Shown: positions 1 through 64,000 of the stretch, piece by piece
How positions within the stretch are numbered: position 1 is the stretch's first letter
How the letters are laid out: every line of letters starts with the position of its first letter
Origin: an uncultured delta proteobacterium
Lineage (GTDB): Bacteria; Myxococcota_A; UBA9160; SZUA-336
Assembly (NCBI GenBank): GCA_963704165.1
Contig: CAVPHD010000003.1
Location: forward strand, 256,001 to 320,000
DNA length: 64,000 nt
Reading direction: 5' to 3'
Program-made: the position numbers and the translations under genes
The notes under the pieces: generated by a model
Database searches by the model: none
Seen by the model: the letters and a program-made list of their open reading frames with translations, nothing else
Told to the model about the DNA's origin: nothing

Positions 1-747
1 GCGATACAGATACTCGTCGTACGGGAGATCCATGCTCTCGGCCTCGCTGCCGACGCGCGTCGACTGCGCCGGCGCGAACTCCACGACCGTCCACTTCCGG
101 AGCGCACCGGCGAGCCAGAGCCGTGTCGACGCCGTCTGCAAGAACCACTGACCGAACTTCCCGACGCCCAGGCGCGAGGCGCCGCGCGGACGGTAGACGC
201 CGTAGCGGCTGAGCATGCCGACGTCGTTGTGAGCCTCCATCAGGACGGCGATGTCGGGATGGTCCTCGACGACGTGGTTGAGCAGGGTGTTCAGCGCATC
301 GTGCGAGGTGACACCGGACTTCCCCGCGTTGATGACGTTCACGCGCAGTCCCTGCGCTTCGAGGAGCGTGGAGACCTGGGCCGGGAAGCGCAGATCCTCC
401 CGAACCGCCGGGTTCTCCGTCGTCGAGCCGCCGAGGAACGCGATGGTCGCGTCGGCGGCTTCGAAACGCCGGCCCGGCAGGATGTACCCGCGCTCGTCGG
501 TGCGCAGCGTCGATACCGGATCGTTCGGATCGATGGCGCTGCGGTCGAATCGAAGATTGCGGAACGGCGGCTGCGTCTCGATCTCGACGAACCAATCGGT
601 CTGCTCGTTCGCGAACGGGTTCTCCCAGAGAACGCGAAGCGCGAACTCGCAGATCAGCAGCGAGAAGACGAGGGTGATCCCGACCACGATGGCCGCGAGG
701 GCCATGCGACTCGTCGGCTTCTCCTCGCCGGGACCGTCCTCAGGCAT
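1..747 (-). CDS. SGNH/GDSL hydrolase-family membrane-anchored protein (3' end outside the window)
   Basis: Not in the ORF track. My translation from ATG 747: MPEDGPGEEKPTSRMALAAIVVGITLVFSLLICEFALR (TM anchor), then IAFLGGSTT (block I), VINAGKSG (block II), MEAHND (block III). Frame stays open to position 1. Confidence 0.8.
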   Translation of the reverse strand, partial: MPEDGPGEEKPTSRMALAAIVVGITLVFSLLICEFALRVLWENPFANEQTDWFVEIETQPPFRNLRFDRSAIDPNDPVSTLRTDERGYILPGRRFEAADATIAFLGGSTTENPAVREDLRFPAQVSTLLEAQGLRVNVINAGKSGVTSHDALNTLLNHVVEDHPDIAVLMEAHNDVGMLSRYGVYRPRGASRLGVGKFGQWFLQTASTRLWLAGALRKWTVVEFAPAQSTRVGSEAESMDLPYDEYLYR

Positions 748-779
748 CGTCCGTGCGGCTCCGTCTCGATCGGTGCCGC

Positions 780-944
780 TCAGAATAGCGTGTAGAGCAG
801 CGGCGCGGCCGCCTTCCCGCCGAGGATGACGAGCCCGGTGAGCAGGAGCACCACGACCAGCGGAACGATCCAGTAGATCCGATTCTGGCGCGCGAAATCG
901 ACCAGCTCTCGAGAGAGCTTCACGCTGCCCTTCAGCTTCCCCAT
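780..944 (-). CDS. DUF5989 / SxtK-like small single-pass membrane protein (54 aa)
   Basis: MGKLKGSVKLSRELVDFARQNRIYWIVPLVVVLLLTGLVILGGKAAAPLLYTLF, with GGAGGGAG RBS upstream. The AP(F/L)(I/L)YTLF terminus and position next to a carbamoyltransferase are typical of the family. Confidence 0.85.
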   Translation of the reverse strand: MGKLKGSVKLSRELVDFARQNRIYWIVPLVVVLLLTGLVILGGKAAAPLLYTLF

Positions 945-975
945 CCGTGCTCCCTCCGGACCCATCGGTCCCGCA

Positions 976-2808
976 TCAATCGAGCTTCAAGCCGTCCCGC
1001 CAGTCGGTGGACTCCTGCCAGGCCCGCTGCGCGGTCTTGTCGAGCAGGAACGGGCCGAGCACGAGGTGGTCCATCTCGGTGCGCATGAAGCACCGGTAGG
1101 CGTCCGCCGGCGTGCACACGATCGGTTCGCCGCGGACGTTGAAGCTCGTGTTGATCAGCACCGCGCAGCCGGTTCTCTGCTCGAAAGCCTCGAGCAGCGC
1201 GTGGTAGCGCGGGTTCGTCTCGCGGCTCACGGACTGCACCCTCGCGGAATGATCGACGTGCGTGATCGCCGGGAGATCCGAGCGCGGTCGATTCACCCAG
1301 TCGTGGAGGTCGAGCTCCCGCTCGTCGCCCTGCTTCGGCAGGCACCGCGAGGATTTCACCGGCGCGACGATCAGCATGTAGGGCGAGGGTCGGTCGAGCT
1401 CGAAGTAGTCGGAGACGCGCTCCTCGAGACAGGACGGCGCAAACGGACGAAAGCTCTCGCGGAACTTGATCTTCAGATTCAGCACCGACTGCATCTTCGG
1501 CGAGCGTGGATCACCGATGATCGAACGATTGCCGAGCGCGCGCGGACCGAACTCCATGCGCCCGTGGAAGAGGCCGACCACGCCTTCCTCGGCCACGAGC
1601 CCGGCGATCGTGGGCGCCCACTCGGCGTCGGAGAGCTCGCGATACACGCCGCCGGTCGCGTCGAGGTACTCGCGAATCTGGTCGGCCGAGAATTCGGGGC
1701 CGAGGTACGAACCGTTCATCGAGTCCCTGTGGCCATCCGTCGTGCGAGGGTTGCCGAGCTCGTTGTACCAGACGGTGAGCGCGGCGCCGATCGCCCCACC
1801 CGCATCGCCCGCGGCCGGTTGGATCCAGAGGTCGTCGAAGATGCCGGACCGCAGGATCTCGCCGTTCGCGACGCAGTTGAGCGCCACGCCGCCCGCCATG
1901 CACAAGCGCGGCTTGCCGCTGACCTCGCGCGCGTGGCGCGCCATCCGGAGCACGATCTCCTCCGTCACCTCCTGGATCGACTTCGCGATGTCCATCTCGC
2001 GGCGCGTGATCGGCGACTCGGGCTGGCGCGCCGGGCCCTCGAAGAGATCCGCGAAGCGATCGGACGTCATCTGGAGTCCGTCGAGGTAGCCGAAGTAGTC
2101 CATGTTGAGCCGGAAGGAGCCGTCGGCCTTCAGGTCGAGAAGCTCCCTTCGGATCACGTCGGTGAATCGGCCGTCGCCGTACGGCGCCAGACCCATGAGC
2201 TTGTACTCGCCGGAGTTCACCGTGAAGCCCGTGTAGTAGGTGAAGGCCGAGTAGAGCAGACCGAGCGAGTGGGGGAAATCGAGCTCGCGCACGAGCGCGA
2301 GCTTCGAGCCCTCGCCGACGCCGATCGTCGCCGTCGCCCATTCGCCAACCCCGTCCACCGTCAGGACCGCCGCCTCGGGAAAGGGCGACGGATAGAACGC
2401 GCTCGCCGCGTGTGACTCGTGATGCTCGGGGAAGTAGATCGCTTCCGGCGCGCGGACACCGCACTTCTCGAGTGACTCCTCGATTCGGGGCTCCATCCAG
2501 AGCTTCTCGTCGAGCCAGGTCGGGATTGCGCGCATGTACTGGGTGAGGCCACGCGGAGCGGTCGATAGATACGTCTCGAGGATGCGGTGGAACTTGAGCA
2601 GCGGCTTGTCGTAGAAGGCGACCGCGTCGATCCGGCCATCCTTCACGCCGGCCTCCGCGAGGCAGTAGCGAACGGCATTCATCGGGAAGTCCTGATCGTG
2701 CTTCGTACGCGTGAAGCGCTCCTCCTGTGCGGCGGCGACGATGACGCCGTCCTCCACCAGACACGCCGCGGAGTCGTGGTAGAAGCAGCTGAGTCCGAGG
2801 ATGCGCAT
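976..2808 (-). CDS. O-carbamoyltransferase (NodU/CmcH/TobZ/SxtI family)
   Basis: Starts MRILGLSCFYHDSAACL. Motifs AQEERFTR, EHHESHAASAFY, DGVGE, GEYKLMGLAPYG, GGVALNC, PAAGDAG, EFGPRALGNRSI, FRPFAP, NTSFN. Confidence 0.95.
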   Translation of the reverse strand: MRILGLSCFYHDSAACLVEDGVIVAAAQEERFTRTKHDQDFPMNAVRYCLAEAGVKDGRIDAVAFYDKPLLKFHRILETYLSTAPRGLTQYMRAIPTWLDEKLWMEPRIEESLEKCGVRAPEAIYFPEHHESHAASAFYPSPFPEAAVLTVDGVGEWATATIGVGEGSKLALVRELDFPHSLGLLYSAFTYYTGFTVNSGEYKLMGLAPYGDGRFTDVIRRELLDLKADGSFRLNMDYFGYLDGLQMTSDRFADLFEGPARQPESPITRREMDIAKSIQEVTEEIVLRMARHAREVSGKPRLCMAGGVALNCVANGEILRSGIFDDLWIQPAAGDAGGAIGAALTVWYNELGNPRTTDGHRDSMNGSYLGPEFSADQIREYLDATGGVYRELSDAEWAPTIAGLVAEEGVVGLFHGRMEFGPRALGNRSIIGDPRSPKMQSVLNLKIKFRESFRPFAPSCLEERVSDYFELDRPSPYMLIVAPVKSSRCLPKQGDERELDLHDWVNRPRSDLPAITHVDHSARVQSVSRETNPRYHALLEAFEQRTGCAVLINTSFNVRGEPIVCTPADAYRCFMRTEMDHLVLGPFLLDKTAQRAWQESTDWRDGLKLD

Positions 2809-2810
2809 GC

Positions 2811-3296
2811 TCAGAACTGCCGAGACCGCGAGGCCGACGCCACGATGCCCTGCGTGCGATCCGACCAGTAGGACGATGCGGACGGTTCGTAGAATCGCTT
2901 CATCGAGTCCCGCCGACCGCGTCGGAACGACAATCCGAACGGAACGAAGAAGAGATAGAAGACGAGCGGAAGCGTCAACCAGCTGATCGCTTGTCCGACG
3001 CCGCGCCCGAGCGCGAGCATGCCGCGATCGATGGCGGCGAAGAGGCCGGTCGGCGAGAGCAGTGCGGCGAGCAGGATCAGGCTCGCGACGCCGACGATGA
3101 AGAGCCCGAGCGGGCGCGACACGAAGCCGAGAACCAGGGCGCCGACGCCCAAGCCGATCATCCCCTGCAGCGCACCGCGCAGCCGCAGGCGAGCGGCCTC
3201 GGGCGGAGCCGCGGTCGTCGGTCCGGGCTCGCGCCAGTTCCAGACGATGGCGGCCGCCTCCGGTCGCCCCGGGCGGGGCTCTCGTTGCTCGCGCAT
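2811..3296 (-). CDS. SxtJ-like membrane protein
   Basis: Hydrophobic segments followed by LVFYLFFVPFGL..RRDSM...SSYW...RQF. Ends 2 nt before the carbamoyltransferase start. The start could instead be 3344. Confidence 0.75.
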   Translation of the reverse strand: MREQREPRPGRPEAAAIVWNWREPGPTTAAPPEAARLRLRGALQGMIGLGVGALVLGFVSRPLGLFIVGVASLILLAALLSPTGLFAAIDRGMLALGRGVGQAISWLTLPLVFYLFFVPFGLSFRRGRRDSMKRFYEPSASSYWSDRTQGIVASASRSRQF

Positions 3297-3383
3297 GTCT
3301 CGCAGATCTCCCTCTGGGGAACTCGTTCGCGCCGAGTGTGGCATCGGTCGCGCGGCGGGGAAAGCGGGGCCCGAGCGCGACGC

Positions 3384-4391
3384 TCAGACTCCGAAGTACT
3401 CCCGATACCACGCCACGAAGTTGCGCACGCCCGTCTCCACGCTCGTGGCCGGCCGATAGCCCACGTCGGCCACGAGATCGCTGACGTCGGCCTCCGTGTC
3501 GGGAACGTCACCCGGCTGCAGCGGCAGCATCACCATCTTCGCCTTCCGGCCCAGACACTCCTCGAGAACCTCGATGTAGCGGAGCAGCTGAACGGGTTCT
3601 TGATTCCCGATGTTGTAGATGCGGTACGGCGCCGGACTCGTCGCGGGATCGGGCGAGGTCCCCTGCCAGCGTGGATTGGGCGCAGCAACGCGATCGAGCG
3701 TGCGGATCACGCCCTCGACGACGTCGTCGACGTAGGTGAAGTCGCGCTTGTGGTGTCCGTGGTTGAAGACCTGGATCGGCTCTCCGGCGAGGATCGCCTT
3801 CGTGAACAGGAAGAGCGCCATGTCGGGGCGCCCCCAGGGACCGTACACCGTGAAGAAGCGCAGTCCCGTGCAGGCGAAGCGGAAGAGGTGCGCATAGCTG
3901 TGCGCCATCATCTCGTTGGCTTTCTTCGTCGCCGCGTAGAGGGTGAGCGGGTGCTCCGTGCCGTTGTGCACCGAGAACGGCATGTTCGTGTTCGCACCGT
4001 AGACCGAGCTCGTCGACGCGAAGACGAGGTGCTCGACGTCGTGATGGCGGCAGCCCTCGAGTACGTGCAGAAAGCCGGTCACGTTGCTCGACACGTAGAT
4101 GTGCGGGTTCTCCATCGCGTAGCGGACACCCGCCTGGGCGGCGAGGCTGACGACGCGCCGGGGCGCATGCTCGGCGAAGACCTTCTCGATCGCACCACGG
4201 TCGGCGAGATCGGCGTGCACGTGTCGATAGCGGGGATGGTCGAGGTGCCGCGCGAGGCGCGCCTTCTTCAGCTTCACGTCGTAGTAGTCGTTGAGGTTGT
4301 CGATCCCGACGACCTCGTCGCCGCGCTCGAGCAGGCGCAGCGTCACCGCCGAGCCGACGAATCCGGCGCTGCCGGTCACGAGGATCTTCAC
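3384..4391 (-). CDS. NAD-dependent UDP-hexuronate 4-epimerase (UDP-glucuronate 4-epimerase/CapI-like)
   Basis: [45 protein letters not shown]. Confidence 0.93.
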
Positions 4392-4401
4392 GCCGCGGAC
4401 C

Positions 4402-5679
4402 TCAGAGCCTTCCGTCCACCGCGTCGCGCGGAAGAACCGACTTCACGTCGTACAGGATCGAGATCGGGCGACCGAGGGCGCGGACGCCGGCGGCGCCGAG
4501 CTCCGCGAACTGACGGTGCGCGACCGCGAGGATCACGGCGTCGTAGGCACCCGGCTCGGGCGCGGACACGGTGGAGATGCCGTACTCGTGCTGCGCCTCC
4601 GCCGGGTCGATCCAGGGATCGTGCACGTCGACCTGCACGTGGTACTGGCGAAGCTCGTCGACGATGTCGACCACGCGGGTGTTGCGAACGTCGGGGCAAT
4701 TCTCCTTGAAGGCGAGTCCGAGGATCAGCACGCGCGCACCGACCAGGCTGATGCCGCGCTTCGCCATCAACCGGACGACCTGATCGGCGACGTAGGCCCC
4801 CATTCCGTCGTTGATGCGGCGGCCCGCGAGGATCACCTCGGGGTGGTAGCCGATCTCCTGCGCTTTGTGCGTCAGGTAGTAGGGATCGACGCCGATGCAG
4901 TGACCACCGACGAGGCCGGGTCGAAACGGCAGGAAGTTCCACTTCGTCCCCGCGGCTTCGAGGACGTCGAGGGTGTCGATCCCGAGGCGATTGAAGATCA
5001 ACGCGAGCTCGTTGATCAGTGCGATGTTCAGGTCGCGCTGCGTGTTCTCGATCACCTTCGCGGCCTCGGCGACCTTGATCGAGCTCGCCTTGTGCGTGCC
5101 CGCCGTGATGATCGATCCGTACAGGCGATCGACGAAGTCCGCGGTCTCGGGCGTGGAGCCCGACGTGACCTTCTTGATCGTCGAGATGCGGTGCTGCTTG
5201 TCACCCGGGTTGATGCGCTCGGGGCTGTAGCCGCAGAAGAAATCCACGTTGAACTTCAGGCCCGACACGCGCTCCAGGATCGGGACGCAGACCTCTTCGG
5301 TGGCACCGGGGTAGACGGTCGATTCGTAGACCACGACGTTTCCCGGGGAGAGACACCGTCCGACGGTCTCGCTCGCGCGAACGAGCGGCGTCAGGTCGGG
5401 CCGCTTCGCGGAGTCGACCGGGGTCGGCACCGTCACGATGAAGACCTCGCACGCTGCGAGATCGCCGGCCTCGTCGCTGAAGCGCAGCATTCGAGCCGAC
5501 TCGAGCTCGGATGGAGACACTTCGAGCGTGTGGTCTCGCATTTCGCGGAGCTCCGAGATGCGCGCCCGGTCGATGTCGAACCCGATCGTGGCGAAGTGCT
5601 TTCCGAACTCCGCCGCGAGCGGCAACCCGACGTATCCGAGGCCGATCACGGCCAGCTTCGTCTCTTCGAGCCGCTTCAC
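4402..5679 (-). CDS. UDP-N-acetylhexosamine 6-dehydrogenase (TviB/WbpO-like)
   Basis: GTG 5679 overlaps the upstream stop. Motifs [49 protein letters not shown]. 425 aa. Confidence 0.93.
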
Positions 5680-7214
5680 AATCCCAGATCCCACGCGTAC
5701 CGGAATCCGAGGCCGATCGTGATCCTGTCCTGATCGTCGGTCTCGAGATCCACTCCGCTCCCGAGAAGTTGATCGGTCGTCGAGTGATAGTAGCGTCCGA
5801 TCAGATACGCATTCAGCTGTCGGCGAAGCTGCCAGTCGAGCCGGGCCGTCAGCGTCGTGTAGGTGCGATCCTCCTGCGCCGAGCCGCCGAAGCACTGATA
5901 GATCGGAACGTCGACGCCGGCAAACTGTGGATGAGGCACCGTGCCGACGATGCTCGCCGTGCCGCCGTAGTAGCAGCTGGTGCTCTCCGTCGTCGGCGAG
6001 GTGGGGAAGACGCTCGCGGCATAGCTCGGGATCTCGTCGGTGACCGAGCCGTACAGCTGGTAGCTCCCGGAGACCGTCAGCATGACGCGCTCGGCGAGCC
6101 GGTGCGTCAGCGAGAGCGTGAACGCGTCGATGTCGAAGTTCGTCCGGCCGGTGCCGCCGGTCGAGCGCGTGTCCCGGTCGTAGGAGAGCCGGACCAGGCT
6201 GCGCTCGAAGGCGCGCTGGATCGCGATCGAACCGATCAGCCCCGTCCCGCTCCCGGAGAAACTCCGCTCGTCGAGCGCGACGCGCTCCTGCTGCGGACAG
6301 TCGAACGGGATTCCGAAAATGGTGCAGACGGCCATGAACCCGATTCCACCGCTCTGCGGCGCGTCGTTCTGGGTCGAGTCGATCGTTCGCGCGCCGATCG
6401 AGAGCGACGTGGACCAGACCGGCGACCAGTTTCGGTTCCAGCTCAACCTTGCCGCCCAGATCTCGGAATCGTTCGACCCCGTTCCCAGGTCCTGGTACGA
6501 GGTGCTGTCGCCATCGACTCCCAAGCTGACGTCGTCACGCGCCGTGAGCTGGTACGTGAGCACCGCCCGAGCGTCCCAGAGGCTGCGATCGCGGTACTCG
6601 CCGTTCGAGCTGTCGATCGCGTTCTGGGAATCGCCGACGCTCGTACCGACGCGTTCGAAGTTCAGGCGCCCCATGCCGCCCTCGATCCGCAGCGCCGTGC
6701 GCGGCGTGAGCAGGTACTGGAACCCGCCTCCGATGTCGTCCCGGGCCCATGCAGGCAGCTCCTCGAGCAGGATATCGCCCAGCGAACCGGGAGGCTCGTC
6801 GCTCCCGGTGTCGTCGCGGATCTCGTCGTAGCCGGAGGAGTAGTCCACCTGTCCGTTTCCGAAGAAGGTCAGACGCGGGGTCAGCTTGCGTTCGAAGTTC
6901 CCGCGTGCGCCGGTGTCGATGCCGGAGAGCGTCGACTCGTTCCAGACACTCCGCCCGACCGCGGTCACTCCCAGGCGCGCAAAACCGAGCTCTCCTTTGT
7001 TCTCGATCCAGAGCCCCGGCCTGAAGGTCGTGACCGGGCTTTCCTTCTCGTTGGTCGAGTAGTTGTAGACGTTCGAGTCCCAGCCCTGCTCCAGGTCGAA
7101 CATCGGGCGCAGGACGGTCTTGTCCGCGGCGCGCACCGCTCCGGGTGCACACACAACTGCGACGAGCGCGAGAGCGAGTCTAGCGCCAGAAAGCGCGTTC
7201 TTCGGGTACGACAA
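5676..7214 (-). CDS. Outer-membrane beta-barrel protein of the polysaccharide export locus (EpsX/WzpB-like)
   Basis: TTG at 7214 preceded by GGAG with a 6-nt spacer. Signal peptide ends AVRA. WDSNVY motif, alternating beta-strands, C-terminal [11 protein letters not shown]. Start codon inferred. Confidence 0.7.
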
Positions 7215-7818
7215 TCGTGTCTCCAGGGAGCAGGAGTATGTTCTGCGAGAGGTCCTTGCCGTCGATGAAGTGGTCGTAGTCGAAGTTGAACTCGGCGGCG
7301 CCACCGCCCTGGTTGCGGATCACCTTGACCCGGGCCCGGCCGGCGAAGGGGTTGAACCCACCGGCGAGCGCGATCGCGTCGAGCACGCGCATGTCGGGCT
7401 GCATCTGGATCGGACCCTCGCGCGAGACCTCGCCGATGATGTAGACGAGCTTCGATCCGACGCTCGCGACGACGACGGTCACGACGGGAGCGGTGAGGAA
7501 CTCCGTCAGTCGCTCGGTGATGTCCGCCTTGAGCTCGAGTGGAGTGCGCCCGGCCGCCTGCACGTCGTCGATCAACGGGACGGAGATCTTTCCGTCGAGC
7601 CGGACCTCGACTCTCGCGAGCGAGAGCTCCGGCTCGCGCCAGACGACGATCGCGAGCGTGTCCCTCGGCCCGATCACGTAGGACTCCGTCACCTCGACCG
7701 CTTGCGTCTCGAGCTGCGCCGCGCTCGGCAGCTCGCGCGCCGTGCCCGCGCAGGCCGCGAGCGCGAGCGCGACGAGCGACGCGACGATGGGTCTTCCGGG
7801 GGTGCGATTCGCGATCAT
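7180..7818 (-). CDS. Short OPX (Wza-like) polysaccharide export lipoprotein
   Basis: Lipobox LAAC, YVIGPRDTL, VRLDGKISVPLI (PES motif), one SLBB domain, ends [10 protein letters not shown]. Confidence 0.9.
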   Translation of the reverse strand: MIANRTPGRPIVASLVALALAACAGTARELPSAAQLETQAVEVTESYVIGPRDTLAIVVWREPELSLARVEVRLDGKISVPLIDDVQAAGRTPLELKADITERLTEFLTAPVVTVVVASVGSKLVYIIGEVSREGPIQMQPDMRVLDAIALAGGFNPFAGRARVKVIRNQGGGAAEFNFDYDHFIDGKDLSQNILLLPGDTIVVPEERAFWR

Positions 7819-7840
7819 CGATGTCGTCCTTCGGTTCGGG

Positions 7841-9274
7841 CTACGGCGCGTTCGCCAGGCCCGCGTCCTTCATCTTGTAGAGGAGGGCCTTGTAGCTGAT
7901 CTGCAGGATCTCCGCGGCCTCCTTGCGGTTCCAGCGGGTCCGCTCGAGCACCTTCGCGATCAATCTCGCCTCGGCGACCTGAGCGGCGTCGCGGCCGACC
8001 TGCTTCAGGCTGACGCGATCCGTCTCGCCGGCGAGAAAGCGCTCGAGGTCGGTGGCCGACGCGTCGGGAGCGGGAGCGGGCAGTGGGGTGCGGATCGCGC
8101 GCGCGCGAAGCTCGGCGATCACAGGCTTCACCGAATCGAGCACGACCACGCGCTTCACCACGTTCTCGAGCTCGCGGATGTTCCCCGGCCAGTCGTAGCC
8201 CAGGAGGGTTTCGCGAAGCTCGGCGGGCACCGCCTTCGGGTCCTTTCCGTACTCGCGCGCATAGCGCTCGAAGAAGAGGTCGGTGAGGAACGGGATCTCC
8301 TCTCGTCGCTCTCGGAGCGGAGGGAGTGCGATGGTCACGACGTTCAGTCGGAAGAAGAGATCCGCACGAAACGTGCTGTCGCGAACCGCGGTCTCGAGGT
8401 TCCGATTCGAGGCCGCGATCACGCGCGCATCGACGGAGATGTCGGTCTCACCACCGAGCCGGGAGAAGTGCCCGTCCTGGAGTACCTGCAGGAGCTTCGC
8501 CTGCAGGTTCGGGTGCACTTCGCTGATCTCGTCGAGGAAGATCGTTCCGCCGTCCGAGAGCTCGAACTTGCCGAGCCTGCGTTTCTCGGCGCCCGTGAAC
8601 GCGCCGCGTTCGTAGCCGAAGAGCTCGCTCTCGAGCAGCTCGGAGGGAAGCGCTGCGCAATTCACCTTGACGAACGCGCGCCGCGAACGAGTCGAGCGCG
8701 CGTGGAGCGTTCGCGCGACGAGTTCCTTGCCGGTTCCGCTCTCGCCGCGAATCAGGACGGTGATGTCGGTGTCGGCGACCTGGTCGATCATCTCCTCGAC
8801 GAGACGCATCTTGGGACTCCGGCCGGCGAAGATGATGCCCGACGTACCGGCACACGCCGCGGTGTAGCTCCGCTCGCGCAGCGACTCGGTTCGATCCGGC
8901 GCTTCGTGCGGTCGCAGGGCCTTCGCGAACGCGGCCTCGAGCTCCTTTGCTTCGATCGGCTTGCACAGAAAGTCGTTCGCTCCGTGTTTCACCGCGAGCG
9001 CGATCGCGCGCGTATCGGCGATTCCCGAAAGCATGATCACCGGCACGCTCGCCGAGAGCTCTCGCAGTTTGCGAAGCGTCGCCAGGCCATCCATTCCCGG
9101 CATCGACAGGTCGAGCGTCACGAGATCGGGCGCGCGGAGGCGAAAGATCTCCAGGGCTTCCTCGCCCGATCTCGCGCACTCGACGGTGTGACCCTGCTCG
9201 ATCGCAAAGCTGGAGAGCCAGGCGCACATGCCCGGGTCGTCGTCGATGATCAGTAGCTTCGGGTGCGATTTCAT
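7841..9274 (-). CDS. Sigma54-dependent response regulator (REC-AAA+-Fis HTH), paralog 2
   Basis: IIDDD, LDLSMP, GESGTGKE, GAFTGA, FLDEI, WPGNIREL and a C-terminal HTH. Confidence 0.95.
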   Translation of the reverse strand: MKSHPKLLIIDDDPGMCAWLSSFAIEQGHTVECARSGEEALEIFRLRAPDLVTLDLSMPGMDGLATLRKLRELSASVPVIMLSGIADTRAIALAVKHGANDFLCKPIEAKELEAAFAKALRPHEAPDRTESLRERSYTAACAGTSGIIFAGRSPKMRLVEEMIDQVADTDITVLIRGESGTGKELVARTLHARSTRSRRAFVKVNCAALPSELLESELFGYERGAFTGAEKRRLGKFELSDGGTIFLDEISEVHPNLQAKLLQVLQDGHFSRLGGETDISVDARVIAASNRNLETAVRDSTFRADLFFRLNVVTIALPPLRERREEIPFLTDLFFERYAREYGKDPKAVPAELRETLLGYDWPGNIRELENVVKRVVVLDSVKPVIAELRARAIRTPLPAPAPDASATDLERFLAGETDRVSLKQVGRDAAQVAEARLIAKVLERTRWNRKEAAEILQISYKALLYKMKDAGLANAP

Positions 9275-9319
9275 AGGGGGGATCGGGCTTCGGCTTCGTC
9301 GCCGGCAGCCGACGAGCGT

Positions 9320-9337
9320 TGCGACAAGCGTGCCAAG
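9320..9337 (-). promoter_or_regulatory. Sigma54 (-24/-12) promoter upstream of activator 2 and the export/modification genes
   Basis: Minus strand reads CTTGGCACGCTTGTCGCA, with GG and GC at consensus spacing (TGGCACG-N4-TTGCA), about 45 nt before the start at 9274. Confidence 0.8.
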
Positions 9338-9504
9338 TCTGCGAACGTGACCGACGGGCGGGGGAACGGCGCTCGCGGCGATCGGCGCCCCTCAGGGTAC
9401 CGGACTTCCGAAAAGGAGTCGCTCGCGACTCTCACGCAACTCGTGCGCAGCTTCGCGCGCTCTTCGATTCGAAGCGGGCCAGCGAGCATGGTAGCTTCGA
9501 CTCG

Positions 9505-9867
9505 ATGTCGCGACGCGTCGAGAAGCCTTGGGGCTACGAGGAGATCTGGGTCGAGACTCCTCGCTATCTCGGCAAGATCCTGGCCATCCGCGCGGGGCAT
9601 CGACTCTCGCTGCAACTCCATCGCGAGAAGGACGAGGCCATCTACGTGCTGCACGGGACGCTTCGGCTCACGCTCGAAAACGACGCCGGGGAGCTCGAGG
9701 TCCGAGAGCTCGGTCCGGGCGCGAGCTCGCGCATCACGCCCGGACGCCGTCATCGTTTCGAAGCCGTCTCCGATTGCGAGCTCTGCGAGGTCTCGACCCC
9801 CGAGCTCGACGACGTGGTCCGGCTTCAGGATGACTACGGCCGCGTGCCCGGCTCGGGCCGGATGTAG
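9505..9867 (+). CDS. Cupin-domain protein (type II mannose-6-phosphate isomerase C-terminal-like)
   Basis: MSRRVEKPWGYEEIW, RLSLQLHREKDE, HRFEA, EVSTPELDDVVRLQDDYGR. Confidence 0.85.
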   Translation: MSRRVEKPWGYEEIWVETPRYLGKILAIRAGHRLSLQLHREKDEAIYVLHGTLRLTLENDAGELEVRELGPGASSRITPGRRHRFEAVSDCELCEVSTPELDDVVRLQDDYGRVPGSGRM

Positions 9868-11288
9868 GCGCGCACCGACGACGATCGAGCCGGGACGATC
9901 GCGGATCGATCTGCGAATCGCCGCCATCGACCGGCCAACATCGGCGCGGCTTCGGGGGCGTCCTCTTCCGCGAAACGCTCGACACAGGCGCGCGCGGCCA
10001 ACGCGTACAGGACCCAGAACTGCGCCGAGATCTGACTCACGTGCAGGATGCCCGAATGCGAGAGGTTGGCGACCAGGTTGTGCGTCGCCGCCGCCAACAA
10101 CACCGCTCCGAGCAGGTACTCCTTCGAGTCGGAGCGCCAGAGCACGCGTCCGCAGCGGTACACTCCCCAGATCAGCCAGGCCAACATGCCCAGACCGATC
10201 AACCCCATCTCGGCTCCGAACTGCACGATCAGATTGTGGGCCTCCTTTCGGTGGTGCATTCCGTACTTCGCTCCGAACTCGGGTGTGCGGAAATGGAAGG
10301 CATTCAGACCGTGGCCCCAGACGGGAGAGGTGGTAAACATGTCGAGGCCGATTCGCGCGAAGGCGAGCCGCGACCCGGTCGAACCATCGACACTGATCGA
10401 CCCGGGTACCAAGTAGACGTTCGCCCCGGTCGTCGTCGTCCACTCGATTCGCTCGCGCACGATCTCCGGCAGGAGTGGCAGGCCCACCGCGACCAGGATC
10501 GCCATCGTCGCGACCGAAACCGCGAGCAGCTTGCGATTGACGAGCAGGAGAAAGACGCCGTGGGCGGCAAAGAACGCGAGCCAGTTCCCTCGCGACAGGC
10601 TGACCACCATCGCCACGGCGGCGAGTCCATAGGTTGCGGCCGCAAAGACGCGCAGACCGCGACCGTGCTCGCGCCCGCGCATGAGGAGGTAGAGCGGTAC
10701 GAACATCATCGGGCCGACCGACTCCGCCAGTCCGTTCGCATTGGCGATGAACCCGCCCGCGCGCTCGCGGCCAACGAGGATGCGCGGGTTGATGTGGAAG
10801 ACGAAATCGAGAACTCCCGCGACACTCGACAGAAAGAGCGCGATGCAGAGCGCGACCAGCACTCGTTGCCGGTCCTCGGGGCTCTGAAGCCACCAGTAGA
10901 CGACGAAGAAGAGCAATATCGTGAAGGTCATGCTCTTCGCTTGCTTGAAAATGAACCAGACGGCGGCGCTGCCATCGACGGCTTGTAGACCCCTGGCCCA
11001 GGGAATCGAAAGGACAAAGGCGATCAGCATGACCACCGCGAACGCGATCACCGGGGCCGAGTAGCGCAGAGGCGGAAGTCGTGCGCCGAAGCGAAGCACC
11101 GTGACCGCGAACGCGACACCGATCAGGATCGTCTCGGTGTTCATGCCCGGAACGGGCAGGCGAGGCGCCCACGGATCCATCGGAAAGATCGCGACCAGTA
11201 GCGCGATGCCCCAGACCGGCCGCCAGAACAGCGTCGCGACGGCGACGAGCACGAGTGCGCTGTACGGGTACTGAAGATGCTCGAGCAT
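9834..11288 (-). CDS. O-antigen ligase / Wzy polymerase family membrane protein
   Basis: Many TM helices; RAGG..NAN, SLSRG, PVWGHG, AHNLIVQ..AEMGLIG. Confidence 0.88.
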   Translation of the reverse strand: MLEHLQYPYSALVLVAVATLFWRPVWGIALLVAIFPMDPWAPRLPVPGMNTETILIGVAFAVTVLRFGARLPPLRYSAPVIAFAVVMLIAFVLSIPWARGLQAVDGSAAVWFIFKQAKSMTFTILLFFVVYWWLQSPEDRQRVLVALCIALFLSSVAGVLDFVFHINPRILVGRERAGGFIANANGLAESVGPMMFVPLYLLMRGREHGRGLRVFAAATYGLAAVAMVVSLSRGNWLAFFAAHGVFLLLVNRKLLAVSVATMAILVAVGLPLLPEIVRERIEWTTTTGANVYLVPGSISVDGSTGSRLAFARIGLDMFTTSPVWGHGLNAFHFRTPEFGAKYGMHHRKEAHNLIVQFGAEMGLIGLGMLAWLIWGVYRCGRVLWRSDSKEYLLGAVLLAAATHNLVANLSHSGILHVSQISAQFWVLYALAARACVERFAEEDAPEAAPMLAGRWRRFADRSAIVPARSSSVRAYIRPEPGTRP

Positions 11289-11295
11289 CGCGTGT

Positions 11296-12471
11296 TCAGC
11301 CGGCCGCGCGCCGGCTGACCTCCTCGTGGTGGTCCGGAGTCGCGACGGCTTCGGCCTGGCTTCGCACCTCGAGCTCCAGGTCGCGCCGCAAGGCCCGGCG
11401 TTCGAGCGCTCGCAGCGCCGCGAAGCCGACGAAGATCAGGGCCAGGAACAACCCCCAGCGCAGAGTCGAGGAAATGCCGCGCGTGCCCAAGCCGACCGCC
11501 GCGCATCCGATGCAGACCGAGTACAGGACCACGAGTGACTCGCCGACCGAGAGCCCGTTGCGAAGCAGGAGGTGGTGAAGGTGTCCTCGGTCCGCGAGCG
11601 TGACCGCGCGAATCATCTCACCCGGCCGCAGACCCTCGGCTCCTCGGGTTCGAAGGTGCAGGAGTCCTCGCCGGAGCACGGCGAGGATGGGATCGAGCAG
11701 CGGCAGTCCGAGCACCAGCAACGGAACGATCAGCGCGACGGCGGCCGGGGACTTCTGGTACGAGGCCATCGCGAGCACCGCGGTCATGTACCCGATCGAG
11801 AGTGCCCCGGCATCGCCGAGAAAGATGCGCGCCGGAGGCAGATTGAAGCGCAGGAACCCGGCCAACGCCCCCGACAGCGCGAGCGCCGCGATCACCGGCA
11901 CCGTCGCACCGTTCTGGTTCGCGAGCAGAAAGACCGTGAGCGCGGTGATCACCGAGACCCCAGCGGCCAATCCGTCGATCCCGTCGATCAGGTTGAAGGC
12001 GTTGGCGACGATCACGATCCAGGCGATCGTCACCACGAACGAGACCGGTGCGGCCGCGGTCAGCAGCAGCTCGAACGGCAGCTCGATCGCTCCGACGCGA
12101 AACCCCAGGGCCCAGGTGAGTGCGGCAATCGCGATCTGGCCCGCGAGCTTGGTCATCGGCCGCATGTCGTACAGGTCGTCCCAGGTGCCGAGCGCGACCA
12201 TCAACAGCGCGCCCAGGCCGAGCGCACCCAGCGACGCGTGGCCGAAGAGCGCGCTGCGAACCGGCTCCACGAAGATCGAGAGCGCGAGGAGTCCGAGCAC
12301 GATCGAGCCGAAGACGGCGACGCCGCCGAGGAGCGCCACCGGTTCCTTGTGCGCCTTGCGTGCCGTCGGGTGGTCGAGATATCCGCGAGCCTGCGCGAAC
12401 CGGATCACCGCAGGCGTCAGCGCCAGCGCCAACAACCACGGAACGATCAGAATCGCTGCAAATACCACCAT
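11296..12471 (-). CDS. Undecaprenyl-phosphate HexNAc-1-phosphate transferase (WecA/MraY, GT4 PNPT family)
   Basis: DHPTARKAH, WDD, NAFNLIDGIDGL, IFLGDAG, ADRGHLHH. Confidence 0.92.
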   Translation of the reverse strand: MVVFAAILIVPWLLALALTPAVIRFAQARGYLDHPTARKAHKEPVALLGGVAVFGSIVLGLLALSIFVEPVRSALFGHASLGALGLGALLMVALGTWDDLYDMRPMTKLAGQIAIAALTWALGFRVGAIELPFELLLTAAAPVSFVVTIAWIVIVANAFNLIDGIDGLAAGVSVITALTVFLLANQNGATVPVIAALALSGALAGFLRFNLPPARIFLGDAGALSIGYMTAVLAMASYQKSPAAVALIVPLLVLGLPLLDPILAVLRRGLLHLRTRGAEGLRPGEMIRAVTLADRGHLHHLLLRNGLSVGESLVVLYSVCIGCAAVGLGTRGISSTLRWGLFLALIFVGFAALRALERRALRRDLELEVRSQAEAVATPDHHEEVSRRAAG

Positions 12472-12504
12472 CGTGCCATCGCCTTCGGCTGCGGGCCCCG
12501 TCGA

Positions 12505-13368
12505 TCAGCTCTTGCCGTAGCCATAAGCGCCGGCGAACGGAACCTCGCTGCTGCTGCAGCGGCTCAGAACGACGCCCATCATCTTGCTCGCATCGAGTCG
12601 CTCGAGCGCCGACTCGACCTCGTCGCGCGGCGCGATTCCCGCGCCGACGACGAAGAGCGCCGCGTCGCAGAGATCCACCAGGGTGACCGTGTCGGGCAGC
12701 CCGAGGACCGGCGGCGCGTCGAAGATCACCGTGGGAAAGCGGGTGTGGAGCTCCGCGACCAGATCGAGCATCGCGCGGGACGCGAGCAGCTCGGAAGGTG
12801 CGGTCGGCAACGCACGGACCGGCAGGATCATGAGCCGCGTGTCGGGTACCGAGATCAAGGCCTCGTCGAGCTTTGCGTCGCCCTCGAGCACCTCCGCGAG
12901 GCCATAGGGTCCGGCCCCCCGGAAGATGTCGTGTACACGCGGCGTACGCAGATCTGCGTCGACCAGGCAGGTGAGTCCCTCGCGCTCCAATCCGAAGCCG
13001 AGCGCGAGATTGGCCGCGGTCGTCGTCTTGCCTTCGCCGGGACGCGTCGACGTGATCACGATGCTGCGCAGCTCACGCGTGCGGCGCAGTGACTGAATGC
13101 GCGCACGCAGCGTGCGGTACTCCTCGGACAAGGTCGCCTCGCCGAGCGCGATCGGCGTCTCGGGCCGAGTCGGCTCCGGCCGCTTCGCCTTGCGACGCGG
13201 AAACCAGCGCCGGGGCTTCGCGGGCGCGCGGGGCACGTCGACCTCGATCGGCGCGCTCCGGACCTCGATCTCCGGCTCGGCGTCGATCTCGGTTTCGATC
13301 TCGACCGAGGGAGGTGCGCCGCGGCGCATCTCCTCGGCCTTCCGGAGCGCATCGTGAATCTTGCCCAT
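12505..13368 (-). CDS. CpsD/CapB-family bacterial tyrosine kinase (stand-alone)
   Basis: EEYRTLR, Walker A GEGKTT, LVDADLRTP, IFDAPP, C-terminal AYGYG. Confidence 0.92.
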   Translation of the reverse strand: MGKIHDALRKAEEMRRGAPPSVEIETEIDAEPEIEVRSAPIEVDVPRAPAKPRRWFPRRKAKRPEPTRPETPIALGEATLSEEYRTLRARIQSLRRTRELRSIVITSTRPGEGKTTTAANLALGFGLEREGLTCLVDADLRTPRVHDIFRGAGPYGLAEVLEGDAKLDEALISVPDTRLMILPVRALPTAPSELLASRAMLDLVAELHTRFPTVIFDAPPVLGLPDTVTLVDLCDAALFVVGAGIAPRDEVESALERLDASKMMGVVLSRCSSSEVPFAGAYGYGKS

Positions 13369-13386
13369 GAAAGATCCTCCCTGGAC

Positions 13387-14313
13387 CTAGAGCTCGGCTG
13401 CGGGTTCGAACCCACGCCGACGCAGCAGCCGTCGCAGAAAACCGGGTTTGCTCTCGCGCGCGCTGCCGTCGCGACCTCGCGCTTGTGGAATCTCCAGGGC
13501 GCCCTCGACGAGCTCGAGATCTCGCGCCGCAGCCTCGACCATCTCTGCGGAAACGCGCTTCGACTGGCGCGAGAACGCGACGATCAGTGCGTTGTCGCAG
13601 AGCACGTTGATCACGCGCGGAATCCCGTGCGAGAAGCGATACACCGCGCGCTCCGCGGCCGCGGTGAAGACGTCGCCGCGCGGATGGCCCGCCACCGTCT
13701 GGCGCTCGCGGATGTAGGCTGCGGTCTCCTGCATGTGCAGGGGGCGGATCGAGTGGCGCAGCTCGACGCGCTGCCGCAGCTGGCGGAGCTGCGGTTGGGC
13801 GAGTTTCTCTGCCAGCTCCGGCTGACCGACGAGCATGATCTGGAGCAGCTTCGACTGCGGCGTCTCGAGGTTCGAGAGCATGCGGATCTCTTCGAGCAGC
13901 GCCTCGGAGAGATTCTGCGCCTCGTCGACGATCAAGAGCGTCTTCAAGCCCTGCTCGAGTCGATCGATCAGATGGCGGTTCAAGCGCGAGAGCGCGGCGC
14001 TCTTTCGGAAGGGCTCGACGGGCTCGATCTCGAGCTCGTCGAGCAGCGTCACGAACAGGTCCTCGACCTCGAGCGAAGTGTTGAAGATGAACGCGGTCTG
14101 CACGTTCGACTCGAGCCGCTCGAGGAGCGCATTCAGGATCGTCGTCTTGCCCGTCCCGACCTCGCCGGTGAGGGTGATGAAGCCCTTCCGCTCCTGCACC
14201 GCGTAGACGAGCGTCGCCAGCGCCTCCGCGTGCCCCTCCGACATGAAGAGGAAGCGCGGATCCGGGTTCACGCGGAACGGATCCGAGGCGAATTCGAAGA
14301 AGGCGTTATACAC
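13387..14313 (-). CDS. ExeA/GspA-like AAA ATPase associated with the EPS locus
   Basis: MYNAFFEFASDPF..NPDPRFLF, GEVGTGKT, IVDEAQNL, GQPEL, GIPRVINVLCDNAL. Confidence 0.92.
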   Translation of the reverse strand: MYNAFFEFASDPFRVNPDPRFLFMSEGHAEALATLVYAVQERKGFITLTGEVGTGKTTILNALLERLESNVQTAFIFNTSLEVEDLFVTLLDELEIEPVEPFRKSAALSRLNRHLIDRLEQGLKTLLIVDEAQNLSEALLEEIRMLSNLETPQSKLLQIMLVGQPELAEKLAQPQLRQLRQRVELRHSIRPLHMQETAAYIRERQTVAGHPRGDVFTAAAERAVYRFSHGIPRVINVLCDNALIVAFSRQSKRVSAEMVEAAARDLELVEGALEIPQARGRDGSARESKPGFLRRLLRRRGFEPAAEL

Positions 14314-15781
14314 GCGCGGCTCCGAAGCGAAGCAGGCGGAAGCGTCCCGCCGGCCGTGCCGCCATCGCCACCTCGGGCACCGCCGCGAGCACGGGAAGAC
14401 CGAGCGAGTTCTGCAGGTCCACCACGCTGTGGAAGCTCCGGTCGCTCATCTCGCGGAGCACGAGCAGTCCGAGTCCGAACATCATGCCGAGCAGCGTTCC
14501 CGCCGTGAACCAGACCGGGCGGTTCGGGCTGATCGGCGCGGTCGGGATCTCGGCCGACTCCACCACCCGGAATCGCTCGCCCTTGTTGTTGGTCTCGATC
14601 GTCTTGCCGATCTCGGCATCGACCTGCTTGAGCTGCAGCGTGCGAATCGACTCGTTGATGTTCTTGTACTGCTGCTCGAGGTGGTCGAGCTCGGCGGCGC
14701 GCCGCGGCGTGTTCTCGATGCGCTGCTCGTACTCGGCGATGTCGGCCTTGAGCCGCTCCACCTCGCCCGCGAGCACCTTCGCGGAGACCTCGTAGTCGCG
14801 CAGCTTGTCGCGCATGGCGAGCTCTTCCTTGGAGGCCGGCGCCGCCTGGTCCTGGTTCTCGGCGATCAGATCGTCGAGCTGCACGATCTCGGCGCGCACG
14901 TGGATGATGTCCGGGTGCTTCTCGGTCTTGCCCTGCGCCAGCTGCCGGTTCAGCTCGATGATGAGCGTGCGCTTGCGCAGGCCCGGGTCGCTCTGATCGG
15001 AGGTGGTGGCGAGGCGCATCTCGGTGAGCGACTCGGTCAGAAGTCGATGCTGATCGCGCGCCTCCTCGAGCTTGGCCTCGGTTCCGGCCAGATCGAAGCG
15101 GTTGCGCTCCAAGCGGTCGCGATTCAGGAGCAGCTGCTCGGGCAGCTCGCCCTGGAAGTTCTCCTTGTAGTCCGTGATCTGGCGGGCGACGTCGGCGAGG
15201 CTCGCGCGCGCCTTCTGGAGCTGCTGGTCGAAGAACTCCATGGTGCCGTCGGCCAGGCTCGTGCGATCACGGAGGTTGGCCGAGATGAAGTCGCGCGCGA
15301 GTCGGTTGGAGACCTCGGCGGCGATCTTCGGATTCGAGAAGCGGAACGCGACCCGGAACGAGTTCAGCTCGATCGGCTTGCGCGGATCGACGATCGCCGG
15401 CGGAAGGGGCGCGATCGAAATCCGCTGGCGCATCTCCTCGACCTGGACCTCGCGCGCGGTGGTCTCGCCCGCGAAGAGGTTGAAGTCGGTGATGATGCTC
15501 GAGAGGCTGTCTCGTGCGAGCAGCTGAAGCTTCAGGTTCTCGTACCGCGTCTCGGTGTCCGACGCGATCGTGTTCGGCGCGAGCTTGTCCGGAATGACGG
15601 GAGGCTCGACGGTGACCGTCGCGACCGCCTCGTATTCCGCGGGCAGCGTCAGCGCCAGCACCAGCGAGGCCACCACCCCGATCGCCATCGGGACGATGAA
15701 CCACCACCGCCGGCGGCGAAGTACCCCATAGATGTCGCCGAGACTCAACCCGGCTTCGTTGCGCGTGTCCCTGGCGGCCAT
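14306..15781 (-). CDS. Polysaccharide co-polymerase / chain-length determinant (Wzc/GumC-like, no kinase domain)
   Basis: N-terminal TM after RRRWW, long coiled coil, HPD motif, AEIPTAPISPNR plus TM, LGLPVLAAVP. Confidence 0.92.
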   Translation of the reverse strand: MAARDTRNEAGLSLGDIYGVLRRRRWWFIVPMAIGVVASLVLALTLPAEYEAVATVTVEPPVIPDKLAPNTIASDTETRYENLKLQLLARDSLSSIITDFNLFAGETTAREVQVEEMRQRISIAPLPPAIVDPRKPIELNSFRVAFRFSNPKIAAEVSNRLARDFISANLRDRTSLADGTMEFFDQQLQKARASLADVARQITDYKENFQGELPEQLLLNRDRLERNRFDLAGTEAKLEEARDQHRLLTESLTEMRLATTSDQSDPGLRKRTLIIELNRQLAQGKTEKHPDIIHVRAEIVQLDDLIAENQDQAAPASKEELAMRDKLRDYEVSAKVLAGEVERLKADIAEYEQRIENTPRRAAELDHLEQQYKNINESIRTLQLKQVDAEIGKTIETNNKGERFRVVESAEIPTAPISPNRPVWFTAGTLLGMMFGLGLLVLREMSDRSFHSVVDLQNSLGLPVLAAVPEVAMAARPAGRFRLLRFGAARV

Positions 15782-15881
15782 TCTTACGTCCTCTCTCTCC
15801 CAAGCGCGGATCGCGCTCTCGTGGGTCGAGACAAACGGCAGCCCCTGGTCTCGATCCCAGGGACGCCCGGGTCGGGCATCA

Positions 15882-15899
15882 TGCCACAAGCGTGCCAAG
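15882..15899 (-). promoter_or_regulatory. Sigma54 (-24/-12) promoter upstream of the co-polymerase operon
   Basis: Minus strand reads CTTGGCACGCTTGTGGCA, 17/18 identical to the site at 9320-9337. Lies in the intergenic gap. Confidence 0.8.
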
Positions 15900-16000
15900 A
15901 GCCCGGATGCCCAAAGCGCCCGGTGCGGGGGGAGGTGGGAAGATGCCTACATATTACGGGAAGCGCACGTACGTCGGCGAGGGGGGCGGCGGCCGGCAGC

Positions 16001-20728
<4,728 letters not shown>

Positions 20729-20734
20729 TCGCTC

Positions 20735-21580
20735 CTAGTCCCGGTGCGCCCGTCGCGCGATCACGCGCGCGTAGGCGTCGCGCTTGGAGAGCCCGGTCTC
20801 GTCGGCGAGGCGGCGGGAAGCGTCGCGCGCCGAGAGACCCGAGTCGAGCAGTCGGTCCGCCTTCCCGTCGACGTCCTCTGGAGTCGCCGCGAGCGGCTCG
20901 TCGTCGGGAGGACCCTCGACCACGATCGTGAGTTCCCCCCGCAACTCCTCGAGAGAGAGACTCCCGAGACTTCCACGCAACACCGTTTCGTGACGCTTGG
21001 TGAGCTCGCGGGCGAGCGCGACCCGCCTCGGGCCGAGGGCGGCGTGGAGATCCGCGAGCGTTGCGCTCGCGCGATTCGGGGCTTCGAAGAGAACGAGCGT
21101 TCCCGGAAATGCGGCCAGCGCGGCGATCGCCCGTGCGCGATCCGCGCCCTTCCGCGGCAGGAACCCGGCGAAGGCGAAGCGCCGCGTCGAGAAACCGCTC
21201 GCGACGAGCGCGGCCAGCACCGCCGACGGTCCCGGGACCGGAACGACGGGAATCCCGGCGTCCAGCGCCGCGCGCACGAGCCGCTCGCCGGGATCGGAGA
21301 CGAGCGGCGTGCCCGCGTCGGAGACGAGCGCGATCGAGTCACCGCGCGAGAGTCGATCGATCAGCTCCGGCACGCGTCTGGCCTCGTTGTGCGCATGCAG
21401 GGAAACGCGCGGCGTCGGGATCGCGAAGCGCTGGCAGATCAATGCGGTGTGACGCGTGTCCTCGCACGCGATCAAAGACACCTCGCGAAGCACGCGCTGC
21501 GCGCGCGGCGACAAGTCCTCGAGATTCCCGATCGGCGTCGCGACGACGTAGACGGTCGCGACCGGGTCCGGTACGGTCAC
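20735..21580 (-). CDS. rsmI: 16S rRNA (cytidine1402-2'-O)-methyltransferase
   Basis: VVATPIGNLEDLS, CEDTRHT, VSDAGTPLVSDPG, ARELTKRHE. Confidence 0.95.
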   Translation of the reverse strand: MTVPDPVATVYVVATPIGNLEDLSPRAQRVLREVSLIACEDTRHTALICQRFAIPTPRVSLHAHNEARRVPELIDRLSRGDSIALVSDAGTPLVSDPGERLVRAALDAGIPVVPVPGPSAVLAALVASGFSTRRFAFAGFLPRKGADRARAIAALAAFPGTLVLFEAPNRASATLADLHAALGPRRVALARELTKRHETVLRGSLGSLSLEELRGELTIVVEGPPDDEPLAATPEDVDGKADRLLDSGLSARDASRRLADETGLSKRDAYARVIARRAHRD

Positions 21581-21610
21581 GTCGCCTCACCCCGAAGACG
21601 AGGCCAGCCC

Positions 21611-21997
21611 ATGTCCGAGAACGATTCGGGGAACACGCGCGCGCGAGGCGCCGCCGGCGAGGCGCTCGCCGCGCGACATCTGGAGCGGATCGGCCTTCGC
21701 ATCATCGCGCGCAACGTACACCTTCGGTACGCCGAGCTCGATCTGGTCGCCCGGGACGGCGCGACGCTCGTGATCGTCGAGGTGCGGCTGCGCTCGAGCG
21801 CGCGCTTCGGCTCGGCCGAGGCGTCCGTCGATGGCCGGAAGCAGCGGCGCATCGCCCGCGCGACAGCGGAGCTGATCGCGCGCGGCGGACTGCCACGATT
21901 CTCGCGCGTCCGATTCGACGTGGTGGCGATCGACGCGAGCTCGACGCCGCCGGTCCTGACGCATTTTCGCGACGCGTTCACGGCGGACGGATCCTAG
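21611..21997 (+). CDS. yraN: YraN (UPF0102) family nuclease-fold protein
   Basis: GAAGEALAARHL, ELDLVA, IVEVRLR, RFDVVAI. Confidence 0.88.
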   Translation: MSENDSGNTRARGAAGEALAARHLERIGLRIIARNVHLRYAELDLVARDGATLVIVEVRLRSSARFGSAEASVDGRKQRRIARATAELIARGGLPRFSRVRFDVVAIDASSTPPVLTHFRDAFTADGS

Positions 21998-23901
21998 AGC
22001 TCGAAGCTCTTCCCCGCGTGCTCGGCCCAGGGCGCGGGCGAGGTCGCGACCTGGATCACCTGCACGACCGATGCGAGGCGCTTGAACGCGCGCGCCAACG
22101 CCCGCTGCTCGGCGTCGCCGCGCGCGGGTAGATCAGGACCGATCAGGAGCGGAACACGGCGATCGGCCGCGAGCGCCTCGAGCAGCGCCAGCTGCACCGC
22201 GAGTCGAACCAGCTCACGCTCCCGATCGGGAAGCGCCGCGAACGGCTGCTCGTCGCGCTCGACTCCGCGCAGAATCCAGGTTCCGCGATCGCCCGCGCGC
22301 GCATTCGTGAACGTCCCCATCGAGAGCGCGCGCAGGTAGACCGGCAGAATCGGAACCAGACGCGCGCGAAGCTCGGCCTCGCTGCGATCGAGCGCGCGCG
22401 AAGCGGCGGCGATCAGGACTTCGGGGCCGATCCCTTCGAGCGTCGGCTCGGGATTCTCGTCGGGTTTCTCGAAGAGGTCGACCGCGGTATCCGCGTCGAA
22501 CGGCGCCCGTGCGGGTGCGATCGCGACCGGCGGCTCCGGAAGCTCCAGCGGCGGCACGTCCGTCGGACACGCATCGAGGGCCGCGCGCGCTTCGCGTACG
22601 GCCGCGCCATCTTCGCCGTCGTGAATCGCTTGCTCCAGACGCTCACGTTCCGCGCGAAGCTCTGCGGTGTAGGTCTCTTCGATCTCCGCGATGCGCTGCT
22701 TCAGCCGATCGGCTCCCTCTCGTTTCTCCGCGAAGCCCCTCGCGGCGGCCTTGAGATCCTCGAGCGAGCTCACCCCGAGCGCAAGCATGAGTCCGCGGAC
22801 CTGGGCTCCGTCGCTCTCGAAGCGCCGCTCGGACGTGCGCTCTCGGACCCGGAGCACGGCGAGCAGGGTCTCGATCCGGTTGAGCTTCGTTCGCACGATG
22901 CGCGTAGCGACGAAGGCGACGAGCAGCGAGAGGATTCCGACCGCGGCGAGCGCGTACCCGATCGGATAGCCGACCGCTCCGGCGGCGGTCCCGGCGATCC
23001 CGAGCGCGAGCCCGAGCGCAATCGGCACGAGCAGACGACGCGGCGAGAGCCGAAGCCGCGCGCGATCGGCTAGCAAATCAGCGCGCGTGTCCTCGACGAC
23101 CGCGCGCTCCTCGTCGTGCTGCGTCGCGAGTAGACGGAAGGCGGCGAGGCGCGCATCGAAATCATCGGCCAGGTCCGCGAGCGGGGAGTTCTCCTCGAGC
23201 TCCGCCAGGCTGGCTTCGTGCTCCCGCACGAGCGCACCTCGCTTTGCTTCGAGATCGCGAAGCTCGCCGAGTCTCACTTCGTCGCGGACGCGATCCACTG
23301 CCACGCTTCGCAGCGCCACTCCGAGCTCCGTCTCCAGCCGAGCACGCTCGCGCGCGAGCGCGCTGATCCGCTGCTCGCGCTCGCTCAGGATTCGCGCCCG
23401 CTCGGCCTCGATCCGGGCCGCCGTCTCGTCCGGACCCGGTCCCGGCTCCATCTCTTCGGGGACGGGCGGGCGGATCGCTTCGGCTGCACCGAGCCCCGCG
23501 GGAAGTCCCGAGCCGAAGACGTGCAGCAGCTCGAATTCTTCCGCGCCGGGAAGCCCCAGCGTTTCGAGCTGCGCCTCGACGTCGTGCGGGCCGCTCGCGA
23601 CGGCTCTGGCAGGTCCACCGTTCGCAGCGAGTCGACCGAGCGAGATGCGTCCACGCGCGAAGTCCGCGGCGACCAGGCATCCGTCGGACCGCAGCGCGAG
23701 CGTCAGAACGGCACGTCCGCGCGAATCGATCTCGGCCACGCGGGCGCTCTCGGGGTGGAGCAGCGCGCGTGTCAGCGCGAGCAGTCTTCGAGCGGTCTCA
23801 GGCTCCGAGACACGCAGGACCGTGTAGCCGGGATCGAGAGCGAGCTGATGATCGCCGCTCGGCGAGGTCAGTCCGCGAAGCTGGATCCCGTGGACCCTCA
23901 T
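21994..23901 (-). CDS. SMC/Rad50/YhaN-like coiled-coil membrane protein with degenerate ATPase motifs
   Basis: N- and C-terminal segments follow the split ABC-ATPase head pattern, coiled coils flank a central two-TM hairpin, and the ATG overlaps the rplS stop (ATGA). Confidence 0.65.
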
Positions 23902-24302
23902 GCGTCCGGAGTCGTCGCTTCCTTCGCTGCCGGTGTCGCGGTCTCGCCGCTCGTCGTCGCGAACGCATCGCGCTCCTTGATCCTCGCGGCCTTGCCGGAC
24001 AGCTGGCGCAGGTAGGTGAGCCGGGCGCGCCGGACGCGTCCACGCGCCTTCACCTCGATCTTGGCGATCGTGGGCGAGTGCAGCGGGAAGATGCGCTCCA
24101 CGCCGACGCCGTACGAGACCTTGCGCACCGTGAAGCTCGCGGAGCTCCCGCCGCGCCGACGCTGCAGGACCACGCCCTCGAAGACCTGCACGCGCTCCTT
24201 GTCGCCTTCCTTGATCCGCACGTGCACACGCACCGTGTCCCCCGCACGGAAATCAGGGTATTCCTTCGCTCCGATCTGTCCGACTTCGGAAATCTGTCTC
24301 AT
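23898..24302 (-). CDS. rplS: 50S ribosomal protein L19
   Basis: [49 protein letters not shown]. Confidence 0.97.
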
Positions 24303-24997
24303 CACTTCGCTCCCTTGGATTCGAGTAGATCGGGCCGGCGTTCGCGCGTCAGCCGTTCGGCCTCTTGCGCGCGCCAGCGCTCGATCTCTGCGTGGTTGCC
24401 CGAGAGCAGTACCTCGGGAGTTCCGAGCCCGCGGAACTCGCGCGGGCGGGTGTACAACGGGTGTTCGAGCCGATCGCCCGAGAACGAGTCCGCCTCGGCC
24501 GAGACCGGATTTCCGATCACGCCGGGAACGAGTCGCGTCACCGCTTCGGTCACGACCAACGCCGCTAGCTCCCCCCCTGCGAGGACATAGTCCCCGATCG
24601 AGAGCGACTCCGCACCCGTGGCCGCAAAGATCCGCTCGTCGAAACCGGCGTAGCGGCCGCAGAGCAGCACGAGCTGGCGCTCGCCGGCGAGCTCTCTCGC
24701 GAGCGCCTGATCGAAGCGGCGGCCGCGCGGGCAGAGCGCGATGATCCGAGCGCCCGGCTTCGCGATCGCCTCGATCGCCGCGACGACCGGCTCGCACTTC
24801 AGAACCATCCCGTCGCCGCCGCCGAACGGAGCGTCGTCGACGGTGTGGTGGCGGTCGCCCGCGAACTCGCGCAGATCGGTCACGCGGACGTCGAGCACGC
24901 CCTCGCTCCGCGCGTGTCCGAGCAGCGAGCCGGCGAGGAAGTGCTCCACCAGCTCGGGGAAGATCGTGACGACGTCGATGCGCGGGCCGGCGCTCAT
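24302..24997 (-). CDS. trmD: tRNA (guanine37-N1)-methyltransferase
   Basis: [43 protein letters not shown]. Confidence 0.96.
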
Positions 24998-25584
24998 CGG
25001 TCGGCCCCCGCGAGGAGCTCGCGCGGCGGGTCGATCCAGAGCTCGCCGTGCTCGCGCTCGAGCCGGACGATCCACTCGGCGACGACCGGCAGAAGCAGGT
25101 CGGGTCGGCCGTCGCTTCGGATCACCAGAACGTCCGCGCCCGCGGTCGGGAGGATCTCGGCGATGCGGCCGAGCTCCGTGCCGTCCGCGGCTCGCGCCAG
25201 GAGTCCGATCAGATCGCGCCAGTAGAACTCGCCCTCGGGCAAGGACCGGATCAATTCAGGGGGAACCAGGACGGCGGCATCGACCCAGATCCGGGCGCGG
25301 TCTCGCGAGTCGATGCCCTCGAGAAAGAGTCGCAGGCGGGTCCGGCCCTGTGGCCCGTCACCGGCCGGCTCGGCGCTCTCTACGCGAAATGGAATCGTGC
25401 CGGGAGCCGAGCGCAGCGCGATGGTCGAGGCCGAGAGGAGATTCGTCGGGTCGTCGCTATGCAGCGAGACGAGCAGGCCGCCGTCCAAGCCGTGCGGCCG
25501 AAGCACTCGGCCGAGCTCGACCCAACCCCGGCCGGCGACGCCAGGCGCCGCTTCGATCTCGTTCGCTCTCCCGCTCGCTGTCAC
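24994..25584 (-). CDS. rimM: Ribosome maturation factor RimM
   Basis: [29 protein letters not shown]; sits between khpA and trmD. Confidence 0.93.
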
Positions 25585-25587
25585 GGC

Positions 25588-25857
25588 TCAATCCTGATCG
25601 TCCTCGTCAGCGTCGCCGTTCTCGTCCTCGTCGTCGTCGTCCTCGCCGTGTCCGGCGATGTCGAGATCCCAGCCGTCGCCGTTCACGGCCAGCAAGGTGC
25701 GGATGGCCTTGGCGGTCTTTCCCCGCCGTCCGATGATCCGGCCGACGTCGTCGGGTGCGAGCCGGAGCTCGATGACGTGATCGTCGGCCGCGTGAACCTC
25801 GACCTCTTCGGGTTCTTCGGCCAGAGTGCGCGCGATGAAACTGACGAGCTCTTTCAT
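25588..25857 (-). CDS. khpA: KH-domain RNA-binding protein with acidic tail
   Basis: MKELVSFIARTL, DVGRIIGRRGKTAKAIRTLL; follows rpsP. Confidence 0.88.
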   Translation of the reverse strand: MKELVSFIARTLAEEPEEVEVHAADDHVIELRLAPDDVGRIIGRRGKTAKAIRTLLAVNGDGWDLDIAGHGEDDDDEDENGDADEDDQD

Positions 25858-25869
25858 CGTCGCCCTCGC

Positions 25870-26130
25870 CTAGCTCGCGCTCGGGGCCGCGGCCTGCGCG
25901 CGCTTCTGCCGACGAATCAGCGATGCGACCGTGTCGGAGAGAGTGGCTCCGCGCTCGACCCACTTCGCGAGCGAGGCTTCGCGCAGGTCGATCGACCCGT
26001 CCCCGCGCGGATCGTAGGTGCCGAGCTGCTCGAGCACGCGTCCCTGGCGCTTCTTGCGCGAATCCATGACGACGATGCGGTACGAGGGCGTGTTCTTGGC
26101 TCCGGTGCGATACAGGCGAACTGTGACCAT
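25870..26130 (-). CDS. rpsP: 30S ribosomal protein S16
   Basis: MVTVRLYRTGAKNTPSYRIVVMDSR, LGTYDP, GATLSDTV. Confidence 0.96.
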   Translation of the reverse strand: MVTVRLYRTGAKNTPSYRIVVMDSRKKRQGRVLEQLGTYDPRGDGSIDLREASLAKWVERGATLSDTVASLIRRQKRAQAAAPSAS

Positions 26131-26185
26131 GGAAGGACTCCGAGAGCGGCGAGTTGGGTCGGCCCAGACGGGCGAAGGGGCGAAG

Positions 26186-26383
26186 CTATAAGGGCTTCTG
26201 GCGTGCGTCAACCTTGGCGGCCCGGGCCGCGTCCTTCTCCCGCGAGCACGTCTCACAGGCGTAACGGACGACGTGGCGCTGACCGAGCCGGTCGTAACCG
26301 GCGTCCAAGGCCACTCTGCGCACGCGGACGGCTTCGCGGCCGCAGAAGTCGCACTTCAGGGTGGTCGGCTTGCGTTCCCGCAT
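26186..26383 (-). CDS. Small hypothetical protein with two CxxC pairs (putative zinc ribbon, 65 aa)
   Basis: MRERKPTTLKCDFCGRE...RYACETCSREK; fills the gap between rpsP and dciA. Confidence 0.65.
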   Translation of the reverse strand: MRERKPTTLKCDFCGREAVRVRRVALDAGYDRLGQRHVVRYACETCSREKDAARAAKVDARQKPL

Positions 26384-26422
26384 CTCCGGCGCGGACGTTA
26401 GCACGTCGGGTACCCTACGGAC

Positions 26423-26788
26423 GTGCCGCACCGTGACGATTTCCGACGCAACCAGAGAACGCGCCCTGCGCCCCACCCGAAGCGCCGGCGCGGTCCACCC
26501 GAGTCGATCGCCGACCTGCTGCCGCGCATGCTCGAGGAGGTCGGCCTGGGCGCGACGGCGGTGGCCGTCCAGGTGATTCGCGCGTGGGACGACGCTGTCG
26601 GGCTCGAGTTCGTCGATCACTGCCGCCCGGACGGGGTTCGAAACGGCGTGATCCAGGCGCGCGTGCGCGACTCCTCGTGGATGCAGCGCTTGCAGCTCGA
26701 AAAGCCGCGCATTCTCGCCTCCCTGCGCGAGCGCCTCGGCGACGCGGCGCCCGCGGATCTGCGGCTGCGAATCGGCTCGCTGGACTAG
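26423..26788 (+). CDS. DUF721 / DciA family helicase-loader-like protein
   Basis: ESIADLL, AWDDAVG, HCRP, VRDSSWMQRLQLEKPRIL, LRLRIG. Confidence 0.82.
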   Translation: MPHRDDFRRNQRTRPAPHPKRRRGPPESIADLLPRMLEEVGLGATAVAVQVIRAWDDAVGLEFVDHCRPDGVRNGVIQARVRDSSWMQRLQLEKPRILASLRERLGDAAPADLRLRIGSLD

Positions 26789-27381
26789 CGAACCAGGGCC
26801 GCCTCGATCTCGGAGAAGGCGATGGCGCCGTCTCGGAGCCGGGTCAGCGCGCCGTCGGCGTCGATCGCGACGACCGTGGAGGGAGCGAGTCCGGAGGCCG
26901 GCTCACCGCCGAGGACCGCGAGCGCCGCGCCGAACTCGCGCCCGACGTCGTCGGCGGTCGCGCACGGCGCCTGGCCGCTGCGATTGGCGCTGGTCGAGAC
27001 GATCGGGAATCCGGCTGCACGCGCGAGCGCTGCGGCCCCGGCGTGCGAGGAGCAGCGGAATCCGACGCCGAGCGGCGTGCGCACACCGTCGAGGCGGGGA
27101 TCGGCGACCGGAACGACCAGGGTGAGCGGACCGGGCCAGAAACGCTCGGCGAGAGCTCGCGCCGCGGCCGGGAGCGGATCGCCGTGGCGTGCGAGCGCCG
27201 CCGCGTCGGCGATCAGGATCGAGAGCCCGCGCTCGGCGTCGCGGCCCTTCAAGGTCCGCAGCCGCGCCAGGGCGGAGGGCGAGAACGCGTCGGCGCCGAG
27301 GCCCCAGACGGTCTCGGTCGGATAGGCGACGACCTGGCCATCCGCGAGGCGGCGGACCGCCTCGTCCAGCGAGACGATCAC
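26785..27381 (-). CDS. tsaC: L-threonylcarbamoyladenylate synthase (TsaC/YrdC)
   Basis: YPTETVWGL, LKGR, FWPGPLTLV, STSANRSG, PSTVV. GTG overlaps the purD stop. Confidence 0.92.
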   Translation of the reverse strand: MIVSLDEAVRRLADGQVVAYPTETVWGLGADAFSPSALARLRTLKGRDAERGLSILIADAAALARHGDPLPAAARALAERFWPGPLTLVVPVADPRLDGVRTPLGVGFRCSSHAGAAALARAAGFPIVSTSANRSGQAPCATADDVGREFGAALAVLGGEPASGLAPSTVVAIDADGALTRLRDGAIAFSEIEAALVR

Positions 27382-28661
27382 GCGCGTCGCGTCTTGGGCA
27401 CGCGCGCGGCGATGTCGCGCCGGTAGTGCACGCCATCGAACTTCACGAGCGCCGTGAGCTCGTAGGCGCGCGCCCGCGCGGCCGCGAGCGTCGCGCCGCG
27501 CGCGGTCACGCCCAGCACACGGCCGCCCGCGGTCTGCCAGCGGCCGGAGACACGCCGGGTTCCCGAGTGAAACACTTTTGCGTCGGGTAGGCCGGCGAGC
27601 GCGTCGAGCCCGCGGATCTCGCGTCCGGACGGATAGCTGCGCGGATAGCCCTCGCTCGCGAGCACCACGCAGACCGCCGGATCTCCGAAACGCACGGGCA
27701 CGGAATCGTCGGGAAGACGACCCTCGGCCGCTCCGACCAGCAGCGGCACCAGGTCGCTCTCGAGCCGGAACAGGAGCGACTGCGTCTCCGGGTCGCCGAA
27801 GCGCGCGTTGAACTCGATCACTCGCGGGCGTCCTGCGTCGATCATCAGCCCGACGAAGAGCGCGCCTCGAAACGGCCGGCCTTCGGCGAGCATTCCCGCG
27901 ACCGTCGGGCGGACGATCGTCTCGACGATCTCGCGCTCGACGCTCGCGTCGATCGGCGCCGCGGGCGAGTACGCGCCCATGCCGCCGGTGTTCTCGCCGC
28001 GGTCCCCGTCGAGCGCGCGTTTGTGGTCCTGCGCGTGGGAGAGCACGACGAAGCGCTCGCCGTCGCAGAGCGCGTAGAAGCTCGCCTCCTCGCCGACGAG
28101 CTGTTCCTCGATCACGACTTCCGCGCCCGCGGCGCCGAATCGCCGCTCGCGCATGATCTCGCCGATTGCGCGCTTCGCCTCGTCGGGGTCCGCGCAGACG
28201 AAGACGCCCTTCCCCGCCGCGAGCCCGTCGGCCTTCACCACGCACGGCCCGCCGAGCGCGACTACGTGCGCTTCGGCCTCGTCCGCCTCGCGGAAGCTCG
28301 CGAACGCCGCGGTCGGGATGCGGTGACGCGCCATGAACTCCTTCGCGAAGTGCTTGCTCGACTCGAGTCGCGCGGCCTCCGCGCTCGGGCCGAAGACCGC
28401 GACGCCCGCATCGGTGAGCCGGTCGCTGATGCCAGCTTCGAGCAGATCCTCGGGGCCGACGACGACGAGCGAGACGCCCTCGCGCTTCACCAGCTCGAGC
28501 ACCGCGCGCGGATCCCGCGGGTCGATCGCGAAGACGCGCGCGTCCTCGGCGATGCCGTCGCTGCCCGGCGCGCAGAGCACCGCATCGACGAGGGGACTGC
28601 GCGCGATCGCCCACGCGAGCGCGTGCTCGCGGCCGCCGGAGCCCAGGACGAGCACGCGCAT
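27378..28661 (-). CDS. purD: Phosphoribosylamine--glycine ligase
   Basis: GSGGREHAL, KADGLAAGKGV, QDHKR, NTGGMGAYSP, EFNARFGDPE. Confidence 0.97.
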   Translation of the reverse strand: MRVLVLGSGGREHALAWAIARSPLVDAVLCAPGSDGIAEDARVFAIDPRDPRAVLELVKREGVSLVVVGPEDLLEAGISDRLTDAGVAVFGPSAEAARLESSKHFAKEFMARHRIPTAAFASFREADEAEAHVVALGGPCVVKADGLAAGKGVFVCADPDEAKRAIGEIMRERRFGAAGAEVVIEEQLVGEEASFYALCDGERFVVLSHAQDHKRALDGDRGENTGGMGAYSPAAPIDASVEREIVETIVRPTVAGMLAEGRPFRGALFVGLMIDAGRPRVIEFNARFGDPETQSLLFRLESDLVPLLVGAAEGRLPDDSVPVRFGDPAVCVVLASEGYPRSYPSGREIRGLDALAGLPDAKVFHSGTRRVSGRWQTAGGRVLGVTARGATLAAARARAYELTALVKFDGVHYRRDIAARVPKTRRA

Positions 28662-28708
28662 GCTTCCCTCCGAGTGAGGTCCCGATGTACGCGGGCGCGA
28701 CGCGGGAA

Positions 28709-29827
28709 TCAAGTCGCGATGCGCGGCACCCGCTTGCCGATTCGCGCCAGGATCTCGTACGAAATCGTGCCGGCCGCGCGCGCGACCTCCTCGACCGGGA
28801 TCGCGAACTCGCCGCGCCGGCCGAAGATCAGCACTTCATCGCCCGGCTCGATCGGTCCATCCCCGGGCACGGCCGCGGCGGAGAGGTCGCACGAGACGCG
28901 ACCGACCAGAGGCACGCGCCGGCCGCGAAATCCGACGGCGATCTTCCCGCCGACGGCGCGCGGCAATCCGTCGGCGTAGCCGATCGCGAGCGTGAGGATG
29001 CGCGTGGTTTCGCGTGCGACGAAGTCCCCGCCGTAGCCGATCTTCGTCCCCGCCCGGACCGTCTTCGCGTGACAGACGCGCGCGAAGAGACTCATCACGG
29101 GCTCGAGCGCGTTCCCGCCCGAAAGCAGCGGATCGGCGCCCCAGAGCCAGAGCCCGGGCCGAACCGCATTCGTGCCCGGAGCGGGACCGCGCGCGATGCC
29201 CGCGGAGTTGTCGACGTGGATCCATTCGGGCGCGAAACCGGCGGCACGAACGCGCGCCTCGAGGTCCGAGAAGAGCGCGCGCTGCCGCTCGGTGGCGGGC
29301 GCGTCCAGATCGTCCGCCTCGGCGAGGTGGCTCATCACGCCCTCGAGCCGCAGCGCCTTCGCGGCCCGCAGCCGCTCGAGAAACCCCGGTAGCTCTTCGG
29401 GCGCGAGACCGAGCCTTCCCATTCCGGTGTCGAACTTCAGGTGGAACGCCGCGACTCGGCTCGCGCGCGAAGCCGCCCGATCGAGCCAGTCGAGCGTCTC
29501 GACGCGACTCACGACCGGCGTCAGGTCGCGCGCGAGCGCCGTCTCCGCTTCGACCGGTTCGAGAAGTCCGCCGAGAATCAGGATCGGCTCGCGAACGCCG
29601 GCGTCGCGCAGCTCGAGCGCTTCCTCGACCGAGATCACCGCGAAGGCGTCGCAGCCGTCGGCGGCGAGCGCTCGCGCGACCATCACCGCGCCGTGTCCGT
29701 AGGCGTCCGCCTTCACGACCGCGATCACGCGGCGGCCCCCGGCACGCGCGCGGATCGCGCGCAAGTTGCGCACGAGCGCACCCAGGTCGATCTCGGCCCA
29801 GGCGCGCGTCTTCGCTCCCCCGCTCAC
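28709..29827 (-). CDS. alr: Alanine racemase
   Basis: AVVKADAYGHG, DTGMGRLG, IGYG, IGYADG, GTISYEIL. Confidence 0.93.
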   Translation of the reverse strand: MSGGAKTRAWAEIDLGALVRNLRAIRARAGGRRVIAVVKADAYGHGAVMVARALAADGCDAFAVISVEEALELRDAGVREPILILGGLLEPVEAETALARDLTPVVSRVETLDWLDRAASRASRVAAFHLKFDTGMGRLGLAPEELPGFLERLRAAKALRLEGVMSHLAEADDLDAPATERQRALFSDLEARVRAAGFAPEWIHVDNSAGIARGPAPGTNAVRPGLWLWGADPLLSGGNALEPVMSLFARVCHAKTVRAGTKIGYGGDFVARETTRILTLAIGYADGLPRAVGGKIAVGFRGRRVPLVGRVSCDLSAAAVPGDGPIEPGDEVLIFGRRGEFAIPVEEVARAAGTISYEILARIGKRVPRIAT

Positions 29828-29867
29828 GCGCTTCAATCTAGGCGAGCTTTCCGCTAACGTCCCGCGC

Positions 29868-30071
29868 GTGAAGTACGTGCTGAACGGCGAATCCCACGAG
29901 ACGCCGGACCCCCTCAGCGTGCTCGACCTGCTGACCCGCTTCGATCTCCGAAGCCAGCGGGTCGCGGTCGCTCTGAATTCCGAGGTGGTTCCGAAGTCGC
30001 GCTTCGCGGAGGTCTGGATCCGCGAGGGCGACAAGGTCGAGGTGATCCACGCCGTCGGAGGTGGCGCTTGA
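29868..30071 (+). CDS. thiS: Sulfur carrier protein ThiS
   Basis: [30 protein letters not shown]. Confidence 0.9.
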
Positions 30072-30847
30072 ATCCGTCCTATCGCCTCGGTGATCTGGAG
30101 CTGCGCTCGCGCCTGATCATCGGAACCGGGAAGTACAAGTCGTTCGAAGAGAACCGCCAGGCGCTCGACGCGAGTGGCGCGGAGATGATCACGGTGGCGG
30201 TGCGACGCGTCGACCTCGCCGCGCGCGGCGCGGATTCGCTGCTCGAGTGGATTCCGCCCGATCGCTTCCACATCCTGCCCAACACCGCCGGGTGTACGAC
30301 GGCCACCGAAGCCGTCACGACCGCCCAGCTCGCACGCGAGCTGCTCGACACGAAGCTCGTGAAGCTCGAGGTGATCGGCGATCCACGGACGCTCTTCCCC
30401 GACACGACCGCGACGATCGAGGCCGCGCGGGTCCTCGTCGCGGAGGGCTTCACGGTTCTCCCGTACATCACCGACGACCCGGTCGCGTGCATGCGGCTCG
30501 AGGAGATCGGCTGCGCCGCGGTCATGCCGCTCGGCGCACCGATCGGATCCGGCCTCGGCCTGCGCAATCCGACGAACCTGCGGATCATTCTCGAGAGCGT
30601 GTCCTGCCCGGTGATCGTCGATGCCGGCGTGGGCACGGCCTCGGACGCCGCGATCGCGATGGAGCTCGGCTGCACCGCCGTGCTGATGAACACCGGCATC
30701 GCGAGCGCGAAGGATCCGATCAAGATGGCGCACGCGATGAAGCTCGCGGTCGAAGCCGGGCGCGCGGCCTACGAAGCCGGACGGATGCCGCGGAGACTTC
30801 ACGCGCAGGCGTCGAGTCCCGAGACAGGGCTGATCGATCTGTCGTGA
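30068..30847 (+). CDS. thiG: Thiazole synthase
   Basis: [47 protein letters not shown]. Confidence 0.97.
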
Positions 30848-31470
30848 CTCCGCGTCTGTGCTTCATGAGCGACGGCGCGCGAGGCAGCGCGGGACGGCCG
30901 CTTCTCGACGTGATCGAAGCGCTCGCGCGCGGTGGCGTCGAACTCGTCGTCTTGCGCGAACGCGACTGGACCGGCGCGGAGTGGACCGAAGCCGCGCGCA
31001 GGCTCGAACCTGCGCGCCGGCGCGGCCTGCGCGTGGTCGCGAGCCGGCGGCTCGACGTCGCGCGCGCGCTCGGACTCGACGGGGTTCAGCTCGGACGCGA
31101 GGCGATCCCGGTCCGCGAGGCCCGCGCGTTCCTCGGCCCGGACGCGCTGATCGGGTATTCGGCCCACGACGGCGACGAAGCGCGCCACGCCGCGGCGGAG
31201 GGCGCAAGCTACGTGATGCTGTCACCGATCTACGACACCGGCTCGAAGCCCGGCGCGACGCCGCGTGGCTGTGACTGGCTGCGCGAGGCGAGCGCGGATC
31301 TTGCGATTCCCGCACTCGCGCTCGGCGGACTCACTCCCGCACGTGTCTCCGAGGTACGAGCGGCCGGGGCGTTCGGCGTCGCCGCGGTCGAAGCACTCGG
31401 CGCCGCGCCCGACCCCGAAGCTGCGGCGCGGGCCTTTCGGCGCGCACTCGCGGACGGCGCGAGCGCATGA
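30844..31470 (+). CDS. Thiamine-phosphate synthase / TenI family protein
   Basis: [33 protein letters not shown] overlaps the thiG stop. Confidence 0.82.
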
Positions 31471-32828
31471 GGCTGCGCGCCACGCTCGCTCTATTGGTCT
31501 TCGTGCTGACCGGTTGCGCCGGACTTCCGCCCGCCTTCGCGCGCGACGCGCTCGACGAGCTTCAGGCGCGCATCATCGAGGTGAATCGCGACGTCTCACC
31601 CGCCGTCGTGCACATCGAATCCGCCGTGCGGGTGAACAACCGGCGCGATCTGATCGAGGGATCGGGCTTCCTGATCAATCCGTCGGGTGTGCTGCTGACG
31701 AACTGGCACGTGGTCGATCGCGCCGAGAAGGTCAGCGTGATCGTGACCGGACGCGACGGCCGCTACGACGCCGAGGTCGTCGGCACCGACAAGCAGACGG
31801 ACGTGGCCGTTCTGCGCCTGGTTCCGCGCCCCGGCGAGCGGCCCTTCCCGTTCGCGAAGCTCGGTGACTCGGACAAGCTCGCGGTCGGCGAGTGGGTCAT
31901 CGCGATCGGAAACCCGTACGGGCTCGAGGGATCTGTCTCTCTTGGGATCGTGTCTGCCAAGGGCCGCGATCTGCGGACCGAGCAGCTCCTCAACGACTTC
32001 ATCCAGACCGACGCGATGATCGACCACGGCTCTTCGGGCGGCCCGCTGATCAACCTGCGCGGCGAGGTGGTCGGAATCAACTCGCGCGGCCAGGGCCGCG
32101 GCATCGGCTTCACGATTCCGATCAACACCGCCAAGCGCGTCTCCGGCGATCTGCTCGATGTCGGACGCATCGCGCGCGGCTACCTCGGGGTGACGATCCA
32201 GCCGCTGCCGCGCGAGCTCGCCCGCTATTGGGGCGAGCCGGACCTGCACGGCGTGGTGATCGGCTCGGTTGCGCGCGGCTCCCCGGCCGAAGCCGCCGGG
32301 ATCGAAGTCGGCGACGTGCTGATTCGATTCGATGGCGAGCCGCTCCGCGCCGAGAAGGACGAGGATCTCGGCCAGTTCCAGCGTCTGGTGGCGCTCGAGA
32401 GCGTCGGCCGGGACGTCGCGATCGAGGTCGTGCGCAGCGGCGAGCGCCGGAAGCTCCGCGCCACGCTCGCCGCTCAGCCGAAGTACGTGCCCGACGAGGT
32501 CGAGAGCGCGCACGGCTTCACCGTCGAAGAGATCACCGAAGCGAGCTTCCGCGGCCAGCGACTGCCGCAGCGCGACGGCGTGCTGGTCTCCTTCGTCGAG
32601 CCCGGCTCCGAAGCCGACGAGGCGGGAATGGTCCGCGGCGACCTGATCGTCGAGGTCGAGAAGCTCCCCGTCGCGACGCTCGAGGACTTCCGCTCTGCGC
32701 TCGGCGAGAAGAAGGACCACCCGTTCCTGGTGCGCGCGCTCCGCGGCGACGACACCCGCTTCCTTCTCGTCAACCCGCGCGCGAAGACCGAGCCAACCCC
32801 GGCGACGAACTCCTCGAGTCGGCGCTGA
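31467..32828 (+). CDS. HtrA/DegP-family serine protease with PDZ domains (lipoprotein)
   Basis: Lipobox LTGC, TNWHVV, TDVA, IGNPYG, DAMIDHGSSGGPL, two PDZ domains. Confidence 0.9.
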   Translation: MRLRATLALLVFVLTGCAGLPPAFARDALDELQARIIEVNRDVSPAVVHIESAVRVNNRRDLIEGSGFLINPSGVLLTNWHVVDRAEKVSVIVTGRDGRYDAEVVGTDKQTDVAVLRLVPRPGERPFPFAKLGDSDKLAVGEWVIAIGNPYGLEGSVSLGIVSAKGRDLRTEQLLNDFIQTDAMIDHGSSGGPLINLRGEVVGINSRGQGRGIGFTIPINTAKRVSGDLLDVGRIARGYLGVTIQPLPRELARYWGEPDLHGVVIGSVARGSPAEAAGIEVGDVLIRFDGEPLRAEKDEDLGQFQRLVALESVGRDVAIEVVRSGERRKLRATLAAQPKYVPDEVESAHGFTVEEITEASFRGQRLPQRDGVLVSFVEPGSEADEAGMVRGDLIVEVEKLPVATLEDFRSALGEKKDHPFLVRALRGDDTRFLLVNPRAKTEPTPATNSSSRR

Positions 32829-32842
32829 TCCGCGAACCGGGA

Positions 32843-33376
32843 ATGATCACGACTCGCCCGATGGCGGCTTCGGAGCTCGATCGGATCGGCGAGGTCGATC
32901 GGACGGAGCACGTGACACGCGAGTATTCGTATCGACGGGGTCTTCTCGAGTGCCGCGTCGTCGACGTGCGGGCTCCGCGATGGTCGCCGGACGGCGACCA
33001 CGCGCGGAGCGTTCGAGGGCAGATTGGGGCCTGGCGGCCGATTCTCGAGCGCGGCGGAGTGCTCGTCGGCGCGTTCGACGCCGATGCGCTGGTCGGATTC
33101 GCGATCTACCGCCCCGACCTCGCGGAGGGAACGGCGAACCTGGCGGCTCTGTACGTCAGCCTCGAGTGGCGGCACGCGGGCGTCGGGTCGCGACTGACCG
33201 AAGAAGTCGCGCGTCTAGCGCGCGCCGACGGCGCGCGGCGCCTCTACGTCTCCGCGACGCCGAGCGTCCCCACCGTGGACTTCTACTCGAGCCGGGGCTT
33301 CCGGCCCACCGACGAGCCGGACGCGGCGTTGTTCGCGCTCGAACCCGACGACATCCACATGATTCGCGATCTGTGA
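32843..33376 (+). CDS. GNAT-family N-acetyltransferase
   Basis: LYVSLEWRHAGVGSRL (motif A), LYVSATPS..TVDFY..RGF, EPDDIHM. Confidence 0.85.
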   Translation: MITTRPMAASELDRIGEVDRTEHVTREYSYRRGLLECRVVDVRAPRWSPDGDHARSVRGQIGAWRPILERGGVLVGAFDADALVGFAIYRPDLAEGTANLAALYVSLEWRHAGVGSRLTEEVARLARADGARRLYVSATPSVPTVDFYSSRGFRPTDEPDAALFALEPDDIHMIRDL

Positions 33377-33380
33377 CGCC

Positions 33381-34394
33381 GTGTGCCGGCGCAAGTCGAC
33401 CCACGTGAGAGTCGCGGTCGTCGCCACGGTCGCGCTCGCGCTCACCTCGTGCGCGCTGTCTCGCGATCTGCTCGACGGGCCCGCGCGACGGCGCAGCCGG
33501 AGCTACGCGATCTCCGCGGAGGCCCTGCGCGCGGAGTCGATCACGTCCGAGCTCGACGTCGCCTACGACGGCGGCGAGAACCCGCGTCGCAAGCTCGATC
33601 TCTACCTGCCCGAGGCGCGCGCGCGAGCCGCGCTTCCCGTGATCGTCTTCTTTCACGGGGGCGGCTGGTCGAAAGGGGACAAGTCCGACGGCGCCGGACG
33701 GCTCCTACCGTTCGTTCGATCCGGTCGGTACGCTGGCGTCTCGGCCGAGTACCGGTTCTCCGACGAAGCCCGGTGGCCCGCTCAGATCCACGACTGCAAG
33801 GCCGTGATCCGTTGGGTTCGGGCGAACGCCTCCCGGTACGGATTCGACGCCGACCGGATCGGCGTCTGGGGCACGAGCGCGGGGGCTCATCTGGCACTCA
33901 TGACGGGCGTGACCGGGGACGTGGCGGAGCTCGAGGGCGACGTCGGTCCGCATTTGGACATGAGCAGCCGCGTGTCCGCGGTCGCGAACTTCTTCGGCGT
34001 GACGGATCTCAACGCGATCGGCGGGACGTCTGGCGGATCGGATCGCGCCGCCCGGTCGGATGCGCCCGAGGCGAGGCTGATCGGCGGACCGGTTCGCGAG
34101 AATCCCGAGAAAGCCAGGGCCGCGTCGCCGATCACGTACGTCACCCCGGGCGATCCGCCGGTGCTGACGGTCCACGGCTCGGCCGACCGCACCGTCGCCT
34201 ACGAGCAGTCGGTCGCACTCGATCGAGCGCTGCGGAACGCCGGTGTGCCGACGTACTTCGTGACGGTGAGCGGCGCGGGGCACGGCAACTTCGGAACCTC
34301 GGCAGACGACCGGGTGTCCGCGTTCCTAGACCGCCATCTGCGCGGGCGCGACGTCGAGATCCCGACCTCGCCAATCGTCGAGTGGGAGCCCTGA
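33381..34394 (+). CDS. Alpha/beta-hydrolase (HSL-like esterase, probable lipoprotein)
   Basis: LALTSC, HGGGW, GTSAG, HGSAD, GAGHG. Confidence 0.88.
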   Translation: MCRRKSTHVRVAVVATVALALTSCALSRDLLDGPARRRSRSYAISAEALRAESITSELDVAYDGGENPRRKLDLYLPEARARAALPVIVFFHGGGWSKGDKSDGAGRLLPFVRSGRYAGVSAEYRFSDEARWPAQIHDCKAVIRWVRANASRYGFDADRIGVWGTSAGAHLALMTGVTGDVAELEGDVGPHLDMSSRVSAVANFFGVTDLNAIGGTSGGSDRAARSDAPEARLIGGPVRENPEKARAASPITYVTPGDPPVLTVHGSADRTVAYEQSVALDRALRNAGVPTYFVTVSGAGHGNFGTSADDRVSAFLDRHLRGRDVEIPTSPIVEWEP

Positions 34395-34398
34395 CGCG

Positions 34399-34776
34399 AT
34401 GCGTGCGATCGGCAGATCACTCGCCCTCGTCGCCGCGCTCTTCGGCCTGGTGACGATCGCCGCGGGGACTCGGGTCCTCGCGGGCGCCGACCCGGGGTAC
34501 CTCGTGTTCCGGCCGTTGCTGATCTACAACGCCTCGATGGGATTCGCGTACGTGGCGGCGGGGGTGCTGGCCTTTCGAAGGCTCGATCGCGGTGCATGGG
34601 CGGCGGCCGCGATCTTCGCGCTGAACCTCATCGTGCTGGCCACGATCGGCTCCCTGTACGCGTCGGCGGGCAGCGTCGCGATCGAGAGCGTTCGCGCGAT
34701 GAGTCTCCGAACCGCCGTCTGGCTGCTCTTGTTCCTCGGAATGCGGTGGGCCGCTCGCGCGCAGGGCTCTCGCTAG
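34399..34776 (+). CDS. Hypothetical four-TM membrane protein
   Basis: Four hydrophobic segments; fills the gap after the esterase. Confidence 0.65.
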   Translation: MRAIGRSLALVAALFGLVTIAAGTRVLAGADPGYLVFRPLLIYNASMGFAYVAAGVLAFRRLDRGAWAAAAIFALNLIVLATIGSLYASAGSVAIESVRAMSLRTAVWLLLFLGMRWAARAQGSR

Positions 34777-36014
34777 GCCGGCGCGAGCAGGCGATCGCGG
34801 ACCGAGTCGTCGAACGCAGAGGCCGGCAGCGCGTCCGGGCCGACGAACGCGGCCAGGAACCAGAGTAGGAGCGCGGGGTCCGCGGCCTGAAGCTCGCGGG
34901 CGCGCCTCCGACGTGCCTCGGCCTCGGTGCCGAACTCGTTCTCGAGGTGCGAATCGAGCGACGCCGAGAAGCGCAGCGGCGCAGTCGTTCGCGCCGCTCT
35001 TCGGTGTAGGGCGTGAACGAGGCCGGCGACCCGCCCGAGCTCGCGATCAGGATCTCGCTCACGATCCGGACGTCCCGCAGCGTGATCGAGAGCCCTTGTC
35101 CGATGATCGGATCGTTGTGACCCGCGGCATCGCCGATCAGGACGACGCCGTCGGCGACCGGTGACTCGGCCCAGGTGTCCTCGTTCCCGTAGGAGTGACA
35201 CGGCCCCGCCGGGCGCGCGTTCGCGAGCGACTCGGCTTCCGGCAGGCAGCGCAGATGGAACGCGTCGAGGAAGCGTCCTCGCGGCATTCGCCCCCGTGAG
35301 CCGCGTCCTCTGCTCGAGCGCGTAGCCCAGGTAGAGCCGCGCGCGTCCTTCTCCCTGCGGGAACACCAGGAAGTGAGCGTCGTCCTCGACGCCGGTGACT
35401 TGCAGATGGGCCGGCCACGCGTCGGCGCCCTCGACGAGCAACCCCGCGAAGAGGTGATGCGTGGGATCACGATGAAGGGCGATCCCCGCCTGCTTGCGGA
35501 TCGACGAGCCGCGTCCGTCCGCGCCGACCACGAGCCGTGTCATCACGCGTTGCGCACGGCCCGCGTGCTCGAATCGAACCTCGCGATGTCCACGCTCGAT
35601 CGGTCCGAGCCCGATGCCGTCCACGCCGCGACGAACGTCCGCACCCGCCAGCGTCGCGGCCTCGGACAGGATCCCGCACATCCTCGGGTGGCCGAGACAG
35701 AGCGGTCCCTGCGCGTCGGGGAGCAGTCGGCGGAGGTCGATCGTGTTCTGCGGGGTGCGTTCCGAGTCGAGCGCATCCTGGTAGGTGCGATGCTCCGAAA
35801 CCACGTTGCCGCCGGCTGCGTGCAGCGTCTCGTAGAGTCCGAGCCGCTTCGCCTCGACGACGCCCCAGGGCGCGAGCCACTCGCCGCGCACACGATCGCG
35901 GTACTCCGTCTCCTTCTCGAGCACGAGCACCGAGAGCCCCGCGCGCGCAAGCACCGTCGCGAGCGCGCTGCCACCGATCCCCGCGCCCACGACCACGACG
36001 TCGCACTCCATCAT
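34773..36014 (-). CDS. FAD-dependent monooxygenase/oxidoreductase with two compensating frameshifts
   Basis: VVGAGIGG and GADGRGS lie in one frame, IGDAAGHNDPIIGQG in another (about 35280-34980), then the first frame resumes. Confidence 0.82.
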   Translation of the reverse strand: MMECDVVVVGAGIGGSALATVLARAGLSVLVLEKETEYRDRVRGEWLAPWGVVEAKRLGLYETLHAAGGNVVSEHRTYQDALDSERTPQNTIDLRRLLPDAQGPLCLGHPRMCGILSEAATLAGADVRRGVDGIGLGPIERGHREVRFEHAGRAQRVMTRLVVGADGRGSSIRKQAGIALHRDPTHHLFAGLLVEGADAWPAHLQVTGVEDDAHFLVFPQGEGRARLYLGYALEQRTRLTGANAARTLPRRVPSALPAGSRVARERAPGGAVSLLRERGHLGRVTGRRRRRPDRRCRGSQRSDHRTRALDHAAGRPDRERDPDRELGRVAGLVHALHRRAARTTAPLRFSASLDSHLENEFGTEAEARRRRARELQAADPALLLWFLAAFVGPDALPASAFDDSVRDRLLAPA

Positions 36015-36021
36015 CGGCCCC

Positions 36022-37182
36022 TCATACCAGACGCGCGCCGCCCGCGGCGCGCGTGCTCCAGAAGCGCGGAACGCGGCCAAATCGGCTGCGAAATCGGTCG
36101 CGGAGCTCGTCCGCGAACGCGCGCGACCCCTCGGTCCGAACCAGGTGGACCGTGCAGCCCCCGAACCCCGCTCCGGTCATGCGCGCTCCGATGCAAGCGG
36201 GCAGTGTTCGTGAATCCTCGACCAGCGCGTCGCTCTCGGGCACGGTCACGTCGTAATCGTCTCGCAGGCTCTCGTGCGAGGCGAACATGGCCGCGCCCGC
36301 GCGAGAGAGATCGCCGGACTCGAGCGCCGCCGCGAACTCGCGGACGCGCGCGTTCTCCGAGATCACGTGGCGAGCGCGGCCCAGCGCGACCGGGTCGATC
36401 GAACGCGCGAGCGGCTCGAGGTCCGCCGTCGCGAGATCCGAGAGCGATGCGATCGGCCGTCCGAACACGACACGCGCAGCTTCGAGCGCTCGATCGCATT
36501 CCGCGCGGCGCTGCGCGTAGCCGCCCGAGCGCAGCGCGCGCGACACGCCCGTGTCGAAGATCAGGATCTCGATCCCGTCCGGAAGCGGAACCCGCGTGGC
36601 GATCGTGCGCGCGCAGTCGAGCAGCAGTGCGGAGCCGGGCTCTGTACACAGAACGGCGTACTGGTCCATGATCCCGCACGGCACGCCCGCGAACTCGACC
36701 TCGGCTCGCTGGCACAGGCGCGCGAGCTCGGGACGGTCGAGCTCGACCTCGGCGCCGCCCGAGGCGGCGAGCAGCGCGAGCGCCGTCGCGGCCTCGAGCG
36801 CGGCCGAGCTCGACAAGCCCGCGCCCTCCGGCACGTCGGAGAGCACGGCGATCTCGAAGCCGGACTCGCGGACGAGACCCGCATCCACGAGAACCCGCGC
36901 GGTCCCGCGCACGTAGTCGAGCCAATCCCCCGCGGGCGGATCGTCGAGCCCGGACCGCGCTTCACCGCGCTCCCGCGAGAAGCCGCGCACGCTCGTGTCC
37001 CGGCGCATTCGCAGTGCGACGCGGGTCGAGAGCTCGATCGCGGCGGGCAGCACGAGCCCGCCGTTGTAGTCCGTGTGCTCGCCGATCAGGTTCACGCGGC
37101 CCGGAGCGCGCGACGCGGCCGACGCCGGGGAGCCGAACGCCGAAGCGAATGCCGCCCGCACATCTCCTTCCCCAGCATCCAT
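36022..37182 (-). CDS. galK: Galactokinase
   Basis: APGRVNLIGEHTDYN, PEGAGLSSSAA, CGIMDQ, GARMTGAGFGG. Confidence 0.95.
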   Translation of the reverse strand: MDAGEGDVRAAFASAFGSPASAASRAPGRVNLIGEHTDYNGGLVLPAAIELSTRVALRMRRDTSVRGFSRERGEARSGLDDPPAGDWLDYVRGTARVLVDAGLVRESGFEIAVLSDVPEGAGLSSSAALEAATALALLAASGGAEVELDRPELARLCQRAEVEFAGVPCGIMDQYAVLCTEPGSALLLDCARTIATRVPLPDGIEILIFDTGVSRALRSGGYAQRRAECDRALEAARVVFGRPIASLSDLATADLEPLARSIDPVALGRARHVISENARVREFAAALESGDLSRAGAAMFASHESLRDDYDVTVPESDALVEDSRTLPACIGARMTGAGFGGCTVHLVRTEGSRAFADELRDRFRSRFGRVPRFWSTRAAGGARLV

Positions 37183-37261
37183 GCTCATCTCCGCCCGAAG
37201 CCCGGCGTAACCCTTGGGAAATCCCGCCGGCTGGCCTAGCGTCCCGGCCGGGATTCTCATT

Positions 37262-38617
37262 ATGGCGCGGCCGCTCTGGATAGCCCTGATCGCGTGCACC
37301 CTGTGCGCGGATGTCCACGCGAACCAGGAGTCGCGGCGTACCCCCGTGGTCGCGGCCGCCGAGAGCGGAGCTCCCTCGACCGTGAATATCATCTCGACGC
37401 AGCAGGTCGCAGACAGCGGAAACCCGTTCGTCCGTGGCGACCCCTTCTTCGACGAGTTCTTCCGCCGGTTCATGAACCCCCGACCGAGCACGACCCAGAG
37501 CCTGGGCACCGGAGTCATCATCAACAGCGACGGCTACGTGCTGACCAACGAGCACGTGCTCGCAGGCGCGACACAGATCCGCGTCAGCCTCGCGGACGGG
37601 CGCAGCTTCGACGCGGAGCTGGTCGGCGGCGATCCGGCGAGCGACCTCGCGGTCGTGCTCGTCCACGCGAACGAGAAGCTCCCCGCCCCCAGGCTCGGGA
37701 ACTCCGACGACGTGATGATCGGCGAAACGGTGGTCGCGATCGGAAATCCCTTCGGCCTGAATCACACCGTCACCACCGGTGTGCTCTCGGCCGTGAACCG
37801 CTCGATCCGCGGGGACGGACGCGAGTACCACGGCTTTCTCCAGACCGACGCGAGCATCAATCCCGGCAACTCCGGCGGACCGCTGCTCAACCTGGACGGC
37901 GAGGTGATCGGCATCAACACGGCGATCCTCGGCAACGCCCAGGGCATCGGCTTCGCGATCCCGATCAACCGCGCGCGGCGGATCGTCGAGGACCTGATCC
38001 GACACGGCGAGGTCCTGCCGACCTGGCTCGGCATCTGGCTGCAGGAGCTGACGCCGAAGCTCCGCGAGGCGCTCGGTGCGGAGCTTTCGAGCGGCGTCCT
38101 GATCTCCACCGTGTACGAGGGCACTCCGGCTTCGGCCGCGGGCGTCCATCGCGGCGACGTGCTCACGGTCGTCGATGGCACGCCCATCCGGTCGCGCCGC
38201 GACTTCTACGAGATCGCGCGCAGCTTCACCGTCGGACAGCCGGTCAAGCTCGTGCTCGATCGCTCCGGCACGAGCGTCGCGGTCGAGGTCGAAGCCGAGA
38301 AGTTCCCCGAGACGCGCGCCGACGAGTTCGCACAGGTCTTGCTCGGCCTCGAGCTCGACGAGCGAACCCCTGCGCTCGCCCGCAGGCACGGCATCGAGTC
38401 CCCGCGCGGCATGTTCGTCTCGCGCGTGGTCCCGCACAGCGCCGCCGAGGCGCGCGGACTTCGGCCGGGCGACCTGGTGCTTCAGATCGGCCGCGAACGG
38501 ATCGATGATCGAGCCGCGCTGCGGCGAGCGATCCCGAAGATCCTCGGCCAGGACAGCGTCGTAGTCGTGGTACAACGCGGCCGGCAGTACGGCAGCGTGA
38601 TGCTCGAGCTCTGGTGA
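37262..38617 (+). CDS. HtrA/DegQ-family serine protease
   Basis: Signal peptide, TNEHV, SDLA, TDASINPGNSGGPL, two PDZ domains. Confidence 0.93.
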   Translation: MARPLWIALIACTLCADVHANQESRRTPVVAAAESGAPSTVNIISTQQVADSGNPFVRGDPFFDEFFRRFMNPRPSTTQSLGTGVIINSDGYVLTNEHVLAGATQIRVSLADGRSFDAELVGGDPASDLAVVLVHANEKLPAPRLGNSDDVMIGETVVAIGNPFGLNHTVTTGVLSAVNRSIRGDGREYHGFLQTDASINPGNSGGPLLNLDGEVIGINTAILGNAQGIGFAIPINRARRIVEDLIRHGEVLPTWLGIWLQELTPKLREALGAELSSGVLISTVYEGTPASAAGVHRGDVLTVVDGTPIRSRRDFYEIARSFTVGQPVKLVLDRSGTSVAVEVEAEKFPETRADEFAQVLLGLELDERTPALARRHGIESPRGMFVSRVVPHSAAEARGLRPGDLVLQIGRERIDDRAALRRAIPKILGQDSVVVVVQRGRQYGSVMLELW

Positions 38618-38643
38618 ATCGAAGCTCCAAGGGAGAGAAATCG

Positions 38644-40104
38644 ATGTCTGGTATTCATGTCTTCCGTCGGATCGTGATCGGCGCGCTCGCCCTCGGCGTC
38701 GCTGCGGGACCGCTGCTCGCGCAGAGCGCTCGCGCCGAGCTACCGAGACCGTTCTGGAGCGAGGGCGAGCCTGGCGACGCCTCGGCGCGGCCGGACTCGC
38801 TCGCGGATCTGGCGGAGAACGTCTCGCCGGCGGTGGTCAACATCAAGGTCGAGCGCAAGCAGACGCTGCGCGGCGGCCCCGAGGAGCTTTTCGAGGAGTT
38901 CTTCGGCCGGCAGAAGCCCGGAAGGAAGCCCGAGAGGAAGGGCCCGCGCCAGTTCAGCGTGCCGTCCTCGGGATCCGGGTTCGTCGTCTCGAGCGACGGC
39001 TTGATCGTCACCAACAACCACGTGGTCGAGAACGCCGAGTCGATGGTCGCGGTCTTCGATGACGGTACCGAGCTCGACGCCAAGGTCGTCGGGCGCGACC
39101 CGAAGACGGATCTCGCGCTGATCAAGGTCGAATCCCCCAAATCCCTGAAGCCGGTTCCGCTCGGTGACTCCGACGGTCTGCGCGTCGGCAGCTGGGTGAT
39201 GGCGATCGGAAATCCCTTCGGACTCGACCACACGGTGACGGTCGGGATCCTGTCCGCGAAGGGCCGCTCGAACTTCGGCGGCGAGCAGATCGCCGGACCC
39301 TACGACGATTTCCTTCAGACCGACGCGAGCATCAACCCCGGCAACTCCGGCGGGCCGCTGATCGACATGAAGGGACGCGTCATCGGCATCAACACGGCCA
39401 TTGCCGCGAGCGGTCAGGGAATCGGATTCGCGATTCCGATCAACATGGCGAAGAGCCTGCTGCCGCAGCTTCTCGAGCACGGTTCGGTGACGAGGGGTTG
39501 GCTCGGCGTGCAGATTCAGCGCGTCACGCCCACGCTCGCGAAGACTTTCAAGATCGAGAACGCCAAGGGCGCTCTCGTCGGCCAGGTCTTCGAGAACGGA
39601 CCGGCGGCGAAAGCGAAGATCGAGCGCGGCGACGTGATCACGAGCTTCGACGGCAAGCCGATCGACGACTACGACGATCTGCCGCGCATCGTCGCGTCGA
39701 CCCCGCCGGGAACGGCGGTCGAGGTACAGGTGCTGCGTGACGGCAAGGTGCGCAAGCTCAAGGCCACGCTCGAGAAGATGAAGGACGAGGAGATCCAAGC
39801 CGCGAGCGATGACGCCGCCGACATGAACTGGGGGTTCGAAGTCCAGGCGATCAACGACGAGATCGCAGGGCAGCTCGGACTCTCGCTCGGTTCGAAGGGC
39901 GTCGTCGTGTCCGCGGTCGAACCCGAGTCCGCCGCCGCGCGCGCGGGACTGCACCCCGGTGACGTGATCATCGAGGCGAACCGCATCGAGATCGATTCGC
40001 CGAAGCAGCTGAAGGACGCCCTCGCGACGAGCAGCGATTCCGCCGTGCTTCTGGTGCAGCGTGGCGACGGGACGCTCTACATGGCGATCGAACGGGAGAG
40101 CTGA
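38644..40104 (+). CDS. HtrA/DegP (Do) serine protease
   Basis: TNNHVV, TDLA, TDASINPGNSGGPL, RGWLGV, two PDZ domains. Confidence 0.95.
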   Translation: MSGIHVFRRIVIGALALGVAAGPLLAQSARAELPRPFWSEGEPGDASARPDSLADLAENVSPAVVNIKVERKQTLRGGPEELFEEFFGRQKPGRKPERKGPRQFSVPSSGSGFVVSSDGLIVTNNHVVENAESMVAVFDDGTELDAKVVGRDPKTDLALIKVESPKSLKPVPLGDSDGLRVGSWVMAIGNPFGLDHTVTVGILSAKGRSNFGGEQIAGPYDDFLQTDASINPGNSGGPLIDMKGRVIGINTAIAASGQGIGFAIPINMAKSLLPQLLEHGSVTRGWLGVQIQRVTPTLAKTFKIENAKGALVGQVFENGPAAKAKIERGDVITSFDGKPIDDYDDLPRIVASTPPGTAVEVQVLRDGKVRKLKATLEKMKDEEIQAASDDAADMNWGFEVQAINDEIAGQLGLSLGSKGVVVSAVEPESAAARAGLHPGDVIIEANRIEIDSPKQLKDALATSSDSAVLLVQRGDGTLYMAIERES

Positions 40105-40111
40105 GCGGGCG

Positions 40112-41323
40112 CTACTTCACGCTCACACCCGCCCAGCGCTTCAGCTCGCGGCGCGCGATCACCATCTTGTGGACCTCGTCGGGTCCGTCGGCGATCCGCA
40201 GGGATCGACCGTGGCGCCACATGGCGGCGACCGGGGTGTCGTCGGAGACGCCGAGCGATCCCATGACCTGGATCGAGCGGTCGCAGACGTCCATCAGCAG
40301 GTTGGCCGCGATCACCTTGACCATCGAGATCTCCTGCGCGGCCTCCTTCTTGCCGACCGTGTCCATCTTCCACGCGGTGTAGAGCGTGAACAGACGAGCC
40401 TGATCGATTTCCATCTTCGACTTCGCGATGAAGTCCTGGACGAACTGCTTGGTGCCGAGCGGATCGCCGCCGACCTTCCGGTTCGCCGCGTAGTCGACCA
40501 TGATCTCGTAGGCTCGCTGCGCGCCGCCGATGCAGCGCATGCAGTGGTGGATGCGGCCCGGACCCAGACGCGCCTGCGCGATCGCGAAGCCCGCGCCTTC
40601 GGGACCGAGCCGGTTCTCGACCGGCACGCGGCAGTCCTCGTAGCGGATCTCGCAGTGACCACCGCCGCCCGCGTGCCCCATCACCGAAACGGACCGGACG
40701 ATCTTGAAGCCCGGCGTCGTCGTCGGAACCAGGATCATGCTCGCGCGTTGGTGCGGCGCGGCCGACGGATCCGTCACCGCCATCACGATCGCGAACTCCG
40801 AGCCGATCGCGCCCGACGTGAACCACTTGTGCCCGTTCAGCACGTAGGTGTCGCCATCGCGCTTCGCGAGCGTCTGCAGCTGCGTCGGATCGGCGCTCGA
40901 AACCTCGGGCTCCGTCATCGAGAAGCAGGATCGGATCTCGCCGTCGAGGAGCGGCTGCAGGTACTTCTTCTTCTGCGCGTCGGTCCCGAACTGCGCGAGG
41001 ATCTCCATGTTGCCGGTATCGGGCGCCGCGCAGTTGAAGATGCGCGACGCGATCGCGCTTCGGCCCATGATCTCGGCGAGCGGCGCGTACTCGAGGTTCG
41101 AGAGACCGGCGCCGAACTCCTCGTCGGGCAGGAAGAGGTTCCAGAGCCCGATCTTGCGCGCCTTCTGCTTCAGCTCCGTGATGATCTCGGGCATGTGGTG
41201 CGGGTTGCCCGAGGCCTCGACCTGCTCCGCGGCCACACGCTCGGCCGGGTAGACGAACTCGTCCATGAAGCGCTCGAGTTGCCGCTGGATTTCCTTGACC
41301 TTCTCGCTCTGCTCGAAGTCCAT
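40112..41323 (-). CDS. Acyl-CoA dehydrogenase, ACAD10/11 (LvaC)-like
   Basis: GLWNLFLP, FNCAAPDTGNME, MTEP, RLGPGRIHHCMR, RIADGPDEVH. Confidence 0.93.
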   Translation of the reverse strand: MDFEQSEKVKEIQRQLERFMDEFVYPAERVAAEQVEASGNPHHMPEIITELKQKARKIGLWNLFLPDEEFGAGLSNLEYAPLAEIMGRSAIASRIFNCAAPDTGNMEILAQFGTDAQKKKYLQPLLDGEIRSCFSMTEPEVSSADPTQLQTLAKRDGDTYVLNGHKWFTSGAIGSEFAIVMAVTDPSAAPHQRASMILVPTTTPGFKIVRSVSVMGHAGGGGHCEIRYEDCRVPVENRLGPEGAGFAIAQARLGPGRIHHCMRCIGGAQRAYEIMVDYAANRKVGGDPLGTKQFVQDFIAKSKMEIDQARLFTLYTAWKMDTVGKKEAAQEISMVKVIAANLLMDVCDRSIQVMGSLGVSDDTPVAAMWRHGRSLRIADGPDEVHKMVIARRELKRWAGVSVK

Positions 41324-41372
41324 GCCTGCCGTTCCTTCTCTTGTCTTGTTCGGGGCGATTCTACCGGATCAC

Positions 41373-42185
41373 TCAGTCGCCGGTGTACTTGGGCGGGCGC
41401 TTCTCGAAGAAGGCGCGCACCCCTTCGCGGAAGTCCCCGCTCTGGCTGGCGAGGATCTGGTTTCGATCCTCCATGGCGATCGCGGCCTCGAGCGTCGGGG
41501 CGTCGATGCTCCAGTTGAGACAGTCCTTCGTCAGGCGCACGCCAACGGGGGAGTTGCGCAGGATCGCGTCGGCCATCTCGCGGCCGGCCTTCTCGAGATC
41601 GGCGTCGGGGACCACGCGCGAGACCAGTCCCGTCGAGAGCGCGCGCGGAGCTTCGATGAAATTCCCGGTGAGCAGAAGCTCGGAGGCGACCGAGGCGCCG
41701 ACGAGTCGCGGCAGGAAGTACGAAGCTCCGATGTCGCACGCGCCGAGCCCGATGCGGATGAACGCGGCGTTCATGCGCGCGCTCTCGCCCGCGATGCGGA
41801 TGTCGCTCGCCAGCGCGAGCGCGAAGCCTCCGCCCGCGGCCGCGCCGTGCACGAGCGCGATGAAGGGCTGAGAGACGCGGCGCATCTTGATCACGAGCTC
41901 GGCGATCCTGTGCTGTCCGCGCAGACTGACCGACACGCTCGGCCGCACCCCTGCGCCGCCGCCGGCCTGCTCGCGCAGGTCGAGACCCGCGCAGAACCCG
42001 CGCCCCGCCCCACGCAGGATCACGAGGCGGGCATCGGTGTCGTCGTGCAGCGCGTCGAGGAACGCGTGCAGCTCGTCGATGAGCTTCGGGCTCATCGCGT
42101 TCAGCGACTCGGGCCGGTTCAGCGTGCAGAACACGAGGCCGCCCGGCTCGCGTGTGACCAGTAGCGTCTCGTAGGCGTCGGACAT
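41373..42185 (-). CDS. Enoyl-CoA hydratase/isomerase family protein
   Basis: LNRPESLNA, FCAGLDL, GGGFALALASD, EGVRAFFEKRPP. Confidence 0.93.
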   Translation of the reverse strand: MSDAYETLLVTREPGGLVFCTLNRPESLNAMSPKLIDELHAFLDALHDDTDARLVILRGAGRGFCAGLDLREQAGGGAGVRPSVSVSLRGQHRIAELVIKMRRVSQPFIALVHGAAAGGGFALALASDIRIAGESARMNAAFIRIGLGACDIGASYFLPRLVGASVASELLLTGNFIEAPRALSTGLVSRVVPDADLEKAGREMADAILRNSPVGVRLTKDCLNWSIDAPTLEAAIAMEDRNQILASQSGDFREGVRAFFEKRPPKYTGD

Positions 42186-42209
42186 CTCGAACTCCTCGCT
42201 GTCGGATCT

Positions 42210-43814
42210 TCAGGCGCGATCGAAGAGCACGCCCGGGTTCAGAATCCAGCCCGGATCGAGCTCGGACTTCGAAGCGCGAAGCACGCGGGCGAAGCCCTCG
42301 GGCCGCTCGCGGTCGTACCACTTGCGGTGATCGCGGCCGACCGCGTGGTGGTGGGTGATCGTCGCGCCCTCGGCGACGATGATCTCCCCCGCGACGCGCT
42401 TCACCTCGTCCCAGAGCTCGAGCTCGGATCCGCGGCGCGCGGGAGCCAGCATCGTGTAGTACGGCGCCGGGCCGTCGCTGTAGACGTGCGTGAAACGGCA
42501 GGTGATCGTGCCGGCGCCGCAGAGCCGCACGAGCGTGTCGCGGACCTCGGTCATGATCCGGGCGTGCAGGCGTTCGAAGCGGTCCCAGGTGATGGCGGTC
42601 TCGAAAGTCTCGCAGAACATCCCGATCGCGATCAGCGCATCGCGCACGTACGGCGCACCGATGAAGGCATTGCGCCACGCACCGGCCGCCCCCTCGCGCG
42701 ATGCGCCCGCGTCCGAGCGCGTGCGGATCGCGTCGTCGGGAACGACGCCACCGTGATCCCGGCAGAGCTCGACCGCGCGCGCGATCCAGGCGTCGAGCGC
42801 GTGGTCCGCCGATTCGAAGCCGAGCACCAGAAGCGAGTCGCCACCGGTCGCGCCGGCCGAGGTCGCCGCTTCGCCGGGATCGAGCAAGCGGCAATTCGCG
42901 GGCTCGAGCCCGGATTGGCTGAGCGCGCGGACCGCCGCGACCGCGGCCTCGAACTTCGCGAAGCGGACGCTCGCGTTCGCGCGAAGCGTCGGCCGGTCCT
43001 GAAGCCGCATCCACGCCTCGCTGATCACGCCGAGCGTTCCCTCCGAGCCGGTGAAGAAGCGGTCCGGCGACGGACCCGCGCCCGATCCGGGCAGCCGTCG
43101 GGTCTCGATCACACCGGTAGGTGTCACCACGCGAAGCGCCTCGACGAACTCGTCGATGTGCGTGTAGTGCGTCGCGAAGTGGCCGCCGCTGCGCGTCGCG
43201 ATCCAGCCGCCGAGCGAGCTGAACTCGAAGGACTGCGGGAAGTGGCGCAGCGTGAGACCGTGCGGGCGCAGCTGATCCTCGAGCGCCGGCCCGAACACGC
43301 CCGCCTGGATGCGCGCCGCGCGCGATGCGCGATCGACCTCGAGCACGCGGTCCATCCGTCCGAGATCGAGCGTGATCACGCCGCGGTAGTCGCCCGCGAT
43401 GTCGGTCTCGACGCCGCCGACCACGCTCGAGCCACCGCCGAACGGCACCGCCGCCAGCCGCTCGCGCGCGCAGAAGTCGAGCACGGCGGTGATCTGTTCC
43501 TCGTTCGTCGGAAACGCGACCAGATCGGGCGGCGTTCGGAATTCGCGCCGCAGCGTGCGGACGATGTCGCGGTAGCCCTGTCCGTGCCCGTGGCGCGCAC
43601 GCTCCCAGGGATCGGCGGAGAGGATTTCGCCGAGCGCGCTCGGTGCGCGAACGCGCGGCGCCGGAAGCTCGATCTCGGAGATCCGTGGGTACGGAAGCGG
43701 CGCGAGGTCCGACCGACCGAAGCGCTCGCCGAGGCTGCTGGCGAGGCGCGCGCGCGCAGCCTCGTCGGGACCCTCGTCTTCGTATCCCCAGCCCCAGAAC
43801 TTCAGCCGCTTCAC
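42210..43814 (-). CDS. FAD-binding oxidoreductase, alkyl-DHAP synthase-like (VAO family)
   Basis: FWGWG, PFGGGSSVVGG, HFPQSFEFSSLGGWIATRSGG, GSEGTLG, THHHAVG, LNPG. Confidence 0.9.
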   Translation of the reverse strand: MKRLKFWGWGYEDEGPDEAARARLASSLGERFGRSDLAPLPYPRISEIELPAPRVRAPSALGEILSADPWERARHGHGQGYRDIVRTLRREFRTPPDLVAFPTNEEQITAVLDFCARERLAAVPFGGGSSVVGGVETDIAGDYRGVITLDLGRMDRVLEVDRASRAARIQAGVFGPALEDQLRPHGLTLRHFPQSFEFSSLGGWIATRSGGHFATHYTHIDEFVEALRVVTPTGVIETRRLPGSGAGPSPDRFFTGSEGTLGVISEAWMRLQDRPTLRANASVRFAKFEAAVAAVRALSQSGLEPANCRLLDPGEAATSAGATGGDSLLVLGFESADHALDAWIARAVELCRDHGGVVPDDAIRTRSDAGASREGAAGAWRNAFIGAPYVRDALIAIGMFCETFETAITWDRFERLHARIMTEVRDTLVRLCGAGTITCRFTHVYSDGPAPYYTMLAPARRGSELELWDEVKRVAGEIIVAEGATITHHHAVGRDHRKWYDRERPEGFARVLRASKSELDPGWILNPGVLFDRA

Positions 43815-43869
43815 CGGCGCATTATGAACGGGAGGCTCGCGCGCGGCCATCGCGCTAGTCTCAGCCGCG

Positions 43870-44649
43870 ATGAGGGGCCCCGATCGGATGCGTGATCTCC
43901 CGCGCGGACTCCTCGCGCTCGTCCTGCTTCCGGCGAACCTGATCTTCTGGAGCGCCGCTGCGCTCGGGTATGCGCTGTTCCGGGCGACGCCGCGGGCGGC
44001 CCACCGCTGTTATCGCGACTTCTCCCGCTTCTGCATGTTCGTCGGCAGCACCGACGTGGAACGCCACGGACTCGAGCACCTGAAGGCCGGCCAGGCCTAT
44101 GTGGTGGTCTCGAATCACGAGAGCAACTGGGACCCGCCGACCATCATCGCATCGCTGCCCGATCTGGTGATCCGCTTCGTGATGAAGACGCAACTCGCGA
44201 AGGTCCCCATATTCGGTATCGCGCTGCTCCGCACCGGAAACATTCCCGTCGCGCGCACGCGCACGCGCGGCGACGTGAAGCGCATCCAGGAAGGCATGTC
44301 CGAGCGCGACCCGGACGTTTCGATCCTGTTCTTCGCCCAGGGCAATCGCTCACGCGACGGATCGTTCGGCCCGTTCAAGATGGGCGCGTTCGCGACCGCG
44401 CTCGACTTCAAGCTGCCGATCCTTCCGGTGGCCGTCGCCGGAACCTACGCGGTCTGGCGCCCTGAAACGCTCTGGGTCCGGCGAGGTTCGGTCGCGCTGG
44501 AGATCGGCGAACCGATTTCCGTCGATGGGCTCGGAGTCGAGGACCGCACGGCGCTCCGGGATCGGACGCACGCAGCGGTCGCGGAGCTTCGAACGCGCGC
44601 GCGCGCGAGGCTCCGGTCGCGCGGAATCGACCCGGGCGGCATCGACTGA
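43870..44649 (+). CDS. Lysophospholipid acyltransferase (PlsC family)
   Basis: NHESNWD (NHxxxxD), FAQGNRS, FKMGAF, PILPVAV. Confidence 0.88.
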   Translation: MRGPDRMRDLPRGLLALVLLPANLIFWSAAALGYALFRATPRAAHRCYRDFSRFCMFVGSTDVERHGLEHLKAGQAYVVVSNHESNWDPPTIIASLPDLVIRFVMKTQLAKVPIFGIALLRTGNIPVARTRTRGDVKRIQEGMSERDPDVSILFFAQGNRSRDGSFGPFKMGAFATALDFKLPILPVAVAGTYAVWRPETLWVRRGSVALEIGEPISVDGLGVEDRTALRDRTHAAVAELRTRARARLRSRGIDPGGID

Positions 44650-44663
44650 GGTAGGATTGGCCG

Positions 44664-45524
44664 ATGGAACCCCAGTCCATCCGCCTGCCCGGCACGCACG
44701 GCATCGACCTCCACGCGCTCGAGTGGAGCGACGAGGGCACGCTGCTGCTCTTCCTGCACGGCTTCTCGAACGACGCGCACGTCTGGGATCTCGTCGCGCC
44801 CGTGCTCGCGCCGCACTACCGCGTCGTCGCGCTCGATCAGCGCGGGCACGGCGACTCGGGCCGCGATCCAGAGCATCGCTACGACCACGAGACGATGGCG
44901 CGCGACACGAACGCTGCGATCGAGTCACTCGGAGCGGAGCGCGTCGTGATCGTCGGCCACTCGCTCGGTGGACGCGTCGCGATGCGCTTCTCGGGGCTGT
45001 TCCCGGAGAAGCTCGCCGGGCTCGTGATCGTGGACTCCGCCCCGGACCTCGACGCGCGTGGCACGACGCGAATCAGCCTCGACGTGCAGCAACAGGACTG
45101 GTCATTCGCGAGCGTCGCGGACTACGAGCGCGTGCTCCAACGGCAGTACGCTTCGACACGGCCCGATCTTCTCGCGAAACTGGCCGCGCACTGGACACGC
45201 AGGCGTCCCGACGGGCGCTACGAGCTGAAGCTCGACCCCGGCTTCATGAAGGCGCGGGCGGGCGTCTCGCCCGAGGACGCGAAGGCGTGGTCCGAGCAGG
45301 AAGCCAAGCACCTCTGGGCCGCGCTCGCGGCGCTTCCCTGCCCCGCGCTGGTGGTGCGCGGCGCCGCCTCCGACGTGATGTCCGCCGAGGTCGCGGACAA
45401 GATGGTCGACGACGTGATTCCGAGGGCCACGCTCGAGACGGTCGCACGCGCGGGGCACTCGGTCATGCTCGACAACCCGGAGGCCTTCGAGAAGGTGCTG
45501 ACCGGATTCGTTCTCGGGGACTGA
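44664..45524 (+). CDS. Alpha/beta-fold hydrolase
   Basis: LHGF, DQRGHG, GHSLGG, AGHSV. Confidence 0.9.
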   Translation: MEPQSIRLPGTHGIDLHALEWSDEGTLLLFLHGFSNDAHVWDLVAPVLAPHYRVVALDQRGHGDSGRDPEHRYDHETMARDTNAAIESLGAERVVIVGHSLGGRVAMRFSGLFPEKLAGLVIVDSAPDLDARGTTRISLDVQQQDWSFASVADYERVLQRQYASTRPDLLAKLAAHWTRRRPDGRYELKLDPGFMKARAGVSPEDAKAWSEQEAKHLWAALAALPCPALVVRGAASDVMSAEVADKMVDDVIPRATLETVARAGHSVMLDNPEAFEKVLTGFVLGD

Positions 45525-45525
45525 G

Positions 45526-46539
45526 GTGGAGCTGACCGAGCTCGAAGCCCGCCTCGCGCCGTTCGCGCGCGCGAAGTACGACGATCCGGCGGCCGTGGTC
45601 AGCGAGGTCCACAAGATGCCCGGTCACGCCGGCTTCTCGTTCGGCTTCTCGGTTCTCTCGCGCGGGACGAAGGAGAGCTGGTACCTGCGCCTGCCGCCGC
45701 CGAACGCGCAGTGGAAGGGCACCGCCGACGTGCTGCGTCAGGTCGAAGCGCTCCGCGCGCTCGACGGCGGGCCGGTCCCGCACTGCACGGTCCAGTGGGC
45801 CGGCGCGGACCTCGTGTGGTTCGGCCGGCCCTACTTCGCGGTGCCGAAGCTCGAAGGCGACACGCTTGCGCTCGGCCCCGGCCAGTGGGGTGCGAAGCTC
45901 GGCGAAGCGCGGCGGCGGGACATGGCCGCGCAGGCGATGACCGCGCTCGCGAACATCCATCGCGTCGATTGGCGCGAGCGCCTCGCCTATCTCGGTGACC
46001 CGATCCCCTGCGAAGACGACGTCGCGCGCTGGGATCGCTTCGTCGAGCGCGCGGCCGAACCCGAATCGATGCGGCTCCAGCCCGAGGTGCGCTCGCGGCT
46101 CCTCGCGACGATCCCGCGCTCCGCGCCGGTCGGGCTCTTTCACGGCGACTACAACTGGTCCAACACGTTCTGGTCGATGGAAGGACGGCTGCTCGCGGTG
46201 ATCGACTGGGAGCTGTGCGGGATCGGAGCGACACTGAACGATGTCGGCTGGGTCGCCACCTTCAACGACCCGGAAGCTTGGGCCAAAGATGCAGCGGCCT
46301 TGCCGATCCTGATCCCCGCGGACGATCTGATCGACCTGTACGCGCGCGCGTGGGGAGATCCGCTTCCCGATCTCGGCTGGTTCCGCGCGCTCGCGGCCTA
46401 CAAGTTCGCGATCATCACGGGCCTGAACCTCGGGCTGCACCGGCGCGGCAAACGCCACGATCCGCTCTGGGAGATCACCGGACGCTCGATCGTCCCGCTG
46501 CTCGAACGCGCGCGCTCGCTGCTCGCTCAGTCCCCGTAG
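45526..46539 (+). CDS. Phosphotransferase (APH/ACAD10-kinase, LvaA-like)
   Basis: YLRLPP, HGDYNWSN, AVIDWEL. Confidence 0.85.
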   Translation: MELTELEARLAPFARAKYDDPAAVVSEVHKMPGHAGFSFGFSVLSRGTKESWYLRLPPPNAQWKGTADVLRQVEALRALDGGPVPHCTVQWAGADLVWFGRPYFAVPKLEGDTLALGPGQWGAKLGEARRRDMAAQAMTALANIHRVDWRERLAYLGDPIPCEDDVARWDRFVERAAEPESMRLQPEVRSRLLATIPRSAPVGLFHGDYNWSNTFWSMEGRLLAVIDWELCGIGATLNDVGWVATFNDPEAWAKDAAALPILIPADDLIDLYARAWGDPLPDLGWFRALAAYKFAIITGLNLGLHRRGKRHDPLWEITGRSIVPLLERARSLLAQSP

Positions 46540-47222
46540 TTGTAGCCGGGGCGCGACGGCGGGACGAAATCACCGGACGCGTCGAAGACGCGGCAGAACG
46601 TGGTGTGGTGGAGTTCACCGCGTGCGTCCTCGTAGAAGATCGCACCACGCACGAACGAGACGGGGCCGCCGGTCGTCGCGTGCTCGCGGCGCAGGGTGTC
46701 GAGTCCCGCGATCGGCGTGCGTTCGAAGAGCTCTCCACGCGGGATCTCCGTGCGCACCGGCAGCGGAGGCTCGCCCTCGGCGCCGATCTCGATCGCGATC
46801 TCGCGCAGCACGCCGTGCTCGCGGCCGTGATTCACGATCTCGAGTTCGATCGCGGCGGGAGTCCGCGCGCGAATCTCGACCGAGAGGGCGGCACGCACGC
46901 CGCCGCCCATCTCGCCGCGACGCCCCTCGTCGACGACGATCACCGCGCTCGCTTCGAGCGCGCGCACCGAGTGCGCGGTATTCGGCGGCACGATCGCGAC
47001 CGCGCCAGTCCCCGCGCGGAACGATTCGGATCCGATCGTGATCTCGAGCACCCCCGAGAGAACGTTCCAGACTTCTTCGTTGGGGTGCGAATGCTCGTGA
47101 AGCGAGGCCCCCGCGTCGATCGTGTAGTAGGCGAACGTCATCGATTCGGTGCCGAAGAACCGCCCGTGCCATCCCGGTTTCGGCTCGCGGGGCATGATCG
47201 CTTCGGTCTCGATGAGCGGCAT
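46527..47222 (-). CDS. Cupin-domain protein with C-terminal extension
   Basis: EHSHPNEE and IVPPNTAHSV metal-binding motifs. Confidence 0.75.
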   Translation of the reverse strand: MPLIETEAIMPREPKPGWHGRFFGTESMTFAYYTIDAGASLHEHSHPNEEVWNVLSGVLEITIGSESFRAGTGAVAIVPPNTAHSVRALEASAVIVVDEGRRGEMGGGVRAALSVEIRARTPAAIELEIVNHGREHGVLREIAIEIGAEGEPPLPVRTEIPRGELFERTPIAGLDTLRREHATTGGPVSFVRGAIFYEDARGELHHTTFCRVFDASGDFVPPSRPGYNYGD

Positions 47223-47228
47223 AGCGAA

Positions 47229-47657
47229 CTACCCCGTGAGCTGGCGCAGGATGTCCGCCGGGTTGAAGTAGACGCGTTCGCAGACGATGCCCGCGTCGTC
47301 GAAGATGAAGAACGCCATCATGCGTGTGCGGAATGTGCGGCCCGTGGGCTCGAGCGCGCCGAGCCGCCCCTGGTGCGTGCCGAGCAGCCAGAGCTCGACG
47401 ATCACGGCATCGTCCGCGTGGCGGAGCGAGATCAACTCGTTGCGCTGATCTGGAAAGCTCGCGCGCGACGCGCGGAAGTACTCGCGCACCGCCGCATCGC
47501 CGTCGTGAACCTGTCCGGTCGCGATCAGCTCGTAGCGCGGGTGCGAGAACGTGGCCATCGTCGCGTCGAAATCGCGTTCGTTCTCCGACTCCATGTGCCG
47601 TCGCACGATCGCCTCGCGAAAGGCCCGGAGCTCCGCGGGAGTTCTCGACCCGGCCAC
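47229..47657 (-). CDS. SnoaL-like ester cyclase (NTF2 fold)
   Basis: HMESEN, FPDQ, GTHQG...PTGR, ERVYF. Confidence 0.85.
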   Translation of the reverse strand: MAGSRTPAELRAFREAIVRRHMESENERDFDATMATFSHPRYELIATGQVHDGDAAVREYFRASRASFPDQRNELISLRHADDAVIVELWLLGTHQGRLGALEPTGRTFRTRMMAFFIFDDAGIVCERVYFNPADILRQLTG

Positions 47658-47660
47658 GCC

Positions 47661-47813
47661 TCAGACCCTCTCGAGCGCACGGTGCGGCCGCGGCGGAAGC
47701 TCGATGCGCAGGTCGTCACCGGGTCGCAGCTCGCCACTTGCGAGCACGATCGCCATCACACCTGCCTTGCGCACGAGCTTTCCGGTGGCGTCGCGGTCGA
47801 GCGTGGCCTTCAT
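47661..47813 (-). pseudogene. C-terminal fragment of a MOSC-domain protein
   Basis: (PGL)MKATLDRDATGKLVRKAGVMAIVLASGELRPGDDLRIELP resembles the last third of small MOSC proteins. The catalytic-Cys region is absent and doxX lies directly upstream. Confidence 0.6.
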
Positions 47814-48211
47814 CAGCCCCGGGCTCGTTCCAGCGCGAGCGGACCCGGGCCCCTCGCGGCGATGAACAGGAACACGAACGCGTAGAGCGCGGCGAGCTCG
47901 CCGCCGTTCTGGATCGGCAGCGGCCCCTTGGACTGGTGGAACATGAAGTAGGCGACGGCCATCTGCCCGCTGCAGATGAACGCGGCGAGGCTCGTGCGCA
48001 CGCCGAGCATGACGAGCGCGCCGCCGACGAGCTCGATCACGCCGCCGACCCAGATCAGCGTGAAGAGCTTCGCGGTCGCGCCGGGGTTTCCGCCGACGCC
48101 ACCGAACACCCCGACCACCTTCTGCGCCCCGTGACACGCGAAGAGAAACCCCGAGACGATCCTCAGCAGGGCGTGCGAGAGCGGACCGATTCGTGCGAGC
48201 AGTGCATCCAT
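47813..48211 (-). CDS. DoxX family membrane protein
   Basis: LLRIVSGFLFACHGAQK, IELVGG, GQMAVAYF, NGGELA, GPGPLALE. Confidence 0.9.
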   Translation of the reverse strand: MDALLARIGPLSHALLRIVSGFLFACHGAQKVVGVFGGVGGNPGATAKLFTLIWVGGVIELVGGALVMLGVRTSLAAFICSGQMAVAYFMFHQSKGPLPIQNGGELAALYAFVFLFIAARGPGPLALERARG

Positions 48212-48214
48212 GAT

Positions 48215-49777
48215 TCACTCCGACCAGGCAAAGCGCGTGCCTTGCGATGTTTCCTCGGGCACGAGTGCCCCGAGCTCGAGAACTCGACTCATCTCGGCGG
48301 CGGCGAACTCCGGCTTCACTCTGCCCGCCTCGGCCACCGCCGCGACGAGCGCGGGGACGGGGTTCTCTCGGTACGCCGGCAGCCCTTCGATCACGTCGTC
48401 GAGCAGGAGCTTCCAGAGCAACTGCTGACGTAGCCGGCGCAGGTAGAGCTTGCGTTCGTAGACCGGCAGCCGGTCGTTCGCGAAGAGGTGATCCTGGTAC
48501 CGGAGATACCGCTCCATCGTCTCCTCGTATTCGTCGGCGACCTTCTGGATCGCCGCGGGCGAAGCCCCCGCCGTGCGCGTGACGACGTGGTTCGCGTCGT
48601 ACTTCGTCCAGTCGTTCGAGAGGATCTCGAGCCCGTAGTCGGCGGCGCGCTCGCGCACCTCGGTGCCGGGGAACGGCGCCAGGATGTGGAAGCCGTAGAG
48701 CGAGCCGAACTCGGCGTGGAGCTCGTTCGCGAACTCGACCGTCTTGCGCAGGGTCTCCTCGGTCTCGCCGGGAAGACCGATGATGAACGAGGCGAGCGCG
48801 CTGATGCCGACGTCCTGCGTCATGCGCATGGCCTGCTTCACCTTGGCCAGGTTCGACTTCTTCCCGACGAGATCGAGGATCTCCTGGCTGCCGCTCTCGA
48901 CGCCGAAGCAGATCGCCTGACAACCCGCGTGCGCCATCGTCTCGACGATCTCGGGATTGATCGTGTCGACGCGCGAGAACGCGTTCCAGCGGATTCCCGT
49001 GTTCCGGCGCACGAGCTCGCCGCAGACCGCCAGGAAGTGTGTTCGGTAGAGCGTGAAGAGATCGTCCTCGATCGTGATCTCGGTGAAGCCGAGGCGCGCG
49101 AGGTCTTCGATCTCGTCCACGCACGCGCTCGGGTTCCGGTAGCGCACCTCGCGGCCGGTCCGTTGCGGCGCGGAGCAGAACACGCACGAGTACGGGCAGC
49201 CGCGGCTCGTGATCACGCTGGCGTGGCTGTCGAAGGCCAGGTAGCGGGCGAGCGGGACGAGATCGCGTGCCGGCGGAGGCAGAGCGTCGAGGTCGTCCGC
49301 GAGCGCGCGAGGTGAATTGCGAACGATGCGTTCGCCGTCGCGGAGCGCGAGTCCACGCACGTCGCGCAGGTCCATTCGGCCTTCGAGCGCTCGCACGAGC
49401 TCGATCATCGTGTGCTCGCCCTCGCCGATCGCGATGTAGTCCAGCGCCGGCAGGTCGCGGAAGCTGCCCTCGATCTCGAAGCTGACGTGCGGCCCGCCCA
49501 TCACCACCGGAACCTCGCCGTCGCACTTGCGTACGATCTCGGCGATCGACGAGGCGATGTGGTGATTGAGCGTCACCGACGTGATCCCGACCACCTGCGG
49601 CCGGAACCGCGACATGCGGCGCTCGATCTTCTCGGGCGTGGTGCGAGAGAGCATCAAGTCGAGGATCTCGACCTCGTGCCCTTCGGCCCGCAGAGCCGAG
49701 GCGACGTACGGGAGAGTCACCAAGAGGCGCGGGAACTCCTCGAACGGGTACGAGGGGTTGATCAGGAGTACACGCAT
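48215..49777 (-). CDS. Cobalamin-binding radical SAM protein
   Basis: MRVLLINP, GGPH, SRGCPYSCVFC, GVESG, FIIGLPGET, PFPGT. Confidence 0.92.
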   Translation of the reverse strand: MRVLLINPSYPFEEFPRLLVTLPYVASALRAEGHEVEILDLMLSRTTPEKIERRMSRFRPQVVGITSVTLNHHIASSIAEIVRKCDGEVPVVMGGPHVSFEIEGSFRDLPALDYIAIGEGEHTMIELVRALEGRMDLRDVRGLALRDGERIVRNSPRALADDLDALPPPARDLVPLARYLAFDSHASVITSRGCPYSCVFCSAPQRTGREVRYRNPSACVDEIEDLARLGFTEITIEDDLFTLYRTHFLAVCGELVRRNTGIRWNAFSRVDTINPEIVETMAHAGCQAICFGVESGSQEILDLVGKKSNLAKVKQAMRMTQDVGISALASFIIGLPGETEETLRKTVEFANELHAEFGSLYGFHILAPFPGTEVRERAADYGLEILSNDWTKYDANHVVTRTAGASPAAIQKVADEYEETMERYLRYQDHLFANDRLPVYERKLYLRRLRQQLLWKLLLDDVIEGLPAYRENPVPALVAAVAEAGRVKPEFAAAEMSRVLELGALVPEETSQGTRFAWSE

Positions 49778-49855
49778 GACACCTCCGCACTCGGGGTCGG
49801 AGCGCCCGGGTGTGGCGGGATTCTACGCAGCGCGCTCGCGAGGTGTCACGCGTGA

Positions 49856-50833
49856 TCAGCGGTGCGCGCGGTGTTTCATGAGCGCGAGATCTCGGGTCGC
49901 CTGGCGCGGATCGATGCCGAGCGGCAGGATCGCGAGCGCAGGCGTATCGACGCCCGCATCGACGTAGCGCTGGATGTGCGCGCGGCACGCGTCGGGCGTG
50001 CCGTGGACGATCAGCTCGTCGACGACCTCGTCGGGGATCGCCGCGATCGCCGCCTTGCGGTCGCCCTTCTTCCAGGCCTCCCACATTCCCGCGAGCTTCG
50101 GCCCGCGCCCGAGCCACTCGTGAAACGCGGCGTAGACGGGAACGTTCAGGTAGGCCGCGATCGCGAACTTGGCCATCGCGCGCACCTGCACCTTGTCGGG
50201 ATTGGGCGCGACGAAGATGCGCGCGACGATCTCCTTGTCGGGTCCCGCCTCCTTCACGTAGGGCGCGACCTTCTTCACGTCGTCGGCCGAGAGCCAGTTG
50301 ATGATCGCGCCGTCGCCGACGCGTCCGGCGAGTCGCAGCATTCCCTGTCGGAGCGCGGCGACCAGGATCTTCGGCTGTGTCTCGAGCTTCACGCCGAGGC
50401 GGAATCCCGAAACCGAGAAGCTCTCGAATTCCTCGGTGATCTTCTCGCCCGCGAGCGCCTTGCGCAGGAACTTCACGGTGTCGCGCACGCGCTGGTACGG
50501 CTTCGTGAACGGAATGCCGTTCCAACGCTCGACGATCACGTCCGACGACGTGCCGATTCCCGCGACGAAGCGACCGGGAGCGGCCTGGCACATCGACGCG
50601 ATGCTCATCGCCAACAGGCCGGGACCGCGCGTGAACGCGGGCAGGATCGCGACGCCGAGCCGCATGTTCGGCGCCCACGCCGACGCGAGCGCGAGCGGAG
50701 TCAGTCCGTCGTAGCCGCCGGCCTCCGCCGACCAGAGGTCGGTGTAGCCGAGCTGCTCGAGCTCCTGGATCCACTCGCGTTGCTCCGCGAGCGGGACACC
50801 GTCGAGCGGAATCGTCATGCCGTAGCGGTTCAT
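49856..50833 (-). CDS. Luciferase-like (LLM) oxidoreductase, probably F420-dependent
   Basis: GYTDLWSAEAG, TRGPGLLA, PGRFVAGIGTSS, DGAIINWLS. Confidence 0.85.
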   Translation of the reverse strand: MNRYGMTIPLDGVPLAEQREWIQELEQLGYTDLWSAEAGGYDGLTPLALASAWAPNMRLGVAILPAFTRGPGLLAMSIASMCQAAPGRFVAGIGTSSDVIVERWNGIPFTKPYQRVRDTVKFLRKALAGEKITEEFESFSVSGFRLGVKLETQPKILVAALRQGMLRLAGRVGDGAIINWLSADDVKKVAPYVKEAGPDKEIVARIFVAPNPDKVQVRAMAKFAIAAYLNVPVYAAFHEWLGRGPKLAGMWEAWKKGDRKAAIAAIPDEVVDELIVHGTPDACRAHIQRYVDAGVDTPALAILPLGIDPRQATRDLALMKHRAHR

Positions 50834-50925
50834 CGATCCGTGCCTCCCGTCGGTCGCGATCATACACGCGCGGCGCGCGTGACCGCGCTCGGTGGTAGAG
50901 TCGCGATGCACGACGGGAGGACGAA

Positions 50926-51804
50926 GTGAGCTCGACACGCGAAGTGACGATCATCCGCCTCGATGACGGCCGTGAGCTCGCCTTCACGGAGATCGGCGCC
51001 CCCGATGGCACGCCGGTCTTCGCCTTCCACGGCACGCCCGGCTCGTACCGGATGTTCGGGCCGCTCTCCGACGCGGCCTCTCGGCTCGGCGTGCGCGTGA
51101 TCGCGCCCGATCGACCCGGCTACGGGCGCAGCGACTACGTGCCCGACCGGCGCCTCGTCGACTGGCCGCGCGACGTCTGCGCGATCGCGGATTTCCTCGG
51201 CATCGCGAAGTTCGGCGTCTTCGGTGTCTCGGGCGGCGGGCCGCATGCAGCCGTCTGTGCGCATCAGCTCGGCAGCCGCCTGCTCGGCGTCGCGATCGTG
51301 TGTGGAATCGCCGAGACACTGACCAGCGACGACGCGCGCGGGATGATGCCGATGAATCGCCTGATCTCGCGGCTCGCGCGGTTCTCGGAGTGGCTCGTCT
51401 GGCCGATCTTCGCGCTGATGACGCTCGGATTGCGGCACTTCGGTCCGGCGCTCCTGCGCGGGATGGTGAAGCAGCTGCCCGCGCCGGATCGCCGCGCACT
51501 CGAGAGCCCCGCGCTGCGAAACGCCTTCCTCGAAGAAGCCCGGCGCGCGCCGCGCACGCACGCGCGGGCCACCGCTCAGGACTTCGCGCTCTTCACCCGA
51601 CCTTGGGGATTCCGGCTCGAGGACATCTCGTTTCCCGTCGACGTCTTCTGCGGCGAGCTCGACGTGAACGTGCCGGTCGCGCACGGACGCCGGCAGGCCG
51701 ATCGGATCCCGAACGCGAAGCTCCACCACTTCGCGGACGCGGGACACATGTTCTTCCTCGAGAAGGCGGACGAGATCCTGCTCGCGGCGTCGGGCCGCAC
51801 GTGA
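50926..51804 (+). CDS. Alpha/beta-fold hydrolase
   Basis: FHGTPGS, DRPGYG, GVSGGG, AGHM. Confidence 0.9.
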   Translation: MSSTREVTIIRLDDGRELAFTEIGAPDGTPVFAFHGTPGSYRMFGPLSDAASRLGVRVIAPDRPGYGRSDYVPDRRLVDWPRDVCAIADFLGIAKFGVFGVSGGGPHAAVCAHQLGSRLLGVAIVCGIAETLTSDDARGMMPMNRLISRLARFSEWLVWPIFALMTLGLRHFGPALLRGMVKQLPAPDRRALESPALRNAFLEEARRAPRTHARATAQDFALFTRPWGFRLEDISFPVDVFCGELDVNVPVAHGRRQADRIPNAKLHHFADAGHMFFLEKADEILLAASGRT

Positions 51805-53003
51805 TGCTCGACGGCATCCGGGTCGTCGAGCTTGCGGTCTGGGTCGCCGGGCCCGGCGCCGGCGGGATCCTCGCCGACTGGGGTGCGGACGTGGTGAAGA
51901 TCGAGCCACCCGAGGGCGACCCGTGCCGGAGCTTGTTCATGCACCTCGCCGGACTGAAGGAGCCGAAGTCCCCGCCCTTCGACCTCGACAACCGCGGCAA
52001 GCGCAGCGTCGTTCTCGACCTGCGCTCCCCCGACGGGCTCGCCCTCGCGCGCCGGCTCGTCGCGAACGCGGACATCTTCCTCTCGAACCTGCGACCCGAC
52101 GCGCTCGACAAGCTCGGACTCGACTACGAGACGCTCGCCCCGGAGTGTCCCCGATTGGTGTACGGGAGCATCACCGGCTACGGGCTGCGCGGGCCGGAGC
52201 GCGACCGTGCGGCGTACGACGTGGGCGCGTTCTGGGCGCGGAGCGGTGCCGAGCACATCATGTTCCCGACCGACGTCGAACCGCACGGCGTGCGCGGTGG
52301 CTTCGGCGATCACGTGACGGCGATGGCTCTCGTCTCGGGCGTCATGGCCGCGCTGTACCAACGCGAACGCACGGGCCGGGGACAACTCGTGGCGACGTCC
52401 CTTCTGCGCACGGGCCTGTACTGTGTCGGCTGGGACACGGGCATCCGCCTGCGCTTCGGCACCGTCGCGCCGACCGCCCCGCGCACGCAGCCGCTGAATC
52501 CGGTCTTGAACCAGTACAAGAGTCGCGACGCGCGCTGGTTCTGGTTGCTCGGGCTCGAGGCCGAGCGGCACTGGCCGAAGCTCGCGCGCGCGATCGAACG
52601 CCCGGAGCTGATCGCGGACGATCGCTTCGCGGACGCGCGCACGCGGCGGAGGAACTCGGCGGAGCTGACGTCGATCCTCGACGCCGCATTCGCGACGCGC
52701 GATCTCGCCGAGTGGGCAGCCCGTTTCGACACCGAGGATCTCTGGTGGGCGCCCGTCCAGACACAGGACGAGGTCGTGGCGGACCCGCAGGTGCGGGCGA
52801 TGGCGGGCATCGTGACCGTTCCCGACTACGGCGACGAAGGCAGCTTCGAGGCCGTGGCGACTCCACTCGAGTTCTCCAGCTCCGACGTCGGACCGAAGGG
52901 CCCGCCGCCGCGGCTCGGCGAGCACACCGACGCCGTGCTTCGCGAGCTCGGCCTCGCCGACGACGACATCACCCACCTGCGCACACGAGGGATCGCACGA
53001 TGA
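51804..53003 (+). CDS. CaiB/BaiF family III CoA-transferase
   Basis: LDGIRVVEL, GADVVKIEPPEGD, NRGKRS, PRLGEHT. Confidence 0.93.
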   Translation: MLDGIRVVELAVWVAGPGAGGILADWGADVVKIEPPEGDPCRSLFMHLAGLKEPKSPPFDLDNRGKRSVVLDLRSPDGLALARRLVANADIFLSNLRPDALDKLGLDYETLAPECPRLVYGSITGYGLRGPERDRAAYDVGAFWARSGAEHIMFPTDVEPHGVRGGFGDHVTAMALVSGVMAALYQRERTGRGQLVATSLLRTGLYCVGWDTGIRLRFGTVAPTAPRTQPLNPVLNQYKSRDARWFWLLGLEAERHWPKLARAIERPELIADDRFADARTRRRNSAELTSILDAAFATRDLAEWAARFDTEDLWWAPVQTQDEVVADPQVRAMAGIVTVPDYGDEGSFEAVATPLEFSSSDVGPKGPPPRLGEHTDAVLRELGLADDDITHLRTRGIAR

Positions 53004-53761
53004 AGAACCCGAAGAACCTCTTCGACCTCACCGATCGGGTCGCGATCGTCACGGGTGGAAGCCGTGGCCTGGGCAAAGAGATGGTGCTCGCCTTCGCACA
53101 CGCCGGTGCGGACGTCGTGATCGCGAGCCGCAAGCTCGAAGCGTGCAGCGAGCTCGCGAAAGAGGTCACGCGCGAGACCGGCCGCAACGCGTTCCCCTAC
53201 GCCTGTCACGTCGGACGCTGGGACGAGATCGATGGACTCGTCGATGCCTCGTATCGCGAGTTCGGAAAGGTCGACGTGCTCGTGAACAACGCCGGCAAGT
53301 CGCCGCTCTACGACCACGTCGCGAACCTGACGGAGGCGCAGTACGACTCGGTGCTCGACCTGAACCTGAAGGGACCGTTCCGGCTGATGGCGCTCGTGGG
53401 CACGCGCATGGCACAGGGCGCGGGCGGCTCGATCATCAACATCTCGAGCATCGGCGCGATCCGCCCGTCGCCGGGAATCATCCCCTACTCGGGCGCGAAG
53501 GCGGCACTGAACGCGATGACGGTCGGCTTCGCGCGGGCGTTCGGCCCGAAGGTCCGCGTGAACTGCATCCAGCCCGGCTCCTTCCTCACCGACATCTCGA
53601 AGGCCTGGGACATGAAAGCATTCGCGCAGCAGGCCAAGGTCTTCGCGCTCGAGCGCGGAGGCGAACCGAGCGAGATCGTCGGCGCGGCGCTGTACTTCGC
53701 GAGCGACGCGTCGAGCTACACGACCGGCGCGATCCTCGCCGTGGACGGCGGCGTTCCCTGA
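53000..53761 (+). CDS. Short-chain dehydrogenase/reductase
   Basis: TGGSRGLG, NNAG, YSGAK, VDGG. Confidence 0.93.
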   Translation: MKNPKNLFDLTDRVAIVTGGSRGLGKEMVLAFAHAGADVVIASRKLEACSELAKEVTRETGRNAFPYACHVGRWDEIDGLVDASYREFGKVDVLVNNAGKSPLYDHVANLTEAQYDSVLDLNLKGPFRLMALVGTRMAQGAGGSIINISSIGAIRPSPGIIPYSGAKAALNAMTVGFARAFGPKVRVNCIQPGSFLTDISKAWDMKAFAQQAKVFALERGGEPSEIVGAALYFASDASSYTTGAILAVDGGVP

Positions 53762-54400
53762 GTGACCCGTCTCGATCGCGCCTTCTTCTCGCGCCCGGTC
53801 CTCGAGGTCGCGCCCCGGCTTCTCGGCTGCCGTCTCGTGCACGTGCTTCCGGACCGCGGCGTGCTCGCGGGTCGGATCGTCGAGGTCGAAGCCTACTTGG
53901 GCGACGGCAGCGATGAGGGCTCGCACAGCCACCGCGGAAGGACGCGCAGAAACCGCTCGATGTTCGGCCCCCCGGGACACTTCTACGTGTACCTGAGCCA
54001 CGGCCTTCACGTCTGCGCGAACGTGGTCTGCGAGCGCGCGGGCGTCGGTGCCGCGGTGCTCCTGCGCGCGGTCGAGCCGATCGAGGGCGAGGTGCGGATG
54101 CGCGGCCATCGCGGCGGACGCAGCGGCTTCGAGCTCACCAACGGCCCGGGCAAGCTCGCTTCGGCCTTCGCGATCACCCTCGCGGACGACGGCGCCTCCG
54201 CGCTGCGCGGCGCGCTTCGGATCGAGGCCCGGAGGGAAACGGACGAACCCGCGATCGAGGTCAGCCCGCGCATCGGGCTCGGGAAAGCCGTCGATCTGCC
54301 CTACCGCTTCACCGTGTCGGGGAATCCCTGGGTCTCTCGGCGCGCTGGCCGATCCCGCCCGGCTGCCCCTATCATCGGAGCGACGTGCCCAACGAAGTGA
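53762..54400 (+). CDS. mpg: DNA-3-methyladenine glycosylase (AAG/MPG type)
   Basis: IVEVEAYLG, MFGPPG..YVY, AVLLRAVEP, NGPGKL, PRIG. Confidence 0.92.
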   Translation: MTRLDRAFFSRPVLEVAPRLLGCRLVHVLPDRGVLAGRIVEVEAYLGDGSDEGSHSHRGRTRRNRSMFGPPGHFYVYLSHGLHVCANVVCERAGVGAAVLLRAVEPIEGEVRMRGHRGGRSGFELTNGPGKLASAFAITLADDGASALRGALRIEARRETDEPAIEVSPRIGLGKAVDLPYRFTVSGNPWVSRRAGRSRPAAPIIGATCPTK

Positions 54401-55446
54401 TCGAAGCGAAGTCCCTCGCCGCGCTGCCGTCGCGCGAGCGTTTTCTTCGCGCGGCGCGGGGTGTGCCGGTCGATCGACCGCCCGTCTGGCTGATGCGCCA
54501 GGCCGGCCGCTACCTGCCGGAGTACCGCGAGCTGCGCGTGAAGACGAGCTTTCTCGACATGTGCGACCGGTCCGATCTCGCGACCGAGGTCTCGCTCCAG
54601 CCGTTCCGGCGCTTCGGCATGGACGGCGTCGTGGTCTTCTCGGACATCTTGTTGCCGCTGCGCGGCGCGGGACTCGACCTCGACTTCGCACCGGGACCGA
54701 TCGTCGCGAATCCGGTCGAGAGCGAATCCGATCTCGCGCGGCTCGAGGGCGACATCGCCGCTTCGGTCGCACCGACCTGCGACGCGATTCGCAGTCTGCG
54801 CCGCGAGCTCGGCGACCAGGCCGCGGTGCTCGGCTTCGCCGGTGCTCCCTGGACGTTGGCGGCCTACGCGACCGAGTCGAAGCTCTCGCGCGATCTCGAC
54901 GTGCTCTCGGCGCTCTCCTGGCGCGAGCCCGCGCTTCTCGACCGGCTGCTCGATCGCATGGTGGAGATCTGCGCCGAGACGCTCCGACTCGAGATCGAGG
55001 CCGGCGCGGATTGCGTGCAGATCTTCGATACCTGGGCGGGAATGCTCTCGGCCAAGCGCTTCGAGCGCACCGCGGGCCGCGCACTGCGCGCGGTGATCGA
55101 GCGGCTCGGGCCCGATCGCCCGCCGGTGATCGTCTTCGCGCGTGGCGCGGCCCACCTGCTGGACGAGCTCGCGGGCCTCGGTGCCGACGTCGTCTCGCTC
55201 GACTGGCGCGTCGATCTGGCAGAGGCCGCTTCGGGAATCGGACAGCGCGTCTCGCTGCAGGGGAACCTCGATCCGACCGCGCTCTTCGCGAAGCTTCCCG
55301 ACCTGGCGCGCACGACGACCGAGCTCGTCCGTGCCGGCCGAAAGGCGCGCGGCCACATCGTCAACCTCGGTCACGGCGTGCTGCAGCGAACACCCGTCGA
55401 GGCCGTTGCCACCTTCGTGCGCACGGTGCAGGAGTCCTCGTCGTAA
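54385..55446 (+). CDS. hemE: Uroporphyrinogen decarboxylase
   Basis: PVWLMRQAGRYLPEYR, FSDIL, GFAGAPWTL, QGNLDP, NLGHG. Confidence 0.96.
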   Translation: MPNEVIEAKSLAALPSRERFLRAARGVPVDRPPVWLMRQAGRYLPEYRELRVKTSFLDMCDRSDLATEVSLQPFRRFGMDGVVVFSDILLPLRGAGLDLDFAPGPIVANPVESESDLARLEGDIAASVAPTCDAIRSLRRELGDQAAVLGFAGAPWTLAAYATESKLSRDLDVLSALSWREPALLDRLLDRMVEICAETLRLEIEAGADCVQIFDTWAGMLSAKRFERTAGRALRAVIERLGPDRPPVIVFARGAAHLLDELAGLGADVVSLDWRVDLAEAASGIGQRVSLQGNLDPTALFAKLPDLARTTTELVRAGRKARGHIVNLGHGVLQRTPVEAVATFVRTVQESSS

Positions 55447-56774
55447 TGCAGGCCGAGACGATCGTCGTCGGGGCGGGGATCGCCGGACTCGCATGCGCGA
55501 CCGAGCTCGTCCGGCGCGGCGCGGGCGACGTGCTCGTGCTCGAAGCCTCGACGCGCGCGGGAGGCGCGGCCGACACCGTGACCCGAGGCGCGTACACCGT
55601 CGAACGGGGACCGAACACGGTACGCGGAACGCAGGGGTTGGAAGCGCTCGCAGAGTCGGCCGGGCTCGGCCTCGTCCCGGCGAATCGCGCCGCGCCGTAC
55701 CTGGTCTCGAACTCCGCGCTCGTGGCGATGCCGCCACCGATCGGCGCGCTGCTCTCGGGTTCGGTCCTGCCTTGGCGGGGAATCGTGTCGGCGCTCGCCG
55801 AGCCGTTCCGTCCGGTCCGGGCCGGCCCCAAGACCGTGCACGAACTCGTCGCGGAGCGCTTCGGCGAGACCGTCGCCAGCCGATTCGCCGACGTGCTGAC
55901 GCTCGGAATCTACGGTGAGAGCGCAGACCAGGTCGGCTTCGAGTCCGCGTTTCCGGATCTCGCCGATGCGCTCGAGCGCGCGGGCGGACGCTTCTCGCGC
56001 CTTGCCTTCCAGCGGCTCCGGGCGAGAGGCAGCGGACCGCCACGAATGGGTATCGTCTCGACCGAGCACGGCCTCGGTGGGCTCTGCGAACGTCTCTCGA
56101 CGAACCTCGGCGAGCGACTTCGGATCTCGACGCCCGTGAAGCGCGCGCGCGGCCGCGCGGGCAGCTTCGAGCTCGAAGCCGGTGAGCACGGCGAGACCAA
56201 GCTCACTTGCCGAAACCTCGTGCTCGCGATCTCCGGCACCGCCGCCTCACGCGTGCTCGAGCTGCCTGCGGCGACGAAGCTGCTCGAGGGGTATCGCGCG
56301 GTTCCGCAGACGCTCGTCACGTTCGCGCTCGAGGAGCCCGCCTGCGCGTCGCGCTGGCCCGGCCTGGGGTTCCTCGCACCGTCGCGCGAGCGGCTGCCGC
56401 TGCTCGGGTGCCTGTTCCCGAGCAATCTATTCGCCGGTCGCGCTCCGGCGGGATCACTCCTGCTCTCGGTCTTTGCCGCGCGAGAGCTCCGAACCGCGCC
56501 CGACGCGACGCTCGTCCGCGAGATCGCACCGGTGCTCAAGCGCCTGCTCGGCGCGACGCGCGATCCGCAGCTCCTCGACGTCGCGCGCTACCCCGAGGGC
56601 ATCTCGCTGTACGATCGCGGTCATCGCGAGCGCACAGCACAGCTCCGACGCTGTCTCGCCGAGGCCGACGGTCCGATCCTCTGCGGTGTCGGCTACGACG
56701 GCGTGGCCTTCGGAGCGGCCGCGGAGTCCGGGCTCGAGGCCGCGCGATCGCTCGCCGCGCGTGACTCGCGCTAG
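55446..56774 (+). CDS. hemY: Protoporphyrinogen/coproporphyrinogen oxidase (HemY type)
   Basis: VVGAGIAGL, ERGPN, ERFG, GFLAP, FPSNLF; coupled to hemE (TAATG). Confidence 0.85.
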   Translation: MQAETIVVGAGIAGLACATELVRRGAGDVLVLEASTRAGGAADTVTRGAYTVERGPNTVRGTQGLEALAESAGLGLVPANRAAPYLVSNSALVAMPPPIGALLSGSVLPWRGIVSALAEPFRPVRAGPKTVHELVAERFGETVASRFADVLTLGIYGESADQVGFESAFPDLADALERAGGRFSRLAFQRLRARGSGPPRMGIVSTEHGLGGLCERLSTNLGERLRISTPVKRARGRAGSFELEAGEHGETKLTCRNLVLAISGTAASRVLELPAATKLLEGYRAVPQTLVTFALEEPACASRWPGLGFLAPSRERLPLLGCLFPSNLFAGRAPAGSLLLSVFAARELRTAPDATLVREIAPVLKRLLGATRDPQLLDVARYPEGISLYDRGHRERTAQLRRCLAEADGPILCGVGYDGVAFGAAAESGLEAARSLAARDSR

Positions 56775-56785
56775 CGAGTCGCGCG

Positions 56786-57223
56786 CTACCAGCGAATCCG
56801 CACGCGGCGCTTGCCCCAGGCCTTCGCCTTGCGAACGTCGTTGCCCAGATACAGGTCGATGCGCCGGGTCCAGCGCTTCGCCGTGCGGTCGCCGACCTGC
56901 CACTCGCCGTCGAGCCCGTCGATCCGGAGCTTCACGCCCTTCGTCAGTCCGAGCTTCTCGAGATCCCGCGAGACCGCGACGATGCGCATCCCGGGCCGCA
57001 GCCGGATACCGAACGCGGTGAGCGTCGGATCGCCATCGGTCTGGTTCCGGATCGAGTTGTACGCGGTCGCGGTGACGTCGAGCCAGCGCGTATACGCAGC
57101 CGCGGGACTCGCCTCCGGCGTTCCGCGAATCCACGCGCAACCCGAAAGCGCGAACGCCGCCAGGCCGAGCGCGAGCGCGCGGACGGGCGCACTCACGGCG
57201 GGTCGTGACCTCGCGTCCGTCAT
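56786..57223 (-). CDS. 3D-domain lipoprotein (lytic transglycosylase-like)
   Basis: Lipobox LSGC, VTATAYNS, QTDGDP, VAVSRD, IDLY, AWG. Confidence 0.85.
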   Translation of the reverse strand: MTDARSRPAVSAPVRALALGLAAFALSGCAWIRGTPEASPAAAYTRWLDVTATAYNSIRNQTDGDPTLTAFGIRLRPGMRIVAVSRDLEKLGLTKGVKLRIDGLDGEWQVGDRTAKRWTRRIDLYLGNDVRKAKAWGKRRVRIRW

Positions 57224-57233
57224 GAAGGCTCGC

Positions 57234-60200
57234 CTACGGGGTGGAGAGGATCGAGTCGTCGGCTGCGGGCTTCTCGCGCCGAGTCCGCTTGCGCACGCGC
57301 GCGGGGAGCTTCCGCAGGTCCTCGAGGATCAGATAGCCGCTCGGCACGACGAAGAGCGTGATCGCGGCGGCGACGAGCACGCCGAACGCGAGTGAGATCG
57401 CCATCGGGATCAGGAACTGCGCCTGCATGCTGCGCGCGGACATCAGCGGCGCCAGGCCGAGGAACGTGGTCGCGGAGGTCAGGAAGATCGGACGGAAGCG
57501 CGCGATCGCCGCTTCGCGCACCGCCTGCTCGAGGTCGCCGCCTGCTTCGCGGCGCTGGTTCACGTAGTGCACGAGCACCAGGCTCGCGTTCACGACGACG
57601 CCCGACGCCGCGACGAGCCCCATCACCGACATCATCGCCATGTCGCGACCGAGCAGGAGGTGACCGCCGATCGAGCCGACGAACCCGAACGGGATCACGG
57701 ACATGATCAAGAGCGGCTGCATGTAGGAGCGCAACGGGATCGCCAGCAGCGCGTAGATCGCGAAGAGCGCGATCACGAACGAGCGCAGGAGCGAGCCGAA
57801 GACGCGCTGCTGCTCGCGCTGGACGCCCTCGAGCCGGTAGCTCAGGCCGGGATAGTCGGCGAGAACCTCGGCGATCGGCCCGTCCTCGAGCGAGGCGACG
57901 ACCGCCGTCTCCGTCGTGATCTTGCGGTCGACGTCGGCGGTCACGTTGACGACACGCTGCCGGTCGGCGCGGCGGATGGTCGCGAAGCCGCGGCCGAGAT
58001 CCGCATGCGCGACCACGCCGAAGGCCACCTCGGTCCCGTCGGGCGTGCGGATGCGCATGTTCTCGAGATCGCCGAGGGCGCCTTCGCTCCTCGGTCGGAT
58101 AGCGCACCATCACGCGCACGTCGTCGCGTCCGCGCTGGATGCGCTGCGCTTCCTCGCCGTAGAACGCCTGCCGGACCTGGCGCGCGAGATCGAGCTGGGT
58201 GAGTCCGAGCGCCTCCGCCTCCGGATGGATCGTGAGCTTGATCTCCTTCTTGCCGGCGCGGAACGAATCGGAGATGTCGGTGACACCGGGATAGGTCGCC
58301 AGCCGCGGACTTGATGCGGTCCGCGGCCTCGCGCAGCGCGTCGATGTCGTTTCCCTGGAGCTGCACGTTCACGGCTTCGCCCGCGGCGAAGAGCGCGGAA
58401 GCGAAGAGCAGCTCGACCGCGTCGGGCACCGGTCCGGTGAGCTCGCGCCAGCGTGACGCGATCTCGCTCGTGCGCAGCGAGCGGTCGTCGGCCGGCACGA
58501 GTTCGAGCGTCACCTCTCCGAGATGCGAGCCCACGCGCGAACGCGAGCTCGAGCTCCGCCGGGGACCGCCGCCGCCAGCGGACGCGAAGGGTTGCTCGCC
58601 GATCGACGCGTTCGAGTGTAGAACGTGGCTCGATCCCTCGAGCTCGTACCTCCGGTCGAGCTCCGCCGCGAGCGCGAGCGCCGCCGCCTCGATCTGACGC
58701 ACCGCCTCGGCCGTGACGTGCGCCGGACGTTCCCTGCGGCATGGTGAGCTGAGCCGAGACGTAGTCCGACTCGATCGGCGGGAAGAACGAGAAGCGCAGC
58801 CGACCGCTCGCGACGGTCGCGATCGCGAGCAGGAGAAGCGCCACGACGACGGCGATCGTCGTGTACCGCCACTCGAGCGTGGTCGCAGAGCCACGCGGCG
58901 AGTACCGGTCGTTGAGGAACGTCCTGGAAGCGCGCGTCGAAGCGGTTCTGAAAGCGCACCCACCCGTCCATCACGCGCGCCACGTGCACGCCCGAGACGC
59001 GAACCTCCGGCCGCGCGATCGTGGCCGTGACCGAGGTGCGCGGGCAGCACGAGCTGCGACTCGATGACCGAGAAGAGCAGGCACAGGATCACGACCGTGC
59101 GCGATCACCGACATGATCTGACCCATCGTGCCCGGCACGGACAGGAGCGGCGAGAACGCGGCCACGGTCGTGAGCACGCCGAAGATCACCGGCACCGTGA
59201 CCTCGGACGTGCCGCGGATCGCAGCCGCGAGCCAGTCCTCGCCGCGCTGCTGGTAGGTGTAGACGTTCTCGCCGACGACGATCGCGTCGTCGACGAGCAT
59301 GCCGAGCACCATGATGAAGCCGAAGGTCGAGATCGAGTTGATCGAGTAGCCGAGCCCCGGCATCAGGAAGATCGCACCGAGAATCGAGATCGGGTACGCC
59401 CATCGCGACCCAGAGCGCGACGCGCGCGCGCAGGAAGAGCATCAGGATGCCGACGACGAGCACGAGCCCCTGGATGCCGTTCGAGTACAGCGTCGAGAGC
59501 CGGCCGCGCAGACCGACCGACGAGTCGCGCCAGACGCTGATCGAGATGCCCTCGGGCATGCGCGCCTGCGCCGCTTCGCACGTAGCGCTTCACGGCGTCG
59601 GAGATCTCGATCACGTCCTGGTCGCCGATCCGGTACACGCGGACCATCACCGCCGGCTTGCCGTCGAAGCGCGCGCGCTGGTCGGTGTCCTCGAAGCCGT
59701 CGACCACTCGCGCGACGTCGCCGAGCCGCACGCGCGTGCCGTCGGCGCGCGAGAGCACGACGAGCTCTTCGAACTCGCGGCCGACGTACGCCTGCGCCTT
59801 CGTGCGCAGCAGGATCTCGCCGCCCTCGGTCTTGATCGTGCCGCCGGGCAGGTCGAGCGACGACGCGGCGCACGGCCTGCGCGACCTGGTCGAAGCTCAG
59901 CGCCGTGGCGGCGCAGCGCGGCTTCGGGGACTTCGATCGAGATCTCGTACGGCCGCGCGTTCGTGACTTCGACCTGGGTGATGCGCGGGATCCGCGGCGA
60001 GCTCGTCGCGCACGCGCTCGGCGAGCTGCTTCAGGCTGCGCTCGTCGGCGTCGCCGAAGATCGCGACGTCGGCCACCGACCGGCGGACGGTGACCTGCGA
60101 GACGATCGGCTTCTCGGCTTCGTCGGGAAGCGTGTCGAGCGCATCGACCTTGTTCTTCACGTCTGCGACGGCGCGGCGTCACGTCGGCGCCCTGGAGCAG

Positions 60201-60486
60201 CTCCGCGCTGACCACGCAGAGAGCCCTCGTTCGAGGTCGAGAGGATCTTCTCGATCCCCTCCACACCGTCGAGCTCCTCCTCGATGCGCACGCAGACGCC
60301 TTCTTCGACTTCCTCGGGCGCCGCGCCGCGGTACTCGACCGACACCACGACCTGGTCGATCTGGATGTCGGGCATCTCCTTCTGGGGGATCGCCGCGGTG
60401 CTGAGCAGACCGCCGACGATGACGACTCCCATCAGCAGGTTCGCCGCGACGGGATTGCGCGCGAACCACGCGACGATCCCTCTCAC
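57234..60486 (-). CDS. RND efflux permease, broken by roughly ten or more frameshifts
   Basis: MRGIVAWFARNPVAANLL, LGMLVDDAIVVGEN, GVVVNASLVL, RFRPIFLTS, LIPMAISLAFG, distributed over alternating frames. Confidence 0.88.
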
Positions 60487-61679
60487 GATTTCCCTCCCTG
60501 CGCGGCGACATCGACGTCCGGCGCGACACGCACCGGCATGCCCTCGACGACGGTCTCGAGCGGCGAGACACAGACACGCTCACCGGATTCGAGTCCCGCG
60601 CGGATCACGACCTCGTCGCGGAGCGCGCGCAGGACCTCGACGTCGCGAAAGCGCAGACGCCCCTCCGCGTCGATCACGAGGACCTGTCGGTCACCGCGCA
60701 ACGCGGCGCGCGGGAGCACCGCGACTCCGGGCACGGTCTTCCCCTGGATCGAGGCGCGCACGAAGAGCCCGACCGCGAGCGGCGAGCGCTCGGCGTCGTC
60801 GGTGCGGCCATAGGGATCCTCGACGCGCGCCACGGCGTGGACCATGCGGCTGCGCGCGTCGATCTCGCCCTCGGTCCGGACGATGCGTCCCTTCCACTCG
60901 TGCTCCGTTCCGCCGAAGCGCGCGAAGAGCCGGACCTCGGGACCGAGCTCGTCGGGCTGCTCACCCCGCCAGACGAGCGGCAGATCGAGAAACGCGAGGT
61001 CTTCGTCGGGAATCGGCAGACGCACCTCTGCCCAGTCCACCGCGTAGAGCGTCGCGATCGGTCCGCCGCGGCTCACGAACTGCCCGACGTCCACCTTCTC
61101 GTCGCGGACGCGGCCCGCGAATGGAGCGTGCAGGTTCGTGCGCGCGAGATCGCGTTCGGCCTGAACCAGCGCGGCCCGGGTTTCGCGCAGCGCCGCCGAG
61201 GCGACCGCTTGATTTCGCACTGCCTCGTCGAGCTGCGCCGCGCTGGCGAAGTCGCGTGCGGCGAGCGCCCGGCGGCGGGTCAGCTCGGAGGCCGCGCGCG
61301 CCTCTTCGCTCGCGGCGCGCGCGACGGACGCGCGCGCGCGCTCGAGCGCCACTTCGTAATCGCGTGGGTCGATGCGCACGAGCAGGTCGCCGTCGGCGAA
61401 GAACCCACCCGAGACGAGCGCAGGCGAGATCTCCAACACGCGGCCGGACACCTCTGGGATCAGTGCGCTCTCGGTGCGCGGCGCGACGGTGCCGTGCGTG
61501 GTCACCTCGAGCGTCAGGTCCCGCAGCTCGACCGTCGTGACGCGCACGAGCGGCGTGGCGGGTTCCGGCGCCTTCGTCACGACTTCGGGTCGGGTCGCGA
61601 TCAGGAGGATGGCGCCCGACGCTCCGAGCGCGAGGACCGCCAGGGGCGCGACCAGACGGGTGGACAGCTTCATCACCAT
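60483..61679 (-). CDS. RND efflux periplasmic adaptor (MFP)
   Basis: N-terminal TM, PEVSGRV, helical hairpin, APFAGRV, GLFVRA, GLESGE. Confidence 0.92.
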   Translation of the reverse strand: MVMKLSTRLVAPLAVLALGASGAILLIATRPEVVTKAPEPATPLVRVTTVELRDLTLEVTTHGTVAPRTESALIPEVSGRVLEISPALVSGGFFADGDLLVRIDPRDYEVALERARASVARAASEEARAASELTRRRALAARDFASAAQLDEAVRNQAVASAALRETRAALVQAERDLARTNLHAPFAGRVRDEKVDVGQFVSRGGPIATLYAVDWAEVRLPIPDEDLAFLDLPLVWRGEQPDELGPEVRLFARFGGTEHEWKGRIVRTEGEIDARSRMVHAVARVEDPYGRTDDAERSPLAVGLFVRASIQGKTVPGVAVLPRAALRGDRQVLVIDAEGRLRFRDVEVLRALRDEVVIRAGLESGERVCVSPLETVVEGMPVRVAPDVDVAAQGGKS

Positions 61680-62362
61680 CACAGGGTCTCCTCGGGAGCT
61701 GCAGCTCGGCGCGTGCGGATTCTGGAGCGGGCGGGCGCACGCAGGCCCGCTGCGAGAAAGGCGATCATCTCGTCGAGGACCACGCGGTCGGGGATCTCGG
61801 CGACGAGGCCGGTGAATCCCGGCGCGAGCCGATGACGGCCCGCCAGGAAGTGGAGCATCGCCCCGATCACCATCTGAAAGCGGAGCGCCGTCGCCGAGCG
61901 GTCCACGCGGCCGAGGACGCGCGCGATCGCGGCGTGAAAGCGCCTCGCGCATTCGCCGAAGAGGCTCTCGATCAGCTCGGGCATGCGCTCGTGCGGCTCG
62001 GTGTAGAGCAGCGTGGCGACATCGCGGGACTCGAGCTCGGAGCGCATCGCGGCGAAAGCCGGCTCGAGCAAGGCCGCGAGGACCGGCTCGAGCGTGCGCG
62101 GTCTTCCGGCGCGCCAGCTCGCTTCGACGGCGTCGAGTCGAGCCAGCCGCTCCGCGTTCACCGGCGCGACGTGGCGCTCGAGCACCGCGCGAAGCAGCTC
62201 GTCCTTGCCGCCGAAGTGGTAGCCGACCGCGGCCAGGTTCACGCCGGCCTCGCTCGTCAGCGCCCGCAGCGAGGCCCCCCGAAAACCGCGCTCGAGGAAG
62301 AGGCGCTCCGCCGCATCGAGGATCCGATCCGGGGTCGGCGACTTTCGGGACGAGACGGCCAT
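61679..62362 (-). CDS. TetR-family regulator, PsrA-like
   Basis: RILDAAERLF..GF...SLRALTSEAGVNLAAVGYHFGGK; C-terminal FLAAGLRAP. Confidence 0.9.
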   Translation of the reverse strand: MAVSSRKSPTPDRILDAAERLFLERGFRGASLRALTSEAGVNLAAVGYHFGGKDELLRAVLERHVAPVNAERLARLDAVEASWRAGRPRTLEPVLAALLEPAFAAMRSELESRDVATLLYTEPHERMPELIESLFGECARRFHAAIARVLGRVDRSATALRFQMVIGAMLHFLAGRHRLAPGFTGLVAEIPDRVVLDEMIAFLAAGLRAPARSRIRTRRAAAPEETL

Positions 62363-62372
62363 CGGCTCTCCA

Positions 62373-62392
62373 ATTCAAACGTACGTTCGAAT
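62373..62392. promoter_or_regulatory. Palindromic TetR operator
   Basis: ATTCAAACGTACGTTCGAAT is a 20-bp palindrome with one mismatch, 10 nt before the TetR start and overlapping a minus-strand TATGAT -10 box. Confidence 0.75.
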
Positions 62393-62457
62393 CATAGACG
62401 CGCGCGTGGAGAGCTGTCGAGCGCGCCGCTTGCCCGGCAGGCCCCCGGACCTCGAAG

Positions 62458-62799
62458 ATGGGGCCGATGCGCGTACGCGGGATCTGGCTCTCGACCCTGA
62501 TGCTCGTCGCCGGATCGGCCTGCGGCCCCGAATCCGCGCCGGTCGCGTCGGTCACGCTCGAGCCCGGGCTCGCGCGCGTGTACCTCACGACCTGCGCCAG
62601 CTGCCATGCCCGGCCCGGCATTGGCGTTCCGCTGACGGGCCTCGACGCGGACTGGCGCGAGCGCCGCGAGAAGGGAATGGACGTTCTGCTCGCGAACACG
62701 GTGAACGGATCGCTCGGCATGCCGCCACTCGGCACCTGTGGACTCTGCTCCGAGAGCGACTTCCGATCGCTGATCCGATACATGGCCGGCCTGCCGTGA
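62458..62799 (+). CDS. Cytochrome c5-like lipoprotein
   Basis: Lipobox-like AGSAC, CASCH heme motif, MPPLGTCGLC. Confidence 0.88.
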   Translation: MGPMRVRGIWLSTLMLVAGSACGPESAPVASVTLEPGLARVYLTTCASCHARPGIGVPLTGLDADWRERREKGMDVLLANTVNGSLGMPPLGTCGLCSESDFRSLIRYMAGLP

Positions 62800-64000
62800 G
62801 CGAAGCCGGCTGGACGCGCCGGGAGCTGATGCGTGTCGCGCTCGCCGCGGGCGCGGGAAGCCTTCTGCCGGGACTGCGTGCCCGAGCGGACTCGGATCCA
62901 CGGCCGGCGGACTGGGTCCCGGGCGAGCCCCTGCCCTGGCGGAACTGGTCGGGCTACCTCGGCTGTCGACCCGCGCACCGGCTCGGTCCCGTCTCGGAGG
63001 CCGAGGTGGTCGAACGACTCGCGCAAGGGAGCGGCGCGATCCGACCCGCGGGCGCGGGACACTCGTTCAGCGCGCTCGTGCCGAGCGACTTCGCGCTGCT
63101 CTTCCTCGACGATCTCGTCGGCGAGATCTCCGTCGACGCCGCGAACCTGCAGGCCGAGATCCCCGCCGGCCGGCGCCTATCGATGCTCGGCCCCGAGCTC
63201 GGAGCGCTCGGGCAAGCGATGCCGAACCTGCCGGACATCGACTACCAGACGCTCGGCGGCGCGATCGCGACCTCGACGCACGGCACGGGCGCGCTGCTCG
63301 GCTCGCTCTCGTCCTGCGTCGTGGCGCTCTCCCTCGCCACGCCGAGCGGGGAGCTTCTGGAATGCGACGAGACGCGCAACGCGGAGGTCTTTCACGCCGC
63401 GCGCACGTCACTCGGCGCGCTCGGCGTCGTCACGCGCGTACGCCTGCAGAACCGCCCGGCGTTCAAGCTCGTCGAGAAGACGTCGTGGCGCGATCTCGGC
63501 GAGCTGCTGGAAAGTCTCGCGCGCGAGCGGGACGAGAACCGCTGCTTCGAGTTCTACGCCTTCCCGCACTCCGACGTCGCGCTCGCGATCACGACGAACG
63601 AGACCGACGCCGAGCCGTACAGCGTCGGCGAGGACGACCCGGACGGTTTGCAGCTCTTGCAGACGCTCTTCGCTGCGACGCGCTGGCTGCCGGGAATCGG
63701 CGGCCGGATCTACGACGGGCTGCTGCGGAACTCCGGCACCACCGAGCGCGCGGACTGGTCGCATCGCGTGCTCACGCATCCGCGCACGACGCGCTTCAAC
63801 GAGATGGAGTACACGGTGCCCGCCTCGGCCGGGCCGGAGTGCCTGCTCGAGATCCTCGACACGATCCGCGCGCGGGACCTTCCGATCTGCTTTCCGATCG
63901 AGTGCCGCTACGTGCGCGAGGACGACGTCTGGCTGAGCATGTTTCACCAGCAGCCGGGCTTCTCGATCTCGATCCACCAGTTCGCCGACCGGGACTTCCA
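62796..64000 (+). CDS. Tat-exported FAD oxidoreductase, aldonolactone oxidase (ALO) family (3' end outside the window)
   Basis: Not in the ORF track. My translation from GTG 62796: MSEAGWTRRELMRVALAAG (twin-Arg signal), WRNWSG, GAGHSFS, NLPDIDYQTLGGAIATSTHGTG, FNEMEY. Confidence 0.88.
   Translation, partial: MSEAGWTRRELMRVALAAGAGSLLPGLRARADSDPRPADWVPGEPLPWRNWSGYLGCRPAHRLGPVSEAEVVERLAQGSGAIRPAGAGHSFSALVPSDFALLFLDDLVGEISVDAANLQAEIPAGRRLSMLGPELGALGQAMPNLPDIDYQTLGGAIATSTHGTGALLGSLSSCVVALSLATPSGELLECDETRNAEVFHAARTSLGALGVVTRVRLQNRPAFKLVEKTSWRDLGELLESLARERDENRCFEFYAFPHSDVALAITTNETDAEPYSVGEDDPDGLQLLQTLFAATRWLPGIGGRIYDGLLRNSGTTERADWSHRVLTHPRTTRFNEMEYTVPASAGPECLLEILDTIRARDLPICFPIECRYVREDDVWLSMFHQQPGFSISIHQFADRDF

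Follow-up and report, generated by a model that had tools for sequence, protein, structure and literature searches.

A cassette of four genes at the edge of the window (the whole stretch of 64,000 nucleotides analysed here) probably encodes a carbamoyl relay, in which a carbamoyltransferase (CT) would charge the tyrosine of a small SxtK peptide, this tyrosine would pass the group to the serine of an SGNH protein, and the serine would deliver it to an envelope glycan that is probably made by the neighbouring polysaccharide operon. This reading is drawn from sequence comparison; no description of such a relay was found in the open-access literature searched.

The cassette and its genomic context

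The original prediction placed four co-oriented genes, for an SxtJ-like protein, a class III CT, a DUF5989/SxtK peptide and an anchored SGNH protein, at the end of an exopolysaccharide operon. All four were borne out, and the gene calls of a Wzy-type operon agree with the placement:

1..747, continuing 348 bases past the window edge, minus strand: N-anchored SGNH protein, 364 aa (PF13472, E 1e-14)
424-426, minus strand: codon of SGNH Ser108 (the D329 and H332 codons lie outside the window)
780..944, minus strand: DUF5989/SxtK peptide, 54 aa (E 8.4e-13), last residues APLLYTLF
792..794, minus strand: codon of Tyr51 in the SxtK tail, the invariant tail tyrosine and proposed carbamoyl carrier
976..2808, minus strand: class III (TobZ/GdmN/NodU-type) carbamoyltransferase, 610 aa (PF02543 and PF16861)
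2491..2619, minus strand: amphipathic CT lid of two helices (residues 64-106); in alignment it covers the acceptor-binding helix of GdmN
2811..3296, minus strand: SxtJ-like membrane protein, 161 aa (iterated profile and Atlas clusters)
3384..15898, minus strand: Wzy-type polysaccharide operon, co-oriented with the cassette and upstream of it; candidate source of the acceptor

The four genes share the minus strand, with intergenic gaps of 2-32 bases, and occupy the terminal position of the operon. The latter encodes an epimerase, a nucleotide-sugar dehydrogenase, Wza and a Wzy_C ligase/polymerase, together with a GT4-family MraY-like initiator, a Wzc-like ATPase and an XrtA-type chain-length protein. 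It is similar to operons of XrtA/PEP-CTERM types, with matches below the cut-off. No saxitoxin core sxt genes were present beside the cassette among the locus neighbours examined, which are polysaccharide genes. Three cyanobacterial cassettes, among them L078 (CT-J-K-GDSL-MATE), were considered as saxitoxin clusters and ruled out by their neighbours; the GDSL protein of L078 has no anchor-type N-terminus and was excluded from the counts below.

Properties of the four proteins

The CT has no TM segment, and its structure compares with GdmN and TobZ at a TM-score of about 0.8. Kae1-like and YrdC-like domains, the general-base His and the metal ligands are all present; the conserved residues are His11, His129, His133, Asp152 and Asp335, and His11 aligns with the general base His27 of GdmN. 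The CTs associated with a tail peptide form a separate clade (support 97), and in cyanobacteria a CT scoring >700 bits was found in 32 of 32 K-positive vs 2 of 89 K-negative genomes.

The SxtJ-like protein has no Pfam match at E<=0.1. An iterated profile built from the neighbours of related CTs matches it at E 1.6e-30, a paralogue of it on contig C10 scores above the PF19588 (SxtJ) threshold, and 13-22% of the members in the nearest Atlas clusters carry an SxtJ annotation. Its layout comprises two TM helices and an amphipathic stretch, together with a third hydrophobic segment and a C-tail that is basic and contains SYW and RQF; neither the MBOAT funnel nor an invariant catalytic residue is found in its 161 aa. 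Fold searches with its model returned generic helical hairpins only (Z up to 7.2). One J-SGNH fusion was found; longer SxtJ fusions numbered 0 among 7,996 scored candidates, a count that is weak evidence. Two J-K read-through ORFs (150 hits) were possible frameshifts and were left out of the evidence.

The peptide matches Pfam PF19451 with 48.6 bits (cut-off 27) and is preceded at its start codon (944) by GGAGG. Members of DUF5989, a family of 6,351 clusters at 50% identity, are named SxtK in UniRef, and a homolog search using the peptide alone returned just 4 proteins. An amphipathic basic N-terminus is followed by one TM helix and a 12-residue tail. Tyr stands at -4 in 67/67 peptide ORFs found by neighbourhood, and overall in 140/141 unique peptides, the sole exception being a frameshifted copy; the invariant tail Tyr that had been anticipated is thereby confirmed. 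An orphan SxtK paralogue retains the Tyr despite a variable last residue. The terminal Phe pair (F..F) of the FXYXXF motif occurs in 114 of the 141. Of the DltX-like terminus proposed originally, the Tyr at -4 stood, but the window copy has Leu instead of Phe at the first position of the motif. The positive-inside rule predicts the expected N-in/C-out topology for 59/59 peptides, with which a re-entrant tail is also compatible. When the SxtK profile was set against the C-termini of five MBOATs, no significant match emerged (probability 0.14), and common ancestry of SxtK and these termini is not shown by such a comparison.

In the SGNH protein, S108, D329 and H332 are invariant among 119 aligned relatives. 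The DxxH element, on which the original prediction depended, is therefore present, encoded just past the window edge. An N-terminal anchor was recognised in 113/120 SGNH proteins and an N-in bias in 64 of the 83 scored; where the SGNH adjoins a membrane peptide, 55/57 are anchored.

Co-occurrence of the cassette genes

CT, J and K form a strict core, which often stands without an SGNH or any further partner. Of 53 J+K loci with good flanks, 31 have an SGNH gene <=8 kb away, and it is directly adjacent in only 27 of 64 J+K loci. SGNH genes thus co-occur with the trio, as predicted, but the SGNH is not an obligatory neighbour. SGNH copies often number several per cassette or lie elsewhere in the genome. 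Among class-wide copies from relatives of the host, the SGNH is adjacent in 2 of 20, and many copies occupy non-polysaccharide neighbourhoods. Approached from the SGNH side, the first 30 relatives listed for the window's SGNH include 17 with a CT, J or K alongside; all three were unseen in 57 of 80 loci of this SGNH family, 41 of the 80 loci being <6 kb. Anchored-type SGNHs (E<1e-30, in-trans copies included) were detected in 24 of 32 K-positive vs 0 of 89 K-negative genomes, with a cut-off set after data inspection and a profile derived partly from cyanobacterial cassette SGNHs; 8 of the 32 fall below this cut-off. In 8 of 12 genomes of a genus an orphan peptide occurs together with an orphan SGNH, and neither occurs in 2; these genomes are few and related, and the pattern was left out of the evidence.

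MBOAT genes are mostly absent, as predicted: an MBOAT is close to 3/80 CT loci and to 0/80 loci of the window's SGNH family. The two MBOATs of the host genome are located on other contigs, and each ends in its own FXYXXF. At distant NodU-type loci SGNH and tail are absent in 18 of 18, and in two loci a distant CT is paired with an anchored SGNH although the tail is missing.

Soluble and fused versions

Loci of anchorless SGNHs, collected with two queries, have an adjacent CT and lack J and K in 14 of 14 cases. It had been predicted beforehand that a soluble carrier whose Tyr stands at -4 would follow the CT, and 13 of 13 scorable loci have one; 6 of the 13 carriers escape the strict tail pattern and end in Tyr or His. 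One carrier locus has no SGNH within 1.5 kb. The amphipathic CT lid is retained where SxtK is present and divergent where the tail is soluble; where SxtK and SxtJ are missing, the CT has no such lid and the SGNH no anchor. Moreover, SGNH, CT and tail are fused as a single chain in three proteins. The soluble carrier had no matches in viral contigs, plasmids, Pfam or Atlas, and single-sequence searches with it yielded just 2 further loci. Most comparisons between pairs of the first carriers gave no significant similarity; a larger profile later connected them. The soluble cases tested belong to one clade and therefore probably have one origin. This soluble cassette is new here; it is probably a derived, all-cytoplasmic form that works with the same three parts but has no J, anchors or lid.

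Discussion

Taken together, the soluble carriers, the triple fusions and the NodU-type loci that have neither SGNH nor tail support the order CT, Tyr, SGNH-Ser. The originally predicted relay is thus partly upheld: the Tyr, the predicted topology, the DxxH, the co-occurrence and the near-absence of MBOAT speak for it, but the SGNH is not an obligatory neighbour.

In the proposed mechanism the cytoplasmic CT would form carbamoyl-AMP from carbamoyl phosphate and ATP, a step established for its family. The CT may dock to the inner membrane face via its amphipathic lid together with the SxtJ cytoplasmic tail. In the weakest step, the hydrophobic 12-residue SxtK tail might enter the CT acceptor pocket via an SxtJ/SxtK groove and receive an aryl carbamate. 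By analogy with DltX-DltD and PatA-PatB, the tail would then swing outward to the Ser-His-Asp site of the SGNH. CT-J-K would act as a constant donor module, while diverse SGNHs would select the acceptor. The membrane crossing is the difficulty of this mechanism: the CT is cytoplasmic, the tail is predicted outside, and SxtJ has neither an MBOAT funnel nor an invariant catalytic residue. Physostigmine is a precedent for aryl carbamoylation. Two points of chemistry weigh against the relay: aryl carbamates that carry no substituent are labile, and the turnover of carbamoyl-serine is slow.

The cassette resembles DltB-DltX-DltD in having a microprotein with one TM helix, whose C-terminal FXYXXF places Tyr at -4, and an N-anchored SGNH (PMC12148441, PMC13653941), FXYXXF being an acyl shuttle motif with a carrier Tyr (PMC12148441). 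Unlike Dlt, it lacks both an MBOAT and a carrier-protein thioester. A soluble ATP-dependent carbamoyltransferase, together with a small SxtJ, would take the donor role, with carbamoyl as the cargo; there is also a soluble form in the cytoplasm. In PatA-PatB and other MBOAT-SGNH O-acetyltransferases the identical hexapeptide follows a peripheral helix and then a TM helix, and acetyl-Tyr has been demonstrated in PatA-PatB as donor to the SGNH. There the motif ends the MBOAT itself, whereas in the cassette it sits on the separate SxtK peptide.

The same four gene types are already in print as sxtI-sxtJ-sxtK-sxtL of saxitoxin clusters, with a K of 165 bp and an L of the GDSL/SGNH type. The original prediction named sxtIJK but overlooked the sxtL that follows. 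In those clusters J and K are functionally unassigned and L is a proposed decarbamoylase; the window locus lies instead in a polysaccharide operon. TobZ, GdmN, NovN and NodU share the fold, the two-domain layout, the catalytic His and the metal ligands with the CT, but they act singly on small molecules, whereas tail-associated CTs have a conserved amphipathic lid. HypF transfers carbamoyl from carbamoyl-AMP to a residue at the C-terminus of HypE (PMC9633730), which is a precedent for carbamoylation of a protein end by such an enzyme. The HypF-HypE pair differs in its class II enzyme and Cys acceptor and operates without SGNH or membrane. On HypE the carbamoyl is subsequently dehydrated to a cyanide ligand.

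Alternatively, SxtJ and SxtK might merely hold the CT at the membrane, the tail being a non-covalent docking or activating element, and the CT might directly carbamoylate a cytoplasm-facing acceptor (a lipid-linked repeat unit, a core sugar or a metabolite). This would avoid the membrane-crossing problem and suit a CT-J-K core that often stands without SGNH. Known members of the family act directly on their acceptors (PMC9633730), and in the saxitoxin literature SxtI works together with J and K, whereas L is given no part in the transfer. We consider such a scaffold unlikely, as it leaves unexplained why the Tyr tail and the SGNH persist with the CT after loss of the membrane parts, why SGNH, CT and tail are fused, why SGNH anchoring tracks tail anchoring and why none of the 140 tails has Phe in place of the Tyr.

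A real relay with another cargo or acceptor, namely N-methylcarbamoyl made via a linked methyltransferase, or a glycoprotein glycan, a lipid or a small molecule in place of exopolysaccharide, seems quite unlikely. A SAM methyltransferase is the fifth linked gene, convergent with the SGNH gene just beyond the window edge, and such a methyltransferase is fused to the CT in 9 loci and adjoins it in others; however, the majority of cassettes have no linked methyltransferase, and its role is putative. Another acceptor would be in line with the sub-threshold likeness of the operon to XrtA/PEP-CTERM types, with the many cassettes outside polysaccharide loci and with one soluble SGNH fused to an apparent adenylation-carrier-thioesterase module, but the window cassette is co-oriented with and terminal in a Wzy-type operon.

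Improbable, too, is an SGNH that takes off or edits carbamoyl groups, whether these pass through the tail or come directly from the CT; such a hydrolase would act as proposed for SxtL and as Ape1 and DltE do in acyl systems. The solved structures closest to it by sequence are esterases, one of several SGNHs per cassette could be an editor, and SxtL is a proposed decarbamoylase lost together with sxtI in L. wollei (PMC2679770, PMC3037375), but that assignment is apparently bioinformatic, the joint loss fits a transferase equally, and a hydrolase fused with CT and tail in one chain would run a futile cycle.

Beyond the window, the carbamoyl relay could quite possibly represent a third tyrosine-shuttle class after MBOAT-SGNH and AT3-SGNH, a placement we put forward tentatively: a soluble ATP-dependent CT would charge a microprotein tyrosine across the inner membrane via a small SxtJ conduit, and in many phyla swappable SGNHs would pass carbamoyl, or N-methylcarbamoyl, on to polymers of the surface. 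A derived cytoplasmic form would exist besides, up to one SGNH-CT-tail chain, and SxtL would be a transferase and not a decarbamoylase. With the soluble single-chain form, the central claim could be put to the test by mass spectrometry on one purified protein, without membrane reconstitution. If the relay is real, a carbamoyl group made in the cytoplasm would reach the surface with neither an MBOAT nor an AT3 protein, DUF5989/SxtK and SxtJ would be assigned a function, the roles of sxtJ, sxtK and sxtL would be reopened, and a widespread, overlooked surface modification would be predicted.

Results

The four genes of the cassette are as originally described and lie on the minus strand with spacings of 2-32 bases, downstream of a Wzy-type polysaccharide operon; the window covers G000:C3:256001-320000 (host contig 3). 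The carbamoyltransferase (CT) matches GdmN, NovN and TobZ by both sequence and fold, and its His11, a histidine in 68 of 69 aligned CTs, aligns to GdmN His27, described as the general base (PMC9633730). The 161-aa membrane protein (J) had no Pfam match and was recognized as SxtJ-like through a profile built in this work, its paralogue and Atlas clusters. The SGNH protein, completed with sequence past the window edge (364 aa), carries FLGGST, GKSG, AHND and YDGVH, the last being the DxxH motif looked for beyond the edge; S108, D329 and H332 are invariant in 119 aligned relatives (119 of the 120 listed). Two sigma-54-type response regulators and a histidine kinase-like gene (window 7841-9274 and 16001-18583, read from sequence) lie within and before the polysaccharide operon, and an NAD-dependent DNA ligase-like gene (window 18684-20516) is apparently broken by frameshifts, possibly a matter of sequencing errors.

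The DUF5989/SxtK peptide (K) was present in 67 and J in 69 of 80 loci collected around CT relatives from many phyla (first locus set). The tyrosine four residues from the peptide's end, on which the original prediction depended, proved highly conserved: all 67 peptide ORFs that entered the count have Tyr at -4 together with Phe at -1 (a frameshifted locus was omitted and one locus contributed two), Tyr at -4 is found in 140 of 141 unique tails from three pooled locus sets, and 30/30 further cyanobacterial tails end in FIYTLF or FIYTIF. Among the best 150 of the family's 6,351 clusters, 140 end Y..F and the other 10 have the motif before an extension. The expected N-in topology was likewise predicted from charge bias in 59/59 peptides, with a tail some 12 residues long. 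FXYXXF is the acyl-shuttle motif given in print (PMC12148441); comparison of the SxtK profile with five MBOAT C-termini gave no significant match (probability 0.14). DUF5989/SxtK is also present in the genome-reduced symbiont Candidatus Atelocyanobacterium thalassa (UCYN-A) and in Aphanothece sacrum.

Besides the window's cassette, the host genome contains another CT-J-K cassette, of a type near-universal among the host's 41 relatives and with a peptide ending in exact FXYXXF. The genome also has an orphan peptide that keeps F-x-Y with a variable last residue, 11 SGNH genes of the anchored type and 2 MBOATs that are unlinked. At C4:357 kb (contig 4) lies an orphan SGNH from the window's family.

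G000:C10:73003-78556 (host contig 10, locus L005): second cassette, order CT-J-K; downstream a WecB/TagA-like gene, a deacetylase-like gene and an anchored SGNH (names read from sequence)
G000:C12:156462-156620 (host contig 12, locus L006), plus loci L199-L208: orphan SxtK paralogue, ending NF(V/T)YTLx with the last residue free, among housekeeping genes, conserved in the host's genus

Peptide and CT occur together. In a survey of 121 cyanobacterial genomes, with the peptide above cut-off in 32 and not in 89, a CT scoring >700 bits was present in 32/32 peptide-positive versus 2/89 other genomes; the peptide occurs in 38 of the host's 41 relatives, and the remaining three also have no CT. A lid of two amphipathic helices spans CT residues 64-106 and aligns over the acceptor-binding helix of GdmN. 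Next to the peptide this lid is conserved; it is divergent in loci from genomes without a peptide match, and where three loci have the lid but no adjoining peptide, the peptide is elsewhere in the genome. Loci L054 and L058 hold two additional distant carbamoyltransferases in tandem ahead of a CT-J-K-SGNH cassette.

As to the proposed association with SGNH genes, 31 of 53 well-flanked J+K loci have an SGNH no farther than 8 kb away, and 27/64 J+K loci have one at <=450 bases in the same orientation. A reverse search with the window's SGNH family found CT, J or K in 23/80 loci (17 among the first 30 listed), two of the 23 being distant CTs without J or K. Several results speak against the link: the class-wide CT-J-K copy, often amid unrelated genes, has an SGNH nearby in 2/20 loci, the 24 SGNH-less loci had no shared substitute gene among 91 neighbours, and many relatives of the window's SGNH are orphans. 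Anchored-type SGNHs (E<1e-30) were found in 24/32 peptide-positive versus 0/89 peptide-negative cyanobacterial genomes, with a cut-off chosen post hoc, a partly circular profile, at most 18 candidates scored per genome and kin that are not independent; in one cyanobacterial genome (G053) peptide, CT and SGNH are megabases apart. SGNHs adjoining the membrane peptide are anchored in 55/57 cases. As anticipated, MBOATs were mostly absent (present at 3/80 CT loci and 0/80 loci of the window's SGNH family). In loci L121 and L151 a distant CT immediately precedes an anchored SGNH of the window's family, and no tail was found. Peptide copies away from CT adjoin SGNH genes at L034, L209, L212 and L216; the copy of L034 is accompanied by three SGNHs plus an MBOAT and is divergent from a complete J-K-CT.

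A soluble version of the system came to light through the two cyanobacteria that have a strong CT but no peptide. The first encodes a single 1061-aa chain in which an anchorless SGNH is joined to CT and to a domain with IYVMF at its end (on 2 contigs); in the second, a short soluble ORF ending NIYPLF adjoins an anchorless SGNH. A similar soluble tail follows CT in three peptide-negative loci of the first set and three others, one of these loci being without SGNH within 1.5 kb. For a prospective test the prediction was fixed first, and all 14 new loci from two anchorless SGNH queries of 602 genomes were then taken. CT adjoins SGNH in 14/14, J and K are absent in 14/14, and a homologous soluble carrier with Tyr at -4 is present in all 13 loci having DNA past CT, 7 matching the preset Phe-ending pattern and 6 ending in Tyr or His; the tail pattern occurs in 2/2,110 and 3/156 background ORFs. 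Two of the loci are further SGNH-CT-tail triple fusions, and one also carries an MBOAT paired with an anchored SGNH of its own. The commonest carrier endings, PFVYVMY and SFVYEMF, parallel PFIYTLF, and the front half of the carrier weakly resembles the cytoplasmic SYW segment of J (probability 18, E 0.0013). At 18 loci of distant NodU-type CTs, SGNH, peptide and carrier were all absent.

A quick tree of 49 CTs places the tail-type enzymes in a single group (support 97); within it nest the four rows tested that have soluble tails (93), as sister to the subclade of the window (99). The soluble version thus probably arose once, through joint loss of J, of both anchors and of the lid, with CT, Tyr tail and SGNH retained.

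Discussion

The case for the relay is built on gene content, conservation and co-variation. The tail Tyr would be the acceptor of CT, the SGNH would receive the carbamoyl group on Ser108, and the final acceptor would be an envelope glycan. Serine hydrolases are targets of carbamoylation by aryl carbamates, and PsmE, the physostigmine enzyme, places a carbamoyl group on an aryl hydroxyl. Class III carbamoyltransferases are described as forming carbamoyl-AMP and transferring carbamoyl to a hydroxyl, and the related HypF as able to modify a protein C-terminus (PMC9633730).

Membrane crossing is the least supported part of the relay. J is basic at both its N- and C-terminus, between which lie two clear TM helices and one further hydrophobic segment, and in the one fusion of J to an anchored SGNH (L024) the J C-terminus precedes an N-in anchor; these features suggest that this third segment may be re-entrant and could let the tail in. 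The AlphaFold model draws this segment as one long helix.

The following gene lies just outside the window, convergent on the SGNH; 9 related loci have it as a fusion at the C-terminal end of CT, and others have it as an adjacent gene.

L001:17432-18682 (locus of the window's cassette), plus strand: Zn-ribbon-like and SAM methyltransferase gene

These fusions raise N-methylcarbamoyl as a possible cargo in the window's subtype. At L272:2078-5926 an anchorless SGNH is fused to an apparent adenylation, carrier and thioesterase module (read from sequence) and adjoins CT and a 56-aa soluble Tyr-tailed peptide, a fusion that suggests a small-molecule acceptor.

No description of DUF5989 was found in the open-access literature, where the papers naming sxtJ and sxtK with the carbamoyltransferase all concern saxitoxin; SxtJ, FIYTLF and carbamoyl-tyrosine were not mentioned among the matches listed. 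The relay was likewise absent from the matches listed, and a neighbourhood survey among the supplements to the Dlt or Pat papers could mention the family. In saxitoxin clusters sxtL, proposed to encode a decarbamoylase, follows sxtIJK (PMC2679770), and its loss together with sxtI is described in L. wollei (PMC3037375).

The cassette would work like the DltX-type tyrosine shuttle, but it does not belong to the MBOAT-SGNH family, because the MBOAT is missing. Taken as a tyrosine relay of some kind, the reading appears quite probable; that this relay delivers carbamoyl onto an envelope glycan is somewhat less certain, though we still favour it.
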